Below, piece by piece: positions 1 to 64,000 of a stretch of DNA of 64,000 bases; the first letter of the stretch is position 1; each line of letters opens with the position of its first letter. The notes under the pieces were generated by a model, which made no database searches, was not told where the DNA came from, and was given only the letters and a program-made list of their open reading frames with translations. Both the position numbers and the translations under genes were made by a program. Origin of the DNA: an uncultured Clostridia bacterium (GTDB lineage Bacteria > Bacillota > Clostridia > Christensenellales > UBA3700); the NCBI GenBank assembly GCA_948471525.1, contig CAOKSY010000003.1, forward strand, positions 15,265 to 79,264, written 5' to 3'.

Positions 1-3414
<3,414 letters not shown>

Positions 3415-3425
3415 ACCCTACCTCC

Positions 3426-6400
3426 TTAATTCTCTTCGTCTTCGAACATATTGTCGAAGATGCTTTCGTCGTCTTTGTCGTCGACGTCGTCGGCAAACGG
3501 ATTGCTGTCGCCGAAGCTGAAGATATCGTCGTCGCCGCCGAGATCGAATATATCCACTTCCTTATCGGGAGCGGTATCCTTCTCCTCGAAGTACTCCGTA
3601 TCGTCGTCGACCATTTCTCTCAAGCCGATCTCTTCTTTATTCTCATTGAGCACGTTGACGTCGAGACCGAGAGCCTGGAATTCCTTTATCAATACTTTAA
3701 AGGATTCGGGAGTACCCGGTTCGGTGATCGGCGCGCCCTTGACTATAGATTCGTAAGTCTTTACTCTTCCCACTACGTCGTCGGACTTGACAGTAAGTAT
3801 CTCCTGAAGTATGTTTGCCGCGCCGTAAGCCTCGAGCGCCCACACTTCCATTTCTCCGAATCTCTGTCCTCCGAACTGCGCTTTACCGCCCAAAGGCTGC
3901 TGCGTGACAAGGCTGTACGGTCCTGTAGATCTCGCGTGGATCTTTTCGTCTACGAGGTGGCAGAGCTTGAGCATATACATATATCCTACCGTAACGGGAT
4001 TTTCAAACTTCTCGCCCGTTCTGCCGTCGTAGAGTTCTATCTTGCCGTTCTCGGGCAAACCGTTTTCTACAAGCAACTGCTTGATATCGGACTCAGTCGC
4101 TCCGTCGAATACCGGCGTGGAAATATGCCAGCCGCACGCTTTAGCCACAAGACCCAAGTGCACTTCGAGGACCTGACCGATGTTCATACGCGAAGGCACG
4201 CCCAACGGGTTGAGGACTATCTGCAACGGAGTTCCGTCCGGCATAAACGGCATATCCTCGCGCGGAAGCACTCTGGATACTACGCCCTTGTTTCCGTGAC
4301 GTCCCGACATCTTGTCGCCTACGCCGATCTTACGCTTCTGAGCAATGTATACTCTTACGAGTTTGCTTACGCCCGGCGAAAGCTCTTTGCTGTTTTCTTT
4401 GGTGAATACTTTTACGTCGACTACTATACCCGACTGACCGTGAGGCAATCTCAAAGAAGTGTCTCTGACTTCTCTGGACTTCTCTCCGAATATCGCTCTC
4501 AGAAGTCTCTCTTCGGGAGTGAGTTCGGTTTCGCCCTTAGGCGTTACTCTTCCGACGAGTATGTCTCCGCTATGCACTTCGGCGCCGGGAATAATGATAC
4601 CGTCTTCGTCGAGGTACTTGAGCGCGTCGTCGCCGAGATTGGGGATATCTCTTGTGATCTGTTCTTCACCGAGTTTGGTATCTCTGCTCTCTATCTCGTA
4701 TTCTTCTATATGGATAGACGTAAACACGTCGTCCTTGACCAAATCTTCGTTGATAAGTATAGCGTCCTCGTAGTTATAACCTTCCCAAGACATATAGCCT
4801 ATCAAGATGTTTCTGCCCAGCGAGAGTTCGCCGTTGCAAGTAGACGGACCGTCCGCAAGGACCATACCCTTCATTACTCTGTCGCCTTTCTTTACGATAG
4901 GCTTCTGAATAATACAGGTGCCTGCGTTTGATCTCTCGAATTTCTGCAAACCGTAAGTGTCGAGAGAACCGTCGTCGCATCTCACTCCGATCACGCTGGA
5001 AGACAAAGTCTCGACGTAACCGTCGTTGCGAGCTATCACCATAACGCCCGAGTCATAAGCGATCTTATGCTCGATACCCGTACCGATAAACGGAGCTTCG
5101 GGTCTGAGAAGAGGTACTGCCTGACGTTGCATGTTGGAGCCCATCAGCGCACGCGCCGTATCGTCGTTCTCGAGGAAGGGGATAAGAGCCGCAGCTACCG
5201 ATACGAGCTGTTTTGGCGACACGTCCATATAGTCGACCTTGTCTGCGTCGAATTCGCGTATATCCGCTCTGTAACGGCAGGTTACGCGCTCGGTGGCAAA
5301 AGATCCGTCTTCGTTGAGTTGCGCATTTGCTTGAGCGACGATATACTTATCCTCTTCGTCAGCCTGCAAATACTCTACTTTGTCGGTAACTACTCCTCTC
5401 TCTTTGTCCACTTTGCGATAAGGAGCCTCGATAAATCCGTACTCGTTTACCCTCGCATATGTAGCAAGCGAAGATATAAGACCGATGTTCTGACCTTCCG
5501 GAGTCTCTATCGGACACATACGTCCGTAATGGGTGTGATGTATATCGCGCACTTCAAAAGACGCTCTTTCTCTGTTGAGACCGCCCGGTCCGAGTGCGGA
5601 AAGTTTACGCTTGTGGGTAAGTTCCGCTATAGGATTGTGGTGATCCATAAACTGCGACAGCTGAGAGGAACAGAAGAATTCCTTTATCACAGCGGTGACA
5701 GGCTTTATGTTTATAAACGTCTGCGCTTTGAATTCGCCTTCGTCCTGAGTGACCAACATCTTTTCTTTGATGCCGCGGTCAAGTCTGGTAAGACCTATTC
5801 TGAACTGATTCTGAAGAAGTTCGCCTACCGAACGTATTCTTCTGTTGGCGAGGTGATCTATATTGTCCTTTTCGCCGAAACCTACGGAAAGTCCGAGATT
5901 GTAGCATACCGAAGCGACTATATCGTCGATAGTTACGCACTTGACGACCAGTTTGTCTCTGTTCTCGGGCAATTTGATAGCCTCTTTGAGACTCTCGAGG
6001 TCGGGATTTTCCTCCATAAGTTTTCTCAGCGAAGGATAGTATACCTTTTCTTTGATGCCGAGATCTTTGGGATCGCAGTCGATATAAGCGGCGAGATCGA
6101 CGGTGTTGTTACCGATAAGTTTGAACTCGCTTCCGTCTTTCTTCGTGATATATACGACGTTTATACCCGCGTTCTGGATAGCGGTAGCGGTAGCTATATC
6201 CACTACTTCGCCCGCCGAAGCCATAACTTCGCCCGTCTCCTGATTTACGACGTCTCTTGCGAGAGTCTGACCTTCCATTCTGGTAGCTAGACAGAGTTTC
6301 TTATTGACTTTATATCTGCCAACTCTCATCATATTGTACTTTCTGTCGTCGTAGAAAGTGGATTCTATCAACTGAGAAATGCCTTCCTGCGAAGGTATCT

Positions 6401-7136
6401 CGCCCGGACGCAGACGCTTATAGAGTTCGACTTTCGCCTCCTCCATCGTCTTGGTGGAATCCTTTGCTATAGTATTGACGAGAATTTCTTCTCTGCCGAA
6501 AATATCGTATATCTGCTCGTCGCTGCCCAAACCGAGCGAACGAAGCAATACCGTCGCCGCCACTTTACGGTTGCGGTCCACGTTTACCCAAAGTATACCG
6601 TTGGTATCCTGCTTAAACTCCAGCCAAGCGCCCCTGTTGGGCATGATCGTAGTCTCGTATCTTTCGATACCGGACTTGTCCACCGTGCTTACGCTGTAAA
6701 CTCCCGGGCTTCTAACCAACTGACTGACGATTACTCTCTCCGCGCCGTTGATGATGAAAGAACCGTTGTCGGTAATGATAGGCATATCGCCCATGAATAC
6801 CTCCTCTTCGGTAATTTCGCCCGTAGCCTTACGTACAAGGCGCACCTTTACGCGCAGCGCCCTTGCATAAGTAGTATCACGGTCTTTACATTCCTTGATG
6901 CTGTACTTGATCTCGTCGTCAAGTCTAAATCCAAGGTAATGTAATTCGAATCTTCCGCCTCTGTCGCATACGGGAGAGAAGTCGTCCAGCACTTCCTGTA
7001 TACCCGTCGTGATAAACTGCTTGTAAGATTCTTTCTGTAGTTCGATCAAATACGGTATCTCGAGAGGCTCGCTGATCTTGGAAAAACACTCGCGCTCCGT
7101 GTTGCCGTACTTGACTGTATGAGTTCTTTGAGGCAT
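3426..7136 (-). CDS. rpoB: DNA-directed RNA polymerase subunit beta
   Basis: 1236-aa ORF with conserved beta-subunit blocks (e.g. [29 protein letters not shown]). It ends in an acidic tail of about 70 aa ([11 protein letters not shown]...[21 protein letters not shown]). Confidence 0.97.
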
Positions 7137-7466
7137 ATCACACCCTCCTTAAAAAATTTCTTAATATTCAATGATCTTGCGCTTTTTGCCCTGTTTTGTA
7201 CGTTTTTCACGCGTCTGAAAGGGTCAATTCGGCATTTTACATAATCATACAATTATAGATTGTAACAAAATGCACAAGCATTGTCAATCAAAATTTATAA
7301 AAATTTAATTAATTTATTTTAGAAATTTTATATTATAGCTTTTATATAGGCGATTGTATATGTTCCCTGCTGATTTTTATAATATATAAGGAACTTTTTA
7401 TAATATATCCGCAATTTTGATATGCGAAAATTTACGCTTCTATTATAGATTTTTTCACCGCGAGTA

Positions 7467-7495
7467 TTGAAATACTTCTCCGTTTCTGCTATAAT
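7467..7495 (+). promoter_or_regulatory. sigma-A-type promoter candidate for rqcP-ispDF
   Basis: TTGAAA (7467-7472), a 17-nt spacer, then TATAAT (7490-7495), about 80 nt upstream of the 7578 ATG in an AT-rich intergenic region. Confidence 0.45.
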
Positions 7496-7577
7496 ATATT
7501 GGATAAAATAAATTATATATAAATATTTATATATTATAAAGAGACGTCCGACGGGACAAAAAATATCGGGTGATGAT

Positions 7578-7829
7578 ATGAGACTTGACAAATTTTTGAA
7601 GGTATCGAGAATAATAAAGCGACGCACTGTAGCCAACGAAGCGTGCGACAGCGGACGAGTACAGATCAACGGCAGATCGGCAAAAGCAGGAACGCAAGTC
7701 AAAGAAGGAGACGTCGTAATACTCTTTTTCGGCGACAAACAGTTCTCTTTTAAGATACTGCAAGTCAACGAAAATGCCAAAAAACAAGATTGCGGCGATA
7801 TGTACGAGGTGCTGAGCGATGAAGTTTGA
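7578..7829 (+). CDS. rqcP: S4-domain RNA-binding protein RqcP/YabO family
   Basis: 83 aa. MRLDKFLKVSRIIKRRTVANEACDSGRVQINGRSAKAG... is nearly colinear with B. subtilis YabO as I recall it (MRLDKFLKVSRLIKRRTLAKEV...). Confidence 0.85.
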   Translation: MRLDKFLKVSRIIKRRTVANEACDSGRVQINGRSAKAGTQVKEGDVVILFFGDKQFSFKILQVNENAKKQDCGDMYEVLSDEV

Positions 7830-8937
7830 CGTCATTCTCGCATGCGGCGGCAAAGGCACGCGCGCAGATCTCGGTTATAACAAACTCGCGCTAGATATAG
7901 GCGGACAGAGTGTGTTGGACAGAACTCTCTCCTGCTTTTTTCATAAAAACATCAGCAAAATAATAATATCCTATAATAAAGACGACTATTCTCTGATAGA
8001 AGCATATAAGGATATCCCCCAAGTCGCGCTTTGTCAAGGCGGAGATACGCGCACGGCTTCCGTAGCCAACGCTCTCGCTCTCGTAGAAGACGACTGCGAT
8101 TACGTAATCATCCACGACGGAGCACGCCCCTATCTAACGCGAGAATGCCTCGAACGCGCTATGGACGACGCGATTAAATTCGGCACGAGCGTGCTCTATA
8201 CCCAAAGTACAGACAGCTTGAGGGCGATAGACGGAAATACTTCCCGACCTATAGACAGAAAAAGAATAGTAAGAATACAAACGCCTCAGATATTCCCTGC
8301 CGACGAGATCAAGCGAGCGTATCTTGCCGCTGTCGGAGATGAATTCACAGACGACGCGTCGCTGTACGAAAGCCGTATAGGCAAACCCGTACATTTGACG
8401 CTAGGCAGCGATAAAAACGTCAAGATCACCACTCCCGAAGACTGTGAAAGAGCGTTGGGCGGACAACTGTTTATAGGCAACGGATGGGACACCCACAGAC
8501 TTGCCGAGGGACGAGATCTCATACTCGGCGGTCTGAAGATCGATCACGACAAAGGGCTTGTCGCTCACAGCGACGGCGACGTGCTGATACACGCGATAAT
8601 GGACGCTATACTTGCCGCAATGCACGAAAGAGACATCGGCTTTCTATTCCCTGACACTGACAGCCAATTTAAAGATATAAGCAGCGTTGTATTATTAAGA
8701 CGCGTACTGGAGATAGTAAAAACCAAAAATATGAGGATAAAATCAGTCAGCGCCGTGATAATGGCGCAAAAACCCAAACTCTCGCCTAGGATACCCGACA
8801 TACAGACCAACTTGGCGAACGTAATGGGAATAAGCGAAGATAGCGTGAGCCTTACCGCCACTACTACCGAAAAACTCGGTATGGTCGGTCGCGAAGAGGG
8901 AATAAGCGTAAGCTGCGTAGTCCTTTTGACAAAATGA
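7819..8937 (+). CDS. ispDF: bifunctional MEP cytidylyltransferase / MEcPP synthase (IspD-IspF fusion)
   Basis: 372 aa. The N-terminus ILACGGKGTRA... is IspD-like. The C-terminal half IGNGWDTHRL...GLVAHSDGDVLIHAIMDAILAA is IspF-like. The start overlaps the rqcP stop by 11 nt. Confidence 0.9.
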   Translation: MKFDVILACGGKGTRADLGYNKLALDIGGQSVLDRTLSCFFHKNISKIIISYNKDDYSLIEAYKDIPQVALCQGGDTRTASVANALALVEDDCDYVIIHDGARPYLTRECLERAMDDAIKFGTSVLYTQSTDSLRAIDGNTSRPIDRKRIVRIQTPQIFPADEIKRAYLAAVGDEFTDDASLYESRIGKPVHLTLGSDKNVKITTPEDCERALGGQLFIGNGWDTHRLAEGRDLILGGLKIDHDKGLVAHSDGDVLIHAIMDAILAAMHERDIGFLFPDTDSQFKDISSVVLLRRVLEIVKTKNMRIKSVSAVIMAQKPKLSPRIPDIQTNLANVMGISEDSVSLTATTTEKLGMVGREEGISVSCVVLLTK

Positions 8938-8960
8938 TAATGCTGTGATAAAATAAATTT

Positions 8961-9284
8961 ATGGACAACAAAAAACAAAAAGATTTCAAAATATACCAAT
9001 GGCTGTTTTTCACTCCGTTCAGTATAATAGGCGCGGCAGGAGTGCTTGTGGTTGCGTTTATGGCGCTGTTCACTTTTATATGCTCGGCAAAATACGTAGT
9101 TGCGAGTTTTATGCTCGAAAGCGCCAAGATATTCCCCGCAATCGTTTTGACGGCGATATGTTTGTGCGTTGTGGCGATACTCGTCTATTCCGACATACTT
9201 CTAGTAAAAAAATATATCAAGAGCATCAAGGAATTCATAAGAGAAAAGAACGAACTGTTTCCTAAAGAAGTCAAAAAAGATTGA
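8961..9284 (+). CDS. small membrane protein, unknown function
   Basis: 107 aa with two hydrophobic segments (WLFFTPFSIIGAAGVLVVAFMALF; IFPAIVLTAICLCVVAILVY). No recognisable family. Confidence 0.5.
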   Translation: MDNKKQKDFKIYQWLFFTPFSIIGAAGVLVVAFMALFTFICSAKYVVASFMLESAKIFPAIVLTAICLCVVAILVYSDILLVKKYIKSIKEFIREKNELFPKEVKKD

Positions 9285-9288
9285 TCTA

Positions 9289-10362
9289 TCAGAAAATATA
9301 GAATAACGCTATGCCTACCGTCAGTCCGAATGCAAAAAGTCCGGCAGTGATGAGTAGGTTTTCTTTTATATTTTTATTTGCCTTGAAAAGATACGCTACG
9401 CCCAATCCCGCGTTTACTATGAGACCTCCGACGCAAGAGCCGAACGAGATCGTATCCGCAAGATATAATTTCGTTATCAACACGCTGGACGCGCAATTGG
9501 GTATCAATCCTACCAACGTAGCGATTATAGGTTGCAGGACTCCGCTTTTGGACATAAAATCCGCTATCCTGTCAGTGCCTATAAAATGCACTATCATACC
9601 CATCGCGATATTTATCGCCAATATGTAAGCCAATATCTTTAGGGTATGCAGCAGCGGATGGACGAGATATTTTTTTACGTTGCTCTCCTTGCCGTCGTCG
9701 ATATGGTGACCGCAACATCCCTTATGTATGTCTACCGCTTCTTCGCCGTCGTCGTGAGAATGAATATCGTGCGAGTGCTCCTCTTCTCCGTGGGAATGCA
9801 AATGATCGGCGTGTAGATGTTTCTCGTCTACAGCCGCGATCGCGACGCCGTCGCCGTCTGCGACGCCAAGCTGAACGCCGCCGTCCTCTTGATCGCTATG
9901 GTTGCCGACTTCTTCGGAAGACTTGTCCGCGTCGGTCGCGACTGTAATTTTTTCTTTTTTCTTTGCTATCGCGTGTATAATTATATCTATCGCATAACCA
10001 GCCGCGAGCGCAAGCGCGAGTTTTGCAACTATGAGCATGACGAGCTTTAGCCACACTCCCTTTTGATCTATAGAAGAAAATAATATAGGCAGCGCTTCGT
10101 CGGAAGTGGCTATGAATACAGCTGCCAACGCGCCCAACGTTATCTGTCTTTTTGAATACAGATCTGCCGCAAGCACAGAAAAGCCGCATTGCGGAACGAT
10201 ACCGAATCCCGCTCCCACCGCAACGGAATACTTGGATTTTAATTTATCGTGCATTTTTACGGCGATCTTCTGCTCTACCAGTTCTATCAGAATATAGAAT
10301 ATAAAAAGTATCCAAGATAGCTTGAGCGTATCGAGAAATGCGTCAAGTAAAACGTCCCACAT
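9289..10362 (-). CDS. putative metal permease (ArsP_2-like, '10TM heavy-metal exporter' type) with His-rich loop
   Basis: 357 aa and polytopic. It has an N-terminal block ...GFGIVPQCGFSVLAADLY...ATSDEALPILF and a central cytoplasmic loop HLHADHLHSHGEEEHSHDIHSHDD...HKGCCGHH. Confidence 0.6.
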   Translation of the reverse strand: MWDVLLDAFLDTLKLSWILFIFYILIELVEQKIAVKMHDKLKSKYSVAVGAGFGIVPQCGFSVLAADLYSKRQITLGALAAVFIATSDEALPILFSSIDQKGVWLKLVMLIVAKLALALAAGYAIDIIIHAIAKKKEKITVATDADKSSEEVGNHSDQEDGGVQLGVADGDGVAIAAVDEKHLHADHLHSHGEEEHSHDIHSHDDGEEAVDIHKGCCGHHIDDGKESNVKKYLVHPLLHTLKILAYILAINIAMGMIVHFIGTDRIADFMSKSGVLQPIIATLVGLIPNCASSVLITKLYLADTISFGSCVGGLIVNAGLGVAYLFKANKNIKENLLITAGLFAFGLTVGIALFYIF

Positions 10363-10422
10363 ATTTTTTCCTTTAAAATTTATCTCTTCCAGTCGCCGCT
10401 CAATGCGGCGTACCGATTTATA

Positions 10423-12732
10423 TTATCTGAATAAAAACACGACAAACTCATTATCGTCTCCGTAATTGACGAAACTGTAAATATCCACGTTTGCGTCCGA
10501 TATTCTCGACGACAATATTATTCTTGCCTCGCTCAGCATCTTAGATATCTCATTCTTATCTTTAGAGACTTGGAAGTCTATCATTATCTCAAACGTACTG
10601 CCGCCTCTCTCTTCGACCGATATATTGAGATAAATATATTCGAGTATATAGCTGAGTTCTTCGCTGTCCTGCACCAAGAAATCCGCTGTATATGTCCCCA
10701 ACTGCAATTCGATAGAATCATAAAAAGCTCTGTAATCGAACTCCGTCTCAGCCACGTAATGCGTGTAATTCTGATTTATATAATGATCAACCTGAGATCT
10801 TACTTCGTCGGTGAAAAGCATATAATTATAAAAAGCTATCTCCGTAACTCTGCCGGACAGAGTGAATACCTGATTTCCCCACGTGGAGTCGGACAGATAC
10901 CATTCACCCATTATCTGTACCTTGTTCCACGCGTGTCCCGCAGATTGGGCTTCGCTGTCGTCAAAATCATACTGTTCGCCCGCGACTCTTACGCAATCAA
11001 TACCCTCTATAGCGCACATTACGGCGTAAGCCTTGGACAATCCGTCGCAAACCGCAGCCCCTCTAAGCACGCCCTCTAGATAGAACGCGTCGAAAAGATA
11101 GGGCTTTTTCGCCGCCAACTGTCCGGTCTGCGTGGACAGCTCGGGATAAGCGACCGCGTTGTCGTAATAGACGTTGATTATAAGCCATTCATAGATAGCC
11201 TTGATCTTATGGAGATCGGACATAGAATCGTCGCATATCTCGCGCATTATCTCCCTGAATTGCAAATATGCGCTTTCCGCCGCCGAGCCTTGTTTTGGTA
11301 TAGGACGGTAGCCGTGCGACATAACGTAGAACAGTTGATCAGTGGTCTCGACCTCAAAAGTATCCTCTACAAAATCTATCGGGAATTTATCATAATCGGC
11401 GCCTCTGCCCTTTGACGTCAACGCAAAGACGTTGCCGAGCTGCGGATAAAAATCCTGTAGCGGAGTTGCGGACATAGTAGGCTCTTCCAATCTGTCTTCG
11501 GATACCATTGTTATTCTGAATTCATTGGAAAGATATTGATATTTTACGTCGCGCGTACGGGGATACTGACACTGCTCCAAAGCCTTTTCTATCTCGCCTT
11601 TTACGTTGTCGGAAATATAAGTAACTTTGACATATGGCAGTGAGGCGATATCGTCGTTGACGTTGTAAAAACATATCCAATCAATATACGCGACCAGTTC
11701 TTCCAAACTGTCTATTGTATCAAAACCGTCCGTTTTATTCAAAAATCCTCTGTCTATATCGTCCTCCCAACGCGCATATAAATGAAGATCCGCATCGGGC
11801 ATTTGTCTAAACCAATATTTGACGGTATATTCGCCATCGGCATACCAAACGAGTTTTTTATCTCTTCCGTCAATTTCTCCGAACTGCTTTTCGGGAGCGG
11901 TCAAAGGAGTCTCGGGAAAGATCTCTATACTGTCTATCGTCTGAGCGCCGCTCGGCGTATGATAATAAATCCTCTTTTTGCTGAAAGGTACGAATTTAGC
12001 ATACAGAACTAATTCGCCGATCTCTCCGTCAAGAGAAGCCGCATAATCTCGGTAATCCGGATCTTTATACCATCCGGCAAAATTGAGACCGCTCTTCTGC
12101 GCGTCAGCGAGTATAAAAATATCTTCGACCGTATACCAATCTCTGTTGTCGGGAGAATTAATCCCTCCGTCAAGGCGATACTCTATTTTGTATTTTTTCG
12201 GAGTATAATTGGCGACAAACTCGCATCCGTTCGGCAAAGACTCTGTATCGGAAAAGTCGACGCGCTCTCCGTCTAAACTCCAATGACTGAATTCATAGCC
12301 CAGCTTTTCGACATCAGGAGGTTCTATTTCGTCTTTGGAGGCGAGTACCTGCTCAAGTTCGCCGCCGAAAGCGCCTGCACCCGCGATATCGAATTTATAA
12401 GCATAACCTATCCGGAAAGTCGCCGTAAACTCTCCGATATAATCCCCTGTACCGCTGACGGTCACCATAGCCGCGCCGGGATCGACGTTATTCGCAAACT
12501 GCGCCGTATAATATTGTTTTTCCACGACACGGTTTTTTCTCGTCAAAGTGATCTCGGGCGTTATCTCCTGCCCCGTATAAGCATATATGTCTTTGTCGAA
12601 AGATATCTCGCTGCCGACTGAAATGTCAATTTTGCCTATCGGCTTGGAAAAGTCTATACACGCGCCCAAAAGCACAGCGGTAGCCAATACGGCAATCAGT
12701 ATTATCGGCAATAAATATTTTCTTTGTTTCAT
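10423..12732 (-). CDS. secreted lipoprotein with repeat domains and a C-terminal transglutaminase-like cysteine protease core
   Basis: 769 aa with a signal peptide and lipobox (AVLLGAC). The Cys/His/Asp core is AAVCDGLSKAYAVMC...GHAWNKVQIMGEWYLSDSTWG. The N-terminal half contains repeats of the type ...GYEFSHW.../...GLNFAGWY.... Confidence 0.7.
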   Translation of the reverse strand: MKQRKYLLPIILIAVLATAVLLGACIDFSKPIGKIDISVGSEISFDKDIYAYTGQEITPEITLTRKNRVVEKQYYTAQFANNVDPGAAMVTVSGTGDYIGEFTATFRIGYAYKFDIAGAGAFGGELEQVLASKDEIEPPDVEKLGYEFSHWSLDGERVDFSDTESLPNGCEFVANYTPKKYKIEYRLDGGINSPDNRDWYTVEDIFILADAQKSGLNFAGWYKDPDYRDYAASLDGEIGELVLYAKFVPFSKKRIYYHTPSGAQTIDSIEIFPETPLTAPEKQFGEIDGRDKKLVWYADGEYTVKYWFRQMPDADLHLYARWEDDIDRGFLNKTDGFDTIDSLEELVAYIDWICFYNVNDDIASLPYVKVTYISDNVKGEIEKALEQCQYPRTRDVKYQYLSNEFRITMVSEDRLEEPTMSATPLQDFYPQLGNVFALTSKGRGADYDKFPIDFVEDTFEVETTDQLFYVMSHGYRPIPKQGSAAESAYLQFREIMREICDDSMSDLHKIKAIYEWLIINVYYDNAVAYPELSTQTGQLAAKKPYLFDAFYLEGVLRGAAVCDGLSKAYAVMCAIEGIDCVRVAGEQYDFDDSEAQSAGHAWNKVQIMGEWYLSDSTWGNQVFTLSGRVTEIAFYNYMLFTDEVRSQVDHYINQNYTHYVAETEFDYRAFYDSIELQLGTYTADFLVQDSEELSYILEYIYLNISVEERGGSTFEIMIDFQVSKDKNEISKMLSEARIILSSRISDANVDIYSFVNYGDDNEFVVFLFR

Positions 12733-13421
12733 AATACCTCTCGAGATATGTCGGGTAGATACGCCTCCAATCTGTAGATCGGCATATCCATTTCCGCGAA
12801 CTTGAGTTCGTGTTCGGTCATTATATTGTTTTTACAATCGGAATTGAGATAGTCTAGCGATATATTTTTAAGTATATATCCGCTCTGAGAAAATTCCGCT
12901 ATAGAAAACTCAAACAACGATTTACTGTCGGTCTTTTGATGTATCTCTCCGCCGTCGACAAGCAACCTTGAATAAACTTTCAAAAATTTTCTGTGAGTAA
13001 GACGCTGTTTTTCATAGCCTTTCTGAGGAAGAGGCGTCGAGAAATTGAGATATATCTTGGAAATCGTCCTGTCGGGTATATAACTCTCAAGACATTCCGC
13101 CCTGATTATCATAAACTTGACATTGGAGAGTTCCATCTTCTTAGCCTTTTCGCACGCCTCGACTATCACGTTGGACAGCATCTCTATCGCTATATAATTG
13201 ACGCCGGGATTGCGTCGTGCCAATTCGCATATAAATTGCCCCTTGCCGCACCCGATCTCCAATTCTACAGGATTGAAATTGCCGAAAACTTTTCTATAAT
13301 CAATATAGTCTTTCTGCTCGACGGAAGTCTTCATATTTCTGTCGAGTATCGTCCTCTCTATTATATAGTCGCCGACTGCGCCCAGTCTCTCGTCGAGATT
13401 GCGCTTTCTTCTCATTCTCAT
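12729..13421 (-). CDS. trmB: tRNA (guanine-N7)-methyltransferase
   Basis: 230 aa. MRMRRKRN...ELEIGCGKGQFICELARRNPGVNYIAIE...IYLNFSTPLPQK..., colinear with Bacillus TrmB as recalled. Confidence 0.88.
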   Translation of the reverse strand: MRMRRKRNLDERLGAVGDYIIERTILDRNMKTSVEQKDYIDYRKVFGNFNPVELEIGCGKGQFICELARRNPGVNYIAIEMLSNVIVEACEKAKKMELSNVKFMIIRAECLESYIPDRTISKIYLNFSTPLPQKGYEKQRLTHRKFLKVYSRLLVDGGEIHQKTDSKSLFEFSIAEFSQSGYILKNISLDYLNSDCKNNIMTEHELKFAEMDMPIYRLEAYLPDISREVL

Positions 13422-13509
13422 ACTAATATTTTATCATCAAATCGCGATTTTGTCTACAACGTATAGCTACTATAACGATATTTAATCTTCCAAATATTGC
13501 GAATAATAT

Positions 13510-13537
13510 AAAAAAGACGGCCGTACGCGCGACCGTC
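13510..13537 (-). terminator. rho-independent terminator downstream of the mrp-like gene
   Basis: Minus strand: GACGGUCG-CGCGUA-CGGCCGUC (8 bp including one G.U pair), followed by UUUUUUAU. Confidence 0.6.
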
Positions 13538-13546
13538 CTGTCTCAA

Positions 13547-14356
13547 TCATAATTTTTTGACCAACTCTCCCAGCCAGTCTCCGTCAAAGTATTCTATCGC
13601 GCCGCTGTCGCACGCGCTTGTCAATATTGGACTGACGGGGATCTTGGCAGTGAGCGGTATGTCGAATTTCTCCGCGATCTTTTCTATCTTGCTTTCCCCG
13701 AAGATAGGCAGTTCTTCTCCGCACTTGCCGCATTTGTAATAGGACATATTTTCTACCGCGGCGACTATGGGAATATTCATCATCTTTGCCATCTTTACGC
13801 CCTTGGATACGATCATCTCAACAAGCTCCTGAGGAGTGGCGACTATTATAATGCCGTCGATCGGAAGACTTTGATACACTGTCAGCGGAATATCGCCGGT
13901 ACCCGGCGGCATGTCTATAAACATTGTGTCGACGTCGCCCCAACATACGTCTGTCCAAAATTGAGTCACCGCGCCCGTAGCCAGCGACGATCTCCAGACA
14001 ATCGGGCTTTCCTCGTCCTGTAAGAACATATTCATCGAGACGATCCTTATCCCCGTAGCCGTCTCCGCAGGCACGATACCTCGCCCGTCTCCTACAGCTT
14101 TCTGCTTTATGCCGAAATACTTCGTCATAGACGCTCCCGTAACGTCCGCGTCCAATACCGCCGTGCTTCTTCCCTCTCGCCTGTTGAGCACCGCAAGCTG
14201 AGCGGTGACCATAGATTTGCCCACTCCGCCTTTTGCGCTCATTATCGCATACGTCTTCTTTATTTTAGAAAATTTATTTAGCTGCGCTTTCTGCGTCGTC
14301 TTTCTGTCCTTGCAGTCCTGTCCGCAACTCGAACAATCGTGAGTACACTCGCTCAT
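13547..14356 (-). CDS. Mrp/NBP35/ApbC-family Fe-S cluster carrier ATPase
   Basis: 269 aa with a deviant Walker A (SAKGGVGKSMV), an N-terminal Cys cluster (CTHDCSSCGQDC) and a CGKCG motif near the C-terminus. Confidence 0.85.
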   Translation of the reverse strand: MSECTHDCSSCGQDCKDRKTTQKAQLNKFSKIKKTYAIMSAKGGVGKSMVTAQLAVLNRREGRSTAVLDADVTGASMTKYFGIKQKAVGDGRGIVPAETATGIRIVSMNMFLQDEESPIVWRSSLATGAVTQFWTDVCWGDVDTMFIDMPPGTGDIPLTVYQSLPIDGIIIVATPQELVEMIVSKGVKMAKMMNIPIVAAVENMSYYKCGKCGEELPIFGESKIEKIAEKFDIPLTAKIPVSPILTSACDSGAIEYFDGDWLGELVKKL

Positions 14357-14395
14357 ATATCACCTAGATCGGGACGGTATTCCGTCTTATCGAAA

Positions 14396-15271
14396 TCAAA
14401 GATTTTTTATTATTTTTTTGCAAGCCTTCTTACCTTCCGCGGAAAGTTCGGTAAACGGTTTTCTGCAGCCGTTCATCTCTATTCCCATCTCTTCGAGCAA
14501 AGCCTTTTCCATTGCAAATACGCCGTACTTTATAAGTTCGGTAATTATTTCGTTGGCTTCGTACTGGATCTTCTGCGCCTGCTTGATATTACCTTCGTTG
14601 AAGACTCTGTACATCTCGACGTATTTTTCAGGCATAAAGTTATAGGTAGAACCTATTCCGCCGTCGGCGCCCATGCTCAGTCCCGCAACCAACATCTCGT
14701 CAAAGCCGTTGTATACGAGCGGGTCGCATTCCATAGTCTTGAATTGCTGAAGCGCAAAAAGATCGGAAGTGGTATGCTTGATGCCTATGAATTTCTTGTT
14801 CTTAAACATATCTTCGGCGCGTTCTTTGTCAAACTTAAATCCGTTCGCGTTGGGGAAATTATACATTATCATAGGGATATCGACGCTGTTGGCTATATCG
14901 TTGTAATATCCCTTGATAGCCTCGTAAGAAAATCCGTAATAATAAGGCGCGACAGCCGAGATCGCGTCGTAGCCGCATTCCTCTGCGTATTTTGCCATCT
15001 CTATCGCGTGCTCGGTATTGATAGTGCCGACGTGCGCGATCATAGTTCCTCTGCCCGAGTTACTGTCCGCCGCATATTTAAAGAGATGTTTTCTCTCCTC
15101 GACCGTCAACAACATTCCTTCGCCGGTAGAACCTCCGACATAGAATCCGTTGATGCCCTTGGACAGATTCATATCCACGATTTTTTTGACTGAATTACCG
15201 TTGATCTTGCCGTCAGCGGTATAGGGAGTAAGCAGCGCGGAAAACACGCCCTTGAATTTTGCTCTATCCAT
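14396..15271 (-). CDS. nanA: N-acetylneuraminate lyase (DHDPS/NanA family)
   Basis: GVFSALLTPY...GFYVGGSTGE... places it in the DapA/NanA family, within an operon containing nanE, nanK and a sialidase. The start is placed at ATG 15271, with AGAGGTG 6 nt upstream, rather than at the track's GTG at 15280. Confidence 0.8.
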   Translation of the reverse strand: MDRAKFKGVFSALLTPYTADGKINGNSVKKIVDMNLSKGINGFYVGGSTGEGMLLTVEERKHLFKYAADSNSGRGTMIAHVGTINTEHAIEMAKYAEECGYDAISAVAPYYYGFSYEAIKGYYNDIANSVDIPMIMYNFPNANGFKFDKERAEDMFKNKKFIGIKHTTSDLFALQQFKTMECDPLVYNGFDEMLVAGLSMGADGGIGSTYNFMPEKYVEMYRVFNEGNIKQAQKIQYEANEIITELIKYGVFAMEKALLEEMGIEMNGCRKPFTELSAEGKKACKKIIKNL

Positions 15272-15297
15272 AAATTGCACCTCTCTAGGTTTAAATT

Positions 15298-16179
15298 TTA
15301 TTGTCTGTCGAATTTGCCGTTTGCCATAGCGTATACGCTTCCGAGCACGCCGGCTTTATTGCCCAATCCCGCGCAAGCAATAGGCGCTTCGGATCTGATC
15401 TTATACTCTTTCAGAAAATTCTGCCACCAGTATTCCGCCATTTCTATAACGCCGCCGCCCACGATGACCATATCCGGCGAATATCTCTTTACCGCCTCCG
15501 CTATCACCGTCGAAAAATCCTTATAAAACTTCGACATTACGTTCTTGCTTACAGCATCGTTTGCGCGGAACAAATGATATAGATTTTCATTGCCGTATCT
15601 CTTGAGCGCAGTCGCGGAAACATACTGCTCGGCGCAACCGCATTCTCCGCAAGTGCATTTTCTGCCGTCGGGATATAGTTTAAAATGTCCCATTCTCGTA
15701 TCTACTACAGAAGAAGAATCGAGCATTTTATCTTTGAGAAACGACACGCCCAAGCCTGTGCCGATAGTAAACATCATGATGCTGTTCGCTCTTCTTCCCG
15801 CGCCTATAAACGCCTCCGCCACCAACGCGCCCACCGCGTCGTTGATCGCGATCACTCTTCTGCCGAACTTCTCGCTGAGTATCTTGGAAAGTTCAAGTCC
15901 GGTATATCCCTTCAACGTATCGGTAGCAAACGTAACGGTGCCGCTGTCCCAATCTATAGTACCTGCGCTTGCCACAGCTATATACTCGCACGAACGCCAA
16001 TCGAATCGTTCTATAGACTTTATTATATTGGCTACTACGGCGTCTCTTCCATTTGCCGCTTCTGTCGGAATGGACTGAAACTTCAATATGGAATAGGTCT
16101 CCGGACGGGCTGGGTCGCCTATCTCTATAAGAGCGCTTTTGATGCTCGTACCGCCTACGTCCACCCCTATGCCTAACAT
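15298..16179 (-). CDS. nanK: ROK-family sugar kinase, probable N-acetylmannosamine kinase
   Basis: MLGIGVDVGGTSIK... is a ROK N-terminus, and a Cys cluster CTCGECGCAEQY is present. The start is trimmed to ATG 16179, which overlaps the nanE stop (ATGTTAG). The track's 30-codon N-terminal extension overlaps nanE. Confidence 0.8.
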   Translation of the reverse strand: MLGIGVDVGGTSIKSALIEIGDPARPETYSILKFQSIPTEAANGRDAVVANIIKSIERFDWRSCEYIAVASAGTIDWDSGTVTFATDTLKGYTGLELSKILSEKFGRRVIAINDAVGALVAEAFIGAGRRANSIMMFTIGTGLGVSFLKDKMLDSSSVVDTRMGHFKLYPDGRKCTCGECGCAEQYVSATALKRYGNENLYHLFRANDAVSKNVMSKFYKDFSTVIAEAVKRYSPDMVIVGGGVIEMAEYWWQNFLKEYKIRSEAPIACAGLGNKAGVLGSVYAMANGKFDRQ

Positions 16180-16850
16180 AATTTCATCGCTCCGACAAAT
16201 CTCTGCGTGATATCTTTTGGTCGGGTTATGCTGCTGCCGATCACGACCGCGTATACTCCGCACCCGCAAACTTTCTCAAGCTGTTCTCGCTCCCAAATAC
16301 CGCCTTCGGCGATTATCTTAGTATCGGGAAAAGCCTTGACAAGTTTTGTCAAAAAATCTATATCCGGCAGGTCTACGCCTTTGGTATAAGGCGTATAGCC
16401 TCTCATTGTCGAGCCTATATAATCGAAGCCCAATCTGTGAGCAATCTCCGCTTCTTCAAAGTCGGAACAATCCGCCATTATCTCCACGTCGGGAGCATTC
16501 TGTCTAATATACGCGACAAGATCCTCGAGTTTTTCGCCGTTGGGTCTAACTCTTTTCGTACAGTCTAGCGCGATAACTTCGCATCCCGTCGTAAGCAATG
16601 CTTTGACCTCTTTGAGCGTAGGCGTAATATATACGTCGCTGCCGTCGTAGACTTCTTTTATTATTCCTATCAGCGGCACGTCGACTTCTTTCTTGATATC
16701 GGCTATATCTCCGACGTAATTGGCTCTTATGCCGACCGCTCCGCCTGCAACCGCCGCTCTTGCAAAATATCCCATTATGCCAAGTCCGTAAAGAGGTTCT
16801 CCCTTTACCGCTTGACAAGATACTATAAGTCCTCTGTTGAGATTTGCCAT
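16173..16850 (-). CDS. nanE: N-acetylmannosamine-6-phosphate 2-epimerase
   Basis: MANLNRGLIVSCQAVKGEPLYG... is a typical NanE N-terminus. The start is trimmed to ATG 16850, with AGGAGA 7 nt upstream. Confidence 0.85.
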   Translation of the reverse strand: MANLNRGLIVSCQAVKGEPLYGLGIMGYFARAAVAGGAVGIRANYVGDIADIKKEVDVPLIGIIKEVYDGSDVYITPTLKEVKALLTTGCEVIALDCTKRVRPNGEKLEDLVAYIRQNAPDVEIMADCSDFEEAEIAHRLGFDYIGSTMRGYTPYTKGVDLPDIDFLTKLVKAFPDTKIIAEGGIWEREQLEKVCGCGVYAVVIGSSITRPKDITQRFVGAMKLC

Positions 16851-16878
16851 AACGTCTTCTCCTATCTCGAATATGATA

Positions 16879-18198
16879 TTACTTTTCTTTGATATAATCA
16901 AGCGTAACGATCATAAATTTTATCTCTTCGTGATTGGTGTCTTCCTCATAGAGCACGCCGATCTTTCCGTCGCCGAGCCATATCATGCTGCTGTATACGA
17001 ATTCTCCTTCCTTTATCAGTTTGGAATACTCGTAAGTCTCGCCGTAATCATAAGATATCCTTATCACTCCGTCGCGTCTCGCCGTCTTGTTGGCGGCATT
17101 GAGAAATACCGTAATCTCTCTATCTCCGTCATAACCTTTTATCACGCTGCACTGACAGATACATTGAGGTAAGTTGGGGTTATGTTTATAATCCTGCCAC
17201 GTCGCTCCGCCGTCGTCGCTGAGCGCGGTGGCTATCAATTTCTTGGGAGAATGATTGCGGATAAACAATTTCAGCACGCCTGCCGGACACTCTATCAACT
17301 GACATTCGGTTATGCAGTCGTTGGGCATGATAAGCCTATGTCCTATAGGCACTCCCAGTCTTCTCCTTGTCTGATTGGGGGATTTGCCTCTTTTCCAAGT
17401 AATTCCGCCGTCGTCGCTGTATATAACGCACGATGAAAGATTGAGTATTCCCGTCAGCGGAAGTGGGAAAGTATTGTAGTATATCGGTATTATAAGCCTG
17501 CCCTTATGCTTGCCTTCTTTTACCTTTATTCCAACTCCCGGTCCGGGACCTATAAAGGACATATACTTTTCTTTTATCTGATAAGATATATTACGAGGCT
17601 TGGACCAAGTAATACCGTCGTCCGTGCTCGTCACGATACAGAAGAAAGAAGTAGCGAGTTCTTTTAATCTTCCCGAATTGAGTTTATAATTGCCGGCAGG
17701 CTCGCCGTTATACTCGAGATCGCCGTTTTCCGCGACAGTCCATTCGTCAGCCTTCTCGCCGTTTTTTCGATATAGACATCCGTCTTTAAGCGTATATTTC
17801 TTTCTGCCGTCATACAGATAGAGATTGCCCTCGCCGTCCTGTCCCGTGCCGTTTTTACAGTTGAGTATGCCGACGCCAGCGGGAGTATGACAGTATGCGA
17901 TAAATATCGTGTCGGTATCTTCGTCGTAAAGCATACACGGATCTATTGCGGCGGAAGCGTCTTCCTTGCTTGCGCCCACTTCCTCCACCGCGACGATCTG
18001 TTCCTGCCACGTTTCGCCGCCGTCGACGGATCTGCGTACGACTTTGTCAATGCGGTTGGGATTGTCTCGACCCGTAAAAAATCTCTCGTCGGCACAAGCC
18101 ACGAGCGTTCCGCTCTTTGTTTTTATGATCGCAGGGATACGGTAGTTCTCCGCCCTTCCGCTCTCTTTTCCGAATACAGTTTGCGCCGTAGGTTTCAT
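16879..18198 (-). CDS. nanH: exo-alpha-sialidase (GH33), no signal peptide
   Basis: 439 aa with a YRIP motif (ENYRIPAII) and four Asp-boxes (SVDGGETW, STDDGITW, SDDGGITW, SDDGGATW). The N-terminus MKPTAQTVFGKESG has no hydrophobic signal. Confidence 0.88.
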   Translation of the reverse strand: MKPTAQTVFGKESGRAENYRIPAIIKTKSGTLVACADERFFTGRDNPNRIDKVVRRSVDGGETWQEQIVAVEEVGASKEDASAAIDPCMLYDEDTDTIFIAYCHTPAGVGILNCKNGTGQDGEGNLYLYDGRKKYTLKDGCLYRKNGEKADEWTVAENGDLEYNGEPAGNYKLNSGRLKELATSFFCIVTSTDDGITWSKPRNISYQIKEKYMSFIGPGPGVGIKVKEGKHKGRLIIPIYYNTFPLPLTGILNLSSCVIYSDDGGITWKRGKSPNQTRRRLGVPIGHRLIMPNDCITECQLIECPAGVLKLFIRNHSPKKLIATALSDDGGATWQDYKHNPNLPQCICQCSVIKGYDGDREITVFLNAANKTARRDGVIRISYDYGETYEYSKLIKEGEFVYSSMIWLGDGKIGVLYEEDTNHEEIKFMIVTLDYIKEK

Positions 18199-18209
18199 AA
18201 TTCTCTCCT

Positions 18210-19079
18210 TTATTCAATCTCGATAGCGAAAGAACATTCAAATTCTTCTCCCGCGCTCAATTTATTTATCGCCGTCTTATCTTTTATTTCTCTCTTAGGC
18301 GTCACGTCGTCGGGTATTCCCCACCAAGGTTCTACGCAAATATACTCGCCTCTGTCGGGATGCGACCAAAAAGCCAATACCGGCGGTTCGCCGAGAGAAA
18401 ACTTCAATTTCACGCCGTCAGCTCTCTCCAAAGTCAGTTCGTCGAATTTTTCGCCTGCGAATATCATAGTTCCGTATTTTTTCATCAACGTCTTATCGCA
18501 GGGCAATTCCGAAAAAGAATCGTACCCGCCGCGTCGCTCCACAAAGTGTCCAGCCCCGTCGAGATAGTACATATCCGGCGACATCTGTCTTCTGAATTTG
18601 ATAATATTGTCCGAGGTATCGAAATCGCCTTTTGATATGAGCGCGATAGCGGGATGTCCGCCTGCGAAAAAGTACATATCCTCGTCGCCGAGATTTTTTA
18701 CTTTCATAGTCTTGACGTATCTCTTTCCGTCGACTCTATGTATCACGCGCAAATCGAATTTATACGGATAGTATTTTAACGTATCTTCGCCGTATACGAA
18801 CTTATGCTCCACTCTATCTCCCGAAGCCTGCGCTATTTCAAAAACTCTGTCTGTGCAAAGACCGTGCAAAGGCATATCGTATCTTTTTCCTTCGACGGTA
18901 TAGTATCCGTCTTTCAGCCGCGCGACAAACGGGAATATCGTCACGTCTTTACCTGTCCAGCTGTCTGCCGATCCCTGCCAAAGCAATTCCCTCTCTTCTG
19001 CCTTATCGTAAAGACTCTCCAAAGTACTTCCTGTTTCGTTTATCTCTACTTTGAGATACTCCGACTTTATAATGCTCAT
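18210..19079 (-). CDS. aldose 1-epimerase (mutarotase)-like protein
   Basis: 289 aa. The general LacX/aldose-epimerase-like pattern (...ELLWQG...FPFVARL...GKRYDMPLHGL...) was judged by eye. It is the first gene of the nan operon. Confidence 0.55.
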   Translation of the reverse strand: MSIIKSEYLKVEINETGSTLESLYDKAEERELLWQGSADSWTGKDVTIFPFVARLKDGYYTVEGKRYDMPLHGLCTDRVFEIAQASGDRVEHKFVYGEDTLKYYPYKFDLRVIHRVDGKRYVKTMKVKNLGDEDMYFFAGGHPAIALISKGDFDTSDNIIKFRRQMSPDMYYLDGAGHFVERRGGYDSFSELPCDKTLMKKYGTMIFAGEKFDELTLERADGVKLKFSLGEPPVLAFWSHPDRGEYICVEPWWGIPDDVTPKREIKDKTAINKLSAGEEFECSFAIEIE

Positions 19080-19128
19080 ATCCGTCTCCTTTATTATTTA
19101 TTTACCGATATTATTCTCGTATGAAAAA

Positions 19129-20316
19129 TCATTTTGAGAATACTTCTTTCGCCAATTTCTCGAATGCGGGAAGAGCGGATCTTATCATATCGTGACTCAC
19201 GCAATAAGCAATCCTGACGTATCCCTCGCAACCGAAACTGCTGCCTCCGACTATGAGTATATTCAGCTTTTTAGCTTCTTCTACAAAGTCTTTTTCCTCT
19301 ATCGGGCATTTGACAAACAGATAGAACGCGCCGTCCGGACGTACGCACTCAAACCCGTATTCCTTCAACGCGGAATATAGCAGCCGTCTGTTTTTATCGT
19401 AAGCCTCGATATCCGTCTTTTCGTCCAAACACTTCTCTACCGCCAACTGCTGCAGAGACGGCGCGTTTACAAATCCGAGTATTCTTGTAGCCACGCCGCA
19501 CGCGGCTATCAACTCCTTACTTCCCTCCGCTCGATCGGATATCGCGAGATAACCTATACGTTCGCCGGGCAGAGAAAGGGATTTTGAAAAAGAATATCCC
19601 ACAATCGTATTGTCGTAATGGTTTGCGACAAAAGGAGCAGGCTCATCCGAATATATAAGTTCTCTGTAAGGCTCGTCCGATATGAGATAAATAGTATTGC
19701 CGTATTCATCGCTCTTACGCGCCATTATCTTGCTCATAACTTTCAACGTATATTCGTCGTACACTACGCCGGTAGGATTGTTGGGAGTATTGATTATTAC
19801 GGCTCTGGTCTTCGGCGTAAAGCATTTTTCAAAAGCTTCCGTATTGGGCAAAAACGTCGGAGGATTTGGCGGAACGACTACAGATACTCCGCCTGCATTG
19901 GAGATATAATTGTCGTATTCGCCGAAATAAGGAGCGATGACTATGACTTCATCTCCCTCGTTGATTATTGCTTTAAGAGCGACGTTTAGACCGCCTGCCG
20001 CCCCTACCGTCATAACGATATTATCCTCGCCGTAACTCGATCCGTATCTCTTGTTCAAATTGTCTGCGACAGCTTTCCTTGTAGATGAAAATCCGTTGTT
20101 GGTCATATATCCGTGCAATGCGAGCGGATCCGTCTCATCGATAACACGCTTTAATTCCTCGCCTATCTTCTTAGGAGCGGGAACGCTCGGATTGCCAAGC
20201 GAAAAATCGTAGACGTTCTCCTTGCCGTATATAGCGGCAAGCCTCTTACCTTCTTCAAACATCGCTCTTATCGCCGAGCCCGAACTCATTATTTTCTTCA
20301 TCTTTTCGGATATCAT
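19129..20316 (-). CDS. PLP-dependent aminotransferase, class I/II (aspartate/aromatic type)
   Basis: 395 aa with NTPNNPTG and the PLP-lysine motif YSFSKSLSLPGERIGY. Confidence 0.85.
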   Translation of the reverse strand: MISEKMKKIMSSGSAIRAMFEEGKRLAAIYGKENVYDFSLGNPSVPAPKKIGEELKRVIDETDPLALHGYMTNNGFSSTRKAVADNLNKRYGSSYGEDNIVMTVGAAGGLNVALKAIINEGDEVIVIAPYFGEYDNYISNAGGVSVVVPPNPPTFLPNTEAFEKCFTPKTRAVIINTPNNPTGVVYDEYTLKVMSKIMARKSDEYGNTIYLISDEPYRELIYSDEPAPFVANHYDNTIVGYSFSKSLSLPGERIGYLAISDRAEGSKELIAACGVATRILGFVNAPSLQQLAVEKCLDEKTDIEAYDKNRRLLYSALKEYGFECVRPDGAFYLFVKCPIEEKDFVEEAKKLNILIVGGSSFGCEGYVRIAYCVSHDMIRSALPAFEKLAKEVFSK

Positions 20317-20374
20317 ATGTCCACCTTGATTATTGATATAAATTTATACGGCAGTTCGACTGCCGACCGTTATC

Positions 20375-21325
20375 TCAGTACACGCAATTCTTTATCTTGC
20401 CGTCAAGATATGCGCGTACGTTGTCGATCGCTATCTCCATAAGACGGCTCCTCGCCTCTCTCGACGCCCAAGCCATATGAGGAGTAATATAACATCTCGG
20501 CGCGCCCAAAAGCGGATTTTCCACGGACGGAGGTTCGCTCGACAAAACGTCCGCCGCATAGCCGCCTATCTTTCCGCAGTCAAGTCCCGATCGTACGGCG
20601 CATTCGTCGACAACTCCGCCTCTTGCGGTATTGATAATTATGACGCCGTCTTTCATCGCCGATATCGCCTTGGCGTCAATAATTCTATCGCTGTCCGAGT
20701 TCATAGGACAGTGCAGGCTTATCACGTCGCTCTCCGAATACAATCTGTCCAAGTCCGCATATTCCGCATAAGCGTCGTCTTCAAACTTATGCCGTCTGTA
20801 TGCCAATACTTTCATACCCAAAGCGCAAGCTATCTTTGCGACTTCCTTGGCTATCGCCCCATAACCTATAAGCCCGACAGTCTTTCCGTCCAATTCGATA
20901 ATATCTTGAGATCTGAAACAAAAATCTTTGCATGCCGACCATTCGCCCTGTCGCACTTTACCGCTGTGCAGTCCCACTCCCATAGTGAGTTCGAGAAGCA
21001 ACGCAAGCGTAAGCTGAGCCACCGATTTCGTCGAATAATCGGGTATATTGCAGACAGGTATGCCCCTTTGCTCGGCATATTCGATGTCTACGACGTTATA
21101 GCCCGTAGACAGCAATCCGATATATTTCAAACGCGGAAGTTTCTCCAGCACTTTCTTATCCAACAACACCTTATTGACGATAAGTATCTCTGCGTCTTTC
21201 GCTCTTTCTACGACTTGATCGGGAGAGGTACGCTCGTAATAACTCAACTCACCCATATCGGCAAGTTCGCCCCAACTCAAGTCTCCCTCGTCTGTAGTGT
21301 AACCGTCCAAAATTACTATCTTCAT
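20375..21325 (-). CDS. D-isomer-specific 2-hydroxyacid dehydrogenase (glycerate/hydroxypyruvate reductase-like)
   Basis: MKIVILDGY..., the NAD fold GLIGYGAIAKEVA, RGGVVDE and HMAWAS. The start is trimmed to ATG 21325 so that it no longer overlaps the upstream gene. Confidence 0.8.
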   Translation of the reverse strand: MKIVILDGYTTDEGDLSWGELADMGELSYYERTSPDQVVERAKDAEILIVNKVLLDKKVLEKLPRLKYIGLLSTGYNVVDIEYAEQRGIPVCNIPDYSTKSVAQLTLALLLELTMGVGLHSGKVRQGEWSACKDFCFRSQDIIELDGKTVGLIGYGAIAKEVAKIACALGMKVLAYRRHKFEDDAYAEYADLDRLYSESDVISLHCPMNSDSDRIIDAKAISAMKDGVIIINTARGGVVDECAVRSGLDCGKIGGYAADVLSSEPPSVENPLLGAPRCYITPHMAWASREARSRLMEIAIDNVRAYLDGKIKNCVY

Positions 21326-21359
21326 AAAATCTCCATACGGTTTGACCGCAATTCCCGCT

Positions 21360-22703
21360 CTACTTTCTAAGTCCCTTGGGATAGTGATTTTTGGCATAAC
21401 TGCCGTCGCATTTACACCAACCTAGCGAAACGCCCTTATATACGGCGAGCGCCCAGCCCTTCTCTCCTTCGTATTCCAAAGTCTGACCGTTGATATATCT
21501 GTACGCGTCGTCTTCGCTGAGTTTCACTACGCGTTTGACCTCGCATGGTTTGAGCGCAATCGCGAGCGAATGAGAAGGCTCGAATCTGTTTTTTACCGCA
21601 ACTCCCAAATGCAGCCCCGCTCTCTCTACCTTGAGTCTATCCAATCTCGGCGCGCCTTCGGGCATCGCATAGAGATTGTCTCCGAAAGAAATATTGGGCG
21701 CAAACCGCACGTTGAGATTATCTTTCTGCCACTGCTCATACTCGGCGCACGCTTTTGAGTTGACGCGCTTTTCCTGCGCGGCATATCGAACTTCGCCTCT
21801 CTCGCCTCTATGTCTCAACACGGCAAAAAAGTGTCCTTCTCCGTCGACCTTGTGCGGATATATCCTATTGCACGTCTCTATATATCCCGCGTTTTCAGTC
21901 CCCGACGAAATACCTTTTTCAAAGGCATATCTTGAAGCGACGGTTTCGAAATCTCGGTATTTTGTCAGAAAAGCGTCTACCGTATCCTCGTTTTCTTCCT
22001 TAGAAAAAGTGCATGTAGAATACACGATCGTTCCGCCGTCGGCAAGCATATTGCGCGCGCAATCCAAAATCTCCGACTGCCTCTCCTTGCACATACGCAC
22101 GTTATCGGGAGACCACTCCTCTACGGCGAGAGGATTTTTTCGGAACATACCTTCGCCCGAACACGGCGCGTCTACGAGAATTTTGTCGAAAAATCCCGCA
22201 AATCTTCCGCTTAGCGCCTGCGGCGTTTCGTTGAGCACGATACAGTTTCTAATACCGCAACGCTCTATATTCTGCGAGAGGATCTTTGCCCTCGACGGTA
22301 TGATCTCGTTGGCGACCAAAATACCGCTCGACTTGAGCTTTGCCGCTATCTGCGTGCTTTTACCGCCGGGAGCGGCGCATAGATCGAGTATTCTGTCGCC
22401 TTCCCGTATATCGAGGTTTTCCGCGACCGCCATAGCGCTCGGCTCCTGTATATAGAATGCTCCGCCCTCGTGCAACGGATTTTTCCCCGGGCGGCGCGTC
22501 TCATCGTAATAATAAGCGTTCTCGCACCAAGGCACGCGTCTTGTCAATTCAAACTCTTTCTTTACGACCTCTTCACAATCCTTGAGAGTATTTATTCTCA
22601 AAGCGCGAAAACTGTCGCGTCGGTAACTCGCGACAAAGTCCTCGTATCCGTCGCCGAGCATATCTTTCATTCTCGATAAAAACTGTAAAGGAAGTTCGAC
22701 CAT
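21360..22703 (-). CDS. RsmB/RsmF-family rRNA cytosine-C5 methyltransferase
   Basis: NOL1/NOP2/Sun motifs: DLCAAPGGKSTQIA, DAPCSGEGMFRK and YSTCTFSKEENE. The start is trimmed to MVELPLQF at 22703. Confidence 0.82.
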   Translation of the reverse strand: MVELPLQFLSRMKDMLGDGYEDFVASYRRDSFRALRINTLKDCEEVVKKEFELTRRVPWCENAYYYDETRRPGKNPLHEGGAFYIQEPSAMAVAENLDIREGDRILDLCAAPGGKSTQIAAKLKSSGILVANEIIPSRAKILSQNIERCGIRNCIVLNETPQALSGRFAGFFDKILVDAPCSGEGMFRKNPLAVEEWSPDNVRMCKERQSEILDCARNMLADGGTIVYSTCTFSKEENEDTVDAFLTKYRDFETVASRYAFEKGISSGTENAGYIETCNRIYPHKVDGEGHFFAVLRHRGERGEVRYAAQEKRVNSKACAEYEQWQKDNLNVRFAPNISFGDNLYAMPEGAPRLDRLKVERAGLHLGVAVKNRFEPSHSLAIALKPCEVKRVVKLSEDDAYRYINGQTLEYEGEKGWALAVYKGVSLGWCKCDGSYAKNHYPKGLRK

Positions 22704-22719
22704 TGTTTTTCCCGCCGCA

Positions 22720-23745
22720 TTATTTATGTACGTCTTTCGACGGAGCGCGTCTCTTAGACCTCGGAATGCCATAAGACCTGATCCTGCCGTTGCTCCAAGT
22801 CTTGACGCCCTCGTACAAATCGCGATCGACGCCAAGCAGTTCCAACAATTCGTCTTCCGTAACCGTCTTTATCGTATTTTCTCCCAACTCTCTTACGTTC
22901 TGCGTGCGCTTGCACTCATTTCCGTATTCGAGGAAGTACTGCATCTTGCTCAATTTGCAAGTATAGTTTGCGCCCTGCCGTCTAAGAGTATTGACCAAGA
23001 AAAGCGCCTGCTTGAACTTGTCCTGCTCGAAATCGCAAGAGAAACTCAAAGTCTTGTTTTTGACCTTGCTTGTCTTCAACAACGATCTGTCCGTCTTGAC
23101 GTAACGCGCATATTCGGCGAGCTTTTTATAACTCGAAACCGTCACGTTGTGATTGACTACCTTTCCTTCGTCTACCGAATAATAACAATTGGGGAATTCT
23201 TCTATCAAAGCGTCGAGACTTGCTCCGCGGCTTTCGCACATCTTCTTTGCCACGCTCATCGTCAGATATGCGTCGTAGTCACTTCTGTGCAGATTTTCTA
23301 CGGAAATGCCGAAAGCGGCGCATATCTTGCCCAATCCGTTGTCTTTGCTTTCGGGCATTATAGCGCGGTGCAACATCTGCGTATCGTATGCGTTGAAAGT
23401 AAAATACTGCTTGCGGTATCTGTCGCATTCGGATAGTAGAAAATTGATATCGTTGATCACGGAATGTCCGAAGATAGTCACGTTTTTATCCTCGAGCAAT
23501 TCCTTTATTCTGTCGTAATAAAAATCAAAAGCAGGCGACTTTGTAAATTCTTCTTTAGGATAGCCCAATTCTATTCCCTCGCCGTCGCCTCTGGTAAGAT
23601 GAAATTTGCTTTTTGGATTTATCAGAATATCTTTTTGTTCGATTATATTGAAATTGCCGTCGGCAAGCACGTAGCCGAAACTGCATATCTTGCCGTGTCC
23701 GCCGAAACAGTTGGCGCATTCAATATCAAAGAACAAATAATTCAT
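22720..23745 (-). CDS. DEDDh 3'-5' exonuclease (DnaQ-like) with BRCT-like C-terminal domain
   Basis: 341 aa with LFFDIECAN (Exo I), FGHSVINDINFL (Exo II) and HRSDYDAYLT (Exo III, DEDDh). The C-terminal part, ...KTLSFSCDF...RRQGANY...LLELLG, looks BRCT-like. Confidence 0.7.
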   Translation of the reverse strand: MNYLFFDIECANCFGGHGKICSFGYVLADGNFNIIEQKDILINPKSKFHLTRGDGEGIELGYPKEEFTKSPAFDFYYDRIKELLEDKNVTIFGHSVINDINFLLSECDRYRKQYFTFNAYDTQMLHRAIMPESKDNGLGKICAAFGISVENLHRSDYDAYLTMSVAKKMCESRGASLDALIEEFPNCYYSVDEGKVVNHNVTVSSYKKLAEYARYVKTDRSLLKTSKVKNKTLSFSCDFEQDKFKQALFLVNTLRRQGANYTCKLSKMQYFLEYGNECKRTQNVRELGENTIKTVTEDELLELLGVDRDLYEGVKTWSNGRIRSYGIPRSKRRAPSKDVHK

Positions 23746-23799
23746 CGTACTATCCTTTAGTTTTTATTCGGACTCATATCCGCGTTTGCTATGCGTGTA

Positions 23800-24777
23800 T
23801 CAGAGAAGTTCTATTCCCTCTTTTCTGCATTTTTCTAGTTCCCCGTCGCTCCATACAGACGGCTGAACTTCGCCGATATGACGCTTGGCAAGTATAAACA
23901 TACACAATCTGGACTGACCTATGCCGCCGCCGATAGACAGCGGAAGTTCTCCGCTCTCCAACGCCTTGTGAAACGGAAGAGAAAGTCTGTCCAATGCGTT
24001 TTCAAATTTCAACTGGGACATCAATGAATCTCTGTCCACTCTTATACCCATAGACGAAAGTTCGAGTCCTCTGCCTATAGCGGGATAGTCTACGAATATA
24101 TCGCCGTTCAAATTCCAATCGTCGTAATCGGGCGCTCTGCCGTCATGCTTTTTTCCGCTTGCCAAAAGACCGCCTATCTGCATTATGAAGACTGCGCCGT
24201 ACTCCTTTGCCGCCGCGTTTTCTCTCTGCTGAGGTGTGAGGTCGGGATATCTGTCCTCAAGTTGCCGAGTTGTGACGAAAGAAATTTTTTCGGGAAGCTC
24301 CGCCTTGTCCAGTCCGTATTTTTCTCTCACTGCGTCAGTCGTGTACTTTATGACTTTGTATATCTTTTCCACGGTGATCTTGAGATAATCTATATTGCGG
24401 TCTTCCTTGGAGATCACCTTTTCCCAATCCCACTGGTCTACGTACAGCGAATGGATATTGTCGACGATCTCGTCGCGCCTTATAGCGTTCATATCCGTAT
24501 AAAGGCCTTTGTCCATTTCAAAGCCGTATTTTTTGAGCGCAAATCTCTTCCATTTGGCGAGACTGTGCACTACCTCGGCGATCTTGCCGCTCTCTTTTAT
24601 ATCGAAAGACACGGGACGTTCCGTACCGTTGAGATTGTCGTTGAGACCGCTGTCGCTGAGTACGAAGAGAGGCGCGGAAACTCTACTCAGCGAAAGTTCT
24701 TTCGCGAGCGCGTCGATAAACGTATCCTTACAATCCTTTATAGCTTTCTGCGTCTCCAATAACGATAATTTTTTCAT
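23800..24777 (-). CDS. asnA: aspartate--ammonia ligase
   Basis: MKKLSLLETQKAIKDCKDTFIDALAKELSLSRVSAPLFV... and ...GGGIGQSRLCMFIL are AsnA hallmarks. The start is ATG 24777, with GGTGG 5 nt upstream. Confidence 0.88.
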   Translation of the reverse strand: MKKLSLLETQKAIKDCKDTFIDALAKELSLSRVSAPLFVLSDSGLNDNLNGTERPVSFDIKESGKIAEVVHSLAKWKRFALKKYGFEMDKGLYTDMNAIRRDEIVDNIHSLYVDQWDWEKVISKEDRNIDYLKITVEKIYKVIKYTTDAVREKYGLDKAELPEKISFVTTRQLEDRYPDLTPQQRENAAAKEYGAVFIMQIGGLLASGKKHDGRAPDYDDWNLNGDIFVDYPAIGRGLELSSMGIRVDRDSLMSQLKFENALDRLSLPFHKALESGELPLSIGGGIGQSRLCMFILAKRHIGEVQPSVWSDGELEKCRKEGIELL

Positions 24778-24857
24778 AAATACCACCTGATTTTATACTT
24801 TAAGCGACTGTGTCATATTCCGCCGCAACGAATGCGCGCCGATAACTTGAGCCGCCT

Positions 24858-25337
24858 TTATATCACCGCTTTGGAGATAAATTCTTCCATAAGCGATTTA
24901 AACTTCCTGCCGTCGCTCGTCTTGACGTAAAGATAATAATAAATCCCTCGCCTCTCGAACCAAACGTTGTAATGATGCCTCGAGAACATCCCTTTTTTGT
25001 GGGAATACTCTATCGTCACGTCTTCGACCTTTGCTCTGGTAAAGGTCTGACCGTGCGCGGCAGCCGCGCTTTCGCTTCTGTACGATTCGAATATATCCCT
25101 ATGGTCATTGTCGAGCAATACGTATTCTTCAATATCTTCGTTGCCCCACATACAGACAAGTTTTTCTCTGATATATACTGTCACTCCGTCCTTTTCTCCT
25201 TTGGCGCACTCAAACGAAGTCAAGTTGGGCGGATCGAAGAGAATATACTCGCTCGAGAATTCGGCGTTATGCCGCGATATGGAAGTATACTTACACTCGC
25301 GTATGCTTTTGGGTTTGGAGAAAAGTTTATTTGCCAT
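24858..25337 (-). CDS. hypothetical protein
   Basis: 159-aa ORF whose start overlaps the glnS stop by 11 nt. No recognisable motif. Codon usage resembles that of its neighbours. Confidence 0.5.
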   Translation of the reverse strand: MANKLFSKPKSIRECKYTSISRHNAEFSSEYILFDPPNLTSFECAKGEKDGVTVYIREKLVCMWGNEDIEEYVLLDNDHRDIFESYRSESAAAAHGQTFTRAKVEDVTIEYSHKKGMFSRHHYNVWFERRGIYYYLYVKTSDGRKFKSLMEEFISKAVI

Positions 25338-26961
25338 AACTGTCTTTGAGACCCGTTATCAAATTAAACTCGTATTTGCCGTCCTTGCCGTAGTCTTTTA
25401 CTGCGCTGTAATATCCCATTCTCATAAACTGGAATCTATCGTACGGTTTAACTGACTTGAGGAAGCTCTCACCCTTGGCATCGGGATAGACTATATGGCT
25501 CTCGGGAGTGAGACGGTCGTTGAAATCCCCGTCGCCGTCAAGCAGCAGATAGTCGAATTCGTGAAGTACAAGATCTATGCAATCTTTTGCGTTGACCCAC
25601 TGTATGACTCCCTTTACTTTGATCCCTGCGTTTGCTCCGCCGCTTATGGAATCCGGAATATAGTTGCAGATCACGCCTACGACCTTTCCGTCCGCGTCGA
25701 CTTCGTGCGAGACGTATTCGAGAATATAACTTCCCTTGAGTCTCACTTTGCCTCCGGGCACAAGCCTCTTATACTTGGGCGGCGGCTCGACCGCAAAGTC
25801 ATCCCTGTCAATATACAGATCCTTGCTGAAAGTAACCTTGTGCGTCGACTTTACTTCCGCATTGGGATTGTTTTCTATATCGTATACTTCATCCTCGACG
25901 GCATTTGCGATCGTAAGTCTGATAGGATCTTTTACGACCATCATACGGTCTGCGTTGAGATTGAGATTGTCTCTGACGAAATGCTCGAGCATCGACACGT
26001 CCACTTCGCTCTGGCTCTTGGATACTCCTATCTCCTGACAGAATCTCCTTATAGCCTCGGGCGGATAACCTCTCTCTCTCATACCCGACAGCGTAGGCAT
26101 TCTGGGATCGGACCAACCGCTCACCTTGCCTTCGTCGACGAGTTTTTTGAGATATCTCTTGGACATTATCGTCCTCGTCATGCCAAGTCTTGCAAACTCT
26201 ATCTGTCTGGGTAAATCCGCAAATCCGCAGTTGACCTTTATCCAGTCGTAAAGAGGTCTGTGATCCTCAAACTCAAGAGTGCAGATACTGTGCGTCACAC
26301 CCTCGAAAGCGTCTTCAAGCGGATGGGCGAAATCGTACATGGGATATATGCACCACTTGTCGCCCGTACGGTGATGAGTGGCTCTGAGCACTCTGTAGAT
26401 AACGGGATCGCGCATATTGATATTGGGACTTGCCATATCTATCTTAGCGCGCAACACCTTTTCGCCGTCGGCGTATTTGCCATCCCTCATCTCTTCAAAA
26501 AGACGCAGGTTTTCATCTATGCTTCTATTTCTCCACGGACTTTCTTCTCCCGGTTGGGTAAGCGTGCCTCGCGTAGCCTTGATCTGTTCCGCAGAATAAT
26601 CGCATACGTACGCCAAGCCCTTTTTTATCAGCATTACCGCGCAGTCGTACATTCTGTCAAAATAGTCTGACGCATATAGTTCCGCATCCCATTTGAAGCC
26701 CAGCCACGCGATGTCCTCTTTGATAGAGTTGACGTATTCTATGTCTTCCTTGCTGGGATTGGTGTCGTCGTAGCGAAGATTGCATTTTCCGTTGTATTTC
26801 TCTTTCATACCGAAATTTATGCACAGAGACTTCGCGTGTCCTATATGCAGATAGCCGTTTGGCTCGGGCGGAAAACGCGTGACGATCTCTTCGACCTTGC
26901 CGGATGCAAGATCCTCGTTGATAAATTCTTCGATAAAATTAGTTGATTTGATCTCTTCCAT
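25327..26961 (-). CDS. glnS: glutamine--tRNA ligase
   Basis: 544 aa with the class I signatures HIGH (PNGYLHIGHAKS) and MSK (IMSKRYL). Overall layout matches GlnRS. Confidence 0.9.
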   Translation of the reverse strand: MEEIKSTNFIEEFINEDLASGKVEEIVTRFPPEPNGYLHIGHAKSLCINFGMKEKYNGKCNLRYDDTNPSKEDIEYVNSIKEDIAWLGFKWDAELYASDYFDRMYDCAVMLIKKGLAYVCDYSAEQIKATRGTLTQPGEESPWRNRSIDENLRLFEEMRDGKYADGEKVLRAKIDMASPNINMRDPVIYRVLRATHHRTGDKWCIYPMYDFAHPLEDAFEGVTHSICTLEFEDHRPLYDWIKVNCGFADLPRQIEFARLGMTRTIMSKRYLKKLVDEGKVSGWSDPRMPTLSGMRERGYPPEAIRRFCQEIGVSKSQSEVDVSMLEHFVRDNLNLNADRMMVVKDPIRLTIANAVEDEVYDIENNPNAEVKSTHKVTFSKDLYIDRDDFAVEPPPKYKRLVPGGKVRLKGSYILEYVSHEVDADGKVVGVICNYIPDSISGGANAGIKVKGVIQWVNAKDCIDLVLHEFDYLLLDGDGDFNDRLTPESHIVYPDAKGESFLKSVKPYDRFQFMRMGYYSAVKDYGKDGKYEFNLITGLKDSYGK

Positions 26962-26995
26962 ATATATTCCTTAGATTGAGTTTATATTATCTCGA

Positions 26996-28654
26996 TCAGA
27001 AAAGTCCTCTGATCTCCTGCGTATCGTCGTCTATCGTCATACCGAGCGCGCTAGGGCGCTTGCTCAGTCCCGGCATAAGCATTATATTGCCGCAGATTAC
27101 GACCAAAAATCCCGCGCCGCCTCTTATCTCGATATCTCTTACTGTCATTTCAAAATCCGTCGGTCTTCCCAATTTCGTAGCGTCGTCGGAGAAAGAGTAT
27201 TGCGTCTTTGCGATACAGATCGGCAGTCCGCCCTTTCCGAGCGCGTATATCTTCTTGAGACTGTCCTGCGCCTTGTCGGTATACGTTACGCTCTTGGCTC
27301 CGTATACTTTTTTTGCGACCGCTTCAATCTTTTCTTGGACGCTCATATCCAACGAGTATGCAAATTTCAAATTCGCAGGTTTTTCCAACTGTGCAAGCAC
27401 GGCTTTAGCAAGTTCTACGGAACCGTCTCCGCCCTTTGCCCAACATTCGCACAAAGCGCAGACTGCGCCTTCCGTTTCGCAGGCTTGCCTGATCTTTTCT
27501 ATCTCCGCGTCAGTATCGGTAGCAAACTTATTTACCGCAACGACGGTGTTTACTCCGAAAACGTCTCTGAGATTGCGTATATGTCCTATAAGATTGGGCA
27601 TACCCTTTTCCAATGCGGCCAAGTTTTCCTCATTGCCCTCCGATTTGGCAATACCGCCGTTGTATTTGAGCGCTCTTACGGTTGCCACCAAAACGACCGC
27701 TTTGGGACGTATTCCCGCCGCTCTGCATTTGATATCCAAAAATTTCTCTGCTCCGAGATCCGCGCCGAAACCCGCCTCGGTGACAACGTAATCGGCAAGC
27801 CCCATTGCAAGTCTTGTAGCGATCACCGAATTGCAACCGTGCGCTATATTTGCAAAAGGTCCTCCGTGAACTATCGCCGGAGTGCCCTCGAGCGTCTGCA
27901 CGAGATTTGGCTTGAGCGCGTCTTTCAAAGTGATAGCCACCGCATCTACACATCCGAGGTCTGCGCAAGTGACAGCCTTTCCCGATCTATCGTAAGCGAC
28001 GATAATCTCGCCTATCCTTTTCTTGAGATCCTTAAGATCGCTCGCAAGACAAAGGATCGCCATTATTTCCGAAGCCGCCGTGATATTAAATCCGTCGTCT
28101 CTGGGCACGCCGTTCTTTTCTCCGCCGAGTCCGACCTTGATGCATCTGAGCACGCGGTCGTTCATATCCATACAGCGTTTCCATACCACGCTGTCGCCGT
28201 CTATATCGAGTTCGTTGCCCTGAATTATGTGATTGTCCAAAATCGCGGAAATGAGATTGTTGGCGGTAGTGATAGCGTGCAGATCTCCGGTAAAGTGAAG
28301 ATTGATATCTTCCATCGGAGCGATCTGCGCCATTCCGCCGCCCGTCGCCCCGCCTTTTATTCCGAACACCGGTCCCAAAGAAGGCTCTCTCAGAGCGAGG
28401 CAAACTTTCTTGCCGAGTTTGCTCATTCCGTCGGCAAGACCTATCGACGTAGTCGTCTTGCCTTCGCCGAACGCCGTGGGATTGATCGCGGTGACCAACA
28501 CCAGATTGTCTGTAAACGAATCAGGCTTTTTCACTATCTTTGCCTTATAATTGCCGTACAGTTCGAGTTCGTCTTCACGTAAGTTGAGTTTTTCCGCAAT
28601 GTTGCGTATAGGCGACAGCTTTACGCTGTTTGCAATCTCGATATCGCTCTTCAT
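26996..28654 (-). CDS. fhs: formate--tetrahydrofolate ligase
   Basis: 552 aa. ...[15 protein letters not shown]...[17 protein letters not shown]... is the canonical FTHFS pattern. Confidence 0.95.
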
Positions 28655-28683
28655 AAAACCTCACGAAAATTTGTATATATTTT

Positions 28684-28712
28684 ATTTTATATTTTATACG
28701 CTATAAAGTCAA
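28684..28712 (-). promoter_or_regulatory. sigma-A-type promoter candidate for fhs
   Basis: Minus strand: TTGACT (28712-28707), 17 nt, then TAAAAT (28689-28684). Only about 30 nt lie between it and the ATG (RBS GAGG), which leaves no room for a riboswitch. Confidence 0.5.
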
Positions 28713-28940
28713 GCCCTTTTAAATATAAGAGTAACGCTAAGAAACATTTCCCGATATGATTTCTGCGTTTGTTCCGCATAACTCAGACGTCGTTATCTGC
28801 CGATAAATCTCAATTTATACGGTTTTCTGCTTTGAGACCTGCTCGTTTTTGCCCGACGAATATTTGGACGACGTCCTTCAAATTTAAATCAAAAGAGAGA
28901 CAAATATTTACACGAAAAAAATAATCTAATAGCGCAAATA

Positions 28941-28972
28941 CAGAAAAATACGGATAGACTTTTATCTATCCG
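28941..28972 (-). terminator. rho-independent terminator downstream of mnmA
   Basis: Minus strand: CGGATAGA-TAAAAG-TCTATCCG, followed by TATTTTTCTG. Confidence 0.7.
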
Positions 28973-28987
28973 CATTTTCTCGCGACA

Positions 28988-30064
28988 TCAATTAAATTTG
29001 CTGTCGATGACTCCGCCGCCCAGGCATACGTTGCCCGAATAAATCACAGCGTACTGTCCTTCCGCTATTGCGCGTTGCGGTCTGTCAAATCGAAGTTCCA
29101 AACCTCCGTCTCGCAAAATCGCGGTAGCTTCTTGCTCGGGCTGACGGTGACGTATACGCGCCGTACACCTGAACTCAACCGTCTCTGGACGCTTGGTGAT
29201 GAAATTGAATTCGCCGCAGAACAGCCCCTTATGATAGATCATTGACTGATCTCCCTGAGATACGTAGAGTACGTTGCGCCCCACGTCCTTAGAGACCACA
29301 AACCAAGGCTCTCCGCTGCCGCCTCCGCCTATACCAAGTCCCTTTCTCTGTCCCACGGTATAGTAGAAAACTCCGTCGTGCCGTCCTACCGTTTTGCCGT
29401 CAAGCGTCTTTATATCTCCCTCTTGCATAGGAATGTATTCGCTCAGAAATTTTCTGAAATTACGCTCGCCTATAAAACATATTCCCGTAGAATCCTTTTT
29501 CTCTGCGGTGGACAAACCGTACTTTGCGGCGAGATCTCGCACTTCGCTTTTATCAAGTTTTCCGACGGGGAAAAGTACTTTATCCAGCTGAGGGGAAGAT
29601 AACTGATTGAGAAAGTAAGTCTGATCCTTATTACTGTCCTTTGCCTTGAGAAGATAATTCAAACCGTCGTCGTCATGCAATATATCGCAATAGTGACCCG
29701 TGGCGATATAGTCCGCGCCCATAGACAGAGCGTGTTTGACAAACGGCGCAAATTTGATCTCCTTGTTGCAAAGCACGTCGGGATTGGGCGTCCTGCCTTT
29801 CTTGTACTCTTGCAAAAAATGCTTGAATACTCTGTCATAATATTGATCGGCGAAATCCACGCTGTAGTACGGTATGCCGATATCGTTGCAGACTGCGCGC
29901 ACGTCGTAAAAGTCCTCGTCGGCGGTACAGCATCCGCCCTCGTCCTTTTCATGCCAATTACGCATAAAAAGACCGACGACTTCATAGCCTTGCTCCTTTA
30001 AAAGCAACGCCGACAATGACGAATCCACGCCTCCGCTCATACCCACTACGACTCTCTTCTTCAT
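28988..30064 (-). CDS. mnmA: tRNA 2-thiouridine(34) synthase
   Basis: 358 aa with the PP-loop VVGMSGGVDSS and ...CTADEDFYD...RTPNPDVLCN.... Confidence 0.93.
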   Translation of the reverse strand: MKKRVVVGMSGGVDSSLSALLLKEQGYEVVGLFMRNWHEKDEGGCCTADEDFYDVRAVCNDIGIPYYSVDFADQYYDRVFKHFLQEYKKGRTPNPDVLCNKEIKFAPFVKHALSMGADYIATGHYCDILHDDDGLNYLLKAKDSNKDQTYFLNQLSSPQLDKVLFPVGKLDKSEVRDLAAKYGLSTAEKKDSTGICFIGERNFRKFLSEYIPMQEGDIKTLDGKTVGRHDGVFYYTVGQRKGLGIGGGGSGEPWFVVSKDVGRNVLYVSQGDQSMIYHKGLFCGEFNFITKRPETVEFRCTARIRHRQPEQEATAILRDGGLELRFDRPQRAIAEGQYAVIYSGNVCLGGGVIDSKFN

Positions 30065-30132
30065 AATTTCAGTTTAGCACAATACGCTCTGCCTTGCAAG
30101 CGGTTCGGACTATCTCGAAGGACGTCGCAAAC

Positions 30133-30166
30133 AAAAAACGCAGGCGTTAGAAATCCGTGCGTTTTT
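30133..30166 (-). terminator. bidirectional-looking terminator hairpin downstream of the DUF975 gene
   Basis: Stem ACGCA.../...TGCGT, flanked by an A-run on one side and a T-run on the other (aaaaaacgcaggcgttagaaatccgtgcgttttta). Confidence 0.5.
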
Positions 30167-30212
30167 ATAAACTAACTTTTAGCGAATATAAATTTAGATC
30201 ATACGTTCGTCG

Positions 30213-30809
30213 TCAATTGATCTCGACGTCAGCAAATTCCATGTCTGCGTTTTGGTTATTCTGTTCGGGCGCAATGCTTCTATAATACAGCGCCAACGTC
30301 GCGCGAATATACGGCTTAACAAACAACATCACTATCCCGAACGTAAATATCGAGAGAATATACCAACCTATAAAACTCATATATATCCTGAATATCTTAC
30401 CCTTGTATCCTCGCGTCAATTCAACGGACTGTTCTCTCACTTTATTGTAATCAAGCGTAGGATTGTCTATCATAATAAAATAAGACATGGAAAAAGACAG
30501 CGCTTTGATTATGCCCGGGATAATGAACAGCAATCCCCAAAGCACGGTAATGAGAAGATTTACGACATACACCATGACTACGTCGATAAAATTCTTAAAT
30601 CCGTCCAAAATTATAAGCAAACTGACATCTTCTCTGTCGATCGCCTTGTTCGCCGCCAAAAATCTTGCCTTATTCAAAGGTCCTGTCAGCAACAGCCATA
30701 CAAACCCGACGCAAAGACTCGACAAAAATTCTATCAAAGCCAACGTAGTCCATTTGCCCCTCAAAGCCTCTTTTGCTTGAGATTTAAGAGATTTGATGCT
30801 CTCTTCCAT
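30213..30809 (-). CDS. DUF975-family integral membrane protein
   Basis: 198 aa. ...EALRGKWTTLALIEF... plus the multi-TM layout are typical of DUF975. It is a paralog of the next gene. Confidence 0.65.
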   Translation of the reverse strand: MEESIKSLKSQAKEALRGKWTTLALIEFLSSLCVGFVWLLLTGPLNKARFLAANKAIDREDVSLLIILDGFKNFIDVVMVYVVNLLITVLWGLLFIIPGIIKALSFSMSYFIMIDNPTLDYNKVREQSVELTRGYKGKIFRIYMSFIGWYILSIFTFGIVMLFVKPYIRATLALYYRSIAPEQNNQNADMEFADVEIN

Positions 30810-30879
30810 AAAATGCTTCTCCCGATTATCGTAACAAGCCGCCCGATATAGGCGGCTTGCTGATGTTTAAATACAAATG

Positions 30880-31599
30880 TTAGAATACGATATCGTTCTT
30901 ATCGTTATCGTCGACACCGTCGATCACGTCTTCTATAGCGATCGGACTGTCGTTTGTTTCGTTTACGTCATTGTCGAAAACGTCGCCTTCTGCGCTGAGG
31001 TCATCCGTATTAACTTCGACCGGCGGCAACAAACTCTGATAGAAGAACGCATGCGCCGTACGGTTTGAAGGCGCTACCCACAAAGAAAGGATACCGAACG
31101 TCAATGCCGAAAGGAACATCCAGCCGATATAGCTGAAGTCAAGACAGAAAAGTCTCCACTTGTTGCCTTTCATCATCTCCATAGACTTCTTTCTTGCGTC
31201 GTTTGCACTCATATCGGGATTGTCAAGCAAGATAAAACAGCTCATGCTGTAAGAATACATCTTGATTATACCCGGTACTATAAACAATAATGTCCAAAGG
31301 AAAATAAAAATCTGATTTGTCAGCCACAGTATAAACGCTCTAACGAAATCTTTAAAGCCGTCAAACAAAGTAACTATTTCTACAGTCTCTCCTCTGACAA
31401 CGTTTAACGAAATTTTGTTGATACCGATTTCCATCGGTCCGCCAACCAAAAGTAAAGCTATCGCTCCGATAACGATAGTGGCAAGTCCGTCGCAAGCCGC
31501 AATAATCGCAAGATAGATCAACTGCGTGATGACAATGACGCCCCACTTATCTTTGAGCGAGCCCCATGCCTTTAGTCTATAGTCTTTTGCACGATACAT
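30880..31599 (-). CDS. DUF975-family integral membrane protein (paralog) with acidic C-terminal tail
   Basis: 239 aa. MYRAKDYRLKAWGSLKDKWGVIVITQLIY... has the same architecture as 30213-30809. The tail is acidic (DVFDNDVNETNDSPIAIEDVIDGVDDNDKNDIVF). Confidence 0.65.
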   Translation of the reverse strand: MYRAKDYRLKAWGSLKDKWGVIVITQLIYLAIIAACDGLATIVIGAIALLLVGGPMEIGINKISLNVVRGETVEIVTLFDGFKDFVRAFILWLTNQIFIFLWTLLFIVPGIIKMYSYSMSCFILLDNPDMSANDARKKSMEMMKGNKWRLFCLDFSYIGWMFLSALTFGILSLWVAPSNRTAHAFFYQSLLPPVEVNTDDLSAEGDVFDNDVNETNDSPIAIEDVIDGVDDNDKNDIVF

Positions 31600-31810
31600 A
31601 TCAAAACCCCTCCTTTGATAATGTAAAATTTATTTAATTTTTTTCATTATATCACTCGATAATTATGTTGTCAATATTTATAATGAATAATTATTCTTAA
31701 ATAATAATATTTCTATATATTCATATGTATATTTCAAGAAAATATGCGCAAATATTTCAATCGATATTTTTGGATAATGCCGAACGTATGAATCCAGATT
31801 AATTATACGA

Positions 31811-31852
31811 TAAAATTAAAAAATATTCCGACCTTTTTTATGGCCGGAATAT
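31811..31852 (-). terminator. rho-independent terminator downstream of tRNA-Arg
   Basis: Minus strand: ATATTCCGGCC-ATAAAAAA-GGTCGGAATAT (11 bp, one mismatch), followed by TTTTTAATTTTA. Confidence 0.65.
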
Positions 31853-31927
31853 TGGCGCGCCCTACGCGACTCGAACGCATAACTACACCGTCGGAGGGTG
31901 TTGTTTTATCCATTAGACTAAGAGCGC
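31853..31927 (-). tRNA. tRNA-Arg (anticodon CCG)
   Basis: Hand-folded 75-nt cloverleaf: acceptor GCGCTCT/AGGGCGC, anticodon stem ACACC/GGTGT, loop CTCCGAC, T-arm ATGCG-TTCGAGT-CGCGT, encoded CCA. There is one C.A mismatch in the D-stem. Confidence 0.85.
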
Positions 31928-32137
31928 AAACATAAAGAAACTGCCGTCTCAACTATATTTATAGATTGATTATCCTATATTATTCTTATAAATGTCAAGA
32001 AATAAGCGTAATTATAGGAGCTTTTTTACTATAATGGCTTAAAAACTTAACATATTAATAAAAAAATTATAAAAATTTGCGTAATTTGCGAAGATAGTGC
32101 TATAATTAATTATATAAAGTTTCTCTTGGAGGATACA

Positions 32138-32785
32138 ATGATAAAAATAACCGATATACATGCAGATTTTCCCGGCACGAAAATAGCGTGTGTAGGCGAC
32201 AGTCTCACATACGGCACAACGCTGTTTAACAGAAGAAAAGATTGCTACCCCGCAAGACTTAATAAACTATTGGGCGACAACTTCGACACACTCAATCTGG
32301 GTATGGTCGGACATACGGTGAGTTCCTTCACGTCAAAATACTGGGGACAGAAATACGCGTTCAAATTTCTGGAAGCGTATTTGCCCGACTATATTTTGTT
32401 GATGCTCGGCACAAACGACGCGCGTACAAGAAATTGGTCTGACGAGACCATATTCAGACAGGAATACGGAAAGCTGTTGGATATGCTTCAGGCATTGCCG
32501 AGTTCGCCGAAAATACTGGCGCTGACATCGCCGAGCGCATTTGAAGACACGCCGCTTCACGAAGAGGACTTCAGTCTGGAAGTACTTGATAAAATCGTAC
32601 GCATTCAGCGATCGGTGCTTATGGAGCGCGGAACAGATTATATCGATATACATGCGCTGACGAAAGATAAAGAGCATCTCTATGCGGCGGACAAACTGCA
32701 TTTCAATACCAAAGGCGCTAAGTTCGTGGCTTATGCTTCATATCTCAAATTAAAGGATATGCTTATAGCAGATTCCAAATTCTAA
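32138..32785 (+). CDS. SGNH/GDSL-family hydrolase (esterase)
   Basis: Block I IACVGDSLTYG, block III LGTNDA, block V DKLHFN. The start is placed at ATG 32138 (GGAGG 5 nt upstream) rather than the track's TTG at 32126. Confidence 0.75.
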   Translation: MIKITDIHADFPGTKIACVGDSLTYGTTLFNRRKDCYPARLNKLLGDNFDTLNLGMVGHTVSSFTSKYWGQKYAFKFLEAYLPDYILLMLGTNDARTRNWSDETIFRQEYGKLLDMLQALPSSPKILALTSPSAFEDTPLHEEDFSLEVLDKIVRIQRSVLMERGTDYIDIHALTKDKEHLYAADKLHFNTKGAKFVAYASYLKLKDMLIADSKF

Positions 32786-32834
32786 CCGCAGATATCCATT
32801 TGTCGAAAATATCGCAGAATTTCATCAAAATCTC

Positions 32835-32863
32835 TTGACTGCATATTTCGACAGTGGTAACAT
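32835..32863 (+). promoter_or_regulatory. sigma-A-type promoter (extended -10) for the riboswitch-controlled operon
   Basis: TTGACT (32835-32840), 17 nt, then TGgTAACAT (-10 at 32858-32863). The predicted TSS, about 32870, coincides with the 5' strand of riboswitch P1. Confidence 0.5.
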
Positions 32864-32870
32864 ATAATTA

Positions 32871-33081
32871 ATCTTTGGGCAAGCGAATACGCTGACCGGT
32901 GGTAATGTCGTCTTAGAACGAACAAGTCCAACAGCCCCAACAGCCGATACGGTGAGATTCCGTAACCGCCTGTAAAGTCAGACTGGGAAAGATGATCGAT
33001 TTACTATAGTTCCGTCTCGTTTTTTCGATGCGGTTTTTGCGTGATTTATCTTCTTCCCCATTTCGGCGGAAGAATTTTTTT
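32871..33081 (+). promoter_or_regulatory. FMN riboswitch (RFN element) with intrinsic-terminator expression platform
   Basis: Strings match the RFN consensus as I recall it (compare F. nucleatum / B. subtilis): AUCUUUGGGCA, GACCGGUGGUA, GGUGAGAUUCC, and AACCGCCUGUAAAGUCAGACUGGGAAAGAU. P1 is AUCUUU (32871-76) paired with AAAGAU (32988-93). The P6-like hairpin CUG-UAAAGU-CAG covaries with the CAG...CUG of known examples. The terminator is TTCTTCC (33051-57) / GGAAGAA (33068-74) followed by T7. GGGAAAGA downstream of the aptamer can pair with the terminator's 5' arm as an anti-terminator. The P2 loop (GCG-AAUA-CGC) deviates from consensus. Confidence 0.75.
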
Positions 33082-33103
33082 GTCCCGGGAATAGGAGGTT
33101 TAT

Positions 33104-33784
33104 ATGTCTGCAAAAACAAGAAAGATCGTTTTTACCGCGATTCTCGCGGCTTTGACTACTGTATTCACCCTCATCAGTTTTCCACTGGCGACCGGATATT
33201 ATAATTTCGGCGATATAGTCATCTTCATCGCCGCGATTCTGCTCGGACCTATGTGCGGCGCGTTGGTTGGCGGCATAGGCGGCGCGTTGGGAGATCTAGC
33301 ATTGAGTTACGTGCCTTATATGCCGTTTACTCTCGTCATAAAAGCTTTGGAAGGATTTATAGCAGGCGCACTGTTTAAAGCGGCTGAAAAAACCGTCGTA
33401 TCCAAAAAATTTAAGACCGTAACGGAAGCTATATTGGCGACTCTGATAAATATCTTTGCAGGTTGTGTGATGGCGCTCGGATATTTTCTTGCCGAAGGAC
33501 TTCTTCTCTCGGAAGGCAAGTGGTCGGGAGGTATAGTAAATCTGCCGTTCAATATTCTTCAAGGAGCGATTTCCGCCGTCGTCGCCGTCGTGATATTGTA
33601 TCCCTTTAAAATTAAAAAGCTGTTCGACAAACTCCAAAGCGCAAGGGCCGCCATTCCGCCTGCAGAAAAAAATCAAAGCGGCCATTTAAATACACAGTCT
33701 TCAAGCGATCATATTGACAATGATCGCGCCGATAGCGAAACGACCTGCGACGACAAATCCGAAAAAGGAGATGACAATGAATAA
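33104..33784 (+). CDS. ribU: ECF-transporter substrate-specific (S) component, probably riboflavin (RibU-like)
   Basis: 226 aa. MSAKTRKIVFTAILAALTTVFTLI... plus a layout of about 5-6 TM segments are typical of ECF S-components. The substrate is inferred only from the upstream FMN riboswitch. The Ser/Asp-rich C-terminal tail is unusual. Confidence 0.55.
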   Translation: MSAKTRKIVFTAILAALTTVFTLISFPLATGYYNFGDIVIFIAAILLGPMCGALVGGIGGALGDLALSYVPYMPFTLVIKALEGFIAGALFKAAEKTVVSKKFKTVTEAILATLINIFAGCVMALGYFLAEGLLLSEGKWSGGIVNLPFNILQGAISAVVAVVILYPFKIKKLFDKLQSARAAIPPAEKNQSGHLNTQSSSDHIDNDRADSETTCDDKSEKGDDNE

Positions 33785-34613
33785 AGATACCCGCGTGCTG
33801 ACAATACAGGATTTTTCGTCCGTGGGACAATGCTCTATCACCGCGGCGTTGCCTATAATCTCCGCGGCAGGCATAGAGACCGTCGCGTTGCCGACTGCCG
33901 TACTTTCGGCGCAGACAAGCAGTTTTGATAATTATACTTATATAGATCTTCAGAGCGGAATAATGCCCGCGGCGGATCATCTGCTATCCGTAGGAATGGA
34001 ATTCGATATCATTTATACAGGATATTTGGGGAAAAGCAATATCGTAAAGGACGTGGAAATAATATGCCGACGTTATCCCAATGCGTTCCTAGTGGTCGAT
34101 CCTGCAATGGCGGAACACGGAAAACTTTATGACGGAATAGGCGAAGAATACGTATCTGATATTACCCGTCTGTGTCAGAAAAGCAGCCTTGCTTTGCCCA
34201 ACGTAAGCGAAGCCTGTATGATTGCAGGAATAGAATATACAGAAATACAGACCGAAGACAGCTTAATACAAATTGCGGCTCGATTGAATGATATTGGTAT
34301 CAAAACTTTTGCGATAACAGGAATAAAAACCGCCGAAGGAATGAAAATGCTATACTCTCAGGATAGAAAGATCAAGACGATTGATATCGATGAAATCCAA
34401 GGACAGTTTTTCGGCAGCGGCGACGTATTTGCGTCAGCCGCAGTCGGCGCAATCGCCAACGGCTTAAACCTGGACGCCGCTCTGGAATTGGCGGCGGAGT
34501 TTACCCATAGATGCATTGAAATTACCGCTCGAGACAAAACGCATTTCTACGGGCTTAAATTCGAAAAAGCTATCCCCTATCTTATAGATAAATTGCAGCA
34601 ATACCAACGGTGA
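33777..34613 (+). CDS. pdxK: pyridoxal/pyridoxine/pyridoxamine kinase family protein (ribokinase superfamily)
   Basis: VLTIQDFSSVGQCSITAALPIISAAGIETVALPTAVLSAQT... is a PdxK/PdxY-type N-terminus, and GSGDVFASA is the C-terminal anion-hole motif. The start is placed at ATG 33777 (GGAG 6 nt upstream), overlapping the S-component stop by 8 nt. Confidence 0.65.
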   Translation: MNKDTRVLTIQDFSSVGQCSITAALPIISAAGIETVALPTAVLSAQTSSFDNYTYIDLQSGIMPAADHLLSVGMEFDIIYTGYLGKSNIVKDVEIICRRYPNAFLVVDPAMAEHGKLYDGIGEEYVSDITRLCQKSSLALPNVSEACMIAGIEYTEIQTEDSLIQIAARLNDIGIKTFAITGIKTAEGMKMLYSQDRKIKTIDIDEIQGQFFGSGDVFASAAVGAIANGLNLDAALELAAEFTHRCIEITARDKTHFYGLKFEKAIPYLIDKLQQYQR

Positions 34614-34690
34614 CGCTATGACTGATCGAGGGGCGGAGATTCGACTTTTTAAGTTTACAAATATATTCTACTGAGAGAAAATCCCGAATT

Positions 34691-41989: not shown

Positions 41990-42248
41990 AAAACCTCCAA
42001 TATATTTTTTATAATCACAGCTTCGTTAAAACGAAGTTTTTAATATTATACTCTTTTTGTTTTGATTGCGCAACCTTTTTATCTCATAATCCGACATCGA
42101 TCTGCGCATACCTTGGCAGTATACGATAGGCGGAAAATTTATTGAAGATATTAGCCGACCCAGTGCTTATTTTGCGATAAATTATTCTCTGAGATTGCTT
42201 TTTGAGAAAAAAAGTATTATGATAATATAAAAACAACGGAGGTAATAT

Positions 42249-42677
42249 ATGGATATAGATTTTTTTAAAAAAGAAAAAGTCGTAAAGATGAAGGAAAAAG
42301 ACAAAGACGCGGTGTCCGCTCTAAACGTCATAATAAATAAGATAATGCTGGCGTCTATCGAAAAACGCGCCAAAGGCGAAACCTTGGTCGAAAGCGACGT
42401 GCTGTCTCTTCTTCAAAAAACTGAAAAAGAACTGATAGAAGAAAAGAGCGGCTATGAAAAAGCCGGAGCAAATTATCTCGATAAAGTCGAAAGTCTGGAC
42501 AATCAGATAAAGACTATAAAGAGTTATCTTCCCCAACTTATGACCCAAGAAGAGATCAAGGCGGTAATACTCTCTCTTGAGGACAGATCGGTGCCTGCGG
42601 TAATGAAACATTTCAAGACGAATTATGCCGGCAAATGCGATATGAAGACGGTCAACGAGACGCTTAGACAGCTTTAA
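42249..42677 (+). CDS. yqeY: GatB/YqeY domain protein
   Basis: 142 aa. ...MKEKDKDAVSALNVIINKI... and ...IKSYLPQLMTQEEIKAVI... match the YqeY pattern. RBS is ACGGAGG. Confidence 0.75.
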   Translation: MDIDFFKKEKVVKMKEKDKDAVSALNVIINKIMLASIEKRAKGETLVESDVLSLLQKTEKELIEEKSGYEKAGANYLDKVESLDNQIKTIKSYLPQLMTQEEIKAVILSLEDRSVPAVMKHFKTNYAGKCDMKTVNETLRQL

Positions 42678-42703
42678 TGATCAAATAAATACCAAAATCA
42701 AAC

Positions 42704-42736
42704 GTGACGGAATTCAAAACTCCGTCACATTATTTT
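42704..42736 (+). terminator. terminator between convergent yqeY and spmB
   Basis: GTGACGGA-ATTCAAAAC-TCCGTCAC, then ATTATTTT. The 3' arm overlaps the spmB stop codon. Confidence 0.6.
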
Positions 42737-43231
42737 ACATATAAGACACGCCATTACCGCGCCGAAATAACAGGCAAACAGAGATATCGGTATGGCATAA
42801 CGAAGTCTCTTGACCTTTGTGGTAGAAAAGTAAACAGTACCGACGTAGAAGACCGTTTCGCTCGCGCCCACTATTACCGAAGCGCATCTTGCAATATAGC
42901 TGTCCGCGCCGTGCGTCTTATATATTCCTTCCAACAGAGCAAGCGAACCGTTGCCCGAAAGCGGACGGATAATCAGCAATTCGCACAACTCGTCGGGTAT
43001 CCCCAACACTGTAAGCACGGGGGACATTATCTTTGCAAGATAAGAGTTTAGACCGCTGAGCGAAAACAGTTCGACGGCAATGAGCACTGCGCATATATAA
43101 GGAAAAATAGAAAGTATCAGCGATATGCTCTCTTTGCTGCCCTTGACGAAGTTGTCGTATACCGGCACTTTTTTTATAAACGCCCAGAGTATAATAATGA
43201 ATATAAACGCGGGAAGTATGTACTTGCTCAT
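42725..43231 (-). CDS. spmB: spore maturation protein B (nucleoside-recognition/Gate domain)
   Basis: MSKYILPAFIFIIILWAF... The start is trimmed to ATG 43231, which overlaps the spmA stop. Paired with spmA. Confidence 0.8.
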   Translation of the reverse strand: MSKYILPAFIFIIILWAFIKKVPVYDNFVKGSKESISLILSIFPYICAVLIAVELFSLSGLNSYLAKIMSPVLTVLGIPDELCELLIIRPLSGNGSLALLEGIYKTHGADSYIARCASVIVGASETVFYVGTVYFSTTKVKRLRYAIPISLFACYFGAVMACLICKIM

Positions 43232-43860
43232 TTCTTTACGCTCCCCGTCTTTGCTCCTGCAAAAAGCGGCTGTCTCGGCATATCGCTCTCCCGCTCTTTT
43301 TCTTTTTTTGTAAACTTGGCGCATATCTTTGCCAATATTACTCCCGTAACGGTGGAGATTACCGTCGCGATAAGCGAGGGAAGAATTATATCCGACGCTG
43401 AGTTACTGCCCGCCGCCGCGCGCAATCCTATTATCGTAGCCGGAATAAGCTGTATAGACGTAGAATTGACGACCATAAAAAGTATCATATTGTCGGTCGC
43501 TTTTTCGCTGCCGTCCTGCATACACTCCATCGCCTTTATTCCGAGCGGAGTCGCCGCCCCGCCCATACCCAGAAGATTGGCGGAAAAATTGAGCGTAATG
43601 TATTCCAAAGCAAGATCGCTTTCGCCTTTGAATAGCCGCTTTGTGATAGGCTTGAATATCCTGTTCATCGCTCGGTTGAGACCTATGCCCTCCATAAGCG
43701 ACAGCACCGACAGCCATATGGCGTATATCGCGATCAGCGTAAACGCAAGTTTCAACGCGGAACTCGCGCCGCTTATCATTATGGAAAAGGCGCTCTCCGG
43801 AGATACTACTATCAGCATTACAAGCGACACCAAAATCATAATAGCGAATACGAAATTCAT
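43228..43860 (-). CDS. spmA: spore maturation protein A
   Basis: 210 aa. ...LLGMGGAATPLGIKAME...NSTSIQLIPATIIGLRAAAGS is colinear with B. subtilis SpmA as recalled. Confidence 0.85.
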   Translation of the reverse strand: MNFVFAIMILVSLVMLIVVSPESAFSIMISGASSALKLAFTLIAIYAIWLSVLSLMEGIGLNRAMNRIFKPITKRLFKGESDLALEYITLNFSANLLGMGGAATPLGIKAMECMQDGSEKATDNMILFMVVNSTSIQLIPATIIGLRAAAGSNSASDIILPSLIATVISTVTGVILAKICAKFTKKEKERESDMPRQPLFAGAKTGSVKK

Positions 43861-43927
43861 ATCAAAAAACTCCCATACTCAATAGTATGAGAGTCGTTTG
43901 ACGTTTATAACTATCTCGGTCAAGCCG

Positions 43928-45463
43928 TTATTCTATCTCCGAGAAAAACTCCTCTGTCGCTTCTATAGTGACAGAGATCTTTTGGATAGTCTGATTACCC
44001 GTAGAAGGTTGGCTCGGATCGGTGACGTCTGTTCCGTCGGTCGGCTCGATCGGTTCGGTAGGAGGTAATTCTTCTTCGACTACTCGCACTACGTTTACGA
44101 CGATCGTATCGCCTATGCGGACTTTGAGCATAGCGTCGATAAACGTGAAGGTGCGTTCTATCTTATACTCTATTCCGTTGATCGAAATAGACTTGACTAC
44201 GTCGCCCTCGAGCAATTTGCCGTCTGCCGCGCCGCCTGCTGTGACATTCGATATCGCCACGTCTTCGACTATCTTGACGGAAAGAGTATTGGCGTCGTAG
44301 ACCGCTCTCGAAGATTCAACGGTCAGGCTCACTCCCAAAGTGATCCTGCTGAGCTTTTTGCTTTCCGCATCTTCTTTATCGCAGTTGTCGATTATGCTGT
44401 CGGCTACTGCCGTAGCTATATTACTGGGTATAGCATATCCCATATTTTCGATAGCCGTCGAATTGGATTTTGCATTGACGATACCGATAAGTCTTCCTTG
44501 AGAATCGAACAGTCCGCCGCCGCTATTGCCGGAATTGATCGCGGCGTCTACTCTGATAACTCTGTGCGAAGATCTTTTAGCGTTGATTCCCGTACCGTCA
44601 GCCACGGTGATGACTTCGCTGTCTACGCTGATCACGCCTTTCGTAACAGAAATGCCCTGCGCAGCCGCATTTCCTATCGCCATAACTTCGCTGCCTACGG
44701 TCAAATTGTCCGAATTCTCTACTGCGACTTGTTTTGCCGCGCTATCCTTTATAACATCGTTTTCTTTGATCTTAAGCACCGCTATATCGTAGGTGAACGA
44801 ACCGCCAACGTATTGCGCAGCGATAGCGTCCATTTCGTTCTGAGTGCCGTAAAGATAAACGTAGATATCGTTTATAATTCCGTCGGTTGCGGTCTCTTTT
44901 GTTGCCGAATCGTTTGCCACCACGTGATAATTGGTAATGATATAAGCTTCGCCGATCTCTTTATTTAACTTATAAATCACGCCCGAACCGTTGCTGACAG
45001 CAGAAATCTCTTGCTCTGGTTGGAATAGCGTACCCCCGGTAATATATTTGTAATACGCCATTATTTTTACCGATGCAAGCAATGCGTCGCTGACGTTGAC
45101 GGTCTCTCCGTTGATATCGAGCGAAAGATATTCTTTGAGGAAAGCGAGAAAATCCCCTTTGAATCCGTTCTCTACAGCTTTATTATACAGATCTTCGACG
45201 CTGACGTCCTGACCGTCAATACCGTTCCAACCGTTGACGCCGTCTTTGCCGTCCTCTCCGTCCTTGCCCGGCGCGCCGGTTTCGCCGTCGATACCGTCCG
45301 CTCCTTTAAGACTTTCAAGCCATTCTTCCAAAGTACCTTTAAAGCCGTTCTGTACGGCAAGATCGTATGCGGAAAGTCCTTTGTTGTCGCATGCGACGGC
45401 AAAGGCGCAGAATACTATCAGTATAAGACATACGGATATAAGCGCAATACTTTTCTTTTTCAT
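43928..45463 (-). CDS. trypsin-like serine protease (HtrA/S1C-like) lipoprotein with N-terminal collagen-like G-X-Y repeat
   Basis: 511 aa with a lipobox (CAFAVAC), 11 consecutive G-X-Y triplets (GADGIDGETGAPGKDGEDGKDGVNGWNGIDGQD), the catalytic Ser motif GNSGGGLFD and a PDZ-like C-terminus. Confidence 0.8.
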   Translation of the reverse strand: MKKKSIALISVCLILIVFCAFAVACDNKGLSAYDLAVQNGFKGTLEEWLESLKGADGIDGETGAPGKDGEDGKDGVNGWNGIDGQDVSVEDLYNKAVENGFKGDFLAFLKEYLSLDINGETVNVSDALLASVKIMAYYKYITGGTLFQPEQEISAVSNGSGVIYKLNKEIGEAYIITNYHVVANDSATKETATDGIINDIYVYLYGTQNEMDAIAAQYVGGSFTYDIAVLKIKENDVIKDSAAKQVAVENSDNLTVGSEVMAIGNAAAQGISVTKGVISVDSEVITVADGTGINAKRSSHRVIRVDAAINSGNSGGGLFDSQGRLIGIVNAKSNSTAIENMGYAIPSNIATAVADSIIDNCDKEDAESKKLSRITLGVSLTVESSRAVYDANTLSVKIVEDVAISNVTAGGAADGKLLEGDVVKSISINGIEYKIERTFTFIDAMLKVRIGDTIVVNVVRVVEEELPPTEPIEPTDGTDVTDPSQPSTGNQTIQKISVTIEATEEFFSEIE

Positions 45464-45587
45464 ATTTACCTCTCAATTCCGCCGCGGCGCGGCGATACCG
45501 AATTTGTTTCCCTTATTATAATACGTATAAATAAATTATATATTAAAATCCTTATGATTACAAAGTAAAATTCGAGAAATTATTTTG

Positions 45588-46790
45588 TCAATTTTTCTTT
45601 ATTTTTCCCAAAAGACACCTCGTCTCGCCCTTTTCGATGACCAATCCGCAATAGTTGCACATCACGCAAAGACTCTTGTCCGACTTACCTTCCTTGAGTT
45701 TTTTTGCAAAATTCGGCTCGCAAATAAACGGTCTGCACATAGACACGGCTTTTATTCCGCCGTCCAAAGCCTTCTGCATATCTCCCCGCTCGGCAATTCC
45801 GCCTACTAGTATAAGGTCTATATCTATATTTTCCTTTATCGCCATAGCGGCGGGATAGTTGAACATAGTCAGCGGTTTTGGCTGAGGTATCAGCGGATTG
45901 ATAAGTTTTGCGCAAGCAAGACAAAATTTATTGAGAGCTTTGGGCATACTCGCGACAGGTTCCCTGTATTTAAACACCGCGTCCATCGGCAATCGCTTGG
46001 AACGCATCGTATTCATACCGTCCTGCACGCTGCCGCACGAGACTTCTATAGCGTCGACGCCGTATTCCTTAAGTCTTTTGCATACCTCTATCGCATAAGG
46101 TATCCGCATTCCGCGCCGTCTCTTATCGGTAGCGGAAAGTTTAACCCATATTGGAAAATCGCCGACTTTTTCCCTCGCCTTTGCAAGTATCTCTTTGATT
46201 ATGCGCAGTCTGCCGTCGATATCTTTACCGTAACCGTCCTTGCGCCTGTTTCCGTTGGGCGATATAAAATCGTGCAGAAGATAACCGTGCGCCAAGTGTA
46301 TCTGCGCGCCGTCAAATCCGTACTCCTTTGCCTTTGCAATCGAATCGGCAAAAGCGTCTTCGACGCGAATTATCTCCTCTTCCGTCATTGCTCTCGCCTT
46401 ATCGGGATAGAACAGATGACGTTTTGCGCTCGGAGCGATTTTTTTCATACCTATCGTTTTGCTCGACGTCTGTCTGCCGCAATGCGCAAGTTGAGCGATG
46501 ATAGGCGTGCCGTGAGCGTGCACCGCCTCGGTCAATTTTATATATTTTTCTCTAGCAGAATCATTGTAAAAGGTAAGACATCTGGGATATGACGAACTTC
46601 CCTCTTCGCTTACTATAGCGTATCCGGCGATTATACATCCCACTTCGTTTTTTGCCATAAAAGCGTATTTTGAAATAAGTTTTTCGCCGGGGCCGCCGTC
46701 TTCGTCCGCCAATCCGTCGTGAGTCGCCGAACGAATTATTCTGTTTTTAAGTCTTACTTTTCCCACTTCGCAGGATTCGAATATTTCCAT
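45588..46790 (-). CDS. NADH:flavin oxidoreductase (Old Yellow Enzyme family) with C-terminal Cys motif
   Basis: 400 aa. ...LKNRIIRSATHDG...AQLAHCGRQ...GFDGAQIHLAHGYLLHDFISP... indicates an OYE TIM barrel. The C-terminus carries CRPFICEP...CVMCNYCG. Confidence 0.8.
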   Translation of the reverse strand: MEIFESCEVGKVRLKNRIIRSATHDGLADEDGGPGEKLISKYAFMAKNEVGCIIAGYAIVSEEGSSSYPRCLTFYNDSAREKYIKLTEAVHAHGTPIIAQLAHCGRQTSSKTIGMKKIAPSAKRHLFYPDKARAMTEEEIIRVEDAFADSIAKAKEYGFDGAQIHLAHGYLLHDFISPNGNRRKDGYGKDIDGRLRIIKEILAKAREKVGDFPIWVKLSATDKRRRGMRIPYAIEVCKRLKEYGVDAIEVSCGSVQDGMNTMRSKRLPMDAVFKYREPVASMPKALNKFCLACAKLINPLIPQPKPLTMFNYPAAMAIKENIDIDLILVGGIAERGDMQKALDGGIKAVSMCRPFICEPNFAKKLKEGKSDKSLCVMCNYCGLVIEKGETRCLLGKIKKN

Positions 46791-46798
46791 AAATGCTC

Positions 46799-48424
46799 CT
46801 ATTTTTCTATTACTTGTGAATTTACAGACTCAACTTTTAAAGGTCTGCTAGACGAATTATTTTCCAATACTACGCCGTCTGCGGACTTGAAATAAAATCC
46901 GCCTTGATCTCCGCTCTCTATGACGTTGTCGAAAATATGTATATTTTTATGCACCGCGCCTCTATGCGCTCTGTTTTCGGGTAATACCTGCGCCGTATAA
47001 CCTATACATCTTCCAAAACGGTTGCGCGCTATTTCCACGTCCGAAACGGATCCGCTCTCATACCAATTTTTTGCGTCGTCGGAAATGAGGATCGAATGCA
47101 TGGACGTGCTGTCGAAATCATTGTCGCAAATGCGTATCTTACCGCCCGACGTGACCAGTACTCCTCTGGTAATTATCCTTGTCATCTTGTTGTGCGAAAA
47201 ATCCAGATCGGCAATCGCGGATTTATTTTCTATCGCCATACCTACGCTTGCGCCCTCGATTTTATCCAATCTCAACCGTATGGTATATTCATTCTCAAGA
47301 TTGGCTTCGAGGATCTTCGCCCTCGAACTTTCCAACAGCGTATCCGTATCGACAAACGCTATCTCATCGCCCGATCTCAACGGATTAAAGCCGTGCGTCT
47401 GAGGATGGGAAAATTTGACAGATACGCCGTCAGCGTGTAACTTCGAGATCAAAAAATGTATTCCGTGAACGTTGAGACAGTCATCGCCCGCGCCAGCAAA
47501 ATAATTGTTTTTTATCGCTATTTCTCCGCGACAGGAGCAAAAGTGCAAAAAATCCGCAGCCGAGGCTATAAGTTTACCGCTGCCGTCTTCGGGAGCGAAT
47601 ATGCTGTCCGTGAGCGACACTCCTTCGCTATCTTGGCAGACAAGCGCGAGACCGTAATTGAAATGCTGCGAGATTTTGTCAAGCACTACGTCTTTACATC
47701 TATCGATCGCTATTCCGCAACAGTCGCGTCGATGGTCGTATACGTAAAACCTGTCGCCGACTGCAAATCTCGACGTAGAGAGATAATATGCTCTGATCTT
47801 ATTGCCGTCTAATCTTTTGAGACAAAAAGACGCGTTGAGCGGATGCGCTGTACGCCACGTGGAATCCTTATCTCTGTCCTCGATCTTTGCAATCCATCTA
47901 GCCGTGTTTTTAAATTTTTCCAACGGCGTAACGTAACCGTCGCCTACAAAACAGTACTTGCCAGATATCTTTTTGACTTGACTTTCCTCATCTATATCGA
48001 AATCTATATGATTTCGACCTTTGGACAGCACTTTGAACTCGTGCATATCGGGATTGCGGACGATTATCTTAAGATTTGTCAATCTCACGTTTTGACACGC
48101 TATGATTACGGCGTTGCTCATCTTGCCGCTCATTACGAATATACTGCCGCCGCCGTCTACGGTAATGTCTTTGACGTTTTCCAACCATATTGCCGCGCGG
48201 TGCAAATGAGGCACTTCGCCTCTTTTCCACTCTTTATCGCCTACCGTATTCGTGATAAAAAGTCTGCGCGAATACGCGTCGGACGCATTGAAATAATATT
48301 CTCCTCTTTCAAACAACAAAGTCTTTTCGCCGTCTTTTTTTGCAAGTTGACGCAAAGCGTTCTGCAAAGATACAGTGATATCTTCGCCCGCTTTTATACC
48401 GAAATCTCTTACGTTGTATATCAT
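46799..48424 (-). CDS. right-handed parallel beta-helix (pectate-lyase-fold) protein, probable glycoside hydrolase
   Basis: 541 aa. MIYNVRDFGIKAGEDITVSLQNAL... is the typical N-terminus of beta-helix glycosidases, with repetitive ...I.I.N... strands. No signal peptide. Confidence 0.6.
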   Translation of the reverse strand: MIYNVRDFGIKAGEDITVSLQNALRQLAKKDGEKTLLFERGEYYFNASDAYSRRLFITNTVGDKEWKRGEVPHLHRAAIWLENVKDITVDGGGSIFVMSGKMSNAVIIACQNVRLTNLKIIVRNPDMHEFKVLSKGRNHIDFDIDEESQVKKISGKYCFVGDGYVTPLEKFKNTARWIAKIEDRDKDSTWRTAHPLNASFCLKRLDGNKIRAYYLSTSRFAVGDRFYVYDHRRDCCGIAIDRCKDVVLDKISQHFNYGLALVCQDSEGVSLTDSIFAPEDGSGKLIASAADFLHFCSCRGEIAIKNNYFAGAGDDCLNVHGIHFLISKLHADGVSVKFSHPQTHGFNPLRSGDEIAFVDTDTLLESSRAKILEANLENEYTIRLRLDKIEGASVGMAIENKSAIADLDFSHNKMTRIITRGVLVTSGGKIRICDNDFDSTSMHSILISDDAKNWYESGSVSDVEIARNRFGRCIGYTAQVLPENRAHRGAVHKNIHIFDNVIESGDQGGFYFKSADGVVLENNSSSRPLKVESVNSQVIEK

Positions 48425-48433
48425 AAAAACTCC

Positions 48434-49015
48434 CTACTTGATGACTTTATAATCTTCAAATCCCAACATTACTATCTGTCCGATTATCTCGGTGAGTTCC
48501 GAAAGACTGACTTCAAGCCTGCCTTTGAATACGTCCTCGAACATATTGGCAAATCCGTTGGTATAAAATCTTACCTTCAACGCGAAAATATCGGTGTCTT
48601 TTATATGACTGATCTTGGAATTGTTCTCTATGACTATCTTGATAAAAAACTCTTTGAGTTTGTCGATAAAGTGATCGCCCACCTTGGCGCAAATAAGCCG
48701 TCTGTAAAACTCGAAATCCTTTTGAAGATATTTCGTTATATTACGCAAAAATGGCGTGGGATTTTCTATTATGCTGTCTTTATAAGATGAAAAAAAGAAG
48801 AGTATCTGCTCTGATACGTCCTTTTCTATCTCTTCGAGCACGTCTACGGTATTTCTATAATGCGCATAAAAAGTACCTCTGTTCAACCCCGCGCGATTGA
48901 CTATTTCCGTAACCGTTATCTTTTCAAAATCTTTTTTTTGAAGTAGTTCGCTGAATGCGTTCTTAATAAGTTTTTTAGACTTGAGCGCGCTCTTGTACTG
49001 TGTCCTGTCTTCCAT
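48434..49015 (-). CDS. TetR/AcrR-family transcriptional regulator
   Basis: HTH region FEKITVTEIVNRAGLNRGTFYAHY. The start is ATG 49015. It is the first gene of the tetR / beta-helix / OYE string. Confidence 0.85.
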   Translation of the reverse strand: MEDRTQYKSALKSKKLIKNAFSELLQKKDFEKITVTEIVNRAGLNRGTFYAHYRNTVDVLEEIEKDVSEQILFFFSSYKDSIIENPTPFLRNITKYLQKDFEFYRRLICAKVGDHFIDKLKEFFIKIVIENNSKISHIKDTDIFALKVRFYTNGFANMFEDVFKGRLEVSLSELTEIIGQIVMLGFEDYKVIK

Positions 49016-49077
49016 ATACACCTCTTATCTTTTAAATTATATAATAGGCGCGGTCAAAAGTCAACACCTGTCCGACT

Positions 49078-49887
49078 TTAATCGATCGTCATAGCGACCT
49101 TGTATACTTCGTTTTTGGTAAGAGCGTTGAGCTTTGCCACTTGCTTTATCGCGCTCTTTTTATCGATACCCGAATCGATAAGCCGTCTGAGTTGTTCCTC
49201 GACTGTGCCGTCGGGCTTGTTCTCCTCAATATCCCCGCATTCGACTATAAGCACGTATTCTCCTCTCGCCTCGCCCTCTATGCCGCTAAGCAGAGTTGTT
49301 ACGATATGTTCCTCGTGAACTTTGGTGATCTCCCTAATAACGTGCACGATACGGTCTCCCAAGACGGTCGATAGATATTCGATATCCTTCTTGACGTCGT
49401 AAGGCGAACTGTAAAACACCAAAGACGTGCGAATGTTTTTAAACGGAGCGACCAAAGCTTCTCTGTCTTTGTTCTTGGGCGGCAAAAAACCGATAAATGT
49501 AAAGACAGGCTGACAGATGCCGCTCAATGCCATTGCCGAAGTGAGAGCCGTCGCGCCGGGAACGACGCTGATCTTGGCTCCTTTTTTCAGCAATATATCC
49601 ACTACCGCCGCTCCCGGGTCGGAGATCGCCGGCATACCCGCGTCGGTGATCAAAGCGACGTCTTTCCCTTCGCTCAGCAACGCGTAAATCTTATCCGCGC
49701 TGTCCTTTTCGTTGAATTTATGACAGGAAAACAACGGCTTTTTTATCTCGTAATGATTGAGAAGTTTGAGCGAATGACGCGTATCCTCGCACGCGATGCA
49801 ATCGACGCTCTTGAGAGTCTCGAGCGCTCTGAGACTTATATCCGCCAAATTACCTATCGGAGTTCCTATCAAATACAACGTGGACAT
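49078..49887 (-). CDS. rsmI: 16S rRNA (cytidine1402-2'-O)-methyltransferase
   Basis: LYLIGTPIGNLADISLRALETLKSVDCIACEDTRHS... is the canonical RsmI N-terminus. Confidence 0.9.
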   Translation of the reverse strand: MSTLYLIGTPIGNLADISLRALETLKSVDCIACEDTRHSLKLLNHYEIKKPLFSCHKFNEKDSADKIYALLSEGKDVALITDAGMPAISDPGAAVVDILLKKGAKISVVPGATALTSAMALSGICQPVFTFIGFLPPKNKDREALVAPFKNIRTSLVFYSSPYDVKKDIEYLSTVLGDRIVHVIREITKVHEEHIVTTLLSGIEGEARGEYVLIVECGDIEENKPDGTVEEQLRRLIDSGIDKKSAIKQVAKLNALTKNEVYKVAMTID

Positions 49888-50019
49888 AGGTATATGATAG
49901 CACGTTTTAAGCGATTTGTAAAGACAAGTCGAACGACTGAAGCGATGACATTATTTTGGCTTATAATGTTTACTCTTTGAAAATAATTGTGATATAATAT
50001 AAATACGGATATAAAATAT

Positions 50020-50754
50020 ATGAAAAAATACGGTAGAAAAATTCGCAATTCATCTATAGCCTTGTACGTATCGATAGCGCTGACGGTGCTTATCGTATTT
50101 TTTTCATTTTATTACGCTTACGGAAAATACTGCACTACTCTTATCTCGGACAAGCAGAAAAAAGCCGCCGCATACACTGTGAAAAACAAAACACAGGAAC
50201 ACGGAAAGATAGTATTCTACGGCGACTCTATCACAGAGATGTGCGATACCGATACGTACTACCCCGATCTGGATATCGTCAATCGCGGAATATCCGGAGA
50301 CACTACCGCAGGTATGTTGGAAAGACTTGAAAACAATCTGCTGTCCATAGAGCCCTCTACGGTTCTTTTTCTCGGAGGAATAAACGACGTGGACAAAAAC
50401 ATATCCGTTGAAGAGATAACAAACAACATAGAAAACATAGTCTCGCAGATAAAAACGCGGCTCCCCGAATGCAAAGTCATCGTTCAATCGGTGTATCCGG
50501 TAAATAAAGAAAAACTGCCGCGCTATCTCAATAAAGTCAACAACCGAGACAACGACAAAGTGCACGAAATAAATCAGCGTCTTCCGAGTATTTGCGAAAA
50601 GTACGGATGTCTTTATATCGATATAAATAAGATCCTCTCCGACGAGCAAGGCAATCTAAACTCCAGATATACGCGCGACGGACTGCATCTCACCAAAAAA
50701 GCATACTTCGCAATCTCTCACGTAATTACTCCGTATATCGCTCCGAGCGTATAA
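50020..50754 (+). CDS. membrane-anchored SGNH/GDSL hydrolase
   Basis: An N-terminal TM segment, followed by FYGDSITE, GISGDT, LGGINDV and DGLHLT blocks. Confidence 0.8.
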   Translation: MKKYGRKIRNSSIALYVSIALTVLIVFFSFYYAYGKYCTTLISDKQKKAAAYTVKNKTQEHGKIVFYGDSITEMCDTDTYYPDLDIVNRGISGDTTAGMLERLENNLLSIEPSTVLFLGGINDVDKNISVEEITNNIENIVSQIKTRLPECKVIVQSVYPVNKEKLPRYLNKVNNRDNDKVHEINQRLPSICEKYGCLYIDINKILSDEQGNLNSRYTRDGLHLTKKAYFAISHVITPYIAPSV

Positions 50755-50809
50755 AAATACTTTTAATACAATAAATTACCGCTCCGTGAGGAGCGGCTTT
50801 TGCTTTCGT

Positions 50810-52225
50810 TTAAGAGTGAGGATAAAACATTTTGACCGAGTAATTGTCGGAAATTACTTTCTTTATCTCATCCCGTCCGATCGCCCCCGACGAAATAAGC
50901 TGCGCCAACGCATTGCCCAGCGCGCTTGCCTCCGACGGACCTGCCGAAAGAGGGAGTCCCAATTCATCGGCAATAAGCGAGTTGAAATAGGCGTTGTTGG
51001 AGCCTCCGCCGATAACGTATATTTTACCGTACTCGCGTCCCGTAATTCTTTTCAACGACGTCAACGCTTCCGCGTACGTCTTCGCGAGCGATTTATATAC
51101 GCAAAGCGCGATCTCTCCCTCGCTCTTCAATTCTATACCCTGTCTTTCAAGCACGTAATTTTTTATTGCGTCCGCCATCGGACAAGGTCTTGCAAAAGCT
51201 TCGTCTCCTACGTCTATTACAGCGCCTTTGTCTGCTGCATTCGCGGCTAAGTCTGCTATATGCGCATAAGAAATATCTTTACCCTGTCCTATCCACTGGC
51301 GACGGCATTCCTGTATGAGCCACATTCCCATTATATTTCGCAAAAAACGCGTCTTGCCGTTATAGGCAAGTTCGTTGGTGTAGCCGCTTTCAAAGGCTTC
51401 TTTCGACGCGATAGGCGCGTCTTCGAGAGTGCCGAATAACGACCAAGTGCCGCTGCTGATATACAACGGATATTCCTCTTCGCAAGGTATTGCGGCGACA
51501 GCGCAAGCCGTGTCGTGACCCGCGACCGCTATCACCGGAAGGTCGTAAGTCAAACCGACTTTCTGCTTGGTCTTTTCATTGAGACAGGCTATCTTTTCTC
51601 CCGTAGCCGTTATCTTGGGGAAAAGACGCTTATCTATCCCCGCCGCATCTAAAAATTTATCGGAGAATCCGCTATTTTGCGTGAAAAAACCGCTCGTCGA
51701 CGCTATCGTCGGTTCGGCGACGGCAACTCCCGTCAGCATATATCCCAAAAGCTGAGGCATAAAAAGAATAGCGCCTACTTTACCGAAATCAATTCCCTCG
51801 CGCCTTCTCGCAATAAGCTGATAAGTCGTATTAAAATCATTGTCGGAAATACCCGAAAGAGAAAACAGCTCGCGAGCATATTTTCTCAAATCTCCACGCA
51901 CGGCGGAATGCGACGCGTCTCTGTAACAACGCGGATCGGAGATAACTTTGCCCTCTTTATCCACGAATCCTATATCAACGCCCCAGGTATCGATACCTAT
52001 CGAGTCGAGTCTTCCGAATCGGATGTCCGCTATGCTTATAGCCTTGCATATCTCCTCGTAAAGCATAGATAAATCCCAATAGAGTTTCCCGTCTTTTTCG
52101 ACTGCGCCGTTGGGAAAACGGTGCGCAATCTCTTCGCGAAGCGAGCCGTCTTTGTATTCGAAAACTATCCCTCTGCCCGAACTCGCGCCGAGATCTATCG
52201 CCAATACCCTCGTAATTTTGCCCAT
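50810..52225 (-). CDS. FGGY carbohydrate kinase (rhamnulokinase / L-fuculokinase-like)
   Basis: VLAIDLGASSGRGIVFEY... resembles the RhaB N-terminus. Its position after fucI and the aldolase suggests L-fuculose as substrate. The start is ATG 52225, 2 nt downstream of the aldolase stop codon (TGA 52228-52230). Confidence 0.8.
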   Translation of the reverse strand: MGKITRVLAIDLGASSGRGIVFEYKDGSLREEIAHRFPNGAVEKDGKLYWDLSMLYEEICKAISIADIRFGRLDSIGIDTWGVDIGFVDKEGKVISDPRCYRDASHSAVRGDLRKYARELFSLSGISDNDFNTTYQLIARRREGIDFGKVGAILFMPQLLGYMLTGVAVAEPTIASTSGFFTQNSGFSDKFLDAAGIDKRLFPKITATGEKIACLNEKTKQKVGLTYDLPVIAVAGHDTACAVAAIPCEEEYPLYISSGTWSLFGTLEDAPIASKEAFESGYTNELAYNGKTRFLRNIMGMWLIQECRRQWIGQGKDISYAHIADLAANAADKGAVIDVGDEAFARPCPMADAIKNYVLERQGIELKSEGEIALCVYKSLAKTYAEALTSLKRITGREYGKIYVIGGGSNNAYFNSLIADELGLPLSAGPSEASALGNALAQLISSGAIGRDEIKKVISDNYSVKMFYPHS

Positions 52226-52227
52226 GA

Positions 52228-53487
52228 TCACCAACCGTTGAACGTATCGTCAATCTCTTTTACTTCATCTTCGTCGATCGGATTGATCTCGGATACGGAT
52301 TTCGCCATAATGACCGAGCGCGCGGAATAATCCGCTACTTCCAGTCTGTCGAAAGCCTTGAGAATATTTTTGCCGACCGTTATCATACACTCGTTGTCTA
52401 TCACAACGACGGGCGACGAAGTAGTCAACGCGTCGGCTATCTTGTCAAAGTCTCCCATTGCCGTATAGGGAAGTCTCGTCACGTCCTTGAGCATTATGTA
52501 GCTCTCGGGTATCAGTCTCGCGTCAAAATGTTTATTGGCGAGAGCAAATCCCATAATTGCCGCCGGCATCGATACGAAAATTGCTTTCGCCTCCGGCATC
52601 CTGTCGAAGATCTTTTTTACAAGTCCGAAATAAGCGCATTTTTTGGACGAGGAAACTTTACCGTCGCAATAACGGATAATATCCTCTTCGCTCATATCCT
52701 CGGGAGAATCGCAATCGGCGTTGAAATAGATCGAGCCGTCGTCGCCGCGTACCGCAAGCGTGCCCCACTCGCTGCCGATAAGCGCGCCTTTATACGCTCT
52801 CTTGATAAACGCGATCATCTCGCTCTTTATCGACTTATCGCCGCAAGAGAGTTCTGCGACGGGAAAATCCGCGTCGGCAAGCGCGATCTTGTCGTCTATC
52901 TTCTTAGCTCCGCCGAGAGCGCGAGCGTGGAAGAGAGATCTGCAAAGATAGTCGAGAGTCTCGTATTTTGCAAGCGCGCGCTGCATATTTTCCGCGCCTA
53001 CCGTTGCTCCGTGATTATCCATCATTACCGAACGGCTGCCTGCAAGAAATTCGCCCATTACGATATCGCCCAGTTTAAGACTTCCCGGAAGAGCGTATCT
53101 CGATCCCGAGATCTTCCCAAGCGAATCCTCATATATCCTAGCGTACGAAGAATCGGGCACAAGCCTCATACAGGCATACGCCACAGCCGCAGGCGCATGA
53201 GCGTGCACGATAGCGCGCACGTCCTTGCAGGTACGATAGATATTGGAATGAAAAGGCAACTCCATAGACGGTTTGTGCTTGCCTATGACGGTGCCGTCGG
53301 GCAACACTTCTACTATGTCGTCTACGGTGAGCGAACCTTTATCTATACTGCTAGGAGTAATGAAGATATGTCCGTTGTCGTCGATCGCGGAGATATTGCC
53401 GCCCGAAGTGGTCGTCAACGCGTTGGCGTATACCCTCTGCATTGCCAACAGCACTTGTTCTTTGACGGAAAGAGTTTTTATATCCAT
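52228..53487 (-). CDS. tandem class II aldolase/adducin-domain protein (FucA-like N-domain plus degenerate C-domain)
   Basis: 419 aa. Domain 1 keeps the metal ligands (VHAHAPAAVAY; DNHGATVG). Domain 2 has FVSMPAAIMGF and DNECMITVG at the equivalent positions, so all three His are lost. Confidence 0.8.
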   Translation of the reverse strand: MDIKTLSVKEQVLLAMQRVYANALTTTSGGNISAIDDNGHIFITPSSIDKGSLTVDDIVEVLPDGTVIGKHKPSMELPFHSNIYRTCKDVRAIVHAHAPAAVAYACMRLVPDSSYARIYEDSLGKISGSRYALPGSLKLGDIVMGEFLAGSRSVMMDNHGATVGAENMQRALAKYETLDYLCRSLFHARALGGAKKIDDKIALADADFPVAELSCGDKSIKSEMIAFIKRAYKGALIGSEWGTLAVRGDDGSIYFNADCDSPEDMSEEDIIRYCDGKVSSSKKCAYFGLVKKIFDRMPEAKAIFVSMPAAIMGFALANKHFDARLIPESYIMLKDVTRLPYTAMGDFDKIADALTTSSPVVVIDNECMITVGKNILKAFDRLEVADYSARSVIMAKSVSEINPIDEDEVKEIDDTFNGW

Positions 53488-53499
53488 TTATCCCTCTCC

Positions 53500-55257
53500 T
53501 TATTTATAGAGCGGCCCGTATACCGCGCATGCGCGATAGTCCGCACTCTCTTGATCCTTGGTGCCGAAAGCCGTCCAAGCATGCGGTCTGAATATTCTGT
53601 CTTCGTCCACGTTGTGCATATTGACGGGTATTCTGAGCATAGATGCAAGCGTGATTATATCCGCTCCTATGTGTCCGTACGTAAACGCGCCATGATTTGC
53701 GCCCCAGTTTGCCATCACGCTGTACACGTCCTTAAACGCGTCTTTGCCTGTGAGTATGGGAGCAAACCAAGTGCTCGGCCACGTCGGGTCGGTTCTGTCC
53801 CACAGAATATTCTGCACCTTGTCGGGAACTGTTACGGTATATCCTTCCGCAATTTGTATAACGGGACCTAGTCCGTCGACCGTATTGACGCGCACCATCG
53901 TGACAGGTATCTCTGCCTCTGTCTTGAAGTGGGAGCTGAAACCGCCGCCTCTGAAATATCCGAGATTTGCCTGACACCAGTCAGTCTTGGACATACACGC
54001 GTCTATATCGTCTTTGCTCATATTCCACCACTGCTTGATGACGTTCTCGCCCTTGTCGTTCTTTGCCATAGCCGTGCCGTCGAGCGCAGCCGCCCCGCTG
54101 TTAATCAGATGTATAAATCCGTCTTTGGCTTTGCCCTCGGGAGTCCAACCGGTCACTCTTTTTATAGATTGAGGCGACCAATAAGTACGCACGTCGGCGA
54201 ATATGCTCGCGCGCTGCGTAAGCAGTTTTTCAAACAGCATAGCCATTCCGTTGAGAGTATCGTTTTCGGTAGCTACGATCAGCGGCTCTTTCTTGCCGTT
54301 CCAGTCAAACGACGAATTGAGTATCGCTTCGCTGAAATCGCCGTTGGGCAGCCAGTCTGTCCACATACGCTGTCCTTGGAAACCGCCCAAGATCGCGTTT
54401 CTGCCCAAAGCCTCTTCGTGCCAGCCTATATCGTCGAGTTTTTTATTGCCGAGCATAATGTCTTTGATACACAAAGTCATCTTGGCGATGAATTCCCACT
54501 GCTCGTCCTTTTCCTTGCGCGATTTGGGCGCGGCGTTGGTATCCTTGCCCTCTTTGCAGTTTTTCTTTATCCAATCGAGTTCTTTCTCGTACTCGGCAGT
54601 ATCGTATATTCCGAGAGCTATACGTCTCTGTATCTCCGTCATATCTACCCATTCCGACCTTATACCGAAGTATTTCTGCATAAGATCCGCGTCGAGGAAG
54701 GAACCGCCAATGCCCATTGCCACGCTTCCCAGTCCGACGTAAGCCTTATTTCGCATACAGCCCACCGCTATCGCGCATCTTGCGAATCGCAATATCTTTT
54801 CCGCAACGTCGTCGGGAATAACCGCGTCGTCCTTATCCTGCACGTCTCTGCCGTAGATAGCAAAAGCGGGAAGACCTCTTTGCGCGTGCGCAGCCATAGC
54901 CGCGGCAAGATATACCGCGCCCGGACGCTCCGTCGCGTTAAGTCCCCATACCGCCTTTATAGTATTGGAATCGAGATCCATCGTCTCTGTACCGTAACAC
55001 CAGCACGGCGTAACGCTTAGCGTGCCGACTATATTCTGCGTATCGAAGTATTCGCGGCACTTCGCCGCTTCCGCGCCTCCGCCGATAGTGCCGTCGTATA
55101 CGACTACTCTTACAGGCGTGCCGTCCGTGTAACGCAGGTTACTTTCGATAAGTTGTTTTGCCGACTGCGCCATGCGGCGAGTCTGCTCTTCAAGTCCTTC
55201 TCTTATTCCTCCCCATCTTCCGTCGATTATGGGTCTGATGCCGATTGCTGGTTGCAT
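53500..55257 (-). CDS. fucI: L-fucose isomerase
   Basis: 585 aa. MQPAIGIRPIIDGRWGGIREGLEEQT... is colinear with E. coli FucI (…[22 protein letters not shown]…). RBS is AAGGAG. Confidence 0.93.
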   Translation of the reverse strand: MQPAIGIRPIIDGRWGGIREGLEEQTRRMAQSAKQLIESNLRYTDGTPVRVVVYDGTIGGGAEAAKCREYFDTQNIVGTLSVTPCWCYGTETMDLDSNTIKAVWGLNATERPGAVYLAAAMAAHAQRGLPAFAIYGRDVQDKDDAVIPDDVAEKILRFARCAIAVGCMRNKAYVGLGSVAMGIGGSFLDADLMQKYFGIRSEWVDMTEIQRRIALGIYDTAEYEKELDWIKKNCKEGKDTNAAPKSRKEKDEQWEFIAKMTLCIKDIMLGNKKLDDIGWHEEALGRNAILGGFQGQRMWTDWLPNGDFSEAILNSSFDWNGKKEPLIVATENDTLNGMAMLFEKLLTQRASIFADVRTYWSPQSIKRVTGWTPEGKAKDGFIHLINSGAAALDGTAMAKNDKGENVIKQWWNMSKDDIDACMSKTDWCQANLGYFRGGGFSSHFKTEAEIPVTMVRVNTVDGLGPVIQIAEGYTVTVPDKVQNILWDRTDPTWPSTWFAPILTGKDAFKDVYSVMANWGANHGAFTYGHIGADIITLASMLRIPVNMHNVDEDRIFRPHAWTAFGTKDQESADYRACAVYGPLYK

Positions 55258-55826
55258 AATGTTCTCCTTAAAAAAGATAATTCGACGGTCGCGAAAGAGA
55301 TCTCGCTTCCTATTCGCGCCATTAAATATATTATAATATATCTATTTAGAAATTACTATAGCATTTTGAAAATTTTATAAAAAATTACGCCCGCAAAAAA
55401 ATCGCGAGCGCATGCAAAAGACTTGTCATTTAATTAAATCACTTTTGAGCGTCAAATCTGTTGGAGTATGATGCCATTCCTCCCATCATTGCGTTTGCCA
55501 TCTGCTGAGCTTGATTTTTTACGCATTCTTCTTCGTACAACTCTATTTGATTCATAACTATTCTTTTAAAACCGTCTCCGTCTCTTATATTGTCGAATTC
55601 CAATGTTCCTGCCGCGGTACAAATTTTAATTTTATAATAATTGCCGAATACGCGCCTACGGTTTGACCGCAGACGCGTATTTTATATATTATTCAAAAAT
55701 ATTATGTCATTGAAATAAAAGATATGATCGACTCAATATGTAAAGTTATTCACAGATAAAATTCTTTTCATATAACGTAAACAAATTCATTATTATTTAA
55801 GCGCGCATTCCCCAATCTCAAAACTT

Positions 55827-56306
55827 TTACGACAGCTCTTTTCCTCTGTATATCCCTGCTTTGCGGGCTATCGCAAACAAATTCTCCTTGTCGCCTTTGA
55901 CGAGTTTGCCGTCTTTATCGGGAGGAAGATTGACTACCATACTGTTGAACGTAGATCTGATTATATTTATCCGCCTTACGGCTTCGTCGACGTCCATAAG
56001 AGTGGTGCCGCTTTCATATGTATCGGAATAAAACCATTTTCCTTCTATACGGGAACAGACCGTATGCTCGAACGGAAGATAATATTTCTGATCCTTAAAA
56101 GTAAATATCTTGGGATCGTCCGCCCTGCACATATGAGGATCCCAAAGTCTGAAATCGGACGGGAACATACGTATCGGGTCGCCTTCCTGTTGCGACAGCG
56201 GCATATATCTCTTTTTTGGCACTCCCTTCTTGCCGTTGAATTTGCCTATTGTAAGATTCACGCCCACGTGACAATCCGGCTGAAGAGTCTTGACAAAAGA
56301 ATAAAG
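55827..56306 (-). pseudogene. C-terminal fragment of a glycoside hydrolase (possibly GH29 alpha-L-fucosidase-like)
   Basis: The frame is open from 56306, but the only start is a GTG at 56267. ...FEHTVCSRIEGKWFYSD...NSMVVNLPPDKDGKLVKGDKENL... loosely resembles the WE.C...W.Y...GNLLLN.GP..DG.I end of GH29. There is no N-terminal catalytic part and no RBS. Confidence 0.4.
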
Positions 56307-56576
56307 TCATCCCGTCGGCCACGTTGCCCGCCGCGCGAATTACAAACAGATCTCCTATACCTGCGGAAAAGATACTCTCGGAGATAACTCTCGAATCCGA
56401 ACAGGAAATTACTACGGCGTACGGACTTTGACCGTTGCGGCTTGCAAAACTGCGCGCTTTGGGAGACACGTCTCCGAGACATCGCTCGCGCAAATAAATC
56501 TTGCGTTTCCGTCCTTCAATTTTTCCAGCGCAGAGACAGCATTGACAGAAATCTCTTCCGCATACTTTTCTTTCAT
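56290..56576 (-). pseudogene. beta-class carbonic anhydrase, frameshifted and 3'-truncated
   Basis: ATG 56576 (AGGAG 9 nt upstream) gives [35 protein letters not shown]..., which stops at TAG 56414-12. The conserved continuation ...[38 protein letters not shown] lies in another frame (track ORF 56095-56493). The HxxC zinc motif that should follow is missing. Confidence 0.7.
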
Positions 56577-56601
56577 CTATGGAAACTCCTTTTGTAGAAA
56601 C

Positions 56602-57081
56602 TTATCTATTGCGTTTGCCTGTTATCGACGTACAGTCTATGCGGAAAACGCAAGTCTTTTCAAGTAATGCGCGAGAATATTCATATTCGCCACCTCCGCC
56701 ATTTGCCTGCGAAATTATCAGATCGAGCGCGCGGCTCTTATCTTTGTCGGATTCAATAAATTCGACTTTTCCCTCGCCGGCGACGCTTGCGTAACTCCAA
56801 CTTAAAGCGCAAGGATTGTTTTCCGCTTCGCCGATCAGCCCGTTGGACAGGTCTATTATAAAATACACTTGAGGATATGCGCGCAATATATCTATTTTTC
56901 GCCCCTCGCCGGCGCTGTGAAAATACAATATCAGACCGTCGTCTTTTCGCTCGTATCCGTAATTCATTACAGCGATATAAGGCTTGCCGTTGTCCGACAT
57001 CGCAATATGCGCGACGTTATGCCCGCGCACGATCTGGAATATTTCTTCTATGTCCTTTATCTCTCTGTCAATTCTTCTCAT
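56602..57081 (-). CDS. pyridoxamine 5'-phosphate oxidase-fold flavoprotein (NimA/PNPOx-like family)
   Basis: 159 aa. MRRIDREIKDIEEIFQIVRGHNVAHIAMSDNGKPYIAVMNYGY...LYFHSAGEGRKIDIL... is the typical pattern of the split-barrel family. Confidence 0.7.
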   Translation of the reverse strand: MRRIDREIKDIEEIFQIVRGHNVAHIAMSDNGKPYIAVMNYGYERKDDGLILYFHSAGEGRKIDILRAYPQVYFIIDLSNGLIGEAENNPCALSWSYASVAGEGKVEFIESDKDKSRALDLIISQANGGGGEYEYSRALLEKTCVFRIDCTSITGKRNR

Positions 57082-57091
57082 AACTATCGCT

Positions 57092-57691
57092 CTATTTACC
57101 TACTACTTCATATATATCGCGCCCTGTCAGATCTTCAAAATATTTTTTAAGCGCTAAATTCTTATCCCATTTGTCCTGAGGATAACTTCCGTAGCGTTTT
57201 TTTACGTCGCTCATCCTCTCTTCAATATCTACTATTCCCTCGGCGGCGCCCATCGCGTCGCAAAGCTGTATAAGCCTGTCGTAATCATCGTATTCTACGG
57301 CGTGCAAAGCGTCTTCAAGTTCTTTCAACTCAGAATCATCTATATCGATTTTGCCTATATACGTCCCGATATCCTTTATCCCGAAGGAATGCGTAAGACA
57401 TATCCTCGCGACTTGCCTATACCCCAAGCCGAGCATATATTTATATCCGTCGTAGACGTGTCCCAAATGACGCGTCCCGAATCTCCTGCCTATATCGTGC
57501 ATAAGTCCTAATACGTAAGCTTTTTCGCCATCCATACCGCAAGCCGAAGCTATTCTTTCCGCGCACAGAGCCACGTTGCGACTGTGCTCCGTCCAAGGTC
57601 CGAGATTGTGCGAAGATGCTTCGGCAAGAATTTCTTCCGCCGTTTTTTTGTCAGGATATTCTTTATTTGATAAATCTTTCATTATCGGCAT
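57092..57691 (-). CDS. HD-domain phosphohydrolase
   Basis: 199 aa with H...HD signature residues (HSRNVALCAE...LGLMHDIGR). Confidence 0.75.
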   Translation of the reverse strand: MPIMKDLSNKEYPDKKTAEEILAEASSHNLGPWTEHSRNVALCAERIASACGMDGEKAYVLGLMHDIGRRFGTRHLGHVYDGYKYMLGLGYRQVARICLTHSFGIKDIGTYIGKIDIDDSELKELEDALHAVEYDDYDRLIQLCDAMGAAEGIVDIEERMSDVKKRYGSYPQDKWDKNLALKKYFEDLTGRDIYEVVGK

Positions 57692-57692
57692 T

Positions 57693-58832
57693 TTATTTGA
57701 TAAGCTTTTTTACAATATGTTTCAACGTCTTTTCCGAAGTCTTTTTCTCAAAATCGGAAAGTTTGTCAAAATTGCTAAACGTGCCGCCGTCGTCACCCGA
57801 CCATCCGATAAGCCATACGTTTTTGAGATCGTCGCCAAGATTGTCGCTGTCGGACTTATACTTGAAGACGTGATACTGCGCTCCTTTTATCTTGGTCACT
57901 CCCAACAATTCGATCTCGTCGGGCAAAGCGTTCAACTCCGTAGGGTAGGTGAGCCAGTGCGCAAGATCGCTCTTGGCAAGATACTCCGCCGTATCGAGTT
58001 CCTTGGGGAAAAGATCTCCTTTGCCGCACTTGTCCAACGCTCTCTTTGTGAAAAGCGCATACTTGAGATCTTGAGCAAGCGATCTCACCGTCTCGTCGGA
58101 CACGTTGCGCTTATTTTCCAACAACGTCTCGAATGCAAAAAACTTTATTATGTTTTTATCCAACATAACGGCTTTTTCAAGCAACCCGAGCAATCTGTCG
58201 TCGGCGTAACACTTGCTTACGTCAAGCGCGAATTCGAGGACGGTTTCGCCGTCTTCGTCGATGGTATCGGGATTCTTGAGCAGTCTCTCCATCTCGGTGG
58301 CGGTGAAGTCCGCCAAAGAGGCTCTTGCCTCTGCCGTCATATTCTTTATCTTCTCTTTATATTCATTGATGCCTCTATAGAGCATCGACCTCTGATAATC
58401 GTCTTTGACGGAACTTGCGATAGCGAGCGCTTTGTCTACGTCGCTTTTTTCTATCTTGGAAAGTTTAAACATTTCGTCGACTGCGTTTTCGAGCGTTCTC
58501 TCAGCCGATACCGCGGCGACCAACTTTTTTATCAATTCAAACTCCGCTTCGGCGCTTTCGTTCGGCTTGCCCAATACCGTATATATCATCAACAACCTGT
58601 CTTCATAAGCAAACAGATTCTCCTTTTCTCTATAATTCTTTGCTTTGGGAATTACGTTCAAGATCCTCTCCATCTCCGAGAGGGCAAACTTTTTTATCTC
58701 GTTTTTCTCCGATTCCGAAATGCGTCTGATATTTTCTCTGATTATATTGCCCAAATACTCTAGCAAGCGCGCGTTTTCTTCATAATTTTCGCTGTTTCTT
58801 ATACCGTCAAAAATTTGATCAAACTGTGACAT
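57693..58832 (-). CDS. hypothetical alpha-helical protein
   Basis: 379 aa, helix-rich with no recognisable motif. Its stop lies 1 nt from the HD-gene start, suggesting an operon. Confidence 0.5.
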   Translation of the reverse strand: MSQFDQIFDGIRNSENYEENARLLEYLGNIIRENIRRISESEKNEIKKFALSEMERILNVIPKAKNYREKENLFAYEDRLLMIYTVLGKPNESAEAEFELIKKLVAAVSAERTLENAVDEMFKLSKIEKSDVDKALAIASSVKDDYQRSMLYRGINEYKEKIKNMTAEARASLADFTATEMERLLKNPDTIDEDGETVLEFALDVSKCYADDRLLGLLEKAVMLDKNIIKFFAFETLLENKRNVSDETVRSLAQDLKYALFTKRALDKCGKGDLFPKELDTAEYLAKSDLAHWLTYPTELNALPDEIELLGVTKIKGAQYHVFKYKSDSDNLGDDLKNVWLIGWSGDDGGTFSNFDKLSDFEKKTSEKTLKHIVKKLIK

Positions 58833-58980
58833 ATTACTTATCTCCGTGACTTTTTTCTTTTATTATATCACTTCGAGACGATCATTTCAAGCCCCGGCTT
58901 TGTCGCCGCGCCTCATTTTTCCTTGCGGCAAACGATGAGATAGTGTATACTTTCAATAGATAAGCGCGGAGATAAAAAAC

Positions 58981-59751
58981 ATGTACGCAAATAAAGAAAT
59001 AATTAATATAGCAATGCGACAGTCGGCGTTGGACAACAACTGCAAAGTCTCGGATTTTTTAGAAAGCCATAACGTGATAGTCGGCTCTAAAATAAGCGCT
59101 TTTGCGAGAAAATACTATAGCGAACCCATTACCTGCAATCTTGTCTCGTACGGCAACAATATAGTCGCTTCCGTCAAAGACGAATACAGAGACGTCGTAG
59201 AAGAATATATTGATAAATACGAATTTTATCATTGTTTTGAGACGCCGAATATTCATAGATTGGACAATAGCTTGAGCAAATACTCTCAAAAAGTCTGCTT
59301 TATGGCAGAATATTTTCTGCCCGACATGGAAAAGATCAAACCTCTCAATTGCGACTATCAGATAAAGATCCTGCAAAGAGAAAATCTAATCAGCCTGTAT
59401 TTGCCCGAGTGGAGCAACGCTCTGTGCGAAGCAAGAAAGGAATTGGATATGCTCGCCGTCGGCGCTTACGACAACGGAAAACTCATCGCTTTGGCAGGCT
59501 GCTCCGCCGACTGCGAAGATATGTGGCAGATAGGCGTCGACGTATTGCCCGCATTCCGCAAAAAAGGCGTCGCGGCTGCCTTGACAAGCCGTCTGGCAAT
59601 AGAAATTTTAAATAGAGACAAGGTGCCGTTTTACTGCTGCGCCTGGTCAAATATTCCGTCAGCGCGCAATGCCATAAAGAGCGGCTTTCTTCCCGCATGG
59701 GTAGAAATGACAGTCAAGCCGTCTTCCATAGTCGACGAAATGATCAAATAG
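58981..59751 (+). CDS. GNAT-family N-acetyltransferase (two-lobed, 256 aa)
   Basis: C-terminal GNAT core: VLPAFRKKGVAAALTSRLAIEIL...ARNAIKSGF. Confidence 0.7.
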   Translation: MYANKEIINIAMRQSALDNNCKVSDFLESHNVIVGSKISAFARKYYSEPITCNLVSYGNNIVASVKDEYRDVVEEYIDKYEFYHCFETPNIHRLDNSLSKYSQKVCFMAEYFLPDMEKIKPLNCDYQIKILQRENLISLYLPEWSNALCEARKELDMLAVGAYDNGKLIALAGCSADCEDMWQIGVDVLPAFRKKGVAAALTSRLAIEILNRDKVPFYCCAWSNIPSARNAIKSGFLPAWVEMTVKPSSIVDEMIK

Positions 59752-59822
59752 GAAGATCAATATATTATATTTTTTTTGAATGGAGCAGAACGCTCCCCTC
59801 TCATATTAATAAAATTATCTTA

Positions 59823-60386
59823 TCATTGATACTTAATCATTTGATCTAATATATGACGCATATCGGATTTCAATATTTCAATATCTATCGTTTTATCATA
59901 TACCGCGCTTATATAATACATATTATCGTCAATATAATATATGATCGTCAAAGAATTTTTCCGTACTTTACCGTTTTCTGCATTGAAGAGATAAGTAATT
60001 GTTTGATTGTTGTATTCATCTGTTATCAAATACTTAGAATATTCTTCCATAATACCGATGCCCAACCCGTCATGTGAGTCTGCGGCAATATAGATATTTC
60101 TATTACTGTCATTAAGACTGATAGAATATCCCGTACTTCTCTTTGGATTTATTTCAAATCTGGTGAGCACTACGCCCATATGTCCCTCGATATAAATAAT
60201 AGAACATTCGACGTCGCCTTCAAAAGGCAATTCCGAAGGCATACTATATTTATCGTTCAACTTTTTATTCAGTTTGTCCAACGTAACGTCTTCTCTTGTT
60301 ACAGGCTGCAATCCCCAATATAAAACTCCCATTGCGATCACAATAAATACTATCACGCTCAACGCAATCAATAACTTCTTCTTCAT
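59823..60386 (-). CDS. membrane-anchored hypothetical protein
   Basis: 187 aa with an N-terminal TM segment (LLIALSVIVFIVIAMGVLYWGL). The gene is AT-rich. Confidence 0.5.
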   Translation of the reverse strand: MKKKLLIALSVIVFIVIAMGVLYWGLQPVTREDVTLDKLNKKLNDKYSMPSELPFEGDVECSIIYIEGHMGVVLTRFEINPKRSTGYSISLNDSNRNIYIAADSHDGLGIGIMEEYSKYLITDEYNNQTITYLFNAENGKVRKNSLTIIYYIDDNMYYISAVYDKTIDIEILKSDMRHILDQMIKYQ

Positions 60387-60477
60387 AATCCCACCTCCAT
60401 TCTATCTCACAATATACTACACTTGACAATAGCCGTTTGTATCGCAGGCTTGAAAATTCTTTAAAATAGAAAAAGAT

Positions 60478-61024
60478 CTAGCGTCTTGTGCGAGCGTCAC
60501 TATTTCGATCTGTCCGTCTATTACCTACTCAAGCAAGCCGCCGCTTCGGTAATGCAAAAAGGAGCGCGTTTCTTGCGCTCCTTTTGCGTTGCCGTCCAAG
60601 GCATGGCTTGCGGTCTGGTGGGCAATATAGGATTCGTAAGGAGCGTAGCGACGGAATAGCGAGCAAGCGTCCTAGCGTCTTGTGCGAGCGTCACTATTTC
60701 GATCTGTCCGTCTATTACCTACTCAAGCAAGCCGCCGCTTCGGTAATGCAAAAAGGAGCGCGTTTCTTGCGCTCCTTTTGCGTTGCCGTCCAAGGCATGG
60801 CTTGCGGTCTGGTGGGCAATATAGGATTCGTAAGGAGCGTAGCGACGGAATAGCGAGCAAGCGTCCTAGCGTCTTGTGCGAGCGTCACTATTTCGATCTG
60901 TCCGTCTATTACCTACTCAAGCAAGCCGCCGCTTCGGTAATGCAAAAAGGAGCGCGTTTCTTGCGCTCCTTTTGCGTTGCCGTCCAAGGCATGGCTTGCG
61001 GTCTGGTGGGCAATATAGGATTCG
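60478..61024 (-). repeat. perfect 194-bp tandem repeat, 2.8 units, each containing a terminator hairpin and ending in the 21-nt 3' end of tRNA-Val(GAC)
   Basis: The period is exact: TGGTGGGCAATATAGGATTCG occurs at 60616, 60810 and 61004. The copies appear identical by eye, and the three track ORFs that start MRASLFRSV are identical. Internal hairpins GGAGCGC-GTTTCTT-GCGCTCC lie at about 60561, 60755 and 60949. Confidence 0.95.
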
Positions 61025-61078
61025 AACCTATGACTTTCTCCACGTCAAGAAGACACTCTCCCTCTGAGTTAATTGCCC
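61004..61078 (-). tRNA. tRNA-Val (anticodon GAC)
   Basis: Hand-folded 75-nt cloverleaf on the minus strand: GGGCAAT-TA-ACTC-AGAGGGA-GAGT-G-TCTTC-TTGACGT-GGAGA-AAGTC-ATAGG-TTCGAAT-CCTAT-ATTGCCC-A-CCA. Confidence 0.9.
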
Positions 61079-61219
61079 ATATTATTTAATACCGAAATAT
61101 TAAATATCAAAGATATTATCGGCACAATTCGAAGTATAGCGGTTATCCGACAAAAAGTCAAGATAATTCGCAAAATTAATTTCAATTTATTATATTTCCA
61201 AAATCAGTCTACGCCGAAG

Positions 61220-61264
61220 AATAATAAACTTACGCCGCGAGCGCAACGTTATGCGGCTCGCGGC
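61220..61264 (-). terminator. terminator hairpin downstream of the DUF4091 gene
   Basis: GCCGCGAGC-(13 nt)-GCTCGCGGC, followed on the minus strand by GUAAGUUUAUUAU (a moderate U-tract). Confidence 0.45.
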
Positions 61265-61279
61265 AAGTCTAATATCATA

Positions 61280-62902
61280 TCACAATTTAGCTTTGATAGC
61301 GGCGTTGATCGCTTCCCTGATTTCCAACTGCCATTCATCGCTGTGAGGATATTCGGCAAAAGTTATCGGCTTTGACAGTCCGCTCTCCAATATACGCATT
61401 GTCTCTTCCCTTCCTATAAGACTCTCCGCAAGTTGAAGCGCGCGCATATCCTGCAAACCGTCGTTGAAAACATTGAGTCTTAAAGACTTGAGCGGCATTC
61501 CGTCTTTTCCCGGATATACTACATAGGAATCGCCCGAAGGGAAATATCCGCCCGCGTCGCTTTCTTTGAAAGGATCTAGAGCACCCACGGAAAGACGCTT
61601 GAACCAGAAATTGTATCCCCAATGCAAGAAGCCTTTTACACCGTATTTATAAAGTTGATATCCCAACACTCTGTTTCGCTGAGACGGCATAGAGAAAAAT
61701 CTATTGGAGACGTCCTTAAACTGCGCGCCGCAGTTGTAAGTCCAAAGTTGAGGAACGTTGCCGATAAAAGGAGCTATGTGGTCGGTCGCCGGGATAGGCA
61801 ATTTTACCAAGCCTTTTTTATAAAAATCATAATCGCTCAGAGCGTCGATTATTTCAAATTCTCCGAACAGCTCCTTTACTATCGAACTTGCCTTGCCGTA
61901 GCTGCGTTTTGCAATCGACATCGGCTCGTCGGATACATGGAAAAATACTCTGTCGAATACGCCTTTATCTCTGAGAAATCTCTTGAGTTCGGGAGCCAGC
62001 GCCGCAAGGAACGCGCGATATTTCTTTCCTGCGCCCCTTGTGTTCCAACCGAAAATACGCTTTTCGATTCCGTCCACCTTAGCTACGATCTTGGGACATT
62101 TTTTTGCGCCCCATTGCGTAAACAGATGCGACATCTCGTAATACTTAATGCCTATCCTTTCGCACATGTCTATCCACTTGCTCAGATTATCGAAAGCAAA
62201 AGTATAATTTCCGTCTTTGATCTCTACGTCGATCAGTTGGACGGTCTTTCTCTCTTTTCCGATCTTTGTATCGAGTGGCGGCGTAAAGATGGGAGTCAAA
62301 CACATATTCATTCCGTAATCGCAGGCCGTCTTGAGATAATTCTCGACGATCTCCCAATAGCGGTCGGAAAATACCGGCACGTCATAATAGTGAGCCAAGC
62401 AGTCGGTATGGAACCAGTTTGTATAGATCAAACTCTGTTGCGGCAAAAGCGCGTCAATAATATCCAAAGTAAAGTCTACGCTCTGAGTCGCTCCGTCGGC
62501 CTTGAGATATACCGAAACGACCGTCTCTTTGCACGGCAAAACGTCTTTTGGCGCAATTTCTATCCAAATACTTTTCCACTTATTCGCGACCAACTTTACC
62601 TCGCCGTCGCAAGGGATAAGCAGATCGGGAAAGTAGCCCGATTCTTTTCTGAGCGTATAGCTGTCCTGAGCGTTTGCGACAGGCATACCCGAATATATTT
62701 CCTCTACGACGTACAACTTTACATCATCGCCCAAATCCGATCTTACGGTCACTCCGAGAGCGCAGTCTACGTCGCCTTTTACCGCGATCTGTACGGACGC
62801 TTTCTCGTTTTTGAACATACTCAACTTGGAAAACGGTTTGGCAGTAGGCGCCTCATCCGAAAACACCTTGACCAGCGAACTCAACGGGATTATTTCTAAC
62901 AT
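61280..62902 (-). CDS. DUF4091 domain protein (glycoside-hydrolase-like)
   Basis: MLEIIPLSSLVKVFSDEAP...FKNEKASVQIAV... is the typical DUF4091 N-terminus. The start is trimmed to ATG 62902. Confidence 0.65.
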   Translation of the reverse strand: MLEIIPLSSLVKVFSDEAPTAKPFSKLSMFKNEKASVQIAVKGDVDCALGVTVRSDLGDDVKLYVVEEIYSGMPVANAQDSYTLRKESGYFPDLLIPCDGEVKLVANKWKSIWIEIAPKDVLPCKETVVSVYLKADGATQSVDFTLDIIDALLPQQSLIYTNWFHTDCLAHYYDVPVFSDRYWEIVENYLKTACDYGMNMCLTPIFTPPLDTKIGKERKTVQLIDVEIKDGNYTFAFDNLSKWIDMCERIGIKYYEMSHLFTQWGAKKCPKIVAKVDGIEKRIFGWNTRGAGKKYRAFLAALAPELKRFLRDKGVFDRVFFHVSDEPMSIAKRSYGKASSIVKELFGEFEIIDALSDYDFYKKGLVKLPIPATDHIAPFIGNVPQLWTYNCGAQFKDVSNRFFSMPSQRNRVLGYQLYKYGVKGFLHWGYNFWFKRLSVGALDPFKESDAGGYFPSGDSYVVYPGKDGMPLKSLRLNVFNDGLQDMRALQLAESLIGREETMRILESGLSKPITFAEYPHSDEWQLEIREAINAAIKAKL

Positions 62903-63029
62903 AATTATCTCCTCCGGACACATTGCTGTTCCGAATACATTCTAGCATAAATTTTGCAAAATATCAATATCAAAAACAAAAACGGCGCATAAACGCCGCT
63001 CAAATAAATCTATGTCGACAGCGGATATG

Positions 63030-63731
63030 CTATCTGCGCGACAACTCATCGATAAGTTTCTCCAACTCTCGATATCCGCCGACGGAATAATCAGGCACAA
63101 TATCCTTTATTTTCTTCCCCTCTCGATTAAAAAGTATAGTCTTTATTCCGCTGTTTATGCCGCCTTGAATATCCGAAGTCAGCGAATCACCGATGATATA
63201 CGTATCTTCGAGATCGTACTCCCCTATATCCGCAATCACTCTGTCAAAAAACGCTTTTGACGGTTTTGCAAGTCCCATCTCCTGAGATATGTACAGTTTT
63301 TTAAAATATCTTCCCAACCCGCTCGATTTCATTCTCATCTTTTGAGTTCGCGTAATGCCGTTGGTCACGCAATAGACGTCGTGTCTCAAGCTTATCCTAG
63401 ATAGAAATGCTCGCGCGCCGCGGATTATCCTCTTGCTGTGCGCCATATTCTCTTTGTAATCTTCGCCCAGCGCCACCGCGTCGAGACCTGTCAAACCGAA
63501 ATGATCGAATAGTTCTTCGAACCGCGTATAGAATATCTGCTCGCGCGTTATTTCCCCTCGCTCGAACATATCCCACATACGTCTGTTGATCTGTTTGAAT
63601 TTATCCGCTACCCTCTCGCCGTCGGCAATGCCGTGATCTTTGCACAGCAAAATTATCGAATCCCTTTCGGAATTGTCAAAGTCAAGCACGGTATCGTCTG
63701 CGTCGATAAGCAACGTAAGTCTCTTTTCCAT
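63030..63731 (-). CDS. HAD-superfamily hydrolase (subfamily IA, YjjG-like nucleotidase type)
   Basis: Motif I LLIDADDTVLDF, motif III K, motif IV YIIGDSLTSDIQGG. The start is trimmed to MEKRLTLL at 63731. Confidence 0.75.
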   Translation of the reverse strand: MEKRLTLLIDADDTVLDFDNSERDSIILLCKDHGIADGERVADKFKQINRRMWDMFERGEITREQIFYTRFEELFDHFGLTGLDAVALGEDYKENMAHSKRIIRGARAFLSRISLRHDVYCVTNGITRTQKMRMKSSGLGRYFKKLYISQEMGLAKPSKAFFDRVIADIGEYDLEDTYIIGDSLTSDIQGGINSGIKTILFNREGKKIKDIVPDYSVGGYRELEKLIDELSRR

Positions 63732-63824
63732 AATGTTATTATAACATATTATAAGAGATCTTAACAAATATTTAAACAAAGCGCGAACAAAAAATCGCAC
63801 GGCGATCAAACCGTACGATTTTTC

Positions 63825-63977
63825 TCATATCTGTTCGAATTCCTCTTTACCCATTCCGCAGGTAGGACAGAAAAATTCGTCGATATCGCTCCACTTCGTA
63901 CCGGGAGCTATTCCCGTTTCTTCGCAGCCTTTCTCTTCATCGTAGATCCAGCCGCATACTTTGCATACATATTTCAT
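63825..63977 (-). CDS. rd: rubredoxin
   Basis: Not in the ORF track (50 aa). The reverse complement reads MKYVCKVCGWIYDEEKGCEETGIAPGTKWSDIDEFFCPTCGMGKEEFEQI*, with CxxCG and CPxCG iron-binding pairs. Confidence 0.9.
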   Translation of the reverse strand: MKYVCKVCGWIYDEEKGCEETGIAPGTKWSDIDEFFCPTCGMGKEEFEQI

Positions 63978-64000
63978 GATCTAATACCTCCGTATTATAT

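Follow-up and report, generated by a model that had tools for sequence, protein, structure and literature searches.

The locus raises the question of how a tRNA gene comes to be followed by perfect repeats, each of which closes with a copy of the 3′ end of that same tRNA. It is chiefly at tRNA genes that phages and genomic islands dock, and the footprints found there are used to map mobile DNA. The window, i.e., the whole stretch of 64,000 nucleotides from an uncultured Clostridia bacterium that was analysed, contains a single tandem array (60478-61024), for which Tandem Repeats Finder (TRF) gave a period of 194, 2.8 copies and 100% matches without indels. The array is fused to an intact tRNA-Val(GAC) gene, and each 194-bp unit closes with 21 nt running from C56 of the T-loop to the CCA end of this tRNA. 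The 21-nt core, CGAATCCTATATTGCCCACCA, occurs at exactly three sites, one within the tRNA gene and one at the end of each complete unit (Table 1), and was found 0 times in shuffled sequences. The GC-rich block is complete twice (60853-60888 and 60659-60694), and that of the third unit stops after GACGCTAG at 60478. The perfect 2.8-copy array, the tRNA 3′-end copy closing every unit and the cut of the distal copy within the GC-rich block had all been stated in a preliminary description of this DNA, and all were borne out. No promoter-like site was found inside the 194-bp units in a consensus scan for sigma-70-like promoters, and the unit holds no credible ORF.

Table 1. Coordinates of the tRNA genes, repeat units and module parts in the window.
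Feature	Position	Strand	Remarks
Intact tRNA-Val(GAC)	61004..61078	(-)	last 21 nt (61004-61024, C56 to CCA) are core copy 1; ARAGORN, Rfam tRNA 63.5 bits
Two sigma-70-like promoter matches 5′ of tRNA-Val(GAC)	61081..61161	(-)	TTGACT-17-TATACT, TTGATA-18-AATAAT; consensus scan, matches only
Unit 1, 194 nt	60810..61003	(-)	sequence, TRF, motif searches
Unit 1, trailer and terminator	61003-60889	(-)	
Unit 1, conserved block	60888-60831	(-)	
Unit 1, block tail	60854-60831	(-)	GCTATTCCGTCGCTACGCTCCTTA
Unit 1, core copy 2	60830-60810	(-)	
Unit 1, intrinsic-terminator-like hairpin	60944..60973	(-)	AAAAGGAGCGC-AAGAAAC-GCGCTCCTTTTT; direct reading
Identical terminator hairpins of the other units	60750-60779 and 60556-60585	(-)	
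Unit 2, copy of unit 1 without differences	60616..60809	(-)	block 60694-60637, core copy 3 60636-60616
Unit 3, cut to 138 nt	60478..60615	(-)	trailer, terminator and 23 nt of block start
Unit 3, block start	60500-60478	(-)	GTGACGCTCGCACAAGACGCTAG; then unrelated flank ATCTTTTTC...
tRNA-Val(TAC), bearing a single-unit second module of the same family	35061..35136	(+)	ARAGORN, sequence
Single module 3′ of tRNA-Val(TAC)	35137..35333	(+)	trailer, block and tRNA-end copy
tRNA-Val(TAC) module, trailer with own terminator	35137-35256	(+)	
tRNA-Val(TAC) module, block	35257-35312	(+)	GTGACGCTCGCACAAGACGCATTTGCTTGCTCGCTATGCCGTCGCTTCGCTCCTTA
tRNA-Val(TAC) module, tRNA 3′-end copy	35313-35333	(+)	CGAGCCCTATAGTTTCCAACA; 20/21 identical

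The GGAGCGC/GCGCTCC hairpin with its T-run is strong (DNA fold -13.5 kcal/mol, z = -4.65) and is also present in the RNA fold of the unit, whereas the ATTACC/GGTAAT helix that had been described alongside it is absent from the predicted minimum-energy fold. The fold of the whole 194-nt unit was only modestly better than that of shuffled sequences (z = -2.5), and this signal rests on the terminator hairpin. For the block of the window no significant fold was obtained (z = +1.0, not better than shuffles). A search of the window region against Rfam 15 at E≤1 returned tRNA matches only, and for seven related loci at E≤0.1 it returned tRNAs, a lysine riboswitch and weak sub-threshold matches elsewhere, none of them on the block. 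The idea of a structured RNA, raised in the preliminary description, is not supported for the window's copy.

The same species is represented by six further assemblies. L001, an independent one, carries 2.8 copies with units that differ from one another, L002 carries 1.8 copies, and the short-read contigs L003-L006, four of the seven contigs examined (the window and L001-L006), break within the array; because of these observations the array after tRNA-Val(GAC) is regarded as real in nature and not as an artefact. A collapse to one copy, which had been considered as a sign of misassembly, was not seen in the other assemblies. It is scarcely credible that only the details are wrong, i.e., that the repeat exists and the 2.8 perfect copies reflect a mis-estimated number or merged variants, the reads or k-mers having been shorter than the repeat. 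The breaks in most short-read assemblies of the species would fit such an error, as would units that differ in other strains and not in the window's, but two independent assemblies span the array and arrays of the same family are present in a HiFi chromosome (L009).

The distal junction of the truncated unit 3 is common to 6/6 other assemblies of the species, and the distal unit shows recombinant (mixed) haplotypes among strains. Two causes, recent amplification or homogenisation, had been offered for the perfect identity of the units; the data fit homogenisation because the array and its truncated end are common to all strains and the units are identical in the window's assembly only. Unequal crossing-over, which had likewise been put forward, is probably responsible for the copy-number changes in the species (1.8 vs 2.8 copies, mixed distal haplotypes) but gives no account of the origin of the module.

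The second module of the window, at tRNA-Val(TAC), is a single unit, beyond which an unrelated, native terminator follows. It is fixed, being present in every sampled strain of the species. Whole-module presence/absence polymorphism was not seen within the species, as all same-species contigs carry both modules, and no empty site for the window's own two loci was found in same-species contigs or relatives. Homologues of the downstream 187-aa protein (50-59% identity) are not adjacent to tRNA-Val. Separately, the exact protein encoded by the GH123 neighbour has no database record.

Both modules belong to a family with a common plan, GACGC followed by a variable segment and GCTATTCCGTCGCTNCGCTCCTTA, after which the 3′ end of the local tRNA is repeated from T-loop position 56 onwards. 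GCTATTCCGTCGCTNCGCTCCTTA is a 24-nt tail that contains direct TCGCT repeats and is (nearly) invariant across distant Clostridia, a conservation that is partly ascertainment because the tail served as the search pattern. Homologous modules by other tRNAs, which the preliminary description had left to be looked for, were found: the block is present in 9 species-representative genomes (Christensenellaceae, Faecalibacterium, Ca. Limihabitans and others) and in 117 metagenome stretches. The module bodies are non-coding and 110-373 nt long (median 155), with a hairpin and T-run within the first 75 nt in 47/50 distinct trailers; a tRNA end or pseudo-end plus trailer always lies upstream of the block within 110-373 nt, and the module shows no conservation at its left end. 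Arrays of 2-4 units, 94-98% identical, occur at other loci. Several arrays, the window's included, finish in a partial unit at variable positions and not in a core followed by the native trailer. A full-text literature search, which included the motif strings, found no description of such modules, which apparently constitute a widespread and undescribed family of tiny non-coding tRNA-linked modules in gut Clostridia.

The block also occurs away from tRNAs, in an intergenic palindromic interspersed-repeat family without trailer or visible duplication (class B), an occurrence that a simple attP model does not predict. The class-B repeats carry CGAC after the tail, that is, a few bases of microhomology with the T-loop.

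The junction with the tRNA is precise. Among 62 block-tRNA pairs at independent loci, the copy starts exactly 21 nt from the tRNA 3′ end (C56) in 55, and identity is 21/21 in 36 pairs and at least 90% in 44. As in the window, the boundary tracks the tRNA 3′ end in relatives, and it does so in 12 isoacceptors (Trp, Ser-CGA, Ser-GGA, Lys-CTT, Arg-ACG, Arg-CCT, Thr-CGT, Val-GAC, Val-TAC, Val-CAC, Tyr and Leu-TAG). At L138, where TTCAAAT forms the T-loop, the joint is nonetheless at position 56; therefore, the joint is fixed by position and not by microhomology. In about 20 loci the internal trailer and the sequence after the distal copy share 0.15-0.35 identity, which is the random level, beside identical 21-mers, and these foreign internal trailers indicate that the modules are insertions and not products of local slippage. 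The att-like reading of the repeat boundary, first made from the window, holds across these loci. An empty-type arrangement is preserved at L101, where tRNA-Arg(CCT) with its native trailer is kept at the tRNA end of a tyrosine-integrase island beside the 'filled' arrangement, and the module of L101 recurs, identical, in a different background in L068.

These junctions also bear on an explanation that needs no dedicated enzyme and that we consider unlikely. A block-bearing repeat would have come to lie 3′ of a tRNA by chance, an illegitimate exchange or a template switch involving the T-loop and the similar block end (CCTTACGA vs GGTTCGA) would have duplicated the interval, and homologous recombination anchored on the conserved tRNA gene and its 21-nt copy would then have carried the product from one related genome to another. 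In some loci the distal copy is indeed followed by the same trailer as inside the module, and at L096 it is followed by a near-full, decayed second block and then by unrelated DNA, as a simple duplication predicts; the microhomology of the class-B repeats and the homologous exchange that is clearly at work in the array also agree with it. However, microhomology of 2-5 nt should scatter the joints, whereas at least 12 independent tRNA types have exactly the same joint, even where the T-loop lacks CGA, and about 20 loci regularly combine a foreign trailer with perfect 21-mers.

Islands and prophages that integrate into tRNA T-loops (tyrosine integrases, Islander-type) resemble the modules in several respects: a sequence borne by the element regenerates the intact tRNA gene, the displaced 3′ fragment forms a direct repeat at the far end with identity running from the T-loop to the 3′ end, and tandem arrays with partial tRNA ends between the elements are formed. 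Of the features that define tRNA islands, the intact tRNA with a direct repeat of its 3′ part is present (the 21-nt core three times in the window; copies from C56 in 55/62 pairs), and an element foreign to the locus is seen in about 20 loci, together with the empty-type arrangement in L101; an integrase on the element is absent, as the 194-bp unit holds no credible ORF and none is found in the window. Such islands measure kilobases and carry their own integrase, whereas the modules are 130-400 bp long and gene-less, and the search for a relative with both an integrase and the same arm was negative. CIMEs, cis-mobilisable elements that are decayed ICEs or IMEs retaining attL and attR (PMC5704250), are likewise non-autonomous with att-like repeats at a tRNA 3′ end, and modules, as is known for CIMEs, stand in tandem with other islands (L101, L068, L104); such accretion-like tandems with integrase islands are seen at module loci. 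Structurally the modules look like elements that kept attL and attR and lost integration and transfer genes, but no recognisable descent from an ICE or IME sharing their att sites was found among about 125 loci, viral contigs, phages and plasmids. CIMEs are kilobase-sized remnants of recognisable ICEs or IMEs; no parent is known for the modules, a uniform, minimal and widely distributed family whose arm is conserved.

The 64-kb window contains no recombinase, Pfam matches for all 56 long ORFs being to core chromosomal genes only, and a tblastn search of the window with recombinases from related loci was negative. Among the recurrent neighbours of the block in about 125 loci there is no recombinase, transposase or nuclease, and the block abuts a large element in 0 of these loci. 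Viral contigs, phages and plasmids yielded no autonomous element that ends in the block. A phage or plasmid origin was rejected: in 50,697 records of phages and 72,556 of plasmids, blastn with the tRNA and units hit only tRNAs or nothing at all. A 94-nt consensus block gave, at E≤10, weak 22-32-nt matches in Paenibacillus larvae phages, which fall in GC-rich intergenic DNA and do not represent a module; the 'phage' scaffold MT835800, which matches the block consensus, simply ends in another module array. Scans of viral contigs with core and block patterns yielded only L007 (host flank) and three chance matches in coding DNA. Large serine recombinase (LSR) genes lie just 5′ of modules in 7 loci. 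A degenerate tRNA-end piece and the module's trailer stand between LSR and block, and the LSR genes are therefore read as separate islands in the same tRNA and were rejected as the module's enzyme. Tyrosine integrases were rejected as well, as they belong to separate islands in the same tRNAs, and the L101 integrase uses the anticodon loop. The preliminary description had proposed a search for a recombinase adjoining the block; none that belongs to the module was found.

These results weigh on the possibility that the block is the attR-side arm of a T-loop-targeting phage, ICE or IME whose interior was deleted (a strict CIME) and whose remnant was amplified by unequal crossing-over. We regard it as rather improbable, despite the fact that a direct repeat of the tRNA 3′ end from the T-loop is the classic footprint of an integrase, that the same tRNAs are heavily used by tyrosine-integrase and large-serine-recombinase islands, and that decay with retention of attL and attR is how CIMEs are defined. 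In about 125 loci no block borders on a large element, and the module sizes gather at the smallest that is possible, terminator plus block, with a median of 155 nt and no broad decay series. The block is not found in viral contigs apart from host flank, phages and plasmids give weak short matches only, and the recombinase-bearing islands nearby have their own, different junctions.

The conserved primary sequence of the block consists of direct repeats (GACGCT three times, GTCGCT and TCGCT), which, together with the missing fold in the window's block, would fit protein-binding sites in duplex DNA. A second type of block behaves differently from that of the window. Type-1 blocks have a strictly Watson-Crick hairpin in the variable segment, with a 2-nt bulge, no G-T pairs and double (compensatory) changes in 7/14 pairs, and a conserved 16-nt single-stranded tail spans the distance from hairpin to joint; in type-2 blocks, which include both window modules and many others, no significant hairpin was found. 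The compensated hairpin in many family members hints at a single-strand or cruciform step.

Mobilisation as single-stranded DNA by an HUH-type enzyme would make use of such a hairpin. The REP/PATE-like block would offer a hairpin and a site at fixed distance (…CCTTA^C) to a Y1/Y2 enzyme that cuts hairpin loops, including the tRNA T-arm, and segments from C56 to the block end, either peeled out or rolled off in multimeric form, would be pasted into T-loops. This, too, is a reading of low probability. Rolling-circle copying would directly yield perfect tandem units and ragged distal ends, as seen in the identical units of the window and the variable end points of terminal units, and both the type-1 hairpin with its tail and the membership of the block in a palindromic interspersed-repeat family would be explained. 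Against it stand the type-2 blocks, the lack of any Y1/Y2 transposase or Rep gene near a block (clustered neighbouring ORFs, genome fragments), the absence of an orientation bias of the block with respect to GC skew in a replication-strand test (12 vs 20 and 6 vs 6), and the unconserved left end of the module, which is unlike transposon ends.

Among known repeats, REP/REPIN elements and PATEs (mobilised by IS200/IS605-type Y1 enzymes) share with the modules their very small size, their non-coding nature and, in many members of the family, a conserved hairpin with a single-stranded tail, and, as with REP/PATE, the block also occurs in an intergenic palindromic repeat family. They differ in that no cognate Y1 transposase (RAYT/TnpA) was found for the modules among clustered neighbouring ORFs of genome fragments, that the tRNA-linked members carry a 21-nt target copy and a terminator, both foreign to peel-and-paste elements, and that the window's copies show no significant hairpin. 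Clostridia are not mentioned in a paper on CGTC/GTAG REPs, and its list of phyla in which these repeats occur contains no Firmicutes. Integron cassettes with attC sites likewise form arrays of short units, some of them non-coding, that end in a conserved, partly structured recombination site with a fixed crossover, but the modules have no IntI, attI or GTTRRRY core, they are anchored to a tRNA gene, and what their units share is the tRNA 3′ end.

A function for the host is a further explanation, to which we attach very little probability. The units would serve as a reinforced terminator stack, as a source of a processed RNA ending in …CCA, or as a decoy or alteration of a phage attachment site, and the array would reflect selection for dosage. 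Every unit has a strong terminator, the tail is nearly invariant in distant Clostridia, and the modules sit at tRNAs that are island hot spots; on the other hand, there is neither a promoter-like site in the units nor an Rfam match, the unit fold is owed to the terminator hairpin, and the conservation of the tail is partly a product of its use as search pattern. In older modules (L007, L011, L016, L066 and L058) the distal 21-mers decay freely, so the copy itself is not maintained. An RNA-guided reading, with an omega-RNA-like scaffold and guide, was dropped on the free decay of the distal 21-mers and the lack of a promoter.

For the reading we favour, namely that the 194-bp unit is a miniature non-coding, non-autonomous integrative module that targets the tRNA T-loop in gut Clostridia and is mobilised in trans, we put the chances at about even. 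A miniature integrative element mobilised in trans had already been suggested in the preliminary description; the miniature size, the lack of an ORF, the non-autonomous character and the absence of a nearby recombinase stood, but no autonomous relative with the block was found, and the recombinases near some modules belong to separate islands. The module comprises a replacement tRNA 3′ end (C56 to CCA, 21 nt), a short trailer with an intrinsic terminator, and the conserved block. We infer the following recombinase-mediated order of events. Insertion would split the tRNA gene at T55|C56, the 3′ end brought by the module would restore the gene, and the displaced original 3′ end would remain after the block as a direct repeat. 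The joint between block tail and C56 would be the recombination site, attP-like in a circle and attR-like once integrated, and would serve a site-specific recombinase whose gene lies elsewhere in the genome. The predicted circular joint consists of ...CGCTCCTTA joined to CGAATCC of the same unit, in a 194-bp circle or in multimers. With one module in place, exchange between the two 21-nt cores could lead to duplication or precise deletion, and from two copies on, homologous unequal exchange and gene conversion between 194-bp units could expand, contract and homogenise the array. The array of the species would have reached at least three units before its distal end was truncated within the block, and the window's strain would represent a homogenised 2.8-copy version. 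A circle of 150-200 bp is a sterically difficult substrate for recombination, which counts against the integrative module, as do the lack of a block-linked enzyme and of an autonomous relative, the class-B repeats, the compensated hairpins, the partial terminal units and the absence of whole-module polymorphism.

More tentatively, and with somewhat less confidence than an even chance, the family may represent a new class of ultra-small (~130-220 bp with core) mobile elements of gut Clostridia that are non-coding and have specialised in tRNA genes. Such elements would consist of a spare tRNA 3′ end, a terminator and a recombination block of ~40-100 nt, would be inserted at T55|C56 by a trans-acting enzyme that reads the T-arm, would form arrays, and would be kin to abundant palindromic repeats.

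The modules are common in human and animal gut Clostridia. They make perfect repeats and partial tRNA ends at which metagenome assemblies break, and software that finds islands or annotates tRNAs can be misled by them. A simple probe for modules, and for a hunt for the enzyme by co-occurrence, is provided by the invariant 24-nt tail. If confirmed, these gene-less modules would be the smallest integrative elements known, and with one T-loop joint in a dozen tRNAs they would imply a recombinase that reads the T-arm. As a bolder corollary, if this is true, the altered sequence downstream of the tRNA may shield or decoy the attachment sites of phages and islands.

Across the 64-kb window, a single array was reported by Tandem Repeats Finder, at 60478-61024, with a period of 194, 2.8 copies, 100% matches and zero indels. 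On the minus strand of 60478-61078, tRNA-Val(GAC) is followed by two full units and a partial one, and each full unit comprises a trailer, a block and a copy of the tRNA 3′ end, hereafter the core; together these form a module. The third unit is cut at 60478, 23 nt into the block. The core 21-mer occurs three times, against 0 occurrences in shuffled sequences, and 0 promoter-like sites were found within the units. The array was therefore present with all features of the preliminary description (period, copy number, perfect matches, tRNA-end copies and distal cut). Mechanically called ORFs of 57-135 aa on the opposite strand (60486-61089, plus), the frame of which shifts from unit to unit, are most likely not genes.

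Features of the array at tRNA-Val(GAC) and of the second module in the window
Feature	Position	Strand	Description
tRNA-Val(GAC)	61004-61078	minus	ARAGORN and Rfam
Unit part 1: trailer, 115 nt		minus	strong hairpin and T-run, z = -4.65
Unit part 2: GC-rich block, 58 nt		minus	GTGACGCTCGCACAAGACGCTAGGACGCTTGCTCGCTATTCCGTCGCTACGCTCCTTA, in each full unit
Unit part 3: core, 21 nt		minus	CGAATCCTATATTGCCCACCA, identical to tRNA-Val(GAC) from T-loop C56 to CCA
Second module, single unit, after tRNA-Val(TAC)	35137-35333	plus	own terminator, type-2 block (without significant fold), 20/21 copy of tRNA 3′ end

Same-species contigs were located via exact matches to a 187-aa protein encoded just downstream of the array (59823-60386), which was present on 20 further contigs. 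Among the other assemblies of the species (L001-L006), the locus was spanned in L001, with 2.8 non-identical copies (one substitution in unit 1 and six in the distal partial unit), and in L002, with 1.8 copies; a collapse to one copy, considered earlier as the mark of an assembly artefact, was not seen. The distal unit of L003 is recombinant, and the contigs L003-L006 start within the array, as repeats are expected to break short-read assemblies. Since the truncated distal junction of GACGCTAG with ATCTTTTTC is common to all assemblies compared (L001-L006) and copies and units differ, the array predates the strain split; it differs in copy number between strains and is homogenised in the window strain, as assembled. 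The module at tRNA-Val(TAC) was fixed in 8/8 same-species contigs examined, and tRNA-Arg(CCG) of the window carries none. About 1 kb 3′ of the tRNA-Val(TAC) module lies an aminoglycoside-2''-adenylyltransferase-family gene (36405-36911, plus; PF10706, E = 1e-60), adjoining an HTH regulator and a GNAT gene.

With the probe TCGCTACGNTCCTTACGAATCC, 9 loci were found in Christensenellaceae, Faecalibacterium, Ca. Limihabitans and other Clostridia (one genome per species), and with CCGTCGCTNCGCTCCTTACGA 117 metagenomic stretches, from human-gut, rumen-type and other assemblies. In family loci, tRNA and block share a strand, with the block 110-373 nt (median 155) 3′ of the tRNA and directly followed by that tRNA's 3′ end. 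Among 62 block-tRNA pairs, in which 12 isoacceptors are represented, the copy started exactly 21 nt from the tRNA 3′ end in 55 and was 21/21 identical in 36. The joint was still at position 56 in the scaffold L138, which has the T-loop TTCAAAT. At its end, this 'Bacteriophage sp.' scaffold from human faeces (GenBank MT835800.1, 17616-17781) carries an array of two module units with the joint CCTTA/CAAATCTTCTCACCCAGACCA, and the module-bearing end is probably bacterial chromosome. In L007, a match among viral contigs, tRNA-Val(GAC) is identical to that of the window; its trailer has diverged, with compensatory changes in the terminator, and precedes the same block and 14 remaining nt of the core. 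L007 (IMG/VR UViG_3300006217_001667), although catalogued as viral, is syntenic with the window chromosome around this tRNA (193-aa and 256-aa GNAT genes shared downstream); 1.4 kb 5′ of the tRNA, it carries a serine recombinase gene.

Comparison of the last unit per locus indicates that the modules are insertions. In about 20 loci, including tRNA-Val(TAC) of the window, the sequence 3′ of the distal 21-mer was unrelated to the internal trailer of the module, while the 21-mers were identical. At L101, a 10-kb tyrosine-integrase island with crossover in the anticodon loop carries at its tRNA end tRNA-Arg(CCT) directly followed by the native trailer, and downstream the displaced half-tRNA is followed by the module and then the native trailer; empty and filled states are thus seen side by side. 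An identical module is followed by different downstream sequence at L068. As a hairpin with a T-run was found within 75 nt in 47 of 50 distinct trailers, the module provides the terminator as well as the tRNA end. Arrays close with a complete unit ahead of the native trailer in L055, L114 and others; in the window, L052, L075, L096, L121 and L125 a further partial unit follows the last core, with a stop point that differs per locus. The partial units are compatible with later truncation, with one-ended events or with modules into which some native trailer sequence was copied. Past two modules at tRNA-Arg(CCT) of L027 (minus, about 760-880), there are three additional copies of the 15 nt that end the tRNA, CCGCCGGGAACGCCA, with spacers of ~34 nt (GATCACGGCGG.AAGGTCCG.GCAAGCGAGAAC), another, still smaller kind of tRNA-end repeat.

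In the best-supported mechanism, a circular or excised core-trailer-block unit would be inserted site-specifically, at a defined position between T55 and C56, by a putative recombinase acting in trans, with the block tail and its direct repeats serving as arm. A lone module would be duplicated or precisely lost by exchange between its two 21-nt cores, and later the 194 bp homology would drive array expansion, contraction and homogenisation; homologous exchange between cores or units would explain the 1.8 versus 2.8 copies and the mixed haplotypes. Enzyme-free template switching followed by homologous spread remains an alternative to which L096 lends support, but 12 independent identical joints and trailers foreign to their locus argue against it.

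In 129 distinct block instances, two invariant parts, (G/C)TGACGC as head and GCTATTCCGTCGCTNCGCTCCTTA (24 nt) as tail, enclose a variable segment of 6-76 nt. In one subtype this segment forms a hairpin that has a bulge of 2 nt, for which RNAalifold on 22 sequences gave 14 pairs, 7 with compensatory double changes and 0 with one-sided (G-U) changes. The other subtype, including both window modules, does not fold significantly (DNA, z = +1.0), and its conservation consists of direct repeats (GACGCT x3, GTCGCT, TCGCT). Single-strand mobilisation by an HUH-type (Y1/Y2) enzyme, which remains a further alternative, would fit the covarying hairpins and the ragged array ends, but some blocks lack a hairpin, no HUH gene was found near modules and strand bias is absent. 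No Rfam family matched the block. About 40% of the block instances lie away from tRNAs, with the same head and tail inside a palindromic interspersed repeat (GTCATT-block-CGACCGAGCG…GGAGAAATCTC, loop, GAGATTTCTCC…GTCGAAATGAC) and no trailer or visible duplication, so the block is also a component of REP-like repeats. This repeat (GTCATTTCGACCGAGCG…GGAGAAATCTC / GAGATTTCTCC…GTCGAAATGAC) is abundant in intergenic regions of gut Clostridia (L033, L035, L064, L076, L086, L038 and ~50 other loci), sometimes carries the block and has no Rfam match. Small GIY-YIG genes (PF01541, 86-94 aa) adjoin its clusters in three loci (L038, L086, L136).

No recombinase was found in the window, where Pfam on all 56 long ORFs revealed nothing but core chromosomal genes, among them rpoB, GlnRS, FTHFS, GH123 and genes for fucose utilisation. 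Clustering of 1,729 ORFs of related loci yielded two recurrent recombinase families. Large serine recombinases, found just 5′ of modules in 7 loci, are parted from the block by the trailer belonging to the module and a degenerate piece of tRNA end, and tyrosine integrases are found next to either the tRNA or the distal copy; both were therefore rejected as module enzymes and read as independent islands in the same tRNAs. The serine recombinase genes lie at the ends of tRNA-inserted islands (L008, L039, L068, L102, L118, L120, L132; also L009, L042), and Resolvase, Recombinase and Zn_ribbon_recom domains were assigned by Pfam on two cluster members (L009, L118). The island-side junction in several of these loci, GTTCG plus 6-14 unrelated nt plus the tRNA's final 8-16 nt, suggests a serine integrase family with the T-arm/acceptor region as attB; tRNA targets are unusual for large serine recombinases. 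In the relatives L014 (1985-4528) and L114 (upstream of 1140, minus), an island without visible recombinase lies between an identical tRNA-Val(GAC) and the module; its right end bears a tRNA-end-like piece (…CAAACCCTACGCTCTCCACCA, …GTTGCCACACTTCCACCA) with no match to the host tRNA, and that of L014 (~2.4 kb) encodes a 494-aa ORC/CDC6-like AAA ATPase.

Among 60 tRNA-type blocks with enough upstream sequence, 49 had another core copy within 450 nt and the others had pseudo-cores or island ends; in none of the tRNA-type blocks examined did the block directly abut a large element. That the module is the scar of a large element remains a reading at odds with its uniform, minimal size and with the failure to find a parent element. 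Viral contigs contained the block in host flank only; the matches in phage and plasmid records were all weak, 22-32 nt long and no modules. One such stretch (CGCTACGTCGCTTCGCTCCTTGCGACC…CGTCGCTGACGCTCC) is intergenic in Paenibacillus phage C7Cdelta (54445-54473), is shared consistently by a cluster with 7 related phages and has a weak similarity to the tail of the block (E = 0.2-3), yet was rejected as a module.

The preliminary interpretation was upheld in part: the att-like boundary at the tRNA end recurs across isoacceptors, and mobilisation in trans is putative. Neither an integrase gene in the module nor a recognisable parent element was found. The module behaves as a miniature tRNA-integrating island, although such islands are defined by their integrase gene, which it lacks. 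It also resembles a CIME, a decayed ICE or IME keeping attL and attR (PMC5704250), but a CIME requires a recognisable parent element. REP/PATE elements share its size and partial hairpin structure, but have a transposase, which the module lacks, and no target copy. On these grounds the modules were filed with integrative elements at tRNA genes.

Literature searches, including queries with the motif strings themselves, found no description of the module family. The array alone is of modest interest; it exposes, however, a widespread family, apparently undescribed, in which the joint is sharply defined and the putative enzyme is directly searchable by co-occurrence.
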